Source: Thalia democratica
Taxonomy: Eukaryota
DNA length: 64,000 nucleotides
Reading direction: 5' to 3'
Assembly (NCBI GenBank): GCA_965202585.1
Contig: OZ241827.1
Location: forward strand, 86,490,001-86,554,000
The notes under the pieces are model-generated. The model worked only from the letters and a program-made list of their open reading frames with translations. It was not told where the DNA came from and did not search any database. How positions within the stretch are numbered: position 1 is the first letter of the stretch; each line of letters starts with the position of its first letter. Positions 1 to 64,000 of the stretch are shown piece by piece. A program made the translations under genes and the position numbers.

Positions 1-169
1 TCAATATTTTTAGAATTAACATTGTAACTTTTAAATAAAATTTTTAAGGATTTGAAAAAACTCAAAGAAACTCAGTGAAGTTTAAGCTTACTCAGGGAAG
101 TTTAAGGTTACTCAGAGAAGTTTCTAGACACTCAGGGAAGATTATTTGACTCAAAGAGTGGCAACCCTG
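1..169 (+). mobile_element. 3' end of CAGGGTTGCCA-family MITE (start outside window)
   Basis: Ends GAGTGGCAACCCTG at 169, followed by ACAAAT, the same flank as its duplicate at 6814-7267. Confidence 0.8.
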
Positions 170-421
170 ACAAATAAAAAAATAACTAACAAGAATTATT
201 ATTATAAAACACATAAAATATAATATGTAAAGATAGATCAATCACAACAAAAAAAAAGCTACCATGTAACAGTTATAGTAAAAAAAAAGAAAAACAGTTA
301 ATAAAAAACAAAATAAAAAATAACAAGTTACCAACCAAGGGTAAGAGTTAGAGGTAACAGTGATAGTAAAAAAAAAACTAAAACTAAATTAAGAAAAATA
401 ACAATAATTAAAAATTTAACC

Positions 422-732
422 TGTGCAAAAATGTCTCTGTGCAAAAGTGTCTTCATGGAAAAGTATCTTTGTGTAATGTTTTCCCCCTGAGCAAATTTGA
501 AACCCCACTCAAAGGCAATGTACGTTATCAACATGCTGATTTTCCTGTAGAGGTTACAGAAGACTCCAACAGTGTCAATGCTGATGAATCACCTGAGATT
601 GACAGATGAGTTGAATAAGCACATTTCTGCTCCTTCAGTCCCCATAGAGAATAAGGTGTCACTTAACTTACGCAAGTTAAAAGACTTCAATGCGCCAGGA
701 AAGCTTGGAGTACTTTTAAGGAGGAAAGCTTA
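422..732 (+). pseudogene. Degenerate C-terminal tail of a Gypsy integrase
   Basis: Plus frame reads ...HGKVSLCNVFPLSKFETP...[1-nt insertion]...ENKVSLNLRKLKDFNAPGKLG. The tail matches the remnant at ~27000-27070 (IKSPALHRLRDHNAP*RLE), which follows a recognisable integrase C-terminus. Confidence 0.45.
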
Positions 733-1347
733 GTAAAATAAAAAAAGAGCGCTTTAAAAAAATTGGAGGAGATGTAGCATAATTGAGATCATTTTACTAT
801 TTATTAGTGTGCATTTTATATATAAGTTTATGTTTGTACTTTATTGTTTCATAGTTTTCATTCTCAATAAAGTATTTTAGCTCAAGGAGTTTTTCTTCAA
901 TAGCAACAAACTTTGATTTTTAGATTTAACAAAATTAACATGTATAAAATGCATAAGTATTTTAAGTTCTATAGGATGTAAATATTTCTTTTATTTTGTA
1001 TATAAGTTAAGAAGCAATTAAAATTATATGAATTAATTGTTACACAAGGTTAACAATTTCATCCACTTTTTATTGACTTATATAATAGGTATTTAAAAAG
1101 CTATTTTCTTAAATACTCAAAGTAAATAAATGAACCTTTGAACATTTTTAAAAAGTTAATGACTACTCTGACATAGTAATCTATGTCGTATTTGATTTAT
1201 ATTTTTGGTATAAACTTTTTTGTTCTGTTTTAAAATTAAGTATTAGTTATAGTACTTAAAGTTCTTATCAAGTGGTTAAGTGTTAAATAAGTTTTGAAAT
1301 ACTATATTAAAGAATTTCACAAGAATTGTAAATTCTTTGGTTTACAA

Positions 1348-1686
1348 CAGGGTTTCCCAAACTTTTTTTCATAACTAACTCTTTGAAAAATTTTTAGAAA
1401 CTAATGGCCAGCCCCTGCTCCAATAATATTTTTTCTAAAATCTACTGTGCACAACATATTTTTTTGTTATATCTAGTGTAAGTTTCAAAACCACCCTTAA
1501 ATATTTTTAAACTTTTTTTTATTTATCTTAAACTTGTGAAAACAAAAAAACTTTACTATAAGCTTTAAATTATGACCTTATGCCCCCTTTATTGGTCACG
1601 ACCCCTTTGACTATTTAAGCTTATGGTCTCCTAGCTGTTTAATATGGCTTCCAAGGGGGCTGTTTACACCATTTTGTAAAACCATG
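1348..1686 (+). mobile_element. MITE, CAGGGTTTCCCAAAC family (degenerate 3' TIR)
   Basis: 5' TIR CAGGGTTTCCCAAAC; 3' end TTTTGTAAAACCATG; internal sequence shared with 6285-6594 and 57679-57924. Confidence 0.65.
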
Positions 1687-2459
1687 GTTTAAAGCTTCTC
1701 TAGCTAAATATCAAGCTTAACAGAATATAAAGTTTTGAGAGAACTTTAATAAATGTTAACAAGGCTAATAGAATATTTTTTTGCTGTGTAGCTCATTTTT
1801 TTTGCACTATGACAGTGTTAACACGGAAAATTTTATATAATTAGCTTGACTTTTCAAAATTTTGAACATTTTGCCAGACTTATACCTTCTTAGGTTCATT
1901 TGAAAAAAGTTTCTCCGAGGAATTTATTGATTTTATCAAAAAAACTTAAGCATAACAAAAACAATAAAAACACCTCAATGAAAATTTTTTCTAATGGTCT
2001 GAAAATATGTAGAGTGTTTTTTTTGATGAATGCTACATCTGAAAAATTTCAGCCAAAAATTCTAAGGTGAAAATTTTAAGATCTCATGCAATTTACATAG
2101 AGGTTGTTTTGAGAAAAATGTAAATAGCGTGAAGGTGGTAAAAAGTAGGAGGATAATTTGTTTTGTGCTGTCTATTTATGCGATTTTCAGAATAAAAGTA
2201 TGGATTAAGCAAAATTCTAATGTCTAGGCAACAGATGCAACCTAGTATGCACCTCCAATTAAATACGTAAACTTTCTGTCAGGTTTATTTCTTATTTAGA
2301 CTAGTAACTCTTAGCTACTAACTTTTTATTGAGTAGCTGCTGTGTTCAGAATGTGTACTTCAGCATAAGATACCTGTAATAATAAGTTATTAAAGTGTAA
2401 TAATAAGTAATATAAACTTAATTACTAAAAATTTGCTCTGAACTATGTATAAAATTATA

Positions 2460-4089
2460 ACTAGTCAAGCTAAATCAGTTTTTTATCAAAAGTTGGAAAA
2501 ATTTAGGCTATGATAGTTTTTTTGGGTCAAAATGCGCTAAAGTCTTTTTTTTAGGTTAAAATGACGAAATGTCAGAATTTATCAGCTCTAGTTTTCAAAA
2601 TTCCTTAATTTTCAAAGCCTTAAAATGGTATATTAAATTAAAAAAGTCAGACTAAAATTGCCAAATTTTCCTAGAAACATGTTAAACTATTACCCTATTT
2701 GAAGAAGTAGTTGTTGTATGTTATATTTTTAGTATTAATGATCTGTGGCACGGACACTTCCATAGTAAAAATTTGATATATACACAAAATTGTATTTTGC
2801 AAAATTTTAGAACTCAATTTTTTTTGTTAAATTAACTTATTAAGATCTCTATAATTAAGCACTTAGTTTAGTATATTATGCAACAAGTTTATGGTGATGG
2901 TTTACCTCTTTATACAATTATTTGAGTTCTAAAAATAAGTAAATGCAGATTAAGTAATTTATGTATTTCAAAGTTTTCGTAACAAATAATAGGAAGAAGT
3001 ATTTTATAAAACAGATCAGGGTTGCCACTTAACCTTGAATCCTGGAAAAACCTTGAAAAACCTGAAATTCGATAATTTAGGCGAAAATAACCTGGAAAAA
3101 CCTGGAATTTGAGAAATTTTGAAATGAAACCTGGAAAAACCTGGAATTTTGATCAAAAAACCTGGAAAAACCTGGAGTTTTTAATAATTTTAACATTTTC
3201 AGTACTAAAATTTCAGTTTGACACAAAAAGTCTATCATATAAATAAGATTTTTTGTCATCATCAAAAGATTTTTTTATTGAAAAACACATTTAAAGTAAC
3301 CTTACAGCATCTTTTAAATGTTTTTGTACTCTAAATACAGTTTCTTTTATAGAAATTAACTTAAAACTAAAAATAGACCCAAAAATGTTTACTTTTAGAA
3401 AACCTGGAAAAAATTTGGAAAAAAAGAGTGATAACCCTGAACAGATGAATGGTTTACTTTATTATAATTATTATTAAGTTTTTAAAGTAAGTAAGAGTAC
3501 AAAAAAGTATATTTGATTTTTAGTTCAAGGGTTTTGTTTTATATTATATGAGTGTAATTATTTAATTTATTTAACAGAACATGATTAAGTTTATTTATTT
3601 GTAATATTTGTAGAGTTACCTAGGTTTTGATAATAAATAAGAGTAGATTTCTTTGTAATAAATTTTAATAAGTTAAGTTTTTAAATTACAAGTTTAATAC
3701 AATTTTTTGTTTTGCAAAATTGATTATGATTAAGTTAAAGTATTTTGATTTAAAATTCCCTGCCAGTAGCACAATTGTGACTTTTTGAAATTATTTGCAA
3801 AGAGGCGAGAAAAAAGTATACCTAGATCAGTGCAAAATTTTTATAATTAAGTTTGTATTATTTATTTTTACATTCCAGTATTTTATAATTACAGTTATCA
3901 TTTGCTAAAATTCACTTTTTTTTTATATTGGTCTTGAAATGTGTACTGAATAAGAAGTCAAAATATGGGTACACAAAATGAGTATTTAACTGGAAGTGAT
4001 AAGTTAATACGAACACTTAGAGGAAGGTAAAAGTTGGTCAAAATCTTGAAAAGTCAGGCTAAAATTACAAAATTTTATGTGCAACCCTG
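2460..4089 (+). mobile_element. Long non-autonomous element of the CAGGGTTGCCA family (host of nested MITE 3017-3439)
   Basis: Internal sequence 2500-2830 is homologous to 25150-25540; ends ...GTGCAACCCTG at 4089. The 5' end is degenerate and approximate. Confidence 0.5.
3017..3439 (+). mobile_element. MITE, CAGGGTTGCCA family
   Basis: TIRs CAGGGTTGCCAC / GTGATAACCCTG; internal AAAACCTGGAA repeats; flanked by (A)ACAGAT on both sides. The empty site AACAGAT is at 9493-9499 in the duplicate copy. Confidence 0.9.
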
Positions 4090-4911
4090 TATAATTGTAC
4101 ATTGTAAAATTGGTAATAAGTTTTAACATTTGTAGTTTATTTCGTTAAAACATTAAAAGAAAAAAGTCAGATATGGAATTATATATAAATTTTTGTGTAT
4201 ATATCAAAGTTTCACTATGTAAGTGTCCTTGCAACAGATCATCTATACTAAAAATATAACATACAATAATTATACTTTTTCAAATAGGGTAATAATTAAA
4301 CATGTTTCTGGGAAAGTTAAGCAATTTCAGTCTGACTATATAAAGGACTTTTTATTTAGGTTTACTATTTGAGGCTTTGGAATTTATTTATTTTGTAAGT
4401 AAAATACTATAAAAATTATGCAATTTTATGGCAGCTACCCTTTTTACAGGTTATTGCTTCCTAAATTTCATAAAATTATATTATAATATTTAGTATAAGT
4501 TTTAAAATGACAATTGAAATTGCTTTTGACCTTGTTTGCTCTTCCTCATCAATTCCAGAATATCTAGTGTAAGTTTCAAACTATGACCTCCTGGCCCAAT
4601 AGTGGCCCCTTTACTACTTAAGGACCTTTAAATCTATGTAAAGGCCCCAGGGGGGGCTTTTTGGTCTCTTTTGGGAAACCCTAGTTTATGGCCTATTAGG
4701 ATCCTTTCTTTGTCTTTAAAAGTGTCAACCCTGAATATGAACCAAATTACTGTTTTAATTCTGCTAAATATTGGGTTATTAGTTATTGAAGTCTTTTCAA
4801 TTCACCTCGATGAGTAATATCATAGTATTAATTGTTTTTACTGACAAAAACAAATCTTGTGTCTCATCTTTTGCATATTACTTATCTTTCAACCTAAGGG
4901 CATAGGGGGAT

Positions 4912-5551
4912 CCACCTTTATTTTTACAAGTTAATCTTATTGTTAATATCTTATATTAAATAGTTTTAACTAAGCTACAAGATGCTTTTTACAGATTTGA
5001 AAAACTCAAATTATTTTTTGAGATATAGCCGGTTAAAGTCGGAGGCAACTTTAGGATCCTTATGGGAGGTGCAAACTAAAATGGCAAATAACTAGAAATC
5101 ACTAAAAATATTTATCCTCCTACTTTTTTTGAGATAACTACCTCAAATTTTCAGGAAATGTTCCTTGCAATATTTAGAAAATTATGTTAGAAAAAATTAA
5201 AAAAAATAAAAACTAAAAATTTTATAATAAAAAAAAAAGATCTGTTTTAAAACTTTTATATAAGATTTTTATTTTCTTAAATTCTATCCAACAGAATTTT
5301 CTAAATATATCAAGGAAAATTTCCTGAAAGTATAAGGTATTTATCCAAAATAACGTAGGAGAAGATAGAATTTTAGTGAAATAGTCTATTTTTGCTGTTT
5401 TAGTTTGCGCCTCCCATATGAACCTTTTGTAGTCTCTGACTTTGACGCAATATATCTCAAAAATTCTTTTTATTTTTTAAATCTGTAAAAAGCATTTTGT
5501 AGCTTAGTAAAAACTATATAAAATAAGATTAAATTTCAAAAAAAAAGGTGT
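4912..5551. mobile_element. Foldback / long-TIR MITE-like element
   Basis: ~4912-5210 is an imperfect reverse complement of ~5280-5551 (e.g. ACTAAGCTACAAGATGCTTTTTACAGATTT vs AAATCTGTAAAAAGCATTTTGTAGCTTAGT). Termini are approximate. Confidence 0.7.
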
Positions 5552-6284
5552 TTGATGTTTTTAATAGCAGATTTTTTAGTAATCTTTTTAAAGGAGGCCA
5601 TACCTTTTTTAACTTGATTAATCGGCGCTTTTTGATAAAAAGTTTAGGAAACCTAGCATTACATTGTTATGTATTTATACTTGTAGGTTAGACATCTCTA
5701 GTACTGCTCACAGGCAGAATACCCATAATACTTCAATTTGTCTATTGAAAATATTTGTTCAATCATAAAGAAGTTCATTACTTTAAGTGAATGTAGTTTC
5801 TGATATCCTCCAGTTCCATCAATAACACATTATTATATTTTTTTAATTATACCTTTAAAGATTTAAGATATTAAGTAATATAAATTTTATAGTTCATTGT
5901 TGTTTTGAGTTTCATTAGTTGGCTACTTTAATGTTTGTAAAATCTACGAATTAAGAATTTCATACAAATTTTAAATAACAACAAACTTAGGTTTTTAGAT
6001 TTTACTTCATCAACATGTATAAAATGTATACTGATTTTTTATTCCATTAGCTGTAAATACTTAATTTATTTTGCACAATAATTAAGAAATATTTATACAT
6101 TTGAAGTTCTTGAAAACCTCAGGATACTCAGAATATTTTTACTTTTTATATATTCAGGATGACTCCAGGCAGTTTTTTTAAATCTCATTATAGTTTTAAC
6201 ATTACTTGAAAATCATAGGGAAGATTTTTATATAGATCTCAAACACAGTCTCCCAATTTTTTTTTTGAATTAATTTTTTTTTGG

Positions 6285-6594
6285 TAGGATTTCCCAAACT
6301 TTTTTCAAATGTCCTCCTTTAAAGAAATTGAAAAGCTATGGCCCCCTTCAACTAAATTACTCTAAAAACTACCATTGAAAGCACTTAAGACCTTTTCTCT
6401 TCATCAACAACTCTAGAATATATAGTGTATGCTAAAGCTACCATTAAAACACCTAAGACTTTTTTTTTACTCTTCATCAACAACTCCAGAAAATTTGATG
6501 TGAGTTTCAAATTATGACCTTGTAGACCCCCTTTGGCCCCTTTACTGATCATGGCCTACTGAGTATCTGTCATGGCCCACTTTAGGAAATCCTG
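6285..6594 (+). mobile_element. MITE, CAGGGTTTCCCAAAC family
   Basis: TAGGATTTCCCAAAC ... TTTAGGAAATCCTG termini; internal TATGACC/GGCCCC motifs shared with 1348-1686. Confidence 0.65.
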
Positions 6595-6813
6595 ATCTAG
6601 AATACGATATAGTTGATCCAGTTTTAATTTTTTGTTACATATAAACCCACTTATGTTCAACAACATGATTTTTATTGGAATTTGTCAGAAATGCACAAAG
6701 ACACTTTAAGACGAGGGTAAAAAAACTGATAAAATAACTAAAAGATAAATTAATAAAAAAAATACTGACCAAGTGGAAGGGTTAGGGGTAACAGTGATGG
6801 TAAATTTACAAAT

Positions 6814-7267
6814 CAGAGTTGCCACACACTCAGGTAATTCAAGGAAACTCAGAGAATCTTTAGTTATAGACAATCTCGGGGAAAATCAGGGAATTTCGAT
6901 TCTATTTTTTAAACTCAGGGAAACTCAAGGCAGTTTTCATTTTTTCTAAAAATTTCAGAGAAATTTTAAGAAATTTCAAAAATCTCAGGAATTTTTTTTT
7001 ATAGATCTAGAATGAGATCTATTTAATCCTTTTTCAAAATTTTGTTCAAAACAGTTAATTTTATTTATTCTTAAGTGCTTATTTCGAAATTTTTAAGCCT
7101 TGCGGCTAGTTCTTCAATATTTTTTGAACATTGTAGTTTTTTAAATAAATAATAAAATTTTTAAGGATTTGGAAAAAACTCAACGAAACTCATGTAATTT
7201 TAAGGTTACTTAGAGAGATTTATAGTCACTCAGGGAAGTTTATTTGACTCAAAGAGTGGTAACCCTG
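6814..7267 (+). mobile_element. MITE, CAGGGTTGCCA family, 6-bp TSD ACAAAT
   Basis: CAGAGTTGCCAC ... GTGGTAACCCTG; ACAAAT directly on both flanks; internal ACTCAGGGAA repeats. Confidence 0.85.
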
Positions 7268-10200
7268 ACAAATAAAAAAATAACTAATAAAAATTATTAT
7301 TAATAAACACAAGAAAAATGATTAGATAAAAGTAAATCAATCACAAAGAAAAAAAGCTATCTGGTAAATGGGGTAACAGTGATAGTATAAAAGAAATGAT
7401 AAACAAAACAAAAAATAATAAGTTACCGACCAAGGGTAACATATAAGGTAACAGTGATAGTAAAAAAAAGAAAACTAAAATTAAATTCATTAAAAAGATA
7501 ATAAAATAACAATAAATGAAAAGTTTAACCTGTGCAAAAATGTCTCTGTGCAAAAGTGTCTTCATGGAAAAGTATCCTTATGTAATTTTGTCCCCTTGAG
7601 CAAATTTGACACCCCACCCAAAGGCAATGTACGTTATCAACATGCTGATTGTCCTGTAGAGGTTACAGAAGACTCCAACGGTTCCAATGCTGTTGAAACA
7701 CCTTAGATTGACAGAGAGTTGAGTAAGCACATTTCTGCTCCTTCAGACCCCATAGAGAATAAGGTGTCACTTGCCTTGCGCCGGTTAAAAGACTTCAATG
7801 TGCAAGGAAAGCTTGGAGTACTCCAAAATAAGAAAAGAGCGCTTTAAATAAATTGGAGGGGATAAAGCACAATTGAGATCATTTTACTATTTATTAGTGT
7901 GCATTTTATATATAAGTTTATATTTGTACTTATATTGTTTCAGATTTTTCAATCTAAATAAAGTATTTAAGCACAAGGAGTTTTTCTTCAATAGCAACAA
8001 ACTTTGATTTTTAGGTTTTATAAAATTAACATGTATAAAATGCATAAGTATTTTTAGTTCTATTGGCTGTAAATAATACTTTTATTTTGTATATAAGTTA
8101 AGAAGCATTTAAAACAATATGAATTTATTGTTACACAAGGCTTAACAATTTCATCCACTTTTTATTGACTTGATGAAATAATAGGTATTTAGAAAACTAT
8201 TTCCCAAATTTTTTTCCCTAACTAACTCTTTGAAAAGTTTTTAAAAACTAATTGCTGGCCCCTCCTCCAATATTATTTCTCAAAAATGTACTGTGCACAA
8301 AGTATTTTTTTGTGATATCTAGTGTAAGTTTCAAAACCACCCTTAAATATTTTTAAACTTTTTTTTATTTATCTTAAACTTGTGAAAACAAAAAAACTTT
8401 ACTATAAGCTTTAAATTATGACCTTATGGCCCCTCTATTGGTTACGACCCCCTTTGACTATTTAAGCTTATGGCCTCCCAGCTGTTTAATATGGCTCCAA
8501 GGGAGCTGATTACACCACTTTGTGAAACCATAGTTTAGAACTTTTCTACCTAAATATCAAGCTTAACAGAATATTAGGTTTTGAGAGAACCTTAATAAAT
8601 GTTAATAAGTATTATAGAATATTTTTTTGCTGTGTAGCTCATTGTTTTGCACTATGACAGCATTAACACAAAAAGTTTTGTAAGTTTATTTTGACCTTCA
8701 AGATTTTGAACAAATTGCTTTTACCTTCTTCTTAGATTCATTTGAAAAAAGATTCTCAGAGGAATTTCTTGGTTTCTTCAAAAAAACTTAAGGCAAACAA
8801 AAATGATAAAAAGTACAGAAAATCTAAAAATACCTCAATGAAAATTTTTTCAAATGTTTTTGAAAATGCATAAAGTGTATTTATTTGATGATTGCTACAT
8901 CTGAAAAATTTCAGCCAAAATCTCTAAGGTCAAAATTTTAAGAAGGCTTAATCAGTTTTTTTATGAAAAATTGGAAAGATTTAGACTAAGATAATTTTTT
9001 GGGGTTGAAATGCGCACAAGTCAGCTTTTTAGGTTGAAATGGCAAAATGTCAGAATTTGTCAGTTCTAGTTAAACATTTCTTTAATTTTTAAACCCTTAA
9101 AATAGTAAATTAAAAAAGTCAGACTAAAATTGCAAAATTTTCCTAGAAACATGTTAAAATATTACCCTATTTGAACAATTAGTTGTTATATGTTATCATT
9201 TTAGTATTGATGATCTGTTGCAATGACACTTCCATAATTAAAATTTGATATATACACAAAATTCTATTTTGAAAAATTTTAGAAGTTGACTTTTTTTGTT
9301 CAAGTAAGTTATTAAGATATCTATAATTAAGCACTTAGTTTAGTATTTTATGCAGCAAGTTTATGGTGATGTTTTACCTCTTCATACAATTATTTCAGAG
9401 TTATTTAAATTTTAGAAATAAGTAAAATCATATTATGTGATTTATGTATTTTAAAGGTTACGTAACGAATAATAGGAAGAAGTGTTTTATTTAACAGATG
9501 AATAGTTTACTTTATTATACTTATTACTAAGTTTGTAAAGTAAGTAAGAGAACAAATAAACTTATTTTAATTTTAGTTTAAGGTATTTTATGTTATATGT
9601 GTGTAAGTATTTAATTTATTTAACAGAACTAGAGTTTACTTATTTTTAATATTTTATAGAATTAATCAAGTTTTTAAAATAAATAAGAGTGTATTTCTTT
9701 GTAACAAATTTTCAAAAGATAAGTTTTTAAATTACAAGTTTAATATAATTTTTTGTTTTGCAAAATTGATTATGATTTAGTTAGAATATTTTGATTAAAA
9801 ATTCCTGCCAGTAGTTTACTTCACATTTGTGTCTTTTTCAAATTATTTGCAAAGAGGCAAAAAAAAAAGTATACTTAGATCAGTGCAAATTTTTTATAAC
9901 TAAGTTTGTAACATTTATTTTTACAATCCAATATTTTATAACTACAGTTGTCATTTGCTAAAATACACTTTTTTTATATTGGTTCTGAAATGTGTACTGA
10001 ATAAGAAGTGCGTACTTGTCAAAATATGGGTACACAAAATGAGTATTTAACTGGAAGTGATTAGTTAATACGAACACTTAGAGGAAGGTAAAAGTTGGTC
10101 AAAATCTTGAAAAGTCAGGCTAAAATTACAAAATTTTACGTGCAACCCTGTATACTTTTTTCTTACTGCTTACCTCTTTGCAAATAATCTTTCAAATGTG

Positions 10201-10590
10201 AAGTAAACTACTGACAAAAAAATTCTAATTAAAATAATAAACCTAAATTATAACTAATTCTTCAAAACTAAAATTGGTAATAAGTTTAAACATTTGTAGT
10301 TTACTTCCTTCAAACATTAAAAGAAAAAAGTCAGATATAGAATTATATATAGATTTTTGTGTATATATCAAAGTTTCACTATGTAAGTGTCCTTGCAACA
10401 GATCATCTATACTAAAAATATAACATACAATAATTATACTTTTTCAAATAGGGTAATAATTAAACATGTTTCTGGGAAAGTTAAGCAATTTCAGTCTGAC
10501 TATATAAAGGACTTTTTATTTAGGTTTACTATTTGAGGCTTTGGAATTTATTTATTTTGTAAGTAAATTACTAGAAAAATTATGCAATTT
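7110..10590 (+). repeat. Segmental duplication, copy 2 (partner 1-4420)
   Basis: See copy 1; this copy lacks the 3017-3439 MITE and ~2080-2460. Confidence 0.9.
7530..7846 (+). pseudogene. Duplicate degenerate Gypsy integrase C-terminal tail
   Basis: LCKNVSVQKCLHGKVSLCNFVPLSKFDTPP...ETP*IDRELSKH...ENKVSLALRRLKDFNVQGKLGVL; one in-frame stop, at a different position from the lesion in copy 1. Confidence 0.45.
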
Positions 10591-10803
10591 TAGTTTGACT
10601 TTATGAATTTTTAGATTAGTTTTTACCATTTTTAGGTATTAAAAATTAAGTAATTTTGTAGATTACAACTGACAAATTCTAGAATTTTGCCATTTTGACC
10701 AATAGAAACTAATTTTTTGTCATTTTTACCACAGAAAAACTGCCTTAGCCTGATTTACTCCAATTAAAAAAGAAAGATTTAGCCTGACCAGTAGCAGCCC
10801 TGC
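10151..10803 (-). mobile_element. Inverted partial copy of the long CAGGGTTGCCA-family element
   Basis: 10272-10770 is the reverse complement of ~8965-9330; ends in GTAGCAGCCCTG (reverse strand CAGGGCTGCTACTGGTCAGG, like the start of 25054-25939). Confidence 0.6.
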
Positions 10804-11141
10804 TATGAGTTTGTTTTATATTTTAAAAATAAAAGCTTGATTACACATAAATCTATGTGATTTTCATCAAAAAACTGTTTTTATACATTTTCATTTACAA
10901 AAAACTTAAGTTCTTTAAAATTCAATCCATCTCAAGCCTTTGTTTAAAGCATATTTAAGAATTTAATCCTACAACAGAACATGGCTTTTTTAAATCCAAT
11001 TTACATTATCACCTTTATAAAGTACTTTAAAATAAACTCAATTAAACAAATATTTTCTCAAGTGAAAGAAACCAAAGCTAAAAGCTATAATTTTAACATT
11101 TTCCATTAATCACAGGTATCAAATTAAAGAAATAAAACATA

Positions 11142-11429
11142 ATGGTCAAACAAAAAGATTTTGTTGTCAATGTTTTCAAAAACAAGGAGCGTAGGTTTAC
11201 ACGAGAGGCAGCCAACATTAATTTTCTTGAGCTTATGGCCAAGAACAGAGAGTTTCAACAGCTGTGCCAAGCTGCTCTACAAACTTTTGAAGAAAAAATA
11301 GGTATACAAGAAGGCTGAATTGCAGAAGGTTGGGATACAGACTTACTGAAAGTGGAGGAAGAAAGAGGATAATTACAGAAGAAATACTTTAAAAGAAATG
11401 GAAAAAAAAAATTCAGAGGTTGGTTATAA
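11142..11429 (+). pseudogene. Degenerate coding-like island, unidentified
   Basis: GC-richer island reading MVKQKDFVVNVFKNKERRFTREAANINFLELMAKNREFQQLCQAALQTFEEKIGIQEG*IAEGWDTDLLKVEEERG*LQKKYFKRNGKKKFRGWL*, one frame with two internal stops. Confidence 0.35.
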
Positions 11430-13278
11430 AAAATTATGTATGTAAGAATAGTATTAGAGGTTTAAGTAGGGGTAGGGAGAACAGCATAATTTTTTGGACA
11501 TATTGTAAAATTCACATTTTGATATATGATTCTAATGTGTTTTGGCTTCATTAAGAAGAATTAAAAAAGAATAACTTTCAAAAAATAAAATGCTGCACAA
11601 AAAACTAATTTCAATCCCAATAATCACATGTTTTTTGTTTTTTGATATAAATAGTTATAAAGTTACTAATACATGTCCTAACTTTTAATTCAAATCTTAA
11701 ATGAAAGCTTATACATATAGACATACATTTAAAGACATTTCAACTGCTGTTATTTAATATGTATATTAGTTTAGTTGATGTGGTATGTATATTAGAGCCA
11801 TGATTCTTTTAGGTATTAGTGTTTAAAAAAACTTTATCTAATTATTCAATTTATCACAACAAAATAATGAAATATTATAAAGTAAAAATTTTTTATAGGC
11901 AAGATAATGTTGCATGGCTTGAGATGAATAAATTAAGATTTATAGTCAATTTTTGAATGATTTGGTTTTTTTATGTGTTCAATATTGTTTTTTAATTCTT
12001 GCTTATTTTTTATCTTAAAGTGGCAAAAAAGTCTATTTGGTATTTTGAAAAACTTATTTAAGAAACAAATTGGTATGCCTTGATAGTAGTAGATGCTGTC
12101 AATGTAATAAGATGTAAATGGAATATATAAAATGTGTATAAGTTTAATAAAATGTAAAATTCTGTATTATATGTTTTAAAAATGCTTTGATTAAAGGTAT
12201 AGTTCGCTTCTTTTTACAAAAAAATAGATTGTTAAAAATTACTATTTAGCTTTGTGATACTTTATTTTTTTGGATTTAGTTTGTCAAATATAAAATTATA
12301 TATTTACTATTTACTCGTTTTTTCTAAAAATTAGCTTTGAATTTTGTATATTTAACAATGTTTTAATAATGCGAATAATTTTCTTTGGTATAAATTTACA
12401 CACCTTTTCGTGAAAATGTATATAGTAAATAGCTTATATTGTTTTTTTTAACTTGAATGCTGTATGCCAGAATTCCAAATTAAAGAGTTCTTAATACTGA
12501 ATAAACGTTTGTTTGTTTAAACTAAAAATTTAATGCTTTAATATTTAAGTGGCAACTATGCTCTATACATTAACTTTCTTTAAATCACCCAACTTAATTT
12601 AAAAGTCCCTGATAAAAAAGTCCATATTGGTTTTTTAGTACAAAGTGTCTTTTAGTCCAAAATAGTAGTTTTTAACTTATACTCTTAAATTTATTATCTA
12701 AGTAAATCATTTTAATAAAGATGATGAGTAGGCCTTTTAGTATGGAATAATTTTGTGTTTTTTTTTAGTTTTTAGACAGATTTAAATACTTAAAAAAGTT
12801 AAAAAAGTTTATTTAATAATGTATATCTTATAGAGGTATTTGACTTATTATTTCAAGTAAAAATGTATTAAATATTTGTCATTTCACTAAGCATTTTATT
12901 ATACCTTTGGTACATAAAAATTAAGTATAGTATTTTAACTAGACTAACCAGTTATTATTTTACTAAAAATAAACTCAGGATTTTTTTGCTTAAAGTTTAA
13001 AATGAAACAGTATAAACATTTTGTTAAGATTTTAATCTAGAAACAAGTTTATTTTTAGGAATATTTATATAATTTAAGTCACAAAAAATGCCTTTGTTTT
13101 TTAAGAACTTTCATATAAATTTTGGCCACTTTAAGTTACATTATATAATTTTTTACTTGAAAGGATCTCTTGGGTGTGTGTCATAAAAGCTAACTTTTTT
13201 GTGTGAGATTTTAAAAGAAATAATTAAATGTGCTAACAGGAAACTACTAATTATTTTTTATTATATCAGTATAGTTTT

Positions 13279-13685
13279 CAGGGTTTCTACTCAAGCTGAT
13301 TTAACCCTAAAAAATAACATGTAAAAACTAGGAATTTGATAAATTTTGAAAAAATTCTGGAAAAACCTGGAATTGTGAATAAAACTGAGTAAAAAACCTT
13401 AAAAGTTTTTTTTAACAATTTTTGGATGTTAAATAGAAAATTTTGATTTGACACCAAAAATTTACCATGGCAATAAAAAAAATTGTCATCATTAATTTCT
13501 TCATATTAGAAACACATTTAAAGTAGCTTTACAATATATTTCTAATGTTTTTATACTATTTGACACAGTTTCTTGCCTTAAACGTAACTTTAAACTAAAA
13601 ATAGACACAAAATCAAGTATTTTAAAAACCCTAGAAGAAATTTCAAAAACCTATAAAAATTTGCCAAAAGTCAGTGGCAACCCTG
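13279..13685 (+). mobile_element. MITE, CAGGGTTGCCA family
   Basis: CAGGGTTTCTAC ... GTGGCAACCCTG; its 3' part plus ~270 bp of flank is duplicated at ~14600-15095. Confidence 0.75.
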
Positions 13686-14491
13686 TGTTAAATAAAATGC
13701 TTGTGGTATTTTAATGATTTTTTGAGTAGTGAATATTAAAATAACTGCAAAATATAAAAGTTTAATCTCATTTCAATAAAATAATTTTTAGTTTATAGAG
13801 CTTGAAGCAACAATTCTGAAATAGGGTTGATTAAAAGTAAGATACTCAGTATAATTTAAAGTTTTTATAAACTCAGTGCAACTGAGGCTACTTTTTTTGT
13901 TAACAGGATGATTCAAGCCATTATAGTGGTATTTAAAAAGAAATTGGTTAATTTAGGTATTATCAAAAATCTCTAGTACTTATTTAAATCTCTAAAATAT
14001 GAATGAGATATTGTTGTTCAATATCTAATAATAAGATATTTTATAGCTAAATTTGTTCAAAAACTTAATTTTTATTGTTTTTAAAAAGTTTTTAGATTTA
14101 AATACAAATTATTCAAGAAGTATATAAAGGATTAAAAAATTCATGATAAATAAGTATTGTTTAATATTGTTTAATGTCACTAAGGACAGATTTAATTGAG
14201 TTTGCCAAGCACAAAAGATATCTCAGGATAAATTTAGTATGTATGGGTAGTTTTTTGTATTTAATAAATGACAATCCTGTTAACTGTAAAACTGATTAAA
14301 GATTAAAGACTCTTATAAAGTATAGCTATTTAAAAACAAGTAGTTCTAAATAATGTTCAAGTTTACCTAAAGTTTAGCTTGTTAGTTTTATTATTGATTA
14401 CCTGAAGTCATTCTTAGAGTCTACCATTTAAAAAAAAACTGAAATTAGAGTCACAAATATATTGTTTAACAAAAAACTACACCTATGTTAA

Positions 14492-14826
14492 CAGGGTTGC
14501 CACTTTACCTGAAAAAGTCTGAAGTTTAAATATTTAGGCTATAAAAAATTAAAAAAAAAAACCTGTTTTTTTTTAAATTTTGAAAAAAAAACCTGGAATT
14601 TTGAACAAAAATCTTTTTAAAACCTGAATATGTTAACAATTTTTGCATGTTAAATAGAAAAATTTTGATTTGACACAAAAAATTTACCATGGAAATAAAA
14701 AATTTTTGTCATCATAAAGTTTTTTTTTATTAAAAAACACATTTAAAGTAGCTTTACAATATCTTTTTATTCTGGAAGAAATTTGAAAACCTGGAAAAAA
14801 TTTGCCAAAAGTCAGTGGCAACCCTG
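14492..14826 (+). mobile_element. MITE, CAGGGTTGCCA family, 6-bp TSD TGTTAA
   Basis: CAGGGTTGCCAC ... GTGGCAACCCTG with TGTTAA on both flanks. Confidence 0.85.
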
Positions 14827-15458
14827 TGTTAAATTAAATGCTTTTGGTATTTTAATGGTTTTTTGAATAGTGAATGGTAAAATAACCACAGTATATAAAA
14901 GTTTAATCTCATTTCAATAAAATCATTATTAGTTTATAGAGCTTGAAGCAACAATTCTGAAATAGGGTTGATTAAAAGTTAGATACTCAGGATAATTTAA
15001 GATTTTCATAAACTCAGTGTAACTGAGGCTAGTTTTTTTTTGTTAACAGGATGATTCAAGCCACTATAGTGGTATTTAAATAGAAATTGGTTAATATAAG
15101 TAAATTCAATTAAACTTAAATTGTTTTCAAGTTTCATTTATTTAAAGTTATTTATAAAAGTAACTTATATTTTTGAAATAGTGTTGTTATAACAGTGTTT
15201 TGTGGTTATTCTATATATTAGATACATTACTGAAACTGTCTTGTCTGGTTTTTATAAAGTAGCATCTTGTATTTCAATTCTAGATAACAATTAAATAAGT
15301 AAGTATTTAATTATGACTAGTAGTCCCAACAAATTAAGATACCAACATCCATGCCTTAAAAATTTGCAAAAATTTTAAAACATATACGTTAAATAAAACT
15401 ACCATAATATAAATTGAAATTATTTCAGAGCTGCAAATTAAGAACTAAAGAAAGTAAT

Positions 15459-18400
15459 ATGTTGCAACAACAAAACTCAAACACCTTAATGGTTTCCCAG
15501 GAACATTCCAAAAATTCACAGGAAAGTTCCCAAGTTACATCTGAAGTAACAATAGTAAGTTTTTATAATTTGGATTTTAATTTTCACATACACCTGCTTG
15601 ACATATAATTAATTTATTGGTTAAATGAAATAAAAGTTTCTAGACATTACTCAAACCAGGAGGCCATGAGGTTTATTATTAATTTTCTATTATAAGTTTT
15701 CATTGTGAGCATTTTTATCAGTAAAAGACTTATCACAAGCTATTGAATTTATAAATTATGCTATCAAAACTAATTAAGGTTGTAAAATAATAATTCTTTT
15801 CTAAATTGAGGAACATGCTTACTTGATAAATAATAATAAAGTTTAATTTTTGAAAATTTAGGTAGGTGGTTCCGACCAGTTGCCAAGTCCGACTTCCGTC
15901 AACTCAAAGAAGAGGCAAATGACCACTAATGATAAACTTCTGGTGAAAAAACCAAAGATGGACATTCTCTCTGTTGCCTGTGAACGCAGCGGCATCAAAA
16001 TAGCTGTAAGTTGAAAGTATTTAATCAACATGTCATTGCTTTTCATTTTTTGCTTTTTAGTACGGTACCCATAACTCAAGCAAGTCACACTCTTTAAGTC
16101 GAATAATACATGAAGTGAATAAATAATTGATAAGCAATTTTCAAATAGTAAATAAAATATTATGATCAGTCTAAGATAGACAATGTGTCTTTAATAATAG
16201 TAATTGTCTTATTGGTACTTTTTTTACTTTTTTGCCTAAAATAGTAAAAACTAAGTATAACTTAGAAAGCAATTTGTGTAACTTAAAATAAAAAACAAAT
16301 GTAACTCAGGTGGGTGGGGAAAGCAACGACAACCAGCAACCGAACCAGGACTTGGTTGACTTTTTAGTGCCAGGTGAAACTTTCCAACCCACACAAGATG
16401 ATGTTGTATACCTGGAGAACGTCAACGACCCAACTTCTGTTGTGGTTCCTATTACTCGTGACATTTTTGACAGGATGTGGGACAGTGAGATGAAGACCAA
16501 AAAGTCGCTCAAGATCGGATGGCTGGATGTGAGTTTTAAAATTATGATGACATTAAATTTGTTTAAAAAAAAAAACTTGATGTTAATTGTTCTTACTAAA
16601 TTAAGAACATAACTAGCAACAAACACTAAAAATTAAAGTAATGTCAATGCCTCTTAACAACTGAGCATTGAAAAAATAATTTTCCCTGGTAAAAAACGAA
16701 TGCCATAATTTTTTCGACACAGATCTTCCGCGAACTGACGTGCGGAAAGATCAAGAACTGCGAGCTGACAGATACAAGCAATTCTTTCTACTTAAAGAAG
16801 AAAAACATCATCAAGCTCAGGATGAAGTGCTTTACCTGCAAAACATGCCCCGTAAAGTTAGTGGATTTTAATATATAAAGTTTCATTAGAACAATATTCT
16901 ATTAATTATTTATTGATCACCTATAAATTAAAATTTTAAAATTTAAACTAAAAGAAATAAGATTTAATTAATAAACTAAAATTGATATCTTAGTTGTTTA
17001 AACGAGTAAATCATTGCTTTGTAATAAAATTTGAAAATATAAAGTGAAAATTTATATTCTGCAAATTAGTACCAAAAAGATTGAAATAGCTTTGGTCGTC
17101 AGTAATAAAATTTTTAATCACAATCAGTATAACTTGAAAAAAGTTCTTTACTGTTTTACTATATTTTTCTTTTTATTATATTATGATTTTTCACCTCGTT
17201 TAGTTTTATAAAAATGCAAATATATTTTTTTTACAGATGGGAAGGCATAGTTAACCCTGAATGGTTGATCCTTTGCAGGATTGGGACGCCCAAACACAAA
17301 AAAGGAGAAATCAGGAAATTGAGACTGAAGCCCCACCAGACCAGTGAGTGTATGCATGACTTTAAATAATTGTCTTTAACTGAAATAGTTTAGCTACTTT
17401 TTTGTCTTATAATTGGTTTAATGTTTGTTGTATTTCGTACAAACTTGTTTTGGTGTTCAGCACTTATTTTCTAATTTTCATCTGTTATCTTTTTTTCCAC
17501 TTTTTAAATTTATTAATGTGATGCATATTGAAATGTTAATGTTTGTACTGTTTGTAAATTAAAAATAAATAACACAATATTAACCATAAGGTAAATACAT
17601 CAGGCACAAATAATAACCACCCTTTTTTGTGAGACATTACCCATTTACTATTCAATATTACAACAATTCAACTTTAAGATATATTTTATTTCTTTTTAAT
17701 GTATGAAAAAGTGTTTTTTTTTTGTGCGTGTATTTCATTGAAGCAATAATTCAGTATTTTTTAATCGTTTTTTTTACTCTAATTATACTTTCTGTATGTA
17801 GTATTAAAAGTTAAATTTAAAATGCTTGTTTAATAGAAAAGAAATTAAGAACATTATAAATAAGAAACTTTTACACATACCAATTAGTAAGAAATTAACT
17901 TGTAAAGATAAGATGCTATAAAAATATTGAGCTAATAAATTCTTAATTTTTTTTGTAAAAATTAGTGATAATCTTTGAATTGGAAATTTTATTATCTCAA
18001 TTTTTAATATATCTATAGTTTGCCAATTTAGCAGCGTATAAGTTAGGATATGACAAACAAGTAACTAAATCAATTTAATATTTGATTTTTTTTTTCTGAC
18101 AGTTGTGGAAATATTATACTATTAACCATACTTGTCATAAAATGGTTTCACCTGTTTTATATTATTTAATACTAGATTTTAAAGTCAGTATGATAATAAG
18201 AAGTTGGGAAATTTAGAAAATACACTCTTTTCTTGAACTTATTTGTGCATGAATTTGTAATATTTATCGTGAACTTTTACATAAATAACTTATAAGCTTA
18301 ATATTAAAGATACCAACTGTATATAAGATAATAACTAAAAAACTAGATGAAAGTTGAAATAAAATAGACAGCTTAGATTTTTTATATTTCTTTAGTTAAG

Positions 18401-21400
18401 TAAATAAAATTACCCAAAATAACATTTTCGTAATCACTTTATCTGTGTTTTAGTTTTGTTTCTTGCTAATAAGTACCCCTAAACCACCTTATTAATTTTT
18501 TTTAATTTTCCTTCTTCATTTACTGTTAACATCTATAACCAAAAGTTATTATATTTGAGCAAATTAAGACAGTCATTCTATAATTGAAGTCATTAGTTTA
18601 AATTTTCTAGTAATCTTGTTTTCTTTTACCCTTTTGTTTTAGTTTTTTATATAACAATTCTTGGCTATAAAAATGTTTTTTTGATACTAATGTTGGAAAA
18701 TTTATATAATTATAATTTTCTAATGCTAATAAGGTAAAACACTTATACTAATTTCAATTGTTTCTAAATTCTGGCTTAGCTGGGATAATTTTTATTTTTA
18801 GGTTTTTCCAAAATCTCTCAATTTCTCTTCTGCGATATGTTTATTAGTGCTGATTTATATTTTCTGTCTTGTTGATAGCTATACTTAAACATGATATTTT
18901 TTATTTATAGTTGATTGCTGATAATTTGATAAGTGGTATAAAAAAGTAATTCCCCAAATTTTAAAGTTATTAATTTATTATTGATATTTAATAGAAATGA
19001 TCGGAGAAGCTCTAGAAAGTTCTAAAAGCTTGGAGGAAGTCAAGAAAAAGTTTTCAAAAAGTTTCGACCCTATGGCCTACAGAGCAGGTAACTATTATGA
19101 TAAACAATTTTTTGTTAGTTTATTAAATTATATGTTTTAATAAATAAGCATTATAAGTGAACAAAACCTGTCAAATTAGTAATTTCTGTACACTGAGTCT
19201 TGTGCAATATTAAACTTTTTTGATTCCTAATTTAAAATAAAAAGCATGTATTTTTGATAATAAATTATTACTTACCAAAATTTTTGTATATACTTTTAAG
19301 TATACAGTTTTTTTACGTGACTTATACTTTATAAAATACATATAAGATATCCATACATATTCATATAATACTGATATGAGACCACGTACATTAGTAATTT
19401 CGTAATGTATTACAAACAACTTATTTTCGCAGGCAACTTGAAGGGAGTTATCACAGACAGTCTACTTTCGGGAGTAAAGCAGCGTTATAAAGCTCAAAAA
19501 TCTAAACAGAAGAAAAACAAAGCGCAAAAGCAACCAGAGGTTAGTAATTCTACAAACTTTTACATAATTTATAACAAAAAGTACCAATTATGCATCACAT
19601 TTATTTAATAAGTTTATAGTATATATAAAAATGTAAAGTTTGTATAAGAAATAGCCGATTGAATTTTAAACATTACCATTTTTTAATTAAAATATTAAAA
19701 TATCAACATATAAAAAATTTAAAAAATAGGTTGATATTTTGGACCCTGCAATGAGTTCAGACGAAAACAACCGAAAGAGAAAATATCTGGATAATCCAGC
19801 AACTCCCAACAAAAAGTTGCGTAAATTAACAGTGAACGGAAAGAAAACAAAACCAGTTGCCAAAAACGTGGTTGGTTTTTGAATGTTTTTCTAAGCAAAT
19901 AACATTTCTGAGTTTTTATTATGCAAAGCTTAATACGTGAACTCTAATAAAAATAATATTTTTTTTTAAACCTGTAGACCAGTATCGTTCCATTTAAGAC
20001 ATGTAGACTTTAAAACTTCCTCTTTCAACCCAAGGTTCAAATGCAAAGCTTTTTGCCTTTTTCAATATTTCTTTTGCGCTTACTACTAAGTTGCCAAAAA
20101 ACCTGGGTTTGACAATTTAGGCTAAAAACCTGGAATTTTAAACAATCTGTACCTGTTACATTTAAGTTACCTTAAACTTAACTTTGAACTAAAATTAGAC
20201 CCAAAAATGTATACTTTTAAAAACCTGAAGGAAATTTTGAAAACTTAGAGAAAATTTGTCAAAAACATTTGGCAACCCTGTTACTACCAAAATCTAATGT
20301 GTAAATTAGATTTTAATAAATCTAAAGCAGTTATATAAAACTATCGAGCCTGTATACCGTAAAATTATTTTATTGTTTTTAAAACTCATTCAAATTTCTT
20401 AAGTGCTAAACTATTAAACATCGCAGGTTCAGATGCCGAGTTTTTTTCCGGCAGCTTTGCCATCGACCAATTCGATCAAACATTTACTGTCTTTGGCCAA
20501 TAGCAGCCGAGGATCAACTCAAAGCAAACCTCCGCTGCTGGTGGAAGTTGTGTGTGACGATCCGAACAACCCGAGAGTTTTGAACGAGGTATTTATTATT
20601 ACTTATTTAAATAATTTTTATTGATAAATATTTTAGAATACTAAAAATAACTTCAGTAGCATAGTTCAATTTTCATAAAAATAAAATATAACAATTGAAA
20701 ATGTTCAGTTTTAATTAATTGCATTAAGTAACATCTAGCTGTATACAATTAACTAAAGTGAAAATTTTCGTTAAAAGTAGTTGAACTTTTATGTAAAAAC
20801 AAACTAAAAATGTGTATAAGATCATTTTCATGATGCAAGTTATTTTCTACTTATTATTAATCTACAAACTTTAAAGCTAAGTAATAATTTTATTTTTTAA
20901 TGAATTACAGAACAGTAATGGTTGGAAAGAAAATTGTTTTTCATCGAACAAAAGCGTAGACGAGACGACAAAATACCAGCAATTAGTAAGACAAGACAAA
21001 GAATCTAGCCATTTGATATCTGAAACTATAAAAGAAGCTGCTCAGGTTTTTTGTTGTAGTTGATCATTTTAATTGTTATTAAAAGTTATTTTTAGAGCCA
21101 TAAAAAAACATTTTTAAGATTGTGATCAAGGAAAAAATAGTATTCTTTTAGTAAAAATCAATTTTTTAGTTGTTAGTAACTCTGCGTATTATATTTTTAT
21201 TGTTAAAGTTTTAAAGTATAATTGTGCCTTACAATACATTTTACTTCACAGAATATCTGCAAGCTGGTAGATAGAAAGATGAACAAGAAGAAACGAAATG
21301 AAGTGGAACAGTTGAAGAATGAACTGGAACGATGCCAGACCCGGTTCGGCACCATCAGCACCAACCAGCAGGTTGACATCGTTGGAGGACATAACTTGTT

Positions 21401-22681
21401 GCAAACAGCGCCTCCAACCGGACATTCGGGAGAGGTTGTGTACTACCGTCAATATTACAGAAACCTGATCAGCCAAACTGATCTAAACAACAAAATTGTG
21501 GCGACAAAACTGCTGAAGGAAATAAACCAACAATTGATGAGGCGAGACAGAGAGTATAGGAATTTAATAGCTGATACTAGAGAAGTAGCGTTTCAGGTAA
21601 GAACTACGGTTAACTTGATTTCGTAAAAAAAATTGAAAAACTTTTTGAAAACTTAGATTTTTTCAATTTTTACAACTATACAGTTATATACAATAGTTAG
21701 AACTTATGTAAAGATCAATAAAAATTAAATGTTAAAAAACTAATAGCTAACTTTTGAAAATTTTTCTGCTTTCCGTATCGTGTATTTTACTTAGTTTAAT
21801 CCGTAAAAAAACTTTTTTTGTTGTAACTGATCATTTTATTTTTAATATCAGTTATTTTCATAGCCATAAAAAATCATTTTTAAGATGTCATCAAGGAAAA
21901 AAAAATATGCCTTTAGGAAAAACCAATTTTCAGCTGTGAATAACTCTGCCTAGTACATTTTTTATTTTTAAAATTTTATAGTATACTGAATAGTTGTGCC
22001 TTACAATACATAACTACTTCACAGATCGTCTGTAAGCTGGAAGACAAGTACAAGAAGAAAAGGAAGACACGAAATGAAGAGAGAAAGTTGAAGAAAAAGC
22101 TGGAACAATGCCAGACTCTGTTCGGCACAATCAGCAACAACAAGCAGGTTGTAATCGTTGGAGGACAAAACTTTTTGCAAACAGCGCCTCCAACCGGAAA
22201 TTCGGGTGAGCTTGTGAACCAACCTCAATCCGACCGAAATAACCTGATCAGCCAACCTGAACAAAGCAACCTGATCAGCCAACCCGAACGAAGCAACCTG
22301 ATCAGCCAACCTGACCGAAACAACCTGATCAGCCAACCTGACCGAAACAACCTGATCAGCCAACCTGAACGAAGCAACCTGATCAGCCAACCTGAACGAA
22401 GCAACCTGATCAGCCAACCTGAACGAAGCAACCTGATCAGCGTAAACAACAATGAGGAGCAAAATTTCGAAATGTTCGACCTCGAGAACTACAACTTTGA
22501 CTTCGACTCTAACGGTGATCCTCAGGACACAGTTAGTTTAGAACGTGTTAGTTTGCTCGACTCTAACGTTGATCCTCAGGACACAGTTAGTTTACAAAAC
22601 GATGATCCTCTAGCCCCGGTTTTTTACGATCCTTGTACTGAAACGTGGTATAAATATTACTTATGTTGTATCGTCAAATAG
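15459..22681 (+). CDS. Intact multi-exon gene (paralog A), ~779 aa (797 with optional exon 3): transposase-derived (NOF-FB/MULE-like) Cys/His N-terminal domain, Lys-rich NLS-like segments, coiled-coil and 9-aa repeat tail
   Basis: All introns are GT..AG and the phases join without a stop: E1 15459-15554, E2 15862-16005, (E3 16061-16114 optional), E4 16310-16528, E5 16723-16856, E6 17237-17343, E7 18995-19087, E8 19433-19539, E9 19730-19870 (donor could be 3 nt earlier), E10 20427-20588, E11 20911-21045, E12 21252-21596, E13 22025-22681. The E5-E8 junctions are phase 2, 1, 1, 0 and stay open. Core: GWLDIFRELTCGKIKNC...KCFTCKTCPVKWEGIVNPEWLILCRIGTPKHKKGEIRKLRLKPHQTKMIGEALE...AYRAGNLKGVITDSLLSGVKQRY. 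The domain assignment is recalled similarity, not a search. Confidence 0.85.
20086..20280 (+). mobile_element. Short intronic MITE, CAGGGTTGCCA family, 6-bp TSD TTACTA
   Basis: Degenerate 5' TIR CTAAGTTGCCA, 3' TIR TGGCAACCCTG; TTACTA at 20080-20085 and 20281-20286. Confidence 0.75.
22234..22441 (+). repeat. Coding 27-bp tandem repeat x8 (NLISQP[E/D][R/Q][S/N])
   Basis: AACCTGATCAGCCAACCTGA(A/C)CGAA(G/A)C units in the last exon of paralog A. Confidence 0.95.
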
Positions 22682-23436
22682 TAGTTGTGGTATTATAGTA
22701 GATTTCTGTAGGATTCTAAATAAATTTCATCCACTATAGAATAACCTTGTGTAGTTTGAGTACAAATTGGTAAAAAATTATTGAAAATCAGCTGCATATT
22801 GCAAATTCAGCACTACGAAGCTTAAACTTTATATTATTTAGAATAATATTATCGAAAATAAGTTTTATGCAGTAGAATAAACATAAATAATAAAAAAACC
22901 TATGAAAATTTTAACTAACAGTCGCAGTAGCTAAGACTTCGAATTACCAATAATTGAATTAACTAAAAATTTTCTAAACTTACTTTACTATACCTATTCA
23001 ATCGTATCTAATGTAATTTTTTAACTTATACTATATGTTATGAAATTATAAATCAAACTAAAAGTTTTACTACTTAAAAATGATACAACTAACAAAACTA
23101 ACATTGCAAATTGGTACCGAATTTATATTAGTTTATTTCGGCTCGTTTTTTAGTTTTTTGTTATACTTATACAAGTTTTATTGTTTTTATAATTGGATGT
23201 TTCAAGTGCGGCATATCGAGTTCTATAGAATATTTTACTTAATCATTTTCGCTTATTTAGTATAGTTTATAAGCTCCTCACAGTGTTTGTTAAATTCATA
23301 TGTTACTTTTGTTTTTTTTATGTAATACATATTTCAATTATTTATTTAAAGAATTTTTTTTTTTTAAACTACCAACAAAAACAGTACGTTAATTAAATAT
23401 AATCGAAATATTAATATTGAAATAAGACTAATCTTA

Positions 23437-23786
23437 CAGGGTTACAAAAAAACTGGAATAACCTGGAATTTGACAATTTAGGCTAAAAAACTGGAATTTG
23501 AGAAATTTTGAAAAAAAAAATCCTAGAATTCTTAACAATTTTAACATTATGAGTAGTAAAATTCGAAATTGAAACAAAAATCTGTCGTATAAATAAAAAA
23601 AAAAGTTTTTATCATCAAAAATGTTTTATTGAAAAACAAATTTAAGGTAGCTTTACAGTATCTTTTCAATGTTTTTATAATTGGCACAGTTTTTTCATTT
23701 TAAGTTTACTATAAACTAAAAATTTACCTAAAATATGTACTTTTAAAAACCTAGAGAAAAGTTGCTAAAAACGTTTGGAAACCCTG
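23437..23786 (+). mobile_element. MITE, CAGGGTT family
   Basis: CAGGGTTACAAA ... TTTGGAAACCCTG; internal sequence like 3017-3439; no clear TSD. Confidence 0.7.
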
Positions 23787-23821
23787 GGTTATGATTAAAT
23801 TTGAGACTTATAAATATAAGT

Positions 23822-24440
23822 ACTGTCATTTTTATTACAGCTACTTCTGAGTTTCTGTCTGAAAAAATGTGTTTTGGAAATATAATAAAAACACCTTGTG
23901 CAAAAATTTTAATGATTTGAAAAACCTTTCACCTTGGCTCCAACCAATTTTCTTCAAACCACTCCATTGCAAAATGCAATCCAAAAAATACGATTTTCAA
24001 ATTTTTAGCTGAATTTTTTTTACATGTGGCCAATCATAACATGAACACAACATGAAAAATTTAAAACGGTTTAAAGAAAGTTTATTGGTGGCATTTCTTG
24101 TTTTAAGAAAAAAGAGCTATAAAGTTCAAGAAAACTAACAAAAAGTAAAAAAAAATACACAAAATCAAGAAATGCCACCATATTTTTTTTCAATCGCTTT
24201 AAATTGATTACAATGCATTTGTGTGATAATTAACCACGTGTAAAAAAAATTCAGCTTAAAACTCAAGGTCGCATTTTTTGGATCACATATATTTTGCACT
24301 GGAGTGGTTTTTAGAAAATAGGTTCGTGCCAATGTGAAAGTTTCTTCAAAGCATTTAAAATTTTGCACAGGGTGTTTTTATGATATTTCCAAAGCATAAT
24401 TTTTTTTCTAGAAAAATCAATGGTTGCTGTAATTATTAAG
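23822..24440. mobile_element. Foldback / long-TIR MITE-like element
   Basis: ~23830-24050 is an imperfect reverse complement of ~24235-24440 (e.g. AAACACCTTGTGCAAAAATTTT vs AAAATTTTGCACAGGGTGTTTT; AAACCACTCCA vs TGGAGTGGTTT). Confidence 0.7.
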
Positions 24441-24698
24441 CCCCCTAAAGTACGGCAATATTATATATATTTAATTATTTATACTATAAAATACAGTTTT
24501 ATACATATTTTTTTATGTGATAAGATTCTATTTTATATAATTTTTAGAAAAACTTGGCTTAAATTGAAATGTCTTACAGAATTTTAGAACTTTACAAATG
24601 TTATATATTTTATGAGTGAATTCACTCCTTAAAATATAAAAATTACAAAAATTCACTCAAAAAAATTATAACATTTGTAAATTTAGCATTAATATAAA

Positions 24699-24940
24699 CA
24701 GGGTTTCCAATCAACCTGGAAAAACCTCAAATTTTTAACATTTTTTCATGTAAGTAGTAAAATTTCGGTTTGTCACGAAAAATCTATTATAAATTTAAAA
24801 CATTATCATCTTCTATCATCAAAAATTTGTTTTATAAAATAAACATTTAAATTAGCTTATAATATATCTCATTGCTTTTATGCTATTTAACACAGTTTCT
24901 TACCTTATACTAAACTTTAAACTTAAAATAGACCCAAAAA
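24699..24940 (+). mobile_element. 3'-truncated MITE, CAGGGTT family
   Basis: CAGGGTTTCCAATCAACCTGGAAAAACC start; homology ends after AAAATAGACCCAAAAA. Confidence 0.55.
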
Positions 24941-25053
24941 TATAATAAAATAAAATTAATTATAATAGGTTATAAAAAAATATAATCACAAGTTTAAGAT
25001 TTTTATTAAACTATCAGTAAATTATGTTTATGTAAATTTGTTTTACTGGGGAG

Positions 25054-25939
25054 CAGGGTTGCCACTCGGTCAGGAAAAGACAGGAAAAATTTAAAAAAAT
25101 GACAAATGTCAGGTAAAAATAGGGGGTTTTGAAAAAAAGTCAGGAAATTTTATAAAATTAAAAAACAATTCAGTTTTGTCAGTTTAAATTTACAAAATGT
25201 CCTTGTTTTTCAAAGCCTTTAAATGGTAAAAATTGATTAAAAGTCCTTTAAAGTCGGAAAAAAAATCCAAAATTTTCCTTGAAATTTAAATAAATATTTA
25301 ATTTTATTTCTAATGCCTTCACCTGGTATAAATTAGTAAAATATCCTTTATAAAACTGCAAAAATTTTCTATTAACATATTGAACAAGTACCCTACTTGA
25401 ACAAGCAGATTTTTTAAGCTTTTTAGTATTGATGATCTGTAGCAAGGACACTTCCATAGTGAAACTGTGATATATAAACAAAAGTTTATCTAGCATAATT
25501 TTAGAATCAAAGTGTTTTTTGTTTAAGTAAATAATTGAGTTTTTTATAACTAAGTAGTTGTAAAAGTTCCTTATATGGCATTTGTTTATCTAGATACATT
25601 TATGCTAGGAAATGCTAAAAAATTGTGACTTTTTTCAGACAAGCTGTGTTTATAAGGTGATAATACAAGTATTTTGCTGATAGAGCTGTTTATTACAAAC
25701 ATGAATCATACACAGATGGTTTAAGTGATGTACTGGAAGTTTCATAGAATTCAGCAAAAAACTGTTGTTTTTAACATGTATTAAAAATAGATTGAAAGCT
25801 TTATATAGTTTTAAGTGTTAGATAATGTATTTTAGAATAAGTTTAATTTAGGAGTATGATTTAGAAAAGTCAGGAAAATTTTGGTAAAAAGTCAGGAAAA
25901 GTCAGGAAATTTTTCTCAGCTTGATCAGTGGCAACCATG
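25054..25939 (+). mobile_element. 886-bp non-autonomous element, CAGGGTTGCCA family, 6-bp TSD GGGGAG/GGGGAA
   Basis: CAGGGTTGCCACTCGGTCAGG ... CAGTGGCAACCATG; subterminal GTCAGGAAAA repeats at both ends. Confidence 0.8.
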
Positions 25940-26329
25940 GGGGAACGATTTGAAAAAAATTTAACATAGAATTTAGCTATATATAAAAAAAATCCTAATA
26001 TTTTTCAGCATTTAAATTTGCAATACTTTAATTTAAGATGTATCTGTCAGTTTTATATTTGGACTATTTGAATTTGATTTTACATAAATTGTAACGCATA
26101 CCAATAGCCATATATCCACTTAGTATTTATACTGCTGTTTTAGACGATTACAGGGCTGTCTGTTACTTGCTCAGACTAGTTTAAAGATTTCAATGCAAAA
26201 CTTAGACTAGTGTATACTTTATGTTTACATTTGTGTGTGTAATCTATAAAAAAACAAAACGAACTATATCTAAATTGAACGACTTTTTAATTTTGAACTG
26301 AATTCGTTTCTACGATAATTTATATAAAT

Positions 26330-27110
26330 CCAATGGTTGAACTGGAAGATTCAAGATCAAAAATAACTGTTAAGCAGGCAAAAACGTTGCTATGACTAAC
26401 TGTTGATGCCTTCACATTGTTAAGTTTTTTAGTGTAATGCTGCAGTTGAAAAATAATCCAGATAGCGGTTACCGAGTATCCCCGGCCAAAATCATATATG
26501 GGCGTCAGCTACTAAATAGTTTAGAATTTCTGAACAAGCTAGCTAAGTTATCCAATCCAGCAGTTCAAACCATTACAAAATATGGAAGATCAAAGAAGAG
26601 GCGCTTGAAACAAGATTTGTGTAAAATTTAGAAAAGCTCAACTAGAAAAATATTAATTTGTAGTCCCTTTATGTTGGTAATGAATTCCTACTGCAGAATC
26701 AGAGTAGTGCTCATACTCGAAAACATAAAAAGAGTGAAGTTATAATGGAGGTGCTACGACTCTATCAATTTATAATCAGATTTTTTGGTTAACGGGTACT
26801 CACACAGAGAAACATAAAAAGGTTGTACAGTCTAATGTCAAACGGTACTGATTCAAAGGCGTTTCATGGTAGCCATAGAAGTCTACCAAGCCATAAAATT
26901 TGTATTACCTGAATGAAATTGATGATCTTTTTAATGTCGCCACTACCGGTAGACCTGTTGCAAATCAACCAGAAGAGCTTTCCTGTTATAATCATTCCAG
27001 CAGGAAATATCAAGTCACCTGCCTTACATCGATTGAGGGACCATAATGCGCCATGAAGACTTGAACAGATAAAGGGAAAAGTAGCAGACGATGAGCATTT
27101 CTGATTGGAT
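26330..27110 (+). pseudogene. Degenerate Ty3/Gypsy (Mag-like) integrase C-terminal half
   Basis: With stops and frameshifts it reads TVKQAKTLL...MLQLKNNPDSGYRVSPAKIIYGRQL...KIKEEAL...VGNEFLLQNQ...EV...LTQRNIKRL...ALHRLRDHNAP, matching the post-DDE pattern of these integrases (N.P...SPA.I.+GR.L; L.VG..V..QNQ; T.RNR). Confidence 0.65.
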
Positions 27111-27491
27111 AGAATGAACTCAGCATGGAATTCTAAATAATTAAAATTTTATTTGTGCTTTTTCACAGCCTTTTTATCAAGATAATTGCTTTGGACTTTT
27201 TAAACTCTATATTGCTAAAATTATTTTTAATTTTATTATTATCAGCTCGTTTATTAACATTCATTACATAAATAAACTAACTTAATAAATTAGGGTGTTG
27301 TTTTTGAGCATTCGTACACTTTTATGTATTTTGTAAAGTTTCATGATTGAAAGTAAGTTAAACCGGAGAATTAAATTTATTATAAGAAAAAATTCTTGTG
27401 TTTGAATACTTTATTAACAAAAAAAAACCTGAAACGATAAAAGATATAAATAAATATAGTATATAATTCATAATATAAACACAGATATATA

Positions 27492-28444
27492 CAGGGTTGC
27501 CAAACACTCAGGGAATTTTCGAGTAATAGAAAATCTCAGGGAAACTCAAGACATTTTTGATTTTTATAAAAAATTTAAGGGAAGTTTTAAGATTTTTTTA
27601 AAAATCTCAGGAGTTTTCTTTATCTAGAATAAGATTTAATTAATCCAGTTTCAATATTTTGTTCAAAAAATTCAATTTTATTTATTTTTAATTGGTAATT
27701 AAGAAATTTTTCGCCTTGCGATTAGTTCATCAAAATTCTTAGAATTAACATTGTAGTGTTTTTAGAGTTTTAAATTTATATTTATCATGACTGAAGTTAA
27801 ACAAAAACAAACAGTTTAGAGAAATGAAAGTTGTGATTAACTATGCATTGAATAGTTTTTATAAACTTTTTATATTTAGTTACTTATGTAGTTTAATGAA
27901 ATATATGTTGTGCTACAAGTCCTTATTTTTAAAATAAAGTTATTTGTTTACAACTACTTGTTTTCAGTAGAAAAATCAAAAAAGAGCATAAGTTAGTGTT
28001 GTCTTACTTTTACATTAGAGGTTAAATTTTTATTTGTAATTAATTACAAACTTATCTGTAATGATAATTTTATTTTTAATGTGAGTATTTTAATAAATTA
28101 AAGTTTTTAAAAAAAAATTGAACTGTTTTCTATTATGTGTAAATTTAACTAACAAGTTTACACAAAATTGTGCACAAATTTATTTTTTCAATCTCAAATG
28201 ATTTAACCTTTTAACATTTAGTTTTGGAAAACATTTTTTTTCATAAGTTTAGTAAGCATTAAATGCAGAAGCATACACATACAACCTTCCTTTTATTAGT
28301 AAAGAAGATAAATGAGCATAAGGTTAGTAATTTGTGCCAGAAGCAAAGTAAGGATTTAGAACAAACTCAAAAAAGATTAAGTTTACTCAAGGGAAGTTTC
28401 TGGTCACTCAAAGAAGGTTTTTGACTCAAAGAGTGGCAACCCTG
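27492..28444 (+). mobile_element. MITE, CAGGGTTGCCA family, interrupted by ~570 bp
   Basis: CAGGGTTGCCAAACACTCAGGG ... GAGTGGCAACCCTG; both ends are homologous to 6814-7267. Confidence 0.7.
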
Positions 28445-29298
28445 TTTAAAAACAAATAATTTATATTCAGTATTTTATTAAAGTAAATACATAAATTCTT
28501 CCTTTTAATTATTGTCTTACTTAGAAAAAGCGTTATTAGTTTATTTTTGTAAATAGGTGAAGAATAACTAATTGAATTCATCTAAACAGCCTAAAAAAAA
28601 TTAAGTTTAATCGTACATTAAGTTTGTTATTAATCAAATAGGTAAACATTTAAATTTATTAGTTTAATTTTATGTATTGTTGCTGACTTTTAAATATTTT
28701 ATTTAATACTTGGTTTCATAACAGTATTTAGAATATTCTAATATATTGAAATTTTATATTTTACGTTAAATTAAGTTGGTACTATTTGATAAATATGTAT
28801 TGAACTTTTCTTGTGTTTTAAAAAAACTAATATTGAATTTATATTTAGTTTTTGAACTTAAGGTTAACAATACCAAATGCTGTTTATTTCTTAGTTTGGA
28901 TGGATAAATCAACTTAAAAATAACAAATAATTAACTAAGATTTTTCTTTAGAAAAATTCTATCAGTTTCTTTTTCTGGTGCATAACTTCGTTAAAAAATA
29001 TAACAAAACACATTTCATTTTTTCTTAACTTTATTTGAGTACTTTCGGAGTATGGCTTATAAAAAATTGTATCTTATTAGTAAAACTGAATTAAAATGAA
29101 ATCATACTGTAGGTTTAAGTTATAAAATATAAACTGACGTAATAATCAAATGTTAAACTAACTAAATGCTTGTACTTTGCTGTACTAATAAAACTCGTTA
29201 GATTAAAATCTAACTAAAACAAACCAGCGAAAAAATGAAACTACACTTTAAAAAAATATAGAGACTAGTTACTTTAAAAATATTTACTAACAGGATTT

Positions 29299-29510
29299 TA
29301 AAAATCTAGTTTGGTATACGAACTTTTCTGCTTACATAAACTGGGCCTTAATGATTGAATGAATAAGGCTTTTAGAATATGTAGCTGAAAAGAGTTCTTC
29401 GCTCTCACTAATACTGAAAAGTTCTCCTTTTTATAATTTTTAGCACACTCAGGATTGTCCAACAAATGTTGCCCAATCGCTGGGAAGTATTTTTTGTTGG
29501 TTTCTCCGAA
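29299..29510 (-). pseudogene. Old Penelope-like endonuclease C-terminal fragment
   Basis: Minus frame: PAIGQHLLDNPECAKNYKKENFSVLVRAKNSFQLHILKALFIQSLRPSLCKQK, homologous to SAIAEHLVNNPSCGKKFAVSNFSVMRQCSNTLDLIRLEAILIHLNKPNLCKKK at 38037-38200. Confidence 0.7.
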
Positions 29511-30550
29511 CGACCATCAAACCAGCTTTTCATACTGTAGTTAAAACTTAAAATTTCAGTATGATTTTATTTCAATTCCAATTCAGTTCTACATCGTATG
29601 ATACAATTTTTGATAAGCCTTACTCCGAAAGTTCTCCAATAAATTTAAGAAAAAATGAAATTTGTTTTGTTATATTTATAAAAAAGGTTTTGTAAAATTT
29701 TTTGTGATGCTAAAAACTTTTAAGATAAAATTTTAATTTAATTTGCAATTTAGTAAGCAATTTTTATAGTTTTTCAATGTTTATCAACTTTTTTTTTTGC
29801 AGACCAGTTTCCATTCTCCACCAAAACAGAAGAAAAATTACAAATTTAAATTATCGCAATTATTTGCCGAACAAGGAAGATTAACTGAAATATTTGTACA
29901 TCTTTATTTTATTAATTTGTAAACATGTTCTTGAGATAACTACCAAACAGTTTTTCAATAAGTTAGTTCATGGTGTTTTGTTATTCTGAGACCATAAAAA
30001 TTTCTGTTTTAATAACTTAAAACACTACAGTTCGTACAAATCATTAAAAAAATATATAGTGTTTTATAGAAATAGTAAAATACATAATTAAACTTAAGTT
30101 TTTTCTGAGTGTACAAAAAAACACACAAAATTTATCTTTTTTTACAATAGTGATTAAAAAGAGATATAAAAAAACAACTTTTTTTTTTCAGAGTGTACAA
30201 CAAAATATTGACATCGTTGCAATAAAATGGTTAAAAAATGAGTAACAATACAGATACCTAAAAAGCATGTAAGTAATTTGAATAATGTACTCAAGTTTAC
30301 ATTGGTTTAAATTTATTTTTCTATTAGCAAAATTTTAAATTAAGTTTTTGTTATAAAAGGTGTTATCAACGTCAAATTTTTACAAGTTTATTCAGAGTTT
30401 TTGAATCTGAATGGTTTTTAAAACATTAAAAAACTAGCAGTATTGTTATTAATTGAATTAAAATTGATAAAAAAATACTGTTTAACCTTATATACAAAAT
30501 TGCTGTGATTGTTAATTTAAACAGGAATTGGAAGAAAAGCAGATTTCAGA

Positions 30551-32154
30551 ATGAATACCCAACAAATCGAACCTGGGCAACAACCACAAGAAAATGAAAG
30601 AAAGGCGGAAGTATGTTTAAAAAAATAAATTAAAATAAGTTCATAAGTATGTATTGAGATTTAATAAGTTTATGACGGTGTTAAAAATTAAAATTTTAAT
30701 AAATTTTGAAACCATTTTATAAGCTTATCTATCTTCATCTATTACTTTGTAAAAGTAGATCCTAAATTATTTGCGAATGTAAATAGTTTAAATATGAAAA
30801 TTTTATTTAAAATGTATATTTACTTTTTGAAATTATTTTCTATTTTTAGTAAAAAAAAATCATACAAATTTTGAAATGTTATTTAGTCTTTATCTCAATT
30901 AATTTTCATCAAGTTAATAAATGTAATTTGCCCATCAGTAGTTCTTTACAATTTTAAAATTCTCAGTTTTTGATAATGTACACCTTAGGGTGGAGAAGTA
31001 AATGAATTTATTAGGTTGTATTGTATGTTGTTTTTCAAATAGTATTTAACTTTGAAAACTTTAATTTTTGTTTTTTACTCAAAAACCTAGTATGCACTGA
31101 CGCCTTTAGTTATCTATTTTGCATATTTTGAGATAGTTTTAAAGCCACTGAAATAATTTTGCTCTATGTATAAGGTTTAAACAATGCATTTTATTTATTA
31201 AAAAAAACTTGTCAGTTTTAATCTCATGTTCTTATTAGTTCACGTATTTTTCAAGTTTGACTTTGATATAAAACATTGTTTTTTATCATTTCCTAACTAA
31301 AATAATACATCCTCTTTTATTTTAGGGTTGCTCTATAACCTGGAATTTGATTATTTAGGCTAAAAATTCTTGAAAAAATCTGGAATTTAAAAACTTTGTA
31401 AAAAAAACGGTAATTTCAATAAAATCACTAAAAAACCTAGAATTTTTAACAGTTTTTATATGATCAGTAGTAAAATTTCGATTTAAACAAAAAATCTATA
31501 ATATTATAAAGAAATTTGCCATCATAAATTTTTTTTTGTTATTAAGATACTCATTTAAAGTCGCTGTACATTATTTTTCAATGCTATTGTACTACTTAAC
31601 ACAGTTTTTATCCTTAAACTATACATATATTAAAACTAGACCCAAAAACGTTTAGTTTAAAAACTGGAAGAAATTTTCTTAAAACCCAATGGCAACCCTG
31701 TTATTCGCAAAAACCTATTCTTTGTAAAAAGTTTGGCCTAACCAGGGTGTAACAAGCTAGTCGATAACACAATATTTAACAAAATTATTTATAACCAGCT
31801 GCTGATATTAGTGTATAAACCACTACTTTCGTTTATAGACTACCGGTAACCGTTTTATAACATTAAATTTCTCAAATATTAGATATACTTTGTAGTACAT
31901 TATTGTCACATATTTTTATAAAAATTAAAAAAAAACATATGAGTAAATTTTTACTATTGACTCATAATATTTTTTGTTAGTATCTATAGTTCAGTCTTAA
32001 AAATTGTCTTAAATTGTCACTAATCAGTACATACATTAAATTAGTTTTTTTTCAGAGTTAGAGAGCAGAAGTGAATGATATGAAGAAAAAACTTCAACAA
32101 ATGAAAAATTTTGAGAATAAATTTGAAAATAAGCGACTATCACATTTTTACTAA
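30551..32154 (+). CDS. Possible small spliced ORF (~50 aa), unidentified
   Basis: Exon 30525-30610 (acceptor AAACAG, ATG 30551, donor GTATGT; MNTQQIEPGQQPQENERKAE) could join 32062-32154 (RAEVNDMKKKLQQMKNFENK...FY*). This needs the second of two nearby AG acceptors. Confidence 0.2.
31323..31700 (+). mobile_element. MITE, CAGGGTTGCCA family, 6-bp TSD TTATTT/TTATTC
   Basis: TAGGGTTGCTC ... TGGCAACCCTG; internal sequence like 3017-3439. Confidence 0.75.
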
Positions 32155-35100
32155 AATTACGATGAACTTAGATAATGCTTGTCAGTTTATAGAAAATATT
32201 TTGCTTTTTTTCACTTTACATAAGTTAAAGATGGTGTTTTAAAGTTTAAATTAAATTGATGGAATATTTTTTAAAGTAAAATTGTTCAAATTGCGATATT
32301 TTGAAGATCTAGGCTGTTTTTTTATTAATTTTATTCTTTTTAAATACATATCACGGTTTCGTAGAAAAATTAATTGTTTTAAAAGATTTTATTACCTCAA
32401 AAGTTTTATATACAGTTTGAAATATTTAATTTTATATTAGTAAAAAAATCGCGTTCAAGTATTAATAGCTGTTATTTTGATTCAATTATTATATTTTGAC
32501 TTGATAAATAATTAAAAATGTATTTTTTTCTGTTATACTTCTTCATCTTTGTATTCTCTGATCGATTTTTTAATTTTTACATAAAATTATAAAAATTAGT
32601 TTTTGTGGTAAATATTAAAAAAAAAGTTGCTATATTTTTCAAAAAATGCTCTATTAGTATTCTTTTAAGTATGTTTTGTAATAAAATAATTAAAATAATC
32701 ATAAAGTAAGACTGTTAAGTCGTATACATGGAAGTTTATTTAACATAAGAAGACCTTGGTATATAAATGTTACAAAAATTTGTTTTTACATTGATAATTG
32801 ATCCAATTAAACACTTGATTGACAGTCCAATTGATTTTATTATATTACGTTATGCTAATAAATTATTGTAAAGTTTATGTGATGACAATCATCTTGAAGT
32901 AAGGTGAAGTTTGCAACATTTTATTATAATTAAATTACATATTTTTTTGTTGAAACTTTAACATCTTATACAAACTTAGTTAGCTAAATTTTACAACCAG
33001 AAAAAATTATATTTTTCAAATTAAGACTAATTGGGTAAGTACGAGAGCTCATAGAAAAAGTTGGACAATTTGTTTTATATGACTTATATTTTTTTCGTTA
33101 TTTTTAATTTATTTATTTTTCAAAGTTTTCATTCTTAAACAATACTTGCTTTGAATGTTTCATTCACTATGTTTTATTAACTTCAATTTGATGTTATATT
33201 ACACTAACAGAAAAAACAAAAGTTAAAAGTTATATATGGTTCAAAATGAAACTACTTTAGAAAAAATAGATAAAAAACTAGCTACTATTTTCTTTGTAAA
33301 CTTAAGGCAAGTTGTATTAAATAACATCAAAAAAGAAAAGAACTAACTATGTATAAACTGATGGCTTTGAGGCAGAAATTGGAACGCTTTTTATACTTAT
33401 AATATTTAAAAACTTCTTTTACAACTTTGTAATAGTCAAACTAATTATAACGTTTACGTTAAAATATTTTAAAGCAAAAGCAATGAAGGTCGAATTGTTC
33501 CGTGAATTTTAAAACTTTATTCAGAATATCTCTGACTTGGGTTTGTCTTGATTATTATATTTTTAAACTTGGAGCTTTAGTTAAAAAAGTATTCGCACCA
33601 CAAAAAGTTGTGCTGCTTTTTTTTCTTAATACACAAAAATTTCATGTACAACTTTGTAATAGATATAACGTTTATGTTAAAATATTCGAAAGCTAAAATA
33701 GGAAGGTCGACTTGTTCTATAAGTTTTAATGCAAATATATATTTTAAATTTATTTTATTAAGCCTTTTAAATCTTGATATCTAGCTTTTATACTGTTTAA
33801 ACTTTCAGAGTATTTTGTTTATTTTAAAGCTTGATTCAATTTTTTTTGTTAAGATTCTAACATACATTTTTATATACACATGCATTTCAATTAATTTTGA
33901 AAGTAGCTAAAACAATAAAAATAAACAGTATTTTTTTTTTACAAATGACTTATATTTTAGAAGTTCAAAGTTTAAGATTTTTCAAGTTTCAAGCTTTGTT
34001 AAGTATATACTAAAAGAAAGATGTTAGAAAACTTCAAACTATTGTTTAATAAGTAGCTAAACTCATTGAACCAAAATATAAATATTTCCAAATAATTTTA
34101 GGTTTTTGGAAATGAATTTACGAAAAGCTTGTCGGTCATCAAAACTATAATGAGCTAATTTAAAACTCAACATTCCCAAATCTTTTAATTCCGTACTTTT
34201 GATATTTTTTCACGTATTTTTGTTAATATGTCATAATCATGGGGTATGCAAATTTAAATTGCACTGTTCATTATTTTCTTCAAATAAATAAACTGTAACA
34301 TGTTTGTTTTAAATATTGTATTTTATACACAGTTTGTAAGTTTATAACTTTTTTCTAATATTTTTAGTTTGAAACTATTCTAATTTGATACAAAACACTT
34401 CATTTTTTAATATAATGATTTTTAATTATTAGTTTGAAGATTTTTTAAAACTAAATTAAAATTGCATTTTGAACACACTTTGGCTAAAAACATTGGCTAA
34501 AACCACATATACCATACCGGCAGTTCGTACCTAGTTGACAAGTACTGTAACTAGAAATCACTTATAACTTGTGAAAAACTTATAAAACTTGTGAACTAAC
34601 AAATAAATTTTAACACTTTATTCAGATTAATGCTACGTCTTCAAACAAACAAAAAATATTTAAAACATTTGAAAGTAGCTTATTAATATGTAAAAAAAAG
34701 TATAACATAAATTAAGATTATTTTGTTATATAAAAGACTGCAGAGTTGTATATAAAAAGCCAAGTATAAAAGTTAACACTTAAATGCTAATATATCAGTT
34801 TATATATATCCTTTATATCAAATATTTTTTTTATTGTTGTTTAAGAATTAGAAAAATAAAAAAATGTGTGTGTTTTATATTTTGTATTAGTGAATTTTAA
34901 ATAGAAAATATCATTACTAGTTATTAATCGTTAAATAGAACTTGTGTTAGCTTTTAAAAGCAGGAAAAAGTTAAGTAATTTGATAATAATAATGCATTAA
35001 TTTGGAGAGTTTTTTATTTAGGCGAAGTAAAAAAAAAGATTACGTCTCAAACAATATATACATATACACATATATCAGTGTTAATATAAATAGGTTTGCA

Positions 35101-35339
35101 ACCTTGAATTATAAAAGCTAGGAAATAAACATCTATATCAAAAACAAAAACTTTTTGACTATTTAGCCAACAAAATTACAAAATAGAGAAAAGTTATACA
35201 AAAATATACCAAACGTAATAAATATATAGCCGATTTAATGACTTTGCAAAACTACCTGAAGCCTTATAAAATTTAAAATAGATCTTTGTTTTTTTTTTCC
35301 AGCTAGTAAGTTAGTTTCAAAACGAGATTGTATATAAAG

Positions 35340-36010
35340 CTAAAATACTCTAACAACACATTTTGAGTAATATTTTTGACAGTTATACTTAATTTAGATA
35401 AGAAAAAACAAAGTTTAGTTTATGTACCGAAAAAGCAACTATACTACTGTTTTTGGGCCAATTTTTGAGCATTCATAATCTAGAAAATATAAGCTTAACT
35501 TTGTTTATTAAAGTCAGCACTATATAAGCATCTAAAATAAACAACTAAAAAGTTTGAAACAGTTAAATAAATGTTTTTTTACAGAACATCTATAAGGTTA
35601 GCTTTTATATACCGAAAAAGAAGCAACTATACTAGTAGTTTTATGTAAAAATTTTAATATTCATAATCTAAAAAACATAAGGTAAACTTTATTTATTAAA
35701 GTCAGCTGTAGATAAGAATTTAAGTAACACAAGCACAAAGTTTAAAACGGTTTATCAAGATATATTTTATTTAAGAACATCTGTAAGGTTAGTTTCTATA
35801 CCTTAAAAGCAACTAAATTTGTGTTTTTGTTTCAAGTTTTAGCATTTATAAATAGAATTTTTTTAAATTTAGTTTTTGAGATCAGCGCTCGGTAAGCAGA
35901 TAAATAATACAACTACAAAGTTTGAAACTGTTTAATAAAGTTTATTTTCTATTTGATTATCTATATTCGATAAGTTTAGTTTATATATGAAGTAAAAGTA
36001 ATTATACTAG
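35340..36010 (+). repeat. Three diverged ~190-bp tandem units upstream of paralog B
   Basis: Units anchored on AAAGTCAGC..TAAG..AAATAA.CAACTA.AAAGTTTGAAAC at ~35510, ~35700 and ~35880; the same three units occur at 62385-62885. Confidence 0.75.
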
Positions 36011-36692
36011 TGTTTTTTTTATAAAATTTTGAGCATTAATAGTAAAAATAGTACACAAGTTAAATGGTTTTTTTTTGAAACATGCGCTAAATAACATTTT
36101 TATTTATTACAATTACAATGTTTTCAACAGTTGAAAAAGTATTTTTTACTCAAATTTTTTTTTAGATTTGTTTAAAAATTTTGATAGTAAGATTACACAT
36201 TTCTGAAACTGTCATTCTGATTTGTATACAGTAGACTAAAATGGCATAGGAATCATAAAATAGTAATTAATTAAGGTAGATTTAATTATGATGAGTAGTA
36301 CTAATGAATTAAGTGTATCAAAATCTATACTTTAAATCTAACCTAAAATAATATAATTATATAAAAGTTATAGATTAGTGATTTATATTTTCAATAGTTT
36401 AAAAGTATATCATACTTTTAATAAAAATACAATAATATAAAATGAAACTTTTGGTTAAAACAAGTTACGTTTATTCCAAGCTATTTATAAAAGTCACTAA
36501 TATTTCTGAAACAGTGTTGTCATAGTAGTGTTTTGTGGTTCTTTTATATAATAGATACATTAATAAAACTGTCTTTTTGATTAGTATAAAGTAGACTAAA
36601 ATAGCATAGTAATTATAACTTATAATAATTTTAACATCAGACTTTATTTTGTTATTTTTTTAATGAATAAAAGAACACTCAAATTTTTTTCA

Positions 36693-36726
36693 TTCCAATA
36701 TATTTCGTCAAATTCTCTTCAGGGAA
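36693..36726 (-). ncRNA. Minimal type I hammerhead ribozyme motif (inverted arm)
   Basis: Exact reverse complement of 38378-38411. Confidence 0.65.
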
Positions 36727-37354
36727 ACTACAATTGAAACAATAAAATAAAACACAACAAGTATATATACAAAATAATATTTTTTACAAACTAATTAACT
36801 GATCAATTAAGTAAACATAAATGTAATCAACGAAAATGTAATCAACAAAGCTTTAAAAATCAACACAAAGTGGTCTTAACTAAATAAAGCTAGGGTGTAA
36901 TCAAATTCTTTCTTTTTGCATAAGTTTGGTTTGTTTAAATGTATTAAAATGGCTTCAAGTCTGATTAAATCCAATGTATTTGAACATTGTCGCATTACAC
37001 TGAAATTAGATACTGCAAACTTTTTTCCACAACTTGGATTATTCACAAGGTGTTCTGCTATCGCAGATTTTTTTATTGCATTTTTGACCAGCATTTCTGG
37101 ATAACTATTGAGTTTAAGAATTGACTTTATATTGTTAACTTCATCGGATAAGTATTCTGGTGAGCAGATTTTTTGTGCTCTACTGTATAGAGTCTTAATC
37201 AAACCAATTTTTCTACGTTTACTACAGAATGATTGGAAGTTTAAGTAGTTGTTGTTGAAGGTAGGCTTTCTGTATACTTTAGTTGTGAATTTTCTATCTT
37301 TCTTAACAATCAGAACATCGAGAAAAGCTAATTGGTTACTTGTTTCAGATTCTA

Positions 37355-38228
37355 TCAATCCATTAAGTTTACCAAAGAATCTGAAACAAGTAACCAATTA
37401 GTTTTTCTCGATGTTCTGATTGTTAAGAAAGATAGAAAATTCACAACTAAAGTATACAGAAAGCCTACCTTCAACAACAACTACTTAAACTTCCAATCAT
37501 TCTGTAGTAAACGTAGAAAAATTGGTTTGATTAAGACTCTATACAGTAGAGCACAAAAAATCTGCTCACCAGAATACTTATCCGATGAAGTTAACAATAT
37601 AAAGTCAATTCTTAAACTCAATGGTTATCCCGAAATGCTGGTAAACCGAGTAATTAAGTCACAGTCTACCAATTCAAATATAGCCAAACCTTATGGACCG
37701 GATAAATGCCCAATTTTGTTAAAACTTCCATATATTGGTGTCGAATCGAAACTAATTGAGAAGAAAATAGTGGATATAACAAATAAAACATATCATGCGG
37801 TAAATCTTAGGGTTCTGTTCATGTCAAAACCAATACTTCAACGTTCGGGAAAAGACCTGATGACACCTCAAGAAAAGAGTCTTGTAGTTTACAAGTTTAA
37901 ATGCTGCTGTAACAGCAGCTACATTGGTCAAACTTCTCGACACCTCACAACTAGAATAAAGGAACATGTTCCCAAGTGTATCACTTCATATATTAAAGAC
38001 GAAAAGAGTGATGCAGTCAAAAATGCAATAAAAAAATCTGCGATAGCAGAACACCTTGTGAATAATCCAAGTTGTGGAAAAAAGTTTGCAGTATCTAATT
38101 TCAGTGTAATGCGACAATGTTCAAATACATTGGATTTAATCAGACTTGAAGCCATTTTAATACATTTAAACAAACCAAACTTATGCAAAAAGAAAGAATT
38201 TGATTACACCCTAGCCTTATTTAGTTAA
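37355..38228 (+). CDS. Penelope RT C-terminus plus GIY-YIG endonuclease (truncated, no RT catalytic core)
   Basis: SIKFTKE..QLVFLDVLI, TKVYRKPT (RT C-terminal part/thumb); VVYKFKCCCNSSYIGQTSRHLTTRIKEH (GIY-YIG with Cys/His); LEAILI..KPNLC. Confidence 0.9.
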
Positions 38229-38377
38229 GACCACTTTGTGTTGATTTTTAAAGCTTTGTTGATTACATTTTCGTTGATTACATTTATGTTTACTTAATTG
38301 ATCAGTTAATTAGTTTGTAAAAAATATTATTTTGTATATATACTTGTTGTGTTTTATTTTATTGTTTCAATTGTAGT

Positions 38378-38411
38378 TTCCCTGAAGAGAATTTGACGAA
38401 ATATATTGGAA
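38378..38411 (+). ncRNA. Minimal type I hammerhead ribozyme motif in Penelope 3' UTR
   Basis: TTCC-CTGAAGA-G aatttga C-GAAA-TATA-TT-GGAA: stem I TTCC/GGAA, core CUGANGA and GAAA, 1-bp stem II, palindromic ATATAT stem III. This is the expected position for Penelope hammerheads. Confidence 0.65.
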
Positions 38412-39031
38412 TGAAAAAATTTGAGTGTTCTTTTATTCATTAAAAAAAAAATTATAATTTAGTAATTAAATAAGTTAGTATTGATTTATGACTAGTAGTC
38501 CTAACAAATTAAGTATACCATCATCCATGCAAAAATTTATATTTTTTACATGGAATTTTATTAAAAAATTTATTAATTTTGTACTAAATTACTGCTAGTA
38601 ACAAGACTTTTTTCATTTAAATAGTTTATTGAGAAATGCTTTCAAAATTTAAATAATTTCCTTTTCTAAACAAAATAGATACTCACCAACATTAATTAAT
38701 CAAACGAAGTACGAGTAAATAAAACAAACTATCAGTATAAAACTAATCAAATTGATCATAAAAATTAAAATAGATAATTAGAACAAAAATGGACTATCTA
38801 AAAATGTTAAGTGTAATTCTGGATTCTTTATCAGGACCTAGTTGATGATTAAGTTTAGGTTTAATTTTTTTAATCATAATAGCCTCTACTGCAAGTAAAA
38901 TATTTCTATTATTACAAAATTTAGTTACCTCATAACAATTAAAAATATCATTATGATTTTGACAGAAATTACATTTTTCTATATGTGAGAATACTGCACT
39001 ACTTGTAGGCTTTGTATATTCTTTAACTCAG

Positions 39032-41460
39032 ACAGTATGAGGGAAGTTTTCACAAAGAGGTAAATTTTGGGGGCAAAGCAGCATTTGAAAGCTCAAAATG
39101 CTAAACTTCTTTAATTCTGACGAACAGTTGTCGCTCCGTTTCTTTAATATATTAGGTACCCAGGTCACCTGAACATTGAAACTTTTAAACGATGCAATTT
39201 CTGTAGATTTTATTGATCTGGTCTTTTAATGAAAAATAGTTTCCAACTTTAGATGTTCTGAATGTTACTTTAATATTAATAACAATTGTTTCCAAATTTT
39301 TTGTTATATTTCTGCTGAATTTTTCTGAAACCTATTTTATATATGTAATTGTTAAATATTGTTGTTCAGGAAGCTGTGGTTTATCTTCTAATTTTTGAAA
39401 TGTTTCTTTTTCATTTGTTATGAATTAAAATTGGATAACTGTTTCTTAAAAAAAGATTCTTTATTCTATCTATTTCTAGGTTCTGTAGTTCTTTTGACAC
39501 TAATCTTTTATTTCTGATGATTTTTTCTTCCATGATTGCGGGGTACAAGAGTTAAAATTAAAAAAATACCGTGTTCATTTTAAATTCAAATATACAAGAT
39601 TTTAATAATCTACTAGAATTGTTTATAAAGTTGTTAAAACGAGTGAAGCATTGTTTTGAAAATAAATTTTAAAAATATAAAGTAAAAATAAATAGTTTGC
39701 GAATTAATACCATTAAGTGTAAAATAGATTTAGTTGTCAGTATGTTTTTTTTAATTATTGTCAGTATAACTTTTACTATTTACTGTTTTACTTTCGTTGA
39801 TAAAAATAAAAATGTATTTTTTTACAGGTGGGAAGGCAATCAGGAAATTGAGACTGAAGCCCCACCAGACCAGTGAGTGTATGCATGACTTTAAATAATT
39901 GTCTTTAACTGAAATAGTTTGGCTACTTTTTTGTCTTATAATTGGTTTAATGTTTGATTTATTAAAAAAAATTGTATTGGTGTTAAAAATTTATTTTTCT
40001 AATTTTCATCTGCTCTCTTTTTTCAATTTTTTATATTTGTTGGAGTGATACATATTGAAATACTGCAAAATTACTATACAGCAATAAAGCAATATTAATC
40101 ATAAGGCAAATGCTTGTTGGTATTGCTAATAAGATAAAACTTTAATACTAGTTTGAATTTATTTAAAATTCTGGCCAAGCCTGGAAATTTTACTTTTTTT
40201 AGGTTATTCCAAAATCTGTAAATTTCTCTTTTGTGATAAGTTTATTAACGCTGATTTTAATTTTCGGTCGTGTTGATAGCTTTACTAAAACATAACATTC
40301 TTTGTTTATAGTTGATTGCTGATAATATGATAGGTTGTATAAAAAGTCGTAATTTATTATTGATATTTTTGACAGAAATGATCGGAAAAGTTTTAAAGCA
40401 GACTAAAAGCCTAGAGGAAGCCAAGAAAAAGCTTTCGGTAAATTTTGACCCTATCGCCTACGGAGCAGGTAACTTAAATGTTTAACTATATTTGATACTT
40501 AATTAAAGTTTATTTTAACATATAAGTAGTAAAAGTGTACAAAATCTGTCAAATTGCATTTTTGTACTTTGAGTCTTGTGTAATATTAAACACTGTTGAC
40601 TCCTAGTTTAAAATAGAAGGCATATTTTTATGAAAATAAATTATCATCTACATAAATTTTTGTATATAATTTTAAGTATATTGTTGTTGTTGTTATTGTA
40701 TGAGGCTTATACTATCTGAAAAACATAAAAATATCAGTACATATTGATTTAATTCTAATATGAGACATGGTACATTAGTAACTAAAAAAATAATTACATT
40801 ATATACAATTAAACAATTACTTATAACAAATAAATTAACTTATTTTCGCAGGCAACATGAGGGGAGTTATCACAAAGAGGCAAATTTTGGGGGCAAAGCA
40901 GCGGTTGAAAGCTCAAGAAGCCAAACTGAAGAAAAACAGCGCGCTAAAGCAACTAGAGGTGAGTAATTATACAATTATGACTTGATTTTGTATAAATTTT
41001 GAGTAACTTTTTAAAAAACTTAGATTTTTTCCTACTGTTACAATTATACAGTTATGTACAATAGTTAGAACTTATATAAAATCAATTAACATTTAATCAA
41101 TATATTTTTGGTTAACTTTTGAAAGTTTTTCAGCTTTCCATTAAATGTATTATACATAGTTTTATCCGTGAAAAACTTCTTTTTTTTTTGTTGTAATTGA
41201 TCATTTACATTCTTACTACGATTTATTTATAGGCATTAAAAATTAAAATTAAGACGACGTCAAGGAAAAAAAACAAGGAAGGAACGAAGAAAAATGAAAA
41301 AGTTGAAAAAAGAACTGAAACAACGTCAGGCCCTATTCGGCACCATCAGCAGGATGACATCGTTGAAGGACATAACTTGTTGCAAACAGCGCCTCCAACC
41401 GGAAAGTCGGGAGAGCTTGTGTACCAACCAAACGGTGATCAACAGAACACTGATCAAAAC
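39032..41460 (+). pseudogene. Paralog B of the 15459-22681 gene, disrupted
   Basis: Stray exon-8 copy with a stop at 39032-39114; exon 6 at 39828-39872 (62-nt frameshifting deletion); exon 7 at 40376-40468 and exon 8 at 40852-40958 (both open, splice sites intact); degenerate terminal exon ~41280-41460. Exons 1-5 and 9-11 were not found. Confidence 0.85.
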
Positions 41461-42192
41461 GAAGATAATTAGATAAATAGAAGTAAATTAGTAATTTTGT
41501 TCAAGTGTGATAATGTATTTAAAAAAAAAGTAACGGTTTAGTTTTAGTTTATTTCATGACTATAATAGTCCTATAGTTTAGTTTGTTTTAAATTTCTTAT
41601 ATCAGTGCCTGTCTTTTATATGGAAAACAGAGTTTTAGCGAATCTTTAAGAGTTTAAAATAGCTTTTAAATAAACTTTTTACTAAAAGTACTTTTTACCA
41701 AAAGTTTATTTAGTTTAAATCTATTTTAACCGTTAAACATACTTTTAAAACTAAAAGACTGTTAAAATAGTTTTTATTTTATTGAGTTGTTAAACCTTTG
41801 GGATGTAATCTTATAAAACTTATTATTTTAATATGTGAAAGACTAGCTTAGTTTTTTGAGCTGAGTTTTTCGTTGTGTGAATATCCTTTTTTATTCATCC
41901 TTATAAAACACTGATCCTTATCAAAATAATAATATTTTGCAAACAATTGTTATTTTAGTTTTAATTTAAGATTTCAATATTTATTCGGTTTAAAACATCG
42001 TATGTTAATGCATAAATTACTTTCTCAAATATTCCGTAAACATTGGAATTAATCTTTGTTGGAACTTCCTTTAAACTAACTTTTTGAAATACTTCAGAGA
42101 CTCATTAAATTTGATAACTTTTATCTCAAAAGTTACATTTTTTGGGTTAAAGTGTGTGATAACTAAAATAAAACTATGTGAGATAAGCTCAA

Positions 42193-43381
42193 TGTAAGCA
42201 TTGCGCCTGCTTCGCACTGCTTTTTTGAAGAGAAGAGAGAAATCTTTTTTCTTCGAAAAGCAGACTGCATAAAAATAGACGTCGCAAGAAGGGCGTAGGC
42301 ATTGTTATTATACATTCAGCGAAGAGGCATTCTTATTAGGCATTGTTTATTACACATTCAGCGAAGAGGCATTCTTATTATACAGTCAGCGAAGACGCTC
42401 GATTTAGGCTTTTGAGTTTCACACTTTCAACGGAGACATTTGTCTTACATTCAGCGAAGAGACTTATTTTTCACGTAGCCAGTCCGCATAGACGTTTGAT
42501 CGAGAGATTCAGTTTCAACCCGAAACGAATACCGGCGTTAGAAACCAGCTCGAGACTTGTAGTAGTAAGTCTAGCGATTTGTTGTGGTAACTTAGTTCCT
42601 GAGCTTTTGACCTGCACGAGTGTGAGTGTCTCTTTTTTGTATCGTATTAGTAGTTTTAAGTGTAAAATAAGTTTTGATTTAATAATTCACTATCTAACAG
42701 TTTAATATAACTAACTAAATTTAAAGTTATCTAAGTTAGAATATAGTAAGTTAACGGTTGATTACGAAAGTAGCATTTGTTAAGTATTTACTAATTTTTA
42801 ATTGACTACGGTAAGTGGTCAATATTATACTAAGTCGAGCCTCGTTTAACCATACCTTGTTTCCAGTTCGCATTACTGAGCTCATTCTCGGTTAAGTGCG
42901 GTGAAAAATCAACAGTTCGCATTACTGAGTCCCAACTTGGTTAATTGCGTAGAATTCGTACCAATTCGCTTACTGAGCGTTGACTCGGTTAATTGCGGAG
43001 AATTCTTACCTGTTTGCATTTCTGAGTTCTATCTCGGTTAATTGCAATTGATTTCTTCACGGAAACTCTCCGGTTGGTTATTTCCTTGAAGAATGAGTTC
43101 CAAAAATAGGAATCCCAAAGCCATGTCAGCAACCCGCATCACTGACATGGTCAAGAAGCACACGAAGCGTGCACACTCGGCCGATAAAGCGTCTAGCTTT
43201 AAGAGGCGAGACCAACAAAGTAACTCCGAGCTGTTAGCAGATTCTCACATACCAACATCCAAATCTAATACTGCACAAACTGCAACTACAAATCAGGAAA
43301 CATTCAAAGCAGAACCTAACAATATACACAATAGACAAACAAACAAAGTAGAAAACACAGAATCAACAGCAGAGGGTTATA
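42193..43381 (+). repeat. 5' LTR (1189 bp, TGTAAG...GGTTATA)
   Basis: Matches 54725-55913 at a constant offset of 12532; six substitutions seen by eye. Confidence 0.92.
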
Positions 43382-45069
43382 GTGGCGCCTCTAACCGCCC
43401 GACTACTCCAACCTTTCAAGACACAAATGAGTTTATAACGAAGACGATGACAGAAAAAAAGCGAGAGATGCGCAAAAACTGTTTCCCAGAAGGCGGGTTA
43501 CCATCCATGCCAATGGGAAGTGATTGTGGATCTATGTATCCAGCACCCGGCCACAACCAGGCCGATCACTATTTAGCGCCGGATGATGCTGACGAGTTCA
43601 ATTTGAAACAACAAAACGAAGAACTCAAAGCTCTTTTGAGCGATTGTCGGACAGCGATAGCCAAAGTTACACAAGAAAGGGAGAGAATAAACATGGCTGA
43701 CGCACGATACAACAGTTGTCAAAATAATTACGTTTCACCAGCGTTTGACGCTTTGAACATGAGGGAGGGCCAATGCTCGCAAGAGTACAGACCCTCTGTC
43801 AGAAAAATGACTAATTATGATTTTGACAAAATGGCGAATACGCGATGTAATAGAGGGCCAAATTATCTACCGACTTTCAGAAATTCCAACACCGAAGAAG
43901 AACGTCATGTGCAACAAGCACCTCCCACCAACCAACTCATACATCAAAATGAAACAATGATTATTAAAAATGAGCCGGTTAGGGACGAGCGGCGTATACA
44001 CGTGATGCCTGCCCCCGAAAACATCAACACTAGAGACAGTCGGTACCCGGGACAGTCTAAATTTTGCGACTACCGTGAACCGGTCTACAACAATTTTAAC
44101 GATAATTCGTATATAAATGTTAGCGATAACGATCTCGACCGTAAGTTCCATCGGTTTAGTAAAATTACTAACCCTCGTCAAACCCTGAACTATTTCATCG
44201 GAGAGTTTGAACGGTTGAACGTCACAAACGATAGAACTAAATATAATATCATAGTCGGAAAATGGGTTCCCGACGAAGTATCTCAATACTACGGCTTGAC
44301 CAACCCTGATGATCGTAATTTTCAGACGTTCAAGGAGTTTTGCGAGAAACGTGATAATTTACTGACACCCATCCTCAGCAAACCTCCAGTTCACACGAGC
44401 AAAACACCGTTCAGTACTTACCTAACCGAGGCTACTGAATGGGCATATGCTAAAGAAGATGATCGTGTAAAGTTTTTCCTATACTATCATGCACCCGTCT
44501 CTCTAAAAAGCAGGATTGAAGAGTACTTCTTAGAGGACCTGTCACAATTCAAACGTCGTGTACAATCCATCTGGTCTCGCCAAGATGACGATCACTACGC
44601 ACGGAACCAACAAGTAAATTATGATAGGTCAAGAAGAAACCAAAACCAACGGTTTAGTAGGCGTCGGAATAACGGGAGAGATAATTTCCCTGACCAAAAT
44701 TACATAGATGATGGTAACTACGATCAGAGTTTCGACAATCGAAACCAAGATCATGGTAACAATGGGAACTACACCCAAAACTCCAATAACCGAAACCGGT
44801 ACCACGGAAACGGTAACAATAACAGACGCAATTACAACGCTCGAAACCAGAATTACGGTAACAATAGTAACTATGGCCGTAACGCCAATGGCAGGGACCG
44901 AAACTACAACAACGACTCCGGTAACGAACGTGATTATAACAACAGAAGAAACTTCAATAACGATTACAATGACCACCGTAATGTCACCCATTCAAATGAG
45001 CCTCCTTCCAGGCCGAATAATGTTAACAATTACCCACAACAGGAAAACTCCCTCCCACCCTCGCAGTAA
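43093..45069 (+). CDS. gag: Gag, 658 aa
   Basis: Long ORF upstream of pol; capsid-like block FSKITNPRQTLNYFIGEFERLNVTNDRTKYNII; N/R/D/Y-rich C-terminus; no CCHC knuckle seen. Confidence 0.85.
   Translation: MSSKNRNPKAMSATRITDMVKKHTKRAHSADKASSFKRRDQQSNSELLADSHIPTSKSNTAQTATTNQETFKAEPNNIHNRQTNKVENTESTAEGYSGASNRPTTPTFQDTNEFITKTMTEKKREMRKNCFPEGGLPSMPMGSDCGSMYPAPGHNQADHYLAPDDADEFNLKQQNEELKALLSDCRTAIAKVTQERERINMADARYNSCQNNYVSPAFDALNMREGQCSQEYRPSVRKMTNYDFDKMANTRCNRGPNYLPTFRNSNTEEERHVQQAPPTNQLIHQNETMIIKNEPVRDERRIHVMPAPENINTRDSRYPGQSKFCDYREPVYNNFNDNSYINVSDNDLDRKFHRFSKITNPRQTLNYFIGEFERLNVTNDRTKYNIIVGKWVPDEVSQYYGLTNPDDRNFQTFKEFCEKRDNLLTPILSKPPVHTSKTPFSTYLTEATEWAYAKEDDRVKFFLYYHAPVSLKSRIEEYFLEDLSQFKRRVQSIWSRQDDDHYARNQQVNYDRSRRNQNQRFSRRRNNGRDNFPDQNYIDDGNYDQSFDNRNQDHGNNGNYTQNSNNRNRYHGNGNNNRRNYNARNQNYGNNSNYGRNANGRDRNYNNDSGNERDYNNRRNFNNDYNDHRNVTHSNEPPSRPNNVNNYPQQENSLPPSQ
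43383..43397 (+). promoter_or_regulatory. Primer binding site (TGGCGCCT...)
   Basis: TGGCGCC lies one base after the 5' LTR end and is absent after the 3' LTR. The first 7-8 nt resemble tRNA-Lys-type PBSs; primer identity is not established. Confidence 0.7.
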
Positions 45070-45090
45070 CGCGAGGCTCAGGGGGTGGGG
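45042..45090 (+). promoter_or_regulatory. Putative -1 ribosomal frameshift signal
   Basis: G GAA AAC heptamer (45042-45048) followed by hairpin CCTCGC-agtaac-GCGAGG, extended by CCCAC/GTGGG; the -1 frame is open for ~105 codons. Confidence 0.6.
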
Positions 45091-45476
45091 TTAAAAAGTC
45101 TCGTGTTAGATTCGCCGAAGATACCCCAAAAACCTGTAATATAGGTTATGGCCGATCTAACATATCTGATTCTGTACATACTTCACAAGAGGGAAATTCC
45201 CTTAATTCAAATGTATATATCCCGGAAACACATGTTGATAGAGACCTAGAGAAGGAACGCAAACATTATACAGGAAGCAAAAATTCCGTTTCTTCACAGG
45301 ATGTAGATAGTAGCGGTCATCAAGCAAAATTGAGATTATTGTCGATAAGACGCCAAACATAATTCCTGTTGTACATAAAAAAATGAATACGCCTGGTTGC
45401 TCGAAGAACTATCAAGAAACCAATCAGGTTAAAAATTCTAACATTCATGATAACGCTCCGATAAATAAAGCGTTAC

Positions 45477-45980
45477 ATTCAAATGTCCATGATGAGGACA
45501 AAGCCGAGCCAAATTGCTCGAAGAACCACTTGGATAATGATACTCCGAATGAGTTTTCCCTTCATGATGTTTCTGAAGAAGAAACATTGATCTTTCATCC
45601 AAATGTCCATGATGAGGACAAAGCCGAGCCAAATTGCTCGAAGAACCATTCGGAAAATGATACTCCGAATGAGTTTTCCCTTCATAATGTTTCTGAGGAA
45701 GAAACATTGATTTTTCATTCAAATGTCCATGATGAGGACAAATCCGAGCCAAATTGCTCGAAGAACCATTTGGAAAATGATATTCCGAATGTCGTTTCCC
45801 TTCATAATGTTTCTGAGGAAGAAACATTGATTTTTCATTCAAATGTCCATGATGAGGACAAATCCGAGCTAAATTGCTCGAAGAACCATTTGGAAAATGA
45901 TATTCCGAATGTCGTTTCCCTTCATAATGTTTCTGAAGAAGAGACATTGGTCTCTCATTCGAATGTCCATTGTGAAGACA
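45477..45980 (+). repeat. Coding 120-bp tandem repeat x4 (+partial) upstream of the protease
   Basis: AATGTCCAT recurs at 45482, 45602, 45722, 45842 and 45962; unit NVHDEDKAEPNCSKNHLENDTPNEFSLHNVSEEETLIFHS. Confidence 0.95.
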
Positions 45981-48900
45981 ATAGGATCCAAATCTGCTCG
46001 ACGAGTCCCCAAACATCCCTGGGAAAGGAGGAGGAGCCTCCCAAAAGAACAGGAGAGAAGACAAGTCTTCTTGAACCACCGGAACCTGAACCTCCACCCG
46101 AATCGTCCTTAAACATTAAGGCCCAAACTGAGAACAGCTGGATTTTCGAAATCAGAAAATCCATGAAAATTAACAAAAGAAGTCTGCCTCAACAGTTGTT
46201 ATATGTTGTGGACAGCACCTCGGGCGTCATTTTTATCATTGACTCGGGAGCCGAGATTTCCCTCATTCCCAAGTCATTGACAAATGGCATAGACCATTAC
46301 TTCCGCCCCAAAACTCAGACCATTACGGGAATCGGAAACTCTCTAATCTATCCCGTGGGCAGCACAGATGTATGCTTGAAACTAGGGGACCTTGACGAAA
46401 TAAAGCACACATTATGGGTAACACAGGAAAAAATAGTCTATGGTATCATAGGTCTCGACTTATTGCGTCCACACCAGCTAGTTATTTCACCATTTACGGC
46501 CAAACTGATCAGCAATCTTACAAATCGCTCAGCTGACTTGTATACGGCTGAAACCTTGCCGGCTTCGACGTTTAACGCTACCCAAGATGAAAATAACCAC
46601 AATGAGACAAAAAGTCTAGAAGATCAATGCACACAGATGCTAGATAGATACCCTGAATTAACTGAGTACCCCGATTACACTAAACCGGTTAAACATAACC
46701 ATGTTCTCGATATAATCGTAGATAACTTTCAACCAAGACTAGTCAAAGCCCGTAAATGCAACGGCGCCAAGAGGACTGCAGTGGTTGAGAACTTCGCGGA
46801 TCTCGTACAAAGAGGTGCAATGTCACGTGGTATAGCTGACATGTGTGCCTCTCCAATTACCATTGTGCCAAAAAAGGATGGCTCAATGAGGATCTGTGTG
46901 GATTACTCGTTCCTTAATGCTCACACTCGACCATTGTCGTATCCTCTGCCTAGGATCGATGACCTCCCTGAGATCGTACCAGGAGGAACAAAATTCTTTA
47001 GCAATCTAGACTTAAAGGAGGCGTACTATAGCCTGCCCATACACCCAAGCTCGCGTGATTATGCAGCCATCGTTGCTCATCATGGGGTATTCGTTACTAA
47101 TCGAACTACATTTGGTTTGAAGAATGCCCCCATGAGATTCCAGCAGATGATGGAATGCATTTTATCACCCTGTGCACAATTTATTTTCGTATATCTGGAC
47201 GACATTCTGGTATTCAGCTCATCTGAAGACAAACATCTAGAACACTTGGAAAAAGTTTTCCAGACCTTGAGCAAACACGGCCTTTATCTGAATAGAAAAA
47301 AGTGCGTTTTTGCCAAGTCTAAAGTTAACTTTCTAGGCCATTCGGTAGGCGTAGATAGTATTGACATCTTAGAAGAAAAAGTCAAGGCAATCAAAGAGTT
47401 GCCCATGCCAGGGAATAGAAAGGAACTTAAAAGGTTCCTCGGTATGGTCAACTATTACTTTGACCACATCCCAAAGTTAGCTGAAACGACTAAACTTCTA
47501 AATGAAGTTTCAGGGGGCCCAAAATCTACCAATAGGAAACCTCTGAAACTGAATGACGCACAAATATTGGCTTATCATAAAACAATCGACGCGTTAGCAA
47601 ACGCCGCCACTCTAGCGTTTGAACACCATGGCAAACCACTGATTATCTACTGCGACGCAAGCGATACACATATCGGCGCCGTGCTCGAACAAGAAGGGAA
47701 TGACGGAGAGCGGCGACCTCTAGCATTTTTTTCCAAGAGCTTATCGCCCCTCAAACGCGTCCGCTAAACTTTTTATAAAGAGTTACGAGCACTATATGTA
47801 AGCATCAGACACTTTCAGAGTCGGATAATAGGTAGGGATCTTATTATCAGGACGGATAGTCAGTCTGTGGAGAAAGCTGTTAATAATCCTTTAGGGAACC
47901 AGTCTCCTACAGAGCAACGTTATATAGTTGCCATAAAGGAGTACAACCCCACTGTCATATACATTAGTGGCAAAGACAATCAAGGAGCCGACTATATGAG
48001 CCGGCAACCGCCCCCAAAAGTACTATACGCTAGATCATACTATGACGATCCAGACTACATCTGTAGCTCTTCGTCAGAGTCTGAAGACTCAGAGTCTGAA
48101 AATGACGTTTCAGAAGAAGAAGAGCAATTGATAACTGCTAATTCTTTAAATAGAACAGAAATAGCAAGACTACAAAAAGGAGAACGGGATCTTATCGACC
48201 AAGCAATAAAACTAGAGAAAACGGTTGAATATGAAGACCCTGAGGACATTGCGATCATTCGAGAAGAAGGAAACGCTAAAATCATACTGCCCACTCTACT
48301 ACGCCTCACAGCGTTTGAGATAGCTCACGGATATATACATCTTGGTAAAGAAAAATCCGTATTAGCTACCTCTAAAGATTATTGGTGGCCAACGTTAGTC
48401 AAAGACGTTGAGTATTGGTGCAAAACCTGCGTCGATTGCCAGGCTACGAAAGTAACCAGGTATAATCGACCCAGGATAGGGTTCTTTCCAGATAAAAATG
48501 AACGTTTCCAATACGTTCACATGGATCTGGTGGGTCCTTTGAGGACAACATCAGAAGAGAACCGATACATCCTGACCGCCAAAGACCGGGGTACCGGTTT
48601 CTTGGTGACTGCACCAATCAAAAACAAGAAAGCCGAAACCGTTAGAAACGCTTTTATACAAGTATGGTGCGGAGTGTTTGGCGTTCCACAGGTTGTTGTC
48701 ACCGACAACGGAAAAGAATTTAAGAATTCCGTTGTTACAACCGCTTTTGAACAATTAGGTATCGATCATCACTTTGTACCAGTATATAGCCCTTCTTCAA
48801 ATGGTATCATCGAGAGGCAGCATCGAACAATCAATGTGGCTCTCCGAGCTTTAACCGAAGAAACGAACTGGAGTTTACATCTTCCATTAATCACTGCTGA

Positions 48901-51678
48901 AATTAACAACGCATTTTTGGAGGGCTCTCCGTTTACACCGTCACAGTACGCATTAGGTGTCTGCACGAACCTTAGCGGCCGCGTACTGTTTAACAAAGTA
49001 GGAAATGAGAAAACGGAAGCCGGTGTTTTTGATACCCTACGCTTTTTGTTTTCCATGTCGGGAATTTCCCGAAACCATAAGAAACACTACAACAAATCTA
49101 TATATTACGAGCCTGATTTATTTCAGTGTGAGAAGATTTGGCTCAAAAACCCCACGAAAACGCACCTCAGCCCATTATATAGCGACCCTTATCCAGTTCT
49201 AGCAGCAAGTGATTGCTCGATGATAATACAAAAAAACAGTCGTGTGGTAAAAGTTCCTATAAAATTGGTAAAGGGTTACTACCCTCGAGAAGATTTGAAT
49301 GCAAACGGGGAAAAACAGGGACGAACCCACCGCTATTACTTACGAGAACAAAATATAACTCAAAAGTACAATGAAGAAAACTCGGGAAGTGACACTGAGT
49401 AACTTATAGTTGAAGAAACGAATAACCGTCGCCTTAAATCAACAACTTTTCATTATGCGAATGTTTCTCAAAATAAACCTCGAGAGAAACCTCGATTTCA
49501 AACGATTTCTATGGTTAATAATTTGCAAAATTTTTTTTTCATTATTAAAACCATATTTTAGTGCATAATTTACGTTACTATGCATTAAACGTTAAATTCT
49601 CTGACATCTACAATTACGATTCTTTGTTATAATACATGATACTTCTAACAAAACTGAAGTTGCATATTGTATAACTTTAAACATTTCATTTCGAGTACAT
49701 TATACAAGTATTGTTGTAAACAAAAATGCGAATTTATACAGTAAACATCGAATCGACGTAGTTAAAAACGCAGTTTTGCATTGGTTGCAAGCTAGAAATA
49801 ACATACCTAATGAACAAAAAAGTATTGAATTTTTTTTTCGCTTTTGCTACTTAACTATTAGTGATTGATATCTAATACCGTCATTACTTTTATAAGCTAC
49901 TCGTGTTCTGTATATGAAATAATTTCACAACATTCTGTCTGCATACAAAAAATTACCAAATCGAAGCTAACAGGCATATGTAAACAAAGGCAAATGTTTT
50001 TTTTTCATTTGCAAACAGTTTAATTACGTCTTTTGACATCTTTTAATGGCAAACACAGTGTATTTAAAACTCAAATGTTTCCTTAAGTGATATAAAAAAG
50101 TTTCGAGTTTTAGCCGAATTCGGTTAAACCGTAAAAACCGCAAAACGAAATTTGTTTAACTACTAGATTTAGTTACATTACTTTTAAAACAAATTTCATT
50201 TCGCAGCAAATGCATTACAATAACAACTACTGAATTACAAACTAAAAGCTCGAACGTTGTTTTTAAAATGCTTCTGTGTGAAAATTTTATCGAAATTCAA
50301 GCGAAACATTGCGTTGTAAATCATTGCCACTCATAAACTTGAATCGAAACTTTCTGTTTTTACTTCAAAAAATTCAGTGTTTGAAAATTACTTTTGCAAC
50401 CACAACGATAAGTATTTTAAAGGGAGTAAGAAGTTGAAACGCTCCAAACCTCCAAACCAGAATAATTGATAAAAAAATACAACTTTTCAACGCCATTAAA
50501 AAACGTAAAATACAGCTGCATTAATTTTGAATTGTTGAAGTCTAGTAATAGATGCTTAACTTCGTGGGAAGTCGTAAAATTCGTTTCATTATTTCAATTG
50601 TTTTTTGTTTGTTACGTAAACATCGAAACAACCAAAAATAACTTTAACGATTGAAACGAAGTTACAGACTAGTAAAAATAATACATTAAAATCACATTAG
50701 CGAGTTCGAGACTAATTATCATTAGTTAACTATCGCACACGTAGCTAAAAAAACTAACTTCAGATAGTAAAAATAATGGTCGTCAATATTTTTAAACAAA
50801 AAATACTTATGTTTCTAAAAAAAGAATAGCAACTAAACCTTAGTTGAGCTTACATAGTTATGCCGAAAAATTTAAATTAAAAGGAAATTTAAGTTGCAAA
50901 CTATTGAACCTTGTTGACTATACGGTTCAAAAGTTAGTAATTTGCGAAATCTACTTGGTCTTTTCGGTAATTAAATTAGCGTTTTGTGTATCTAGGGAGT
51001 CTTTAATTTATAACGAGTTTTTTACTTGAAACGCAAGTAACTAAAAATTTAGCAAATAGCAATAAGAAGCTACTAAGTTCAATTATCGGACGAGTTTCTT
51101 TGAAAATGAAATTTTTTTTGATACAATTTTTGCTCTCATACATGCCGCCAAGTTTATTGATACTGCTTGAAAACAAGACGCGATGGGAGTTCACTTAGTC
51201 GTTATTCTCTTGTGCACTCACTTGTAAATTCTTTCTTTTGCAAATTGATGAATGCATTTCACTTTTTAAATTCATTCACTAATAGCAGTCATAGCGGTAG
51301 CACGTTGATTTTGGTATAAGTCAACATTTTAAGTTTGTTCAAAATATTCTTAACCTTATAGTTTCGTTAACTTTTTGTTTTCTTTAGAATTCATTCTAAA
51401 AATCTTGAGGTATTAATCAGCCTTATTGTAGATTCTTGTTTGAATTAAAAAAAAAACAATATTATTTTAGAGTTAACTGTCAGTGAAATACTAAATACAG
51501 CCTTCGTTAATAGCCTATTGCTACAGAATAAGGTTAAAATAGTACACTATAAAACCGAATATTCATTTTCTTCTTTAAGTAGTTTCTTTGTACCACTTCA
51601 CGTTTGTATTAATTGTATTAATTGTAATACGTTCGTGTTGGTTGTATAACGTCAGTACAACTTACCTTGTTTTTCAAA

Positions 51679-52401
51679 ATGGTCTTCGATGTAAATCGTG
51701 TATCTTCTGACCTGCAACAAGCAGCGCAGACGATACAACGTATTCGAGCGAGTCTCCAACCACGGGACTCGCACTACCGACATGCTCGCCCTATCTTTAC
51801 CGAGAGACATTACTTGGGCAATACGAGCACCTATACACACGAACCTCAAACAATCAGACGCCAACTGCCGGCGTGCAATGATGAAGATTACTGTCCTAGA
51901 CCGGGCAACAGAAGACCCCCTACAGGAAGAACTTCGCCGTTTCAAGTTAGGCAAGATCAGACGTGCAACAGCTTCACGGGACATCAAGTTCCGAGAAGAC
52001 CTCCTTGCTCAACGGAGGCAATTATATCACCTCAATCCAGATTTAGCAGTGACTCCGATTCGCCTAACGGCGAAGGAGCACCTCTTGACTGGGCAGTGAT
52101 GCTGTCCGACGCCATTTCATGGCTGTCGGACGCCATCAGAGGGTGGCAAGCAGCCTTTCAGGCCTCGCACCTAACCCCTCTAACTGCTGAGGAAAGAACA
52201 AAACTTTCGTTCCTCAGAGTGATGAACAATTCTCTGGGGAATCAGATTAGCTTCATGTTGAACATGGACGACGTGAGCCGCAGTAAAGTCGAACGTGTCC
52301 AAGTAAAACATGAATCGTCCACCCAGACACTGGGTAACGACGGTGCAGCAAGTCTTACGTCAGGGAATTCCCCTGACGTGATAGAAGACAATGCCACTTA
52401 A
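51679..52401 (+). CDS. Accessory ORF inside the LTR element, 240 aa, unknown function
   Basis: ATG in AAAATGG context; GC-rich island between integrase and the 3' LTR; no signal peptide or TM segment; overlapped by a second open frame 51698-52099. Confidence 0.55.
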   Translation: MVFDVNRVSSDLQQAAQTIQRIRASLQPRDSHYRHARPIFTERHYLGNTSTYTHEPQTIRRQLPACNDEDYCPRPGNRRPPTGRTSPFQVRQDQTCNSFTGHQVPRRPPCSTEAIISPQSRFSSDSDSPNGEGAPLDWAVMLSDAISWLSDAIRGWQAAFQASHLTPLTAEERTKLSFLRVMNNSLGNQISFMLNMDDVSRSKVERVQVKHESSTQTLGNDGAASLTSGNSPDVIEDNAT

Positions 52402-53289
52402 CAGCGTTGGTATGTGTTCCGATTCTGTACATAGTGTTTTGCTCACCAAAAACTTAATTAACAACTTGGTCTCAATGTTTATTGAACCATGTTTAGACCA
52501 TTGACCATGTCTTGGTTTAAATGTTGATTAAATTCACATCGTAATATTGTGTATATAATCATAAATATTTCTTTCAAATAACTAGTTTTCCTTGATATCA
52601 AATTAACACCAAACAGCTAATTTTTTTCGTTTACTTCTTATACAATATTTACATTTGCTATTAAGTCAATTTACAACTTAGTTTAATTTTTATTGGACCA
52701 TAATTATACCATTGACCATGTTCTGGTTTATAGTAATTGATTTTGCATTGCATATAGTTTATACATAACTACGAATGATTCACCATATCTAATAAATTGA
52801 TATTTTCGTTCGTACCTCAAAAATTAACCCATTCATTGAATGGCTTAAATTATCGATATCTGTCAACATATTTATCTAATCTTAGACTGAAGTATCACTC
52901 CCACTAATGCTATGAGAACATTCCTAAGATCTGTCATCATCAGATACGACTTGGTTTTCACATTATGTAAAAATCTTATTTACTTCTACTCTCCCAAAGC
53001 TACCTTTGACCACAAGGAAAGCGAAATAAGAGAGGAATTGCGAAGGCATCAATCAGAAATTTGTCGCTCTCCAGAGCGACGTTAACGGTTTACACCTGGG
53101 AAGTTTGAAGATCTTTTCGGAAATAAATACGTTAAAAGAGAACGGCAACACAGTTGCCAATCGGCAAACCACCAGTCGCGGTAAAAAAAAAGACTGGTGG
53201 TAAAACAAACAGATCGCGAAGAGGTCAAACCGATTTAACCCAGGGCCAGAGAAGCGAGACAATCAAGCCAGAGGATCAGTGTTCCACTC

Positions 53290-53410
53290 CAGCAACAACC
53301 AGTCGGACATCAACAACCAGTCGAACAGCAACAACCAGCCGGGCAGCAACAACCAGCCGGGCAGCAACATCCAGTTGGGCAGCAACAACCAGCAGGGCAG
53401 CAACAACTGG
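53290..53410 (+). repeat. 18-bp tandem repeat x6.5 (CAGCAACAACCAGCCGGG)
   Basis: All three frames are open across it (QQQPAG / ATTSRA / SNNQPG). Confidence 0.9.
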
Positions 53411-53559
53411 ACACAGGAGGACCAGCGAGAGGTAATCCAGAAGAAAAGAAAAAGACATTTTAACAATTGACGATTAAACGCACGCGAATAACGCGCAATA
53501 GGGACCAATTTTTTTGTTTTTTTTTGATTAACTTTTTATTCCTTATAGCACTACGTTTT

Positions 53560-54035
53560 ATAGATTTTTTGGAGAAATTTCTCTAACGTTTTTGAACAAT
53601 TTTAAATGAAGTAAATATTGTTAGTATTAATCACTTCACTTTAATGTACTAGAGCTTTAACTTTTTAGATAAATTTCTCTAACGTTTTATAAACAATTTT
53701 AAATGAGGTAAATATTGTTAGTATTAATCACTTCACTTTAATGTATTAGTGCTTAAACTTTTTAGAGAAATTTTTCTGAAGTTATAGACAATTTAAAAAA
53801 GCAAATGTTGTTAGTATTAACCACTTCACTCTAATGTATTAGTGCTTAAACTTTTTAGATAAATTTTTCTGAAGTTTTATAGACAATTTAAAAAAGTAAA
53901 TGTTGTTAGTATTAACCACTTCACTCTAATGTATTAGTGCTTTAACTTTTTAGATAAAATTTTCTAATGTTTTATAGACAATTTAAAATAAATAAATGTT
54001 GTTAGCATTAATCACTTCACTCTAAAGTATAGTGT
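53560..54035 (+). repeat. ~95-bp tandem repeat x5 in the element's 3' region
   Basis: GTTAGTATTAA(T/C)CACTTCACT at 53620, 53717, 53810, 53905 and 54001. Confidence 0.9.
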
Positions 54036-54705
54036 CCTTAACAAGTTTTGCCTTTTATAGCGTGCGTTTTCTTGTTAATTGCCGTACTGTCCATGTTAAC
54101 AGAGTTTTACAAATTTCTGAAATTTAACATCTAACAGATTTTTTTTCAAAGTAATTCTACTTTGTGTATACTCTATATCAGTATTCATGTTCTTTACAGA
54201 TTAAGAACTTTCGATAATTAATCAATGATATCGTATTATTGTAAATTGTACTTCTCATATGTGTTTTAGATTTTTGTTATTAGATATTAAAAACTTGATT
54301 TTAAGGGTTTCTTAAAAAGTTTAGAACGTTTTTCAGATAATGTTGTCTAGCTGTTATGTTTTGTTAGATTCTGCAATCTTTACCTTAGATTAAATTTAAA
54401 GATTTTTTTAGTACCAACCATTGATGTAAGTTGAAACCACTTTTACATTAAACTCTACCAAATACCAAATCGTTTTCCACTACAAGTGGTTTGTAAATTA
54501 CTTTTTGTATTTGTGAATTTGTTTGTGAATTTGTAAATTACTGGGTTATAATACCTTTGCATGTTTAGTTTTTTTCTTTTCACTTTTTTGCGTTAGTATT
54601 ATCAAAGCTCAGGAATTAGTAATTGACCACACAAATCCACGGCATTCAGAAAGAAGGACCCTGTCCTGTTATTTCTTTAAAAAAAAATAAAAATAATTAA
54701 AATTT

Positions 54706-54724
54706 AGGGGATGGCAGGTGGCGG
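54706..54724 (+). promoter_or_regulatory. Polypurine tract
   Basis: AGGGGATGGCAGGTGGCGG abuts the TG of the 3' LTR. Confidence 0.75.
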
Positions 54725-55913
54725 TGTAAGCATTGCGCCTGCTTCGCACTGCTTTTTTGAAGAGAAGAGAGAAATCTTTTTTCTTCGAAAAGCAGACTGC
54801 ATAAAAATAGACGTCGCAAGAAGGGCGTAGGCATTGTTATTACACATTCAGCGAAGAGGCATTCTTATTAGGCATTGTTTATTACACATTCAGCGAAGAG
54901 GCATTCTTATTATACAGTCAGCGAAGACGCTCGATTTAGGCTTTTGAGTTTCACACTTTCAACGGAGACATTTGTCTTACATTCAGCGAAGAGACTTATT
55001 TTTCACGTAGCCAGTCCGCATAGACGTTTGATCGAGAGATTCAGTTTCAACCCGAAACGAATACCGGCGTTAGAAACCAGCTCGAGACTTGTAGTAGTAA
55101 GTCTAGCGATTTGTTGTGGTAACTTAGTTCCTGAGCTTTTGACCTGCACGAGTGTGAGTGTCTCTTTTTTGTATCGTATTAGTAGTTTTAAGTGTAAAAT
55201 AAGTTTTGATTTAATAATTCACTATCTAACAGTTTAATATAACTAACTAAATTTAAAGTTATCTAAGTTAGAATATAGTAAGTTAACGGTTGATTACGAA
55301 AGTAGCATTTGTTAAGTATTTACTAATTTTTAATTGACTACGGTAAGTGGTCAATATTATACTAAGTCGAGCCTCGTTTAACCATACCTTGTTTCCAGTT
55401 CGCATTACTGAGCTCATTCTCGGTTAAGTGCGGTGAAAAATCAACAGTTCGCATTACTGAGTCCCAACTTGGTTAATTGCGTAGAATTCGTACCAATTCG
55501 CTTACTGAGCGTTGACTCGGTTAATTGCGGAGAATTCTTACCTGTTTGCATTTCTGAGTTCTATCTCGGTTAATTGCAATTGATTTCTTCACGGAAACTC
55601 TCCGGTTGGTTATTTCCTTGAAGAATGAGTTCCAAAAATAGGAATCCCAAAGCCATGTCAGCAACCCGCATCACTGACATGGTCAAGAAGCACACGAAGC
55701 GTGCACACTCGGCCGATAAAGCGTCTAGCTTTAAGAGGCGAGACCAACAAAGTAACTCCGAGCTGTTAGCAGATTCTCACATACCAACATCCAAATCTAA
55801 TACTGCACAAACTGCAACTACAACTCAGGAAACATTCAAAGCAGATCCTAACAATATACACAATAGACAAATAAACAAAGAAGAAAACAGAGAATCAACA
55901 GCAGAGGGTTATA
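54725..55913 (+). repeat. 3' LTR (1189 bp)
   Basis: Copy of 42193-43381, followed by TSD TCAA; includes the first 96 codons of gag. Confidence 0.92.
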
Positions 55914-57678
55914 TCAATTAAAAAAAAGGTGGATCCTTAACATTTTTTTAATGTAAAACAAAAAACACTTGAAAATAAGTTTAACTCCCTGTTTTATTGG
56001 TATAACTTAACATCTAAAATACTTTAGTCGTTTTTTACAGGACATTATCCAACTGGACAAAATTTCCGCTTGATATATGGCTAAAAAACCAAGGAGTTTA
56101 AACTAACCAAACTGGAAAAATTTAAACTGGTCAAAAAGTTTTTCTGCAAAATATTATAAAAAATATAAAGAAATAAAAAATAATTAAGCTTAAATTTTAA
56201 CAATGTAATTATGATTTTCGTTAAAAGTTATTAATAAGTATATAAGCTAAAATACACACGTAATATCGCTATAAAAAAATTAAACAAAACTAAAAAATAT
56301 TCTCAAATAAAAAATACTATTGTAATTCGTTAAAAACATTGTAATTGTAATATAAAAGTGTGTTAATTAACTGTTTTTTTAGTGCAGATTTCAATAAAAA
56401 TTACTTTAACTTTTGTCTTTGTCAAATATGAAAGCTTAAAATTTGACATAAAAACACTAGTATAGTTTCTTTTTCGGCATATATACTAATCTTATATATG
56501 TTCTGAAATAAACTAATACTTTATTAAAAAGTTTCAAACTTTGTAATTGTGTTATCAAACTGCTTATCTAGCGTTTATTTCAATAAATAAACATACGTTT
56601 AGGCCAGCATCTTGTACTGGGTTGACTTTTTTTTATAATCGAGTGTCGCTTATAATAATAATAGTCCTATATTCTTTTTGTACTTGTTAAATACACAATC
56701 TACACTCATAACTTTTACCTAGAGTGCAATTTTTCAAGAAGGCAATATGAAAAAGACTAATTACCTTTATTATGTATTCAGATACCTCTTAATCATTTTA
56801 TAGACTGTGTATGACATTTGTACCTCCATTTTCAGAAAATTTACAAACATTGGTTTCTATTTATTTTTCTAATTGTTTTGTCATCTTCGTTTCCAAGTAA
56901 AACTTATTCGATATTAGTTTGCTCACAATCCGCACATTAAATCAAATTTATTAATATAAACATAAATAGTTTAGCAAAGTAAACTTACAAATAGCTTAAA
57001 GTTTTTGTTTCTGTCCTTAAACACCGAAACAATTTATCTGGTCGTTTAATTTTTGCATTTTCCTAAATGAGCCCCTTTTCACTCCTTATAAACTTTTGTA
57101 AAAGACAGCCTTCAAAAATTTTAACATCTAACAAAATAATTTTTGATAAATGGTAAATAAATAAAACGAAAAGCTTAAAGAATTAACTAAAAGCTTGTCC
57201 TAATAACAATTTTAAACATAGGTTTTAAAATTTAACATTGCAATAAATATAATGGTGTTGTCAACTTTTTGGTAACTTTATTGTTAATATTATCTCAATA
57301 ACCTGGTCGTGTAACACATTTCCTGGTTTTAAAGTTTTGTACTCATTGTTATTTATTTATAAAACTGTCGTTTCATCATTAATTTAAGCTTAATATTAGA
57401 TAACACTTACAAAAACTTTACTTTCTTTAGCTTGCATAATTTTTAAGATTATATATTGCAATGAACTATTAACTCTTTTAGAAGCTACATAATTATTAAT
57501 ATACCGAACCTTTTTTTTTTGTAGTATTAAGGCTTATAGTGTCACATTTCAAAGTCTTGCAGTGTTCCATCAAGTGGAATCTTTTTATAAGATTTAAAAA
57601 AAAAACTTAATAGTCAAACTTCTCACCTTGAATTTATGTTAATAAAATCTTTTGTTTGATTAATTTCATCGTCTAGGT

Positions 57679-57924
57679 CAGGGTTTCCCAAACTTTTTTT
57701 CAAAGGGCCCTCTTTAAAAAAATTAAAAAAGCTATGGCCCTCCCTAATAACATTTCTCAAAAAACTACCATTACAAACGCCCAATTCCTTTTTTTTTTTG
57801 CTTTTTGTCATCAACTCAAGAATATCTATTGAAGTTTAAATATATGACCTAATTACCCTCCTTTTGACCCCTTTGCCGCTCATGGCCCCCAATGGGGGTA
57901 CTTAGCCCAGTTTGGTAAATCCTA
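57679..57924 (+). mobile_element. MITE, CAGGGTTTCCCAAAC family
   Basis: CAGGGTTTCCCAAAC ... GTTTGGTAAATCCTA. Confidence 0.7.
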
Positions 57925-58129
57925 ACTTTAATTCTTATACGTACATAAAATTATTAAAGTTTGTTGTGTAAAATAGAGCATGTAGAACAAAAATGTAAAA
58001 AAAAGGTAACAATTAGTTAAATGAAACTTGTGAATCGCGCAGTGCACTCTTTATTCAATATATCTCTCTTTTAATAGTAAGAGTAAATCTCTCATTTTTG
58101 TCAGTTTTTCTCTTTTATTATGCTTTGAT

Positions 58130-61100
58130 TGAATGTCTCATTTAGCTAGTCATTTACAAACATTCTAATGTTTCTTGCATAAATAAACAAACTTTTCTGT
58201 TTAGTAACAACCAATCATTTGCATTTTGCTTATGATTAACCCCAGATGCGCTGAGTAACAAACACTCATCGCATTTTTGGTTAATCAATGAGTAAGGTAG
58301 CAAAACATCTACAATAAACCGGAAGCGTAAGCTTTCTTTTATATAAACAAAGTAATTTTTTTGTTATGATAAGAAAATGTAAGAAGGTGAATTAATATAA
58401 AATTACTAAAGTAGTCTTTTTTATAGTCTGTTATTAGCTAAATTTGTAAATAACGTTAAAAAAAAGTATTTAAAATATCATTGTAGCAATTAAAGAAAAA
58501 AAGTACTAACTCTAAGTAACCTGTGTTTTAGTAATTCTATTTATATAATTTGAATGAATAATGAAAGAAAGAATGTTATCAAAGTTTTTAATATTTGTTT
58601 TACACAGTGGACCCGCTACTGGAAGCAGAAAATATTCATTATAAGTTATTTTAAAAAACTAGTTGACGTGTTGTCAATATATTAATGTTTTAGAGTTTAA
58701 TTTTCTTGCATAAATAACCAAAGTTGCTTGTTTAATAAGCAACTATCCATTTGCATCTTGCTTATGATTAGCCCCAGATGCGCTGAACAATAAACATCCA
58801 CCGCATTTTCAGTTAATCAATGAACAAGGTAGCAAAACATCTACAATAAACCGGAAGCGTAAGCTTTCTTTAAAAAACAAGGTAAAGTTTTTGTGTTGTT
58901 AAGAAAATATAAGAAGGAAAGTTAATATAAGCTAATAAAGTAGTTTTTTTAATAATGTGCTATAACTGTAAATGACGTTGGAAATAATTATTTAATATAT
59001 CTTTAAAGCAGTTAAAAAATACTGACTTTAAGTAAGCTATGTTTATTTAATTATATATATATACTTTTAATGAAGAATGAAAAAAAGATTCTTATCAAAA
59101 CCTTTAATATCGGTTTCACACCGTGGACCCACAACTGGAAGCAGAAAATATTTATCACAAATTACTTTTGAAAAACTAGTTGACTAATTGTCAATATATT
59201 TTTTTCAGAATAAAAAATCCAACTGAAATTATGCCAGTTGGTGCAAAGCTATTTGAGCAGTTTTTGTTTAATATATTATTGATAAGTTTAAACTCGTATA
59301 CAATTTTTTAATTTTTTATAAGTTATAATAATCGTACATCAGTATTACGAAAAAATTTTAAATAAAATTCAATTCAAGTCTTGAACGCTGGATAAAATAG
59401 TTTTAATACTATACTTTTTATGACTTTTTTACCTATAAAAACAAAAAAATAAGTCTACATTAAAATTAATGTTTTCATAAACGTTTTTAACTGTTTCTTA
59501 TTGTAATTAAAAAAGTTGTAGTAACTTCTATTGTAAGTTAATGATAATATATGAACACAATTTTTATAGTTTTGCTTAAATGTAGCAAAAGCTGTATATA
59601 TGTATACTTTGAAATAATTATATATTCTACATTTTTATGTCTTTTTAAAGGATTTTTTTTGGAATAGCAGTTAATGTAAATCACTACTAGTTCTGATGTG
59701 ATTGATATAAATTATTGATCATTCTAATAATTAAAACTTAAAACTAATACGTATTTTTAAATAACTTCTTTTTTTGTTGAGTTATATAGTGTTAGTTTTT
59801 ATTAAATGCACTATGAGTTTAGTACTAAAATATATAGTGTTTAAAAAACACGAATAAGCTGCAGGCTTAAGAAAAACTTAGCATAATTTTCATTAGCTAC
59901 ATTTTTAACTATTGTTAAAATAACTATGTTATTTATTAAACCAACCTTCAAAACTACATGTTAAAAACATCTTCAAGAACATTGTCGTAACACATCTAGT
60001 AAGCTCTTTACTAACTTGTAAAGCATGTTGTAATATAAAACTTTTTAAGTACATCTTTTTTTAATCTAACCAAAGTTAATCATGATAATTTCAAACAATT
60101 ATGATAACTCAATTCTAATTTTAAGTCATTTATCTTAAAAATTTACGTTTTTTAAGTCTTTTTTTATAAACAAATTAGTTATTTGGGGATTAATGTAGAT
60201 CGGTCTTTTAATTTAAATATTGAGTAGTCTGAAACATAAATTTTTAAAGTTAAATAGAAAATAATTATGAGTATTGAAATGTTTAAAACTCGGCTAGTGT
60301 ACTTAATTATTAAATTTTTCAAAATTTTTGATTACTTCTTAACATTGTGTACTAAACCAATTGAATTTTTAATTCTATGAAACTTTTTATTTGTCTATGA
60401 GATGTAAATAAAATGTTTTTATTAGTAGTATTGTAGCTATTTTTGAAACAGAATTTATAATAAACCCCTTTTACGTATGTAAATTGAATATAGTTTTTTT
60501 TTAAAGGTAAGCACAGGACAGTAAAAAATATTTTAAGTATTCTAAAGGTAAAATTATGCTATTACATTTTTTTGTCTGTTTTTAACCCTTTACTGTTATG
60601 CCCTTTATTGTAAGATCAAGGGTGCCAAACAAGAGTTTTAAGCAGATTTATAGCTGGAAACAATTTATGTAAAACATATAAAACTGAGCTTTTAAATATA
60701 AGTATTACTAAATAAGCTCTTAATTTAATTTGTAGTACACTTCTCAGTATTGCTTAACTAATAATAATTTATAATACTTTTATTTCTAAAGAGATTATTT
60801 TACTGTGTAAATTTTCAAAATTATGCTGCCTGCGAAGACATTTTGAAAAAGTCCAGTCCGCTAAATAATTTTTCTGATAAATCATGTCCGCAGATCAGAA
60901 AGGTTGTTCATTTTCAAATAGCGTAGCTAATTTAGCTGTCTCATTTTTGTAAGTAACTCTCTTTTTTATGCATGAAAGATATCCTGTCTCATTTAACTTG
61001 TCATCAACCAATATTTTAATATTTCTTGCATTTATAACCAAAGTTCCCTGTTTACATATTAACCATTCATTTGCATTTTGCTTAAGATTAACCCCAAATG

Positions 61101-61935
61101 CGCTGAATAATAAACATTCATCGCATTTTCGGTTAACCTATGAGTAAGGTAGCAAAATATCTACAATAAACCGGAAGCGTAAGCTTTCTTTAAAGAAAAA
61201 CTAAGTAAAGATTTCTCACGATAAAAAAATGGAAGCGAGAGATTATTATAATAAAGTAGTTTTTTTAAATAGTGTGGTGTTACTTGCTGAAACTGTAAAT
61301 GTTGTTGAAAAATATTATCAAAAATATCATTGAAGCAATTTAAGAAATAAATTACTAACTCTAAGTAATCTATGTTTGTGTAATTATTTGTAGTTCTATA
61401 TAATCTTCATACATAATTTTGATAAAGAATATAAAAAAAATATCAAATTTTTTAAAATTTATTTTACACAATGAATCCGCTACTAGTAACAGAACATATT
61501 CATCATACATTGTTTTTAAAAACTAGTGAACTACTAGTCAATATATTAATGATTTAGAATTCAAACTCAAACTGAAGTTATGCCAGTTGGCGCAAAGCTA
61601 TTTGAACAGTTTAGTTTATTACATTATTGATAAGTTTAAAGTCGTATACAAGTTTTCAGAAATTTTAATAATCGTACATCATTAAAATTTGGTATATTGA
61701 AAAAGACTTAATTCATAATCTTTTGGATAGAATAGTTTTTAATACTATAGTTCTCTTGAACTTTTACCAAGAAAAACAAAAAAATAAGTCTACATTAAAA
61801 TTAATGCTATTCTTAAACACTTTCAACTGTTTAAAGACAAAATAAATTATTTTATAGTAATTTCTAAAGTTAGTTAATGATAATTCATAAGCACAACTTT
61901 TGTAATTTTGCTTAAATGAACCATAAGCTTTATGT
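58130..61935 (+). repeat. Triplicated segment (units ~58130-58680, ~58680-59640, ~60980-61935)
   Basis: Shared hairpin block, shared CTACAATAAACCGGAAGCGTAAGCTTTCTTT, and downstream TTT(T/C)ACAC..TG(G/A)A(C/T)CC..ACT block. Confidence 0.85.
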
Positions 61936-62269
61936 ATATTGTAGTTTTTAAAACAGAATTCGATTTGAATAAGATTTTTTATTTAAGCACTGAGGAAGTC
62001 TTTGACCAAAACATAAATTTAGCTTTTATTATAAAGTCTTGAAAGAATAAATATATTATTTCTCCGATAGTAGTTGAGATCTCTTTATTTGTTTTCTAAA
62101 ATCAAAACATATAATATACATTTTATAGAAATTTCGCAGTTAGACGCGCACTTATGAAGGAAGTTAAAGAAAAATTTTGATAAAATGGGTGGTTAGTTAC
62201 ATTTTAATCTAACTAATTAATAGAAGCTAATATTAGTAAAATAGCAAGAAAAAAAGTAAAAATCTCATG

Positions 62270-62381
62270 ACAGCCCAAAATTTTAAAATCGCCCCCTTTT
62301 CGCCCCCTTACTAATTATCGCCCCCCCAAATTACTAAAATCGCCCCCAGGGGGGCGATATCGCCCACTTTGGGAAACCCTG
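62270..62381 (+). mobile_element. 3' end of a CAGGGTTTCCCAAA-type MITE with TCGCCCC subterminal repeats
   Basis: Several ATCGCCCCC motifs, then TTTGGGAAACCCTG. Confidence 0.6.
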
Positions 62382-62384
62382 CTT

Positions 62385-62885
62385 TACTTACTAAAGTCAG
62401 CACTATGTAAGCAGTTAAAATAAACAACTAAAAAGTTTGAAACAGTTAAATAAATATTTTTTTTACAGAACATCTATAAGGTCAGCTTTTATATGCCGAA
62501 AAAGAAGCAACTACACTAGTAGTTTTATGTAAAATTTTCAGCATTCATAATCTAAAAGACATAAACTTTATTTATTAAAGTCAGCCGTAGAAAAGAATTT
62601 AAGTAACACAAGCACAAAGTTTGAAACGGTTTATTAGGGTACTTTTTATTTTATAAAATATATTAGACTAGTTTATATACCTAAAATGCTACGATACTTG
62701 TATTTTTATTTTAAGTTTTACCACTCATAAACAGATAAATTTTTTTATTTAGTTTTTAAGATCAGCGCTTGGTAAGTAGATAAATAATACAACTACAATG
62801 TTTCAAACTTGTTTAATAAAGTTTATTTTTTATTAGATTATCTATATTCGATAAGTGCAGTTAATATATTAAGAAAAAGTAATTA
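62385..62885 (+). repeat. Three ~190-bp units upstream of paralog C (homologous to 35340-36010)
   Basis: AAAGTCAGCACTAT.TAAGCA..TAAAATAAACAACTAAAAAGTTTGAAACAG is almost identical to 35511-35565. Confidence 0.8.
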
Positions 62886-63741
62886 TAATTATATTTAGTC
62901 CTTAATTCTTTATTTATCAGTAATGCTAGATAAGGCTTGCTGTGCTGGGAAAGGGCAAATAAAAAATGTATAAATGATATCAATGTTCTCATAAACAGAG
63001 CACTTAGATGCATACATTATAAGAAATATGATGATAGTGTAAGAGAATTAAAAACTCAGAAAAAACATTAGATGTTGAAATTTTTATAATACATATACAT
63101 TTATAATAAATAACTAATTTTTTTAGATTAAAATACTTAATTAAATAATTAATTAAAATAGACTAACTTATTAATTGCTATTTTATAATTACTATGCTAT
63201 TTAGGTTTACTAATTAAAATCAAACAGGCAGTTTCAGTACTGTATCTATTATGTAAAAGAACCAGGGGCGTGTCTAGACTTTTTTATTTATTCAGAAAAG
63301 GGATTCACAATTTTTTTTGTTCTTAACTTCCCGCTTAAGTACGCATTTCTTAGGTATGCACTGCCAGTGAAGTACGCAATATTTAGCCGAAAAACTCTGT
63401 GTTTGAAATTCTTTTTTCTGCTTAGGAATAAAAAAAACATATAAGTAGTAATGGAAAAATATTGTATATTTTTATTTATTATACTGTATTAAATTTTGAT
63501 AAGTTAAAACTAAAAGAGCAGGAAAAAAAAAATTATAATAAAAGCATTTTTTCAAGTTAGTATTTAATTATGACTAGTAGTCCAAACAATTTAAGTATAC
63601 CATCATCCATGCCCTAAACATTTGCTCAAATTTTAAATTTTGTTATGCTTGAAATAAAAGTACAATAATATAAATTAAAATTATTGGTACTTAAACTGAC
63701 CTCATTTCAGAGCTTGCAAATCAAAAACTAAAGAAAGTAAT

Positions 63742-63819
63742 ATGTCACAACAACAAAATACCTCCACAATTTCCCATAAAAATTCAAAAAATTCACAGGA
63801 AAACTCAAAAATTACAATA
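63742..63819 (+). CDS. First coding exon of paralog C (gene continues beyond the window)
   Basis: Acceptor TTTCAG at 63710; ATG 63742; MSQQQNTSTISHKNSKNSQENSKITI then GTAAGT. Flanks 63555-64000 match 15295-15740. Confidence 0.8.
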
Positions 63820-64000
63820 GTAAGTTTGTTTAATTTGGATTTTTAATTTCCTTTACACATGCTTGATTAACTTGATCCTTAATTAACTTTTTAAAGTTTC
63901 TAGACATTACTAAAACCAGGAGGTCAGAAGGTTTATTATTTATTTTCTATTATAAGTTATCATTATGACCATTTTTATCAGAAAAATAATTACCACAAAC

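Follow-up and report, generated by a model that had tools for sequence, protein, structure and literature searches.

A clustered family of host-type genes in Thalia democratica has probably taken its exons 3–7 from the DNA-binding front end of an intron-bearing, Foldback/NOF-like transposase gene of the Mutator superfamily. The member studied here lies in the window, by which we mean the whole analysed stretch of 64,000 nucleotides (assembly GCA_965202585.1, contig OZ241827.1:86,490,001-86,554,000, forward strand; all coordinates below are window-based), and it is a transposon-derived coding sequence without transposon ends. The family as a whole is of transposon origin, has lost the catalytic core and the terminal repeats, is transcribed and spliced and has kept its reading frames. 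We call it domesticated because it is expressed, its frames are kept and one old paralog gives a dN/dS of 0.45, with the young copies at about 1.

Results

Spliced by script, the window gene consists of 12 coding exons at 15459-22681 on the + strand, whose 2340 nt form one open frame of 779 aa, in line with the 12–13 exons and the single frame of about 780–800 aa of the original prediction (Table 1). Every exon is bordered by AG...GT and the introns (n = 11) are of the GT-AG type. All motifs quoted in that prediction were found in the spliced product, namely ..KIGWLD/IFRELTCGKIKNC.., ..KCFTCKTCPVK/WEG.., ..IGTPKHKKGEIRKLRLKPHQT.. and ..AG/NLKGVITDSLLSGVKQ.. (the slash marks a splice junction). 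A possible acceptor at 15427, 5' of coding exon 1, suggests an additional 5'UTR exon upstream, which would account for the earlier numbering of the present exons 3–7 as E4–E8. Exon 12 reads TTA where the paralogs L026 and L027 have a TAA stop, extending the protein by 6 aa.

Table 1: Features of the window gene and of related sequences in the window.
Feature	Position	Strand	Remarks
Exon 1	15459..15554	+	predicted ATG at 15459; aa 1-32; conserved in paralogs L026-L029
Exon 2	15862..16005	+	aa 33-80; Ser/Lys-rich; without transposon counterpart
Exon 3	16310..16528	+	aa 81-153; transposase-derived module begins at 16409; ends ..KIGWLD
Exon 4	16723..16856	+	conserved Cys ligand candidates (KNC.., ..KCFTCKTC..)
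Exon 5	17237..17343	+	final strands of the predicted WRKY-GCM1-like sheet; conserved His (..IGTPKH..LRLKPHQT)
Exon 6	18995..19087	+	initial helices of the HTH-like three-helix part (MIGEALES..MAYRAG)
Exon 7	19433..19539	+	HTH-like part ends (NLKGVITDSLLSGVKQRYK); first basic cluster
Exon 8	19730..19870	+	basic, NLS-like (..NRKRKYLD..PNKKLRKL..KKTKPVAK..)
Exon 9	20427..20588	+	matches confined to the C2 gene cluster
Exon 10	20911..21045	+	spliced to exon 11 in X4 record 29
Exon 11	21252..21596	+	aa 447-561; tandem paralog of exon 12 start; basic cluster and heptad-like helix
Exon 12	22025..22681	+	stop codon; basic cluster, 27-nt repeats, acidic tail
Zinc module span with introns	16409..17306	+	predicted WRKY-GCM1-like; aa ~114-221; mapped by alignment to model residues 13-116
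HTH-like module span with introns	17310..19515	+	predicted three-helix part; aa ~223-292; model residues 118-186
Partial diverged family member	39836..41448	+	end of exon-5-like, exon-6-like, exon-7-like and terminal-exon-like pieces; 46-66% aa identity
Related transposase C-terminus fragment	56693-57443		in same window

RNA-type evidence came from the contigs of one small public run, X4, whose run type is not on record; the run searches returned none recorded as RNA. These contigs cover exons only of the window-gene family and no intron. Records 25 and 27 span exactly 16310-16528 (exon 3) and 16723-16856 (exon 4), and record 28 (1566 nt) matches 19728-19873 with 0 mismatches and thereby sets the donor of exon 8 at 19870. 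Record 29, a contig of 832 nt, runs across exons 10-11-12 with its joins where they had been predicted, and its 23 mismatches in exon 11 assign it to a paralog rather than to the window copy. The junctions are thus supported by exon-only contigs, and transcription and correct splicing hold at the level of the family, not for the window copy specifically. Together with the gap-free alignment described below and the colinearity of the 12 exons in four paralogs, the contigs place the gene model beyond chance.

Residues 114-284 of the window protein (exons 3–7) align with residues 362-532 of the ORF of L024, a transposon located elsewhere in the same genome (37% identity, 172 aa, E 8e-30). The alignment runs gap-free across four splice junctions, and the homology to the transposase stops at aa 284, within exon 7. 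L024 itself has an intronless ORF of 1314 aa and is flanked by long inverted arms of ~396-nt tandem repeats. Its family has 122 matches in the genome, mostly with stop codons, and more than 100 decayed dispersed copies. In all nine dispersed copies examined the repeat arm is joined to aa 577 of the ORF at the same junction, which points to one amplified deletion derivative among them and rules out chance truncation as the cause of the loss of their N-domain.

Three introns of the window gene match those of the intron-bearing transposon copies L032, L035 and L025 in position and phase: the intron after exon 3, the one after exon 5 (phase 1) and the one after exon 6 (phase 1, in the Gly codon of ..AG/N..). 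The intron after exon 4 (CPVK/W, phase 2) is private to the window-gene family. The comparison did not extend to the third copy of this intron-bearing kind near C2:86.68 Mb. The three inherited introns show that the window family arose from the genomic DNA of a transposon gene with introns, rather than from a retrocopy.

The core of L024 holds D52, D135, C187, H190 and E366 in alignment A2 (D..D..C-x2-H..E), and the order of N-domain and core recurs in animal proteins, among them those of mussel, sea cucumber, fish and insects. The cluster look-ups returned nothing named 'NOF'; their matches, from sea cucumber, fish, mussel, bugs, thrips and firefly, were unnamed or 'hypothetical' proteins, some of which carry a Ulp1 protease domain. 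As predicted originally, a DDE core with its C-x2-H is absent from the window gene, where tblastn of the whole L024 ORF matches exons 4–5 only. Inverted repeats of at least 60 nt bracketing the gene are absent from window positions 1-42000, and neither tandem arrays nor similarity to the L024 arms were found near it, so that the gene has neither TIRs nor repeat arrays at its sides. The two checks that could have overturned the original reading, on the junctions and on flanking TIRs, thus both left it standing, and its other testable parts were supported as well.

For the fold of the retained module we used AlphaFold models of two parts of the L024 ORF, not of the spliced window protein. The N-domain model (m8db20ef4d02f, pLDDT 85.8, strands at 62-108) has as its best structural match in Swiss-Prot the NOF-FB protein P16320, residues 110-269 (probability 1.00, TM 0.52); next in rank are WRKY factors, yeast alpha3 and FRS10. 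The core model also matches P16320 best (residues 300-661, E 1.9e-15, TM 0.68), ahead of alpha3, ZSWIM, IS256 and FAR1. These two first-ranking matches and the homology to L024 bear out the proposed NOF-FB-like N-terminal origin. Against the PDB, Foldseek ranks AtWRKY18, AtWRKY1 and AtWRKY2 first for the N-domain (probability 0.84-0.99), and VIA-align finds AFT2, WRKY33 and WRKY1 at Z 5.3-5.6. Model residues 118-186 match the HTH domains of Myb, Tc3, SETMAR and resolvase by VIA-align with middling scores (Z 5-6.5). By these models the retained module combines a WRKY-GCM1-like, four-stranded antiparallel zinc sheet with a three-helix HTH behind it; the scores for the sheet are moderate, yet consistent and in accord with PMC1702500, and they agree with the WRKY/GCM1-type fold expected beforehand.

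The candidate ligand pattern of the module is C-x24-C-x5-C-x22-H, and its Cys and His are kept in all paralogs (five copies) and in the transposon copies. Searching for C-x4-5-C-x22-23-H-x-H/C we found C-x5-C-x22-H conserved and the second His/Cys absent in all members; the invariant Cys 24 residues upstream may be the fourth zinc ligand. A classical WRKY protein was ruled out, as the signature WRKYGQK is absent from the window protein sequence. The Pfam models FLYWCH, FAR1 and MULE matched neither the single exons nor the L024 ORF, and FLYWCH and MULE were also missing in ten related proteins. As Phantom/FLYWCH-type Mutator elements are defined by the Pfam FLYWCH zinc finger together with the Pfam MULE domain (PMC3169594), this type of element was rejected as well.

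Behind the module, basic, coiled-coil and repeat segments had been predicted, and we found three Lys/Arg clusters (aa 287-294, 453-462 and 567-588), a single helical segment of heptad-like character (aa 527-568) and in exon 12 a 27-nt/9-aa tandem repeat of 7.4 copies, NLISQP[ED]R[SN], at 22241-22441. Exons 8–12 have no relative outside the gene cluster, and a query of the ESM Atlas with exon 11 gave no usable match.

Five intact paralogs lie within 0.4 Mb; the family is multi-copy on both strands, and apart from decayed remnants its copies form one 0.45-Mb cluster on C2, of which the sixth and seventh members lay outside the comparison. Colinearity extends over the full set of 12 exons in four paralogs, and in five the exons are all open; L028 carries a C-terminal frameshift, and decayed copies are present on C6 and C1. 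The old paralog L029 shows a dN/dS of 0.45 at a dS of 0.46 over 506 codons (Z ~5.6 from counts), and its introns can no longer be aligned while all its exons stay open. The four young paralogs have dN/dS values of 0.6-1.5, about 1, and their exons have diverged at least as much as their introns, as expected under relaxed or diversifying evolution. Indels number only one, in-frame, in 5.0 kb of exon, where ~17 would be expected, versus 45 in 13.3 kb of intron. In the protein collection no annotated homologue was found, and word-indexed searches gave transposon fragments only and no named protein.

Discussion

The ancestral DDE core and the transposon ends have been lost, and we propose that unrelated basic, helical and repeat-rich exons came to stand in their place. 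With its Lys/Arg clusters as import signals the window protein would reach the nucleus and bind DNA specifically by the bipartite module of zinc sheet and HTH, and the helical segment at the border of exons 11 and 12 may allow such proteins to pair. Its role would be to bind DNA, with no activity as a transposase. Its most natural targets would be the repeat arms of related Foldback elements, presumably recognised by the ancestral domain, and if so it could compete with the transposase or recruit silencing against it. Tentatively, the cluster might even represent fast-turnover decoy repressors that only bind DNA, sit on Foldback arms and block or silence related elements in an arms race. If true, this would account for reading frames that stay open at a dN/dS of about 1, for copies that arise and disappear and for gene conversion between exons 11 and 12. 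What changes in the arms race with the transposons would then be the number of genes, the tail of 9-aa repeats and the surface of the protein.

The family could also be an expressed relic, that is a truncated transposon fragment fused by chance to neighbouring exons, segmentally duplicated, functionless and decaying. The dN/dS of the young copies, exons conserved no better than introns, the L028 frameshift, the partial or decayed copies at 39836-41448, on C6 and on C1 and the lack of an annotated homologue in the protein collection would all fit a relic, but it is hard to reconcile with L029, where every exon is open at a distance that has made the introns unalignable and dN/dS has stayed well below 1, and with the purging of exon indels. 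Given moreover the Cys/His ligands retained in five of five copies, the intact splice sites and the spliced transcripts, we consider a relic unlikely.

Another reading makes the unit the cargo of a large, still mobile and possibly non-autonomous Foldback-type transposon, so that the gene would belong to the transposon rather than to the host. The genome does contain related Foldback/NOF-like elements with intron-bearing transposase genes, the window-gene family is multi-copy on both strands, and part of the C-terminus of a related transposase is present in the same window (56693-57443). However, the lack of bracketing inverted repeats of at least 60 nt within positions 1-42000 and of arm-like arrays near the gene, the confinement of its copies to one 0.45-Mb cluster, save the decayed remnants on C6 and C1, and a homology between copies that exceeds 10 kb, as in segmental duplication, make a mobile cargo highly improbable. 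The introns common to the window family and the transposon genes would by themselves give no direction, and an old host DNA-binding domain might have been captured by transposons. This reverse direction seems the least probable of all, as Drosophila NOF has N-domain and DDE core in the same order as proteins of mussel, sea cucumber, fish and insects, whereas the core-less form was seen only in one gene cluster and the decayed remnants on C6 and C1. We therefore favour the origin of exons 3–7 from the front end of a transposase gene.

Among known systems the closest is the NOF-FB 120.7 kDa protein of Drosophila melanogaster (P16320), in which, judged from the L024 model, an N-terminal module of the same fold likewise precedes the core; the identity to the L024 models is ~14%, taken from structural alignments. 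The L024 element also shares its Foldback-type tandem-repeat arms. Unlike P16320, the window protein loses homology just before the catalytic core, and its gene has 11 introns, no arms and another C-terminal half. Babu et al. (2006, PMC1702500) described stand-alone WRKY-GCM1 proteins derived from MULE transposases, with a helix before the first strand, as a route to new DNA-binding factors. Such proteins, and FLYWCH and GCM1 of animals, carry the zinc-binding four-stranded sheet of a Mutator-type transposase without a transposase domain, as appears to be the case here, but the window module lacks the second His and any Pfam FLYWCH, FAR1 or MULE match and keeps the HTH-like part. The domesticated Mutator transposases FHY3/FAR1/FRS of plants, alpha3 of Kluyveromyces lactis and ZSWIM of vertebrates belong to the same transposon superfamily and are among the structural matches of both module and core of L024; they retain the transposase-derived core, whereas the window family retains only the DNA-binding front end. 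The KP protein of the P element is a repressor that consists only of the DNA-binding domain of a transposase and is encoded by an internally deleted transposon. By analogy, the window protein could as a front-end-only derivative occupy transposase binding sites, but unlike KP it is encoded outside of anything recognisable as an element, by a unit that has acquired further exons and makes up a cluster of genes.

Conclusion

In summary, the window family is a clear case of the reuse of a transposon part by its host, though one with precedents and of a kind already known. Gene finders and Pfam miss the window family, and the protein collection searched lacks it. It offers a clean, datable example of a transposase front end turned into a host-type gene, in a genome where the donor superfamily, the Foldback/NOF-like Mutator elements, persists with a full-length copy. 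A candidate DNA-binding factor is here paired with its likely ancestral targets, the repeat arms, and the idea that factors of this sort start out as repressors of transposons thereby becomes directly testable.

Results and Discussion

Gene model and transcription

The window corresponds to C2:86490001-86554000 of the 802-Mb genome and is AT-rich, with 22–31% G+C around the window gene. This gene consists on the plus strand of twelve stop-free segments with AG and GT at their borders, which after splicing by script amount to 2340 nt in a single frame encoding a protein of 779 aa. The original prediction had described an intron-rich host gene built on the N-terminal Cys/His domain of a transposase, and all of the strings that it quoted could be recovered in exons 3–7. 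In the rest of the protein Lys and Arg residues cluster at three places; it also has one charged, heptad-like helical stretch where exons 11 and 12 meet, a 27-nt repeat (7.4 copies at 22241–22441, encoding NLISQP[ED]R[SN]) and an acidic tail. The starts of exons 11 and 12 are paralogous to each other, and the two exons are therefore products of a tandem duplication. The copy number of the 9-aa repeat varies among the paralogs of the C2 cluster, with roughly 16 in L026, about 1 in L027, 7 in L028 and 7–8 in the window gene. L026 and L027 end with ..WYKYY and a stop codon, where the window gene has TTA and continues for 6 aa more.

Three independent lines support this gene model. An intronless ORF at another site in the genome aligns with the spliced protein, and this alignment runs over four junctions without a gap. 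In four paralogs all twelve exons are present and colinear, and their splice sites are intact. Furthermore, contigs of the public run X4 (47 million letters, type not on record) lie on the exons and hardly on the introns of the window gene. Two of them correspond exactly to 16310–16528 and 16723–16856, and a third matches 19728–19873 with 0 mismatches, which fixes the exon donor at 19870. An 832-nt contig joins exons 10, 11 and 12 where predicted; as it differs from the window exon 11 at 23 positions, it stems from a paralog. Transcription and splicing are therefore shown at the level of the gene family, not of the window copy itself. The three large runs are DNA and cover the introns too. In the DNA runs the summed contig depth over a short repeat in intron 8 reaches about 400,000–570,000, compared with about 500 in its flanks; this repeat looks MITE-like and carries the motif AACCTGGAA.

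Origin from a Foldback-type transposase

The exon 4 and exon 3 peptides also hit sequences that do not belong to the gene family; these hits are weak and colinear, and one falls in an ORF on C8 (locus L024) that encodes 1314 aa and has no introns. Residues 114–284 of the window protein align with residues 362–532 of this ORF (37% identity, E 8e-30), and the ORF is part of a transposon, which places the origin of this domain in a mobile element. The middle part of the ORF is matched at 122 sites in the genome, mostly by sequences carrying stop codons, and the ORF is flanked by inverted arms that are 90–95% alike and made of ~396-nt tandem repeats, an arrangement of the Foldback type. The nine other copies examined all represent one deletion derivative, with the arm running straight into codon 577 of the ORF, leaving L024 as the sole full-length member among these ten copies. 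The ORF contains N-terminal repeats, the WRKY-like module, a DDE core and a C-terminal PHD finger.

Pfam recognised no domain in the L024 ORF. An exhaustive phmmer search with the core found 173 relatives in animals, of which the named ones belong to a sea cucumber, a fish, a mussel and insects, some with an Ulp1 protease domain. In the core alignment D-x-T-G, D, C-x2-H and N-x2-V-E-x-W-F-x3-K are nearly invariant. The AlphaFold model of the core (pLDDT 78.5, pTM 0.79) matched first in Swiss-Prot the 120.7 kDa protein of the Drosophila melanogaster NOF-FB element (P16320, residues 300–661, E 1.9e-15, TM 0.68), followed by K. lactis alpha3, ZSWIM9/1/3, IS256-family transposases and FAR1/FHY3/FRS. 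All of these are Mutator-type or Mutator-derived, and the Mutator superfamily is home to most Foldback elements (PMC4079207).

When the full-length 1314-aa ORF was compared with the window by tblastn, exons 4 and 5 were the only parts of the gene to match, and the catalytic core is thus lost. The same search hit an unrelated fragment at 56.7–57.4 kb on the other strand, outside the window gene, which resembles a Foldback/NOF-like transposase C-terminus. The transposon ends are lost as well: no inverted repeats of at least 60 nt bracket the gene within positions 1–42000, no tandem arrays beyond the coding repeat of exon 12 occur in that interval and the L024 arms do not match the surroundings of the gene. 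The two structural checks that could have refuted the original prediction thus both came out negative.

The retained module

We modelled residues 355–560 of L024, a homologue of the window protein, using a 25-row alignment including the window exons (pLDDT 85.8, pTM 0.72). The first Swiss-Prot match of this model was again P16320 (residues 110–269, probability 1.00, TM 0.52), with WRKY factors, alpha3 and FRS10 coming next, and Foldseek against the PDB placed AtWRKY18, AtWRKY1 and AtWRKY2 on top with E values above 0.01. VIA-align split the model into two parts, of which residues 13–116 matched AFT2, WRKY33 and WRKY1 (Z 5.3–5.6) and residues 118–186 matched Myb repeats and the HTH DNA-binding domains of Tc3, SETMAR, resolvase and IstA (Z 5–6.5), values of 5–6.5 being middling by the tool's own note. 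Together these matches point to a predicted bipartite DNA-binding unit, with a WRKY-GCM1-like zinc sheet and a three-helix HTH. Its conserved candidate ligands read C-x24-C-x5-C-x22-H; throughout the family the second His of classical WRKY domains is absent and the upstream Cys is invariant. With a local HMM the module was also detected in proteins from other phyla, where it immediately precedes the core (i-E 7.5e-5 to 4e-3 among 160 sequences). It follows that this order of module and core is the ancestral one of the transposons and that the window gene, which has no core, is derived.

The introns show how the window gene arose. At four diverged transposon-type loci (L025, L030, L032 and L035) the module is followed by the core, tandem-repeat arrays adjoin and the genes contain introns. 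In L032, L035 and L025 three introns, one following ..W-x-[EDQ], one following ..QT (phase 1) and one splitting the Gly codon of ..AG|N.. (phase 1), agree exactly in position and phase with introns 3, 5 and 6 of the window gene; intron 4 is private to the window gene family. The window gene is thus a descendant at the DNA level, and not a retrocopy, of a transposase gene with introns, the 3' part of which was replaced. L032 (C2:59.79 Mb), L035 (C4:60.77 Mb) and C2:86684195-86685397 are diverged relatives of the L024 transposase; their genes are interrupted by many short introns (50–70 nt) and adjoin tandem arrays with a 188-nt unit. One of these loci is no more than about 60 kb away from the end of the gene cluster. 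They are either mobile elements or further domesticated genes.

Gene family and selection

Five intact family members lie on both strands of C2:86.22-86.62 Mb, with a further piece at C2:86.66 Mb, and decayed copies with stop codons and lost ligands occur on C6 and C1. The C6 copies show the same exon pattern as the window-type gene together with stops and missing Cys ligands, which is evidence that family members arose and died on another chromosome. Between young copies the homology extends past the 10-kb loci, as in a segmental duplication. No relatives of the C-terminal exons were found outside the C2 cluster. Further features are collected in the table.

Features in the window and related loci (window positions unless a chromosome is named)
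Feature	Position	Strand	Details
Window gene	15459-22681	+	12 exons, 779 aa
Very high-copy short repeat	20050-20450 (intron 8)		similar stretches also at 13361-13959 and 14500-14860
Inverted repeats of 407 nt (perfect) and 270 nt	36682-38422		around an ORF of 298 aa and a partial, inverted duplicate of it
Partial, diverged family member	39836-41448	+	46-66% aa identity
Transposase C-terminal-like fragment	56693-57443	-	aa 1044-1172 and PHD-finger end; 28% identity, E 3e-11
Exon-1-like start of another family member	63742-63816	+	MSQQQNTST..SKNSQENSKIT
L024, full-length Foldback-type element	G000:C8:20940000-20949999		1314-aa intronless ORF between inverted arms
L036, L018-L021, four decayed window-type gene copies	G000:C6:68.67-68.73 Mb		inverted pairs

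The partial member comprises the end of an exon-5-like piece (AIRKLRLKPHQT) and exon-6-like, exon-7-like and terminal-exon-like pieces; its large intron is mostly gone, and it lies about 750 nt before a Gypsy LTR starting near 42193. The exon-1-like start at the very end of the window resembles exon 1 of the old paralog L029. The inverted repeats at 36682–38422 look like head-to-head copies of retroelement-like sequence.

Comparing the window gene with L029, whose introns are no longer alignable, gave dS 0.46, dN 0.21 and dN/dS 0.45 over 506 codons, with pS exceeding pN by about 5.6 standard errors as calculated from codon counts. Among the four young copies dN/dS is 0.6–1.5 and exon divergence is on par with intron divergence; part of the exon 11 excess looks like conversion from exon 12. 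The introns of the young copies show 45 indel events in 13.3 kb, compared with one in-frame 3-nt indel in 5.0 kb of exons 1–11, where about 17 would be expected at the intron rate, a count inflated because three comparisons share the window lineage. The frame of the protein is thus kept while its residues change fast.

Possible function and relation to known systems

The basic clusters might mediate nuclear import of the window protein, the sheet and HTH would allow sequence-specific DNA binding and the helical segment might serve for pairing. It is a speculative and rather unlikely idea that the protein acts as a decoy or silencer by binding to the arms that flank related Foldback elements.

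Domestications of whole transposases are well known in the same superfamily, as in FHY3/FAR1, alpha3 and ZSWIM. Stand-alone WRKY-GCM1 domains derived from MULE transposases have also been described already (Babu et al. 2006, PMC1702500). In contrast to these cases, the donor lineage of the window gene is NOF/Foldback-like and invisible to the Pfam models FLYWCH, FAR1 and MULE, and the gene is predicted from the models to keep the HTH along with the sheet. It also differs from them in having three introns inherited from the transposon gene, in the clustering of window-type genes with birth and death of copies and in the fast evolution of the family's proteins.

Follow-up and report, generated by a model that had tools for sequence, protein, structure and literature searches.

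Complex vertebrate retroviruses carry accessory genes around env: lentiviruses have vif and vpr before it and nef after it, and foamy viruses have tas and bet. Env-bearing retrotransposons of invertebrates are portrayed as elements with three genes. Among the closest described systems are the Ty3/gypsy "ancient errantiviruses" with an HSV/gB-type envelope (Chary and Hayashi, eLife 2026, PMC13524379). The prefilter for these admitted pol-env gaps of at most 1 kb, a limit that was afterwards raised by hand to 3-5 kb. The words "accessory", "extra ORF" and "splic" have no occurrence in the main text of that paper. LTR retrotransposons with additional ORFs that replace env or lie before or after it have been reviewed (PMC6431247), and aORFs are described for plant LTR retrotransposons (PMC7264820). 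In the Oikopleura Tor elements, the downstream gene is expressed via LTR splicing (Tor3a) or from an internal promoter (Tor3b/4b) (PMC4402516). Other Ty3/gypsy-type elements have non-env accessory proteins whose function or location has been shown (RNA export; nuclear; cell-to-cell transfer), namely CERV of C. elegans Cer1 (PMC10309623) and sORF1/sORF2 of Drosophila MDG1-group elements (PMC11952523). Lastly, LTR-mediated retroposition of host mRNA has been described by Tan et al. 2016 (PMC5131818).

We analyzed a window of 64,000 nucleotides from Thalia democratica (assembly GCA_965202585.1, contig OZ241827.1, positions 86,490,001 to 86,554,000) whose features are collected in Table 1. The element it contains is of the Ty3/gypsy type, with the POL domains protease, RT, RNase H and integrase in that order (Pfam), and in the window copy pol is interrupted by an in-frame stop at 47765-47767, in RNase H. 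The gag start sits within the 5' LTR, and a Pfam search with the 658-aa gag-position ORF gave no match. In sister copies the primer-binding site is TGGCGTCCT, and an 18-nt version of it, at C2:34.46M, is matched by the tRNA-Asn(GTT) genes of the host. As originally predicted, about 2.2 kb of AT-rich DNA (27-29% GC) follows the integrase and is succeeded by a GC-rich island (43-48% GC); the spacer is likely to act in cis. Of the other integrase families, the closest one has 9 loci (72-74%), and no env was found there within 10 kb of sequence examined.

Table 1. Features of the element in the window (positions are those of the whole stretch).
Feature	Position	Strand	Remarks
Target-site duplication TCAA	42189..42192; second copy 55914-55917	+	
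5' LTR, 1189 bp, TG...TA	42193..43381	+	99.5% identity to 3' LTR, 6 mismatches
Splice donor GTAAGT (42811) and strong acceptor (42866)	42811..42866	+	predicted 56-nt leader intron or major subgenomic donor
gag-position ORF, 658 aa	43093..45069	+	named from position; dN/dS 0.37
Primer-binding site, tRNA-Asn	43382..43395	+	diverged in window copy
pol (protease, RT, RNase H, integrase)	45314..49402	+	Pfam RVT_1, RT_RNaseH_2, Integrase_H2C2, rve
AT-rich non-coding spacer	49403..51288	+	retained by internally deleted copies
ATG-free ORF-X leader, 424 nt	51255..51678	+	P about 0.01, dinucleotide shuffle
ATTCATTCAC motif, shared with 5' end of host H2B genes	51277..51288	+	H2B-capture junction; candidate internal start site
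Splice-acceptor-like site	51362..51387	+	kept in 4/4 sister stretches; triplicated in C10 copies
ORF-X, 240 aa	51679..52401	+	predicted N-terminal amphipathic helix (5-29), disordered linker, predicted helical hairpin (136-193)
+1 frame, 105 aa from ATG (87 aa in ENA relatives)	51782..52099	+	function unproven
Donor-like GTATGT, 9 nt past ORF-X stop	52410..52415	+	kept in 3/3 sisters
Deletion junction, 2906-2915 bp	52993..52994	+	env and 5' two-thirds of ORF-Y gone
ORF-Y 3' remnant, broken	52994..53470	+	end of coiled coil, basic patches, 18-nt repeats
Tandem repeats, ~95 bp unit	53566..54041	+	3' non-coding region
Purine-rich tract preceding 3' LTR	54706..54724	+	putative polypurine tract
3' LTR	54725..55913	+	

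The original prediction pictured an env-less element with a 5.3-kb region after the integrase. Instead, a deletion has taken env and most of ORF-Y, another accessory gene, out of this region: at 52993/52994 the window copy lacks about 2.9 kb that its sisters hold. An assembly artefact is ruled out by a DNA contig, possibly itself a source of the assembly, that crosses this junction with no differences. We also rejected the idea that deletion junctions are copied splice junctions, as the 51284-52280 joint has 5 nt of microhomology and no GT-AG ends. In all three env-bearing sisters, an env of 568 aa and then ORF-Y lie downstream of ORF-X. In the sister env (best 19-residue Kyte-Doolittle mean 2.34), the N terminus bears a hydrophobic segment and the C terminus a TM segment, and the fold of this env matches herpesvirus gB (E 4e-19, TM about 0.25) and also mononegavirus G proteins. 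Its neighbors in the ESM atlas are Rhabdo-G/Monjiviricetes clusters (score 0.97, recognition low), and a PDB sequence search with env gave no match. ORF-Y is about 400 aa long (in L015 and L012, 393-410 aa when counted from the first ATG) and combines a coiled coil with two basic patches; its Pfam search found no match.

The attributes of a gB-type errantivirus envelope (signal segment, gB-like ectodomain, TM anchor and a position after pol) are all found in the three sisters, and the LTRs, target-site duplication and tRNA primer site of such elements are present as well. The window copy, with its env deleted, is a derivative rather than an intact member. The family reads as a gB-type errantivirus, a known kind, of the order gag-pol-X-env-Y with accessory genes flanking env. 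With env standing between X and Y in the sisters, the family layout resembles that of a complex retrovirus. A literature search, mostly outside subscription journals, found no description of accessory genes around env in this layout. The case also illustrates a trap: what looks like an "env-less element" carrying a mystery ORF may have arisen by deletion.

ORF-X, predicted as a 240-aa ORF with LSDAISWLSDAIRGW, is present and beyond chance. Its proposed status as a non-env accessory gene is borne out by conservation in the sisters and the lack of any Pfam match, and its best 19-residue Kyte-Doolittle mean of 0.82 agrees with the predicted absence of a TM helix. The per-frame dN/dS analysis suggested at the time points to purifying selection specific to frame 0. 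In comparisons of 12-42 differences each between related, non-independent copies, dN/dS is 0.19 for residues 1-34 (p 0.003) and 0.29-0.39 for the C-terminal part (p 0.001-0.012), against 0.84-2.3 in shifted frames; controls gave 0.14 for env, 0.15 for integrase, 0.37 for gag and 0.44 for ORF-Y. By these measures X, env and Y are under purifying selection. Relative to sister copies, ORF-X has no indels with 34 substitutions, while its flanks have 19 indels with 68 (p 0.0015). The ATG-free leader (P about 0.01) likewise speaks for ORF-X as a real gene.

These data bear on the reading of ORF-X as a captured host or nested-element fragment in neutral decay, an origin that had been named beforehand as contradicting the prediction. 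The family does take host mRNA in the same region (H2B), and ORF-X is a GC-rich island that is lost or truncated in most copies. However, a genome search, which gives lower bounds, found no other source for ORF-X, and frame-specific selection with zero indels between element copies also argues against decay. We consider a captured fragment very improbable.

The C-terminal domain of ORF-X is found at four places in the genome (the window and the three env-bearing sisters) and is absent from nine other, env-less family loci, a co-loss of X and env that is partly due to adjacency and shared descent. Among the 13 family loci examined, the full 240-aa frame is assembled in the window copy only; full-length 240-aa relatives exist elsewhere (P0013 and P0016, 83-85% identity). 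In the C10 copies the frame begins only at codon 112, and in the C2:34.46M copy it is interrupted; the N-terminal half may thus be dispensable. The second match in a search of representatives, P0014 (E 2e-5), was rejected because it is a repeat protein. No related loci were found in JGI metagenome scans or an IMG/VR scan.

ORF-X would have to be expressed from a subgenomic RNA. Five signals had been proposed for such an RNA and all are present. The donor at 42811, the acceptor at 51387 and the donor at 52410 are conserved, whereas the acceptor at 51579 and the Inr-like TCAGT motif (51652) are changed in both sister stretches holding the region, which are near-duplicates and represent one locus. 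Donor 42811 is kept in the window and six close sister LTRs and changed in the distant copy L046; when 274 AG sites are ranked with a simple pyrimidine score, acceptor 51387 comes third, beyond chance. Splicing of this donor to this acceptor, which would allow translation of ORF-X, seems slightly better than an even bet against an internal promoter near 51260-51285, and the donor is also explicable by the 56-nt leader intron alone. A search for sequencing runs that contain 51300-53560 found no RNA run; the two runs examined are contigs of a single sample whose behavior is that of DNA.

An RNA that begins at such a promoter rather than arising by LTR splicing, as for env in Oikopleura Tor3b/4b (PMC4402516), is a serious contender at somewhat less than even odds. 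The ATG-free zone, also seen in four sister stretches (394-421 nt), extends about 130 nt upstream of the acceptor and includes a ATTCATTC motif resembling one just before the host H2B start codon. In addition, the LTR donor has its own nearby acceptor, and four kinds of junction cluster at 51268-51288. Conversely, no TATA-like box was found by eye about 30 nt upstream, the acceptor at 51387 is strong and conserved, and the H2B junctions are explained by microhomology alone. Splicing into 51387 is the route that we narrowly favor.

The same region shows a separate phenomenon: sister copies have captured host histone H2B mRNA at 51288, probably twice. A literature search for H2B capture, mostly outside subscription journals, found no matching paper. 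The H2B inserts resemble the retroposition described by Tan et al. 2016 (PMC5131818) in that they take the place of internal genes, are joined where a short sequence is shared and multiply non-autonomously; here the same host gene was apparently taken twice at the same junction. This repeated capture offers a clean natural case of template-switch retroposition.

A second gene had been proposed to overprint ORF-X. The stop-free +1 run is present at 51695-52099 (134 codons; 105 from the ATG at 51782), but its length is within chance. Given the ORF-X protein, synonymous shuffles yield a run of at least 134 codons with P about 0.18 and an ATG frame of at least 87 codons with P 0.23-0.30; the run reaches P 0.012 only when amino-acid order is shuffled too. 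For comparison, gag holds a 119-codon shifted frame at P 0.73. The +1 ATG and a 78-codon core are kept in relatives, but the stop position shifts (105, 87 and about 78 codons), and the frame is gone from two of the three env-bearing sisters (the C10 copies) and cut in the third. By hand count, 7 of 19 differences in the overlap are synonymous in the +1 frame, not clearly above neutral, and 5 of 19 in frame 0; selection on the +1 frame is not significant. A Pfam search with the +1 protein gave no match, and neither this protein (best hydropathy 0.57) nor ORF-X (0.82) has the single TM segment with a polybasic tail of an sORF2/FAST-like small fusogen. Because its length is within chance and its stop varies, the +1 frame is unproven, and it is most likely a by-product of the hydrophilic ORF-X linker.

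Alternatively, leaky scanning or stop-restart on one RNA might give three products: full X, a +1 protein of 78-105 aa, and a short X that begins at codon 112. L015 and the ENA proteins P0056/P0057 (77-80% identity) retain the +1 ATG, and Met-112 occurs in P0013, P0015, P0016 and the C10 copies, the last of which start there. The +1 composition is also the more ordinary one (25 versus 11 hydrophobic residues in 87), a chance-open frame 0 would have P 0.001-0.005 if +1 were the gene, and the frame-0 synonymous share is lower in the overlap (5/19) than in the flanks (16/29; p 0.07; hand count). The shuffles, the moving stop, the synonymous share and the loss from sisters all speak against three products, as does the strong context of the first ATG. 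We regard this arrangement as unlikely.

For ORF-X the structure model is low-confidence (pLDDT 38.7) and too poor for a fold search, and searches of Pfam (no match) and the ESM atlas (no usable match) yielded no remote homolog, so its function is a guess from anatomy. All env-bearing sisters keep the C-terminal helical hairpin while the N-terminal half is missing or interrupted there, and hence the hairpin may be the working part. We propose, with a probability of about 0.6, that ORF-X, placed between pol and a gB-type env in a gag-pol-X-env-Y errantivirus, is an accessory gene under selection, that a 2.9-kb deletion stripped env and most of ORF-Y from the window copy, and that its own subgenomic RNA would encode a non-enzymatic helical adaptor for an envelope-dependent stage. 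Such an adaptor might conceivably act in particle release or in RNA traffic by binding to membranes or to proteins of virus or host, and might be dispensable for moving a copy in trans.

The original prediction suggested an anti-silencing or export factor, which would make ORF-X a nuclear regulator, Rev/CERV-like in the case of export. ORF-X residues 187-197 hold one hydrophobic pattern that fits a nuclear export signal, although such patterns are common by chance. Several internal splice signals would create a need for export of unspliced RNA, as provided by CERV for Cer1 (PMC10309623). However, the conserved domain lacks a basic cluster, a Cys loop and any arginine-rich stretch for RNA binding, ORF-Y is a better fit for a nuclear role with its coiled coil and two basic patches, and X-less copies have multiplied, though help in trans is possible. 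A nuclear role for ORF-X is unlikely but carries some weight; the envelope-stage adaptor is the reading that we prefer.

Extra genes are not confined to this family, as a post-env ORF is carried by five of nine env families examined in the genome. Apparent post-env ORFs of families F-I were rejected as the beginnings of gag that lie within the 3' LTR (observed for F versus L062/L063, presumed for G, H and I). Family B carries a 107-aa pre-env ORF with no homology to ORF-X and a 692-aa post-env ORF with no homology to ORF-Y, and selection on its accessory ORFs is not significant (p 0.06-0.53). Pfam searches with the small ORFs of other families gave no match. That five of nine families have further orphan genes around env, some clearly selected, suggests that this clade, too, gained accessory genes of the kind found in complex retroviruses. 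These genes are concrete small candidates for RNA export, host defense or particle release by such elements. A bolder version seems improbable to us, namely that a Ty3/gypsy lineage independently became a complex retrovirus, with accessory genes that flank a class III env and are swapped between families, a pre-env locus whose one subgenomic RNA yields three proteins, and an internal look-alike of a cap site through which H2B mRNA is drawn in again and again.

How does this family compare with known systems? With the gB-type errantiviruses as described in PMC13524379 it shares a Ty3/gypsy-type pol, LTRs, a tRNA primer site and an env after pol that combines a signal segment, a fold like that of gB and a TM anchor, and the N-terminal motifs of the sister envs resemble the tunicate C3 rows of that paper by eye, unaligned. 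It differs in the 3.2-3.5 kb that separate pol from env in the sisters and contain an accessory gene, in the further accessory gene after env, and in that the window copy has no env. The primer here is tRNA-Asn, which is named in none of the 15 tunicate rows of PMC13524379, several of which are given as "others". Extra ORFs around env are a known cargo of the additional-ORF elements (PMC6431247), but these are described there as occasional captures, whereas here two unrelated orphan genes under purifying selection flank env and different families of one genome carry different extra genes. The Oikopleura Tor elements (PMC4402516) are also env-bearing LTR elements with the same two options for expression, but their env is of the F type (table of PMC13524379) and the passages on Tor in PMC4402516 mention no accessory ORF. 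Unlike the family here, Cer1 and the MDG1-group elements have no env, and ORF-X has neither the TM segment of sORF2 nor the Cys loop of CERV, and no sequence link to either was noted. Complex vertebrate retroviruses belong to another lineage and fusogen class, and the likeness is one of layout only: in both, accessory genes stand on either side of env.

The window holds a deletion-derived member of a Ty3/gypsy family (family A) that bears env and two accessory genes. In a genome search we found at least five places for ORF-X, the frame downstream of integrase. Three sister elements (C10:13.85M, C10:22.50M and C2:34.46M) have an extra 2906-2915 bp between the matches to window positions 52993 and 52994; within it lie an ORF of 568 aa and the beginning of another, ORF-Y, which is about 400 aa long. 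A public-run contig, from a run that the assembly may itself have been built from, spans the 52993/52994 junction with zero differences, and therefore the deletion exists in DNA. Genes of the family are ordered gag-pol-X-env-Y; what remains in the window after the loss of env is the 5.3-kb post-integrase region.

Features of the window element and of family-A copies carrying histone H2B (C, place in the same genome; L, locus)
Feature	Position	Remark
LTRs, 1189 bp each	42193-43381 and 54725-55913	6 mismatches between the pair
Target-site flanks	both sides of the LTR pair	TCAA
In-frame stop in pol	47765-47767	
ORF-X	51679-52401	240 codons
Stop-free +1 frame over ORF-X	51695-52099	
Broken tail of ORF-Y	52994-53470	
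H2B copies L069-L073, L094	C8:49.107M, C1:62.424M, C10:15.754M, C5:52.122M, C7:9.793M, C2:34.474M	

The gag-position ORF starts inside the 5' LTR, and Pfam matches place protease, RT, RNase H and integrase in the Ty3/gypsy order. The primer site of the sister copies matches host tRNA-Asn(GTT). The gag frame opens about 290 nt inside the LTR (43093-43381), and the 3' LTR likewise opens a gag-start frame (55625-55913) that runs into host DNA; such frames from the 3' LTR seem to occur in other families as well. Five of the six LTR mismatches fall within this gag-start stretch. Upstream of the element, two nested perfect inverted repeats (36682-38422; arms of 407 and 270 nt) may represent either a foldback element or a local inversion.

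The 568-aa ORF of the sisters is an envelope protein, hydrophobic at both ends and with conserved cysteines. Its closest atlas clusters, at a low recognition score, are rhabdovirus-G/Monjiviricetes fusogens. Structure prediction (pLDDT 71.5) gives a fold that matches herpesvirus gB at E 4e-19, yet with a TM of only about 0.25, and that also matches mononegavirus G proteins. ORF-Y, which has a relative of 53% identity in ENA, is disordered; its middle is coiled-coil-like and it bears two basic patches. Compared with ORF-X, it makes the stronger candidate nuclear regulator.

The original prediction had placed a 240-aa frame without a transmembrane helix in a GC-rich island, and we find all of this: the frame is where it was described, transmembrane segments are absent, and the island (43-48% GC) follows about 2.2 kb of 27-29% GC. 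ORF-X has no match in Pfam. We conclude from four lines of sequence evidence that it is a real gene. First, in a small number of comparisons among related copies, dN/dS against sisters is 0.19 (p 0.003) for codons 1-34 and 0.29-0.39 (p 0.001-0.012) for the C-terminal part, with 0.84-2.3 in shifted frames and, for comparison, 0.14 for env, 0.15 for integrase, 0.37 for gag and 0.44 for ORF-Y. Second, ORF-X has 0 indels with 34 substitutions versus 19 with 68 in its flanks (p 0.0015). Third, two relatives in ENA are each 240 aa long and 83-85% identical. Lastly, the 424 nt upstream of its start codon contain no ATG (P about 0.01), and the ATG-free leader measures 394-421 nt in four sister stretches.

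Of the 13 family loci examined in the assembly, the window alone has ORF-X complete: in the C10 copies it starts at codon 112, and in the C2 copy it is interrupted. We find the C-terminal domain at no fewer than four places in the genome, the window and the three env-bearing sisters. A further variant is present in public-run contigs at about 3x single-copy depth, with the middle of the ORF covered gap-free. In L015 (positions 3200-3480; C2:34.459M), an LTR end together with an 18-nt tRNA-Asn primer-site copy breaks up ORF-X; the joint lies at a TGGGC microhomology and creates a 194-aa gag/ORF-X fusion frame, in what looks like a mis-aimed plus-strand transfer.

Dual coding of this region had also been proposed. 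The stop-free +1 frame is indeed present (105 codons when counted from the ATG at 51782), but its status as a gene is unproven, as the run length is within chance and the stop varies. When synonymous codons were shuffled with the ORF-X protein fixed, a stop-free +1 run of at least 134 codons arose in 18% of trials, since few linker residues have codons that create +1 stops. A comparable shifted frame of 128 codons, at the low-complexity end of gag (44708-45094) and present in sisters, is expected by chance (P 0.73). The +1 start is conserved and an 87-aa version is called in ENA; the stop lies after 105, 87 or about 78 codons. In favor of a product, the +1 protein has the more ordinary composition, and the conserved Met-112 of ORF-X adjoins the +1 end in relatives. 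By a hand count that listed 16 of the 20 differences of one contig, the 19 readable differences in the overlap include 5 synonymous in frame 0 and 7 in +1. The frame-0 bias is lower in the overlap than in the flanks (p 0.07), which would fit dual coding or a relaxed linker alike. We consider a functional +1 product unlikely.

All five motifs proposed to drive a spliced subgenomic mRNA are in the sequence. Two of them, acceptor 51579 and the Inr-like TCAGT at about 51652, are not supported as signals: both sister stretches that hold them have them altered. Donor 42811 is present in the window and six close LTRs and altered in one distant copy, and a strong acceptor lies 56 nt 3' of it. Acceptor 51387 comes third of 274 on a simple score, and all four of four sister stretches retain it; donor 52410 is kept in three of three sisters. 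The simplest route to an ORF-X RNA would be splicing from the LTR donor to 51387. Almost equally likely is transcription from an internal promoter: upstream of acceptor 51387 the ATG-free zone goes on for 130 nt, across a motif resembling the host H2B 5' end, and the portion of PMC4402516 available to us describes both routes in use by Oikopleura Tor elements.

We propose that ORF-X is produced from a subgenomic RNA, that a C-terminal helical hairpin, predicted at low confidence, is its working part, and that it may act as a non-enzymatic adaptor during an envelope-dependent stage, because it is co-retained with env and missing from nine env-less loci. These loci were still copied, presumably with help in trans. 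The tie to the envelope-dependent stage is weak, because X and env are neighbours and their losses share ancestry.

In six family-A copies, the coding sequence of host histone H2B replaces X, env and Y. Five are joined at window 51288 through a 10-nt motif, ATTCATTCAC, common to the host H2B 5' end, and the sixth (L094) is rearranged upstream. The 118-aa H2B frame is open in three of the six. The H2B of L073 groups with another host paralog class, is without three private changes of L070 and has a different right junction; because tree, private sites and right junctions point that way, L073 is likely a second capture. Amino-acid changes in the element copies suggest that the inserts may be passengers. 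The captures follow the mechanism described in the part of Tan et al. (PMC5131818) available to us. Our literature search, of incomplete coverage, found no description of H2B capture by an LTR element.

An env search of the genome gave at least 133 matches, and we read loci of nine env families. A post-env ORF is present in five (A-E) and a pre-env ORF in two (A and B), which fall within one supported env clade; in the other four we saw only short frames, or frames that are gag starts within the 3' LTR. No homology was detected between the accessory ORFs of A, including ORF-X and ORF-Y, and those of B. Family B (L026, L028, L054-L056, L107-L110) has a 107-aa ORF before env and, after it, a disordered, coiled-coil-like ORF of 692-734 aa, open in most copies. 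The diverged families D and E (L031-L034, L114-L117) have in common a post-env ORF of 79-84 aa that opens with an Arg/Ser-rich segment, contains a YQVxxR motif and ends hydrophobic; it may encode an RNA-binding or tail-anchored peptide. The 121-aa post-env ORF of family C (L037, L060, L061, L111-L113) is acidic; of four comparisons, the best gives a dN/dS of 0.22 (p 0.002) and the rest 0.42-0.85. Seven loci (L048, L050, L052, L099-L102) form a non-autonomous subfamily. Its members retain the AT-rich spacer and a gag frame, which in five of them stays open for 645-658 aa, lack RT and integrase, and carry an expandable repeat of 120 bp where pol starts. L062 and L063, present in many copies, have gag, no pol and a short env-like ORF of 266 aa.

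According to the portions available to us, a gB-type env in Ty3/gypsy elements has already been published (PMC13524379), and elements are known to capture additional ORFs occasionally, ahead of env or behind it (PMC6431247). In the literature covered, which is incomplete, we came upon no gB-type element described as having selected accessory genes on both sides of env. Functional non-env accessory proteins have been described, in the excerpts seen, for Cer1 of C. elegans (CERV; PMC10309623) and for Drosophila MDG1-group elements (sORF1/2; PMC11952523). Those elements are env-less, whereas family A is env-bearing.
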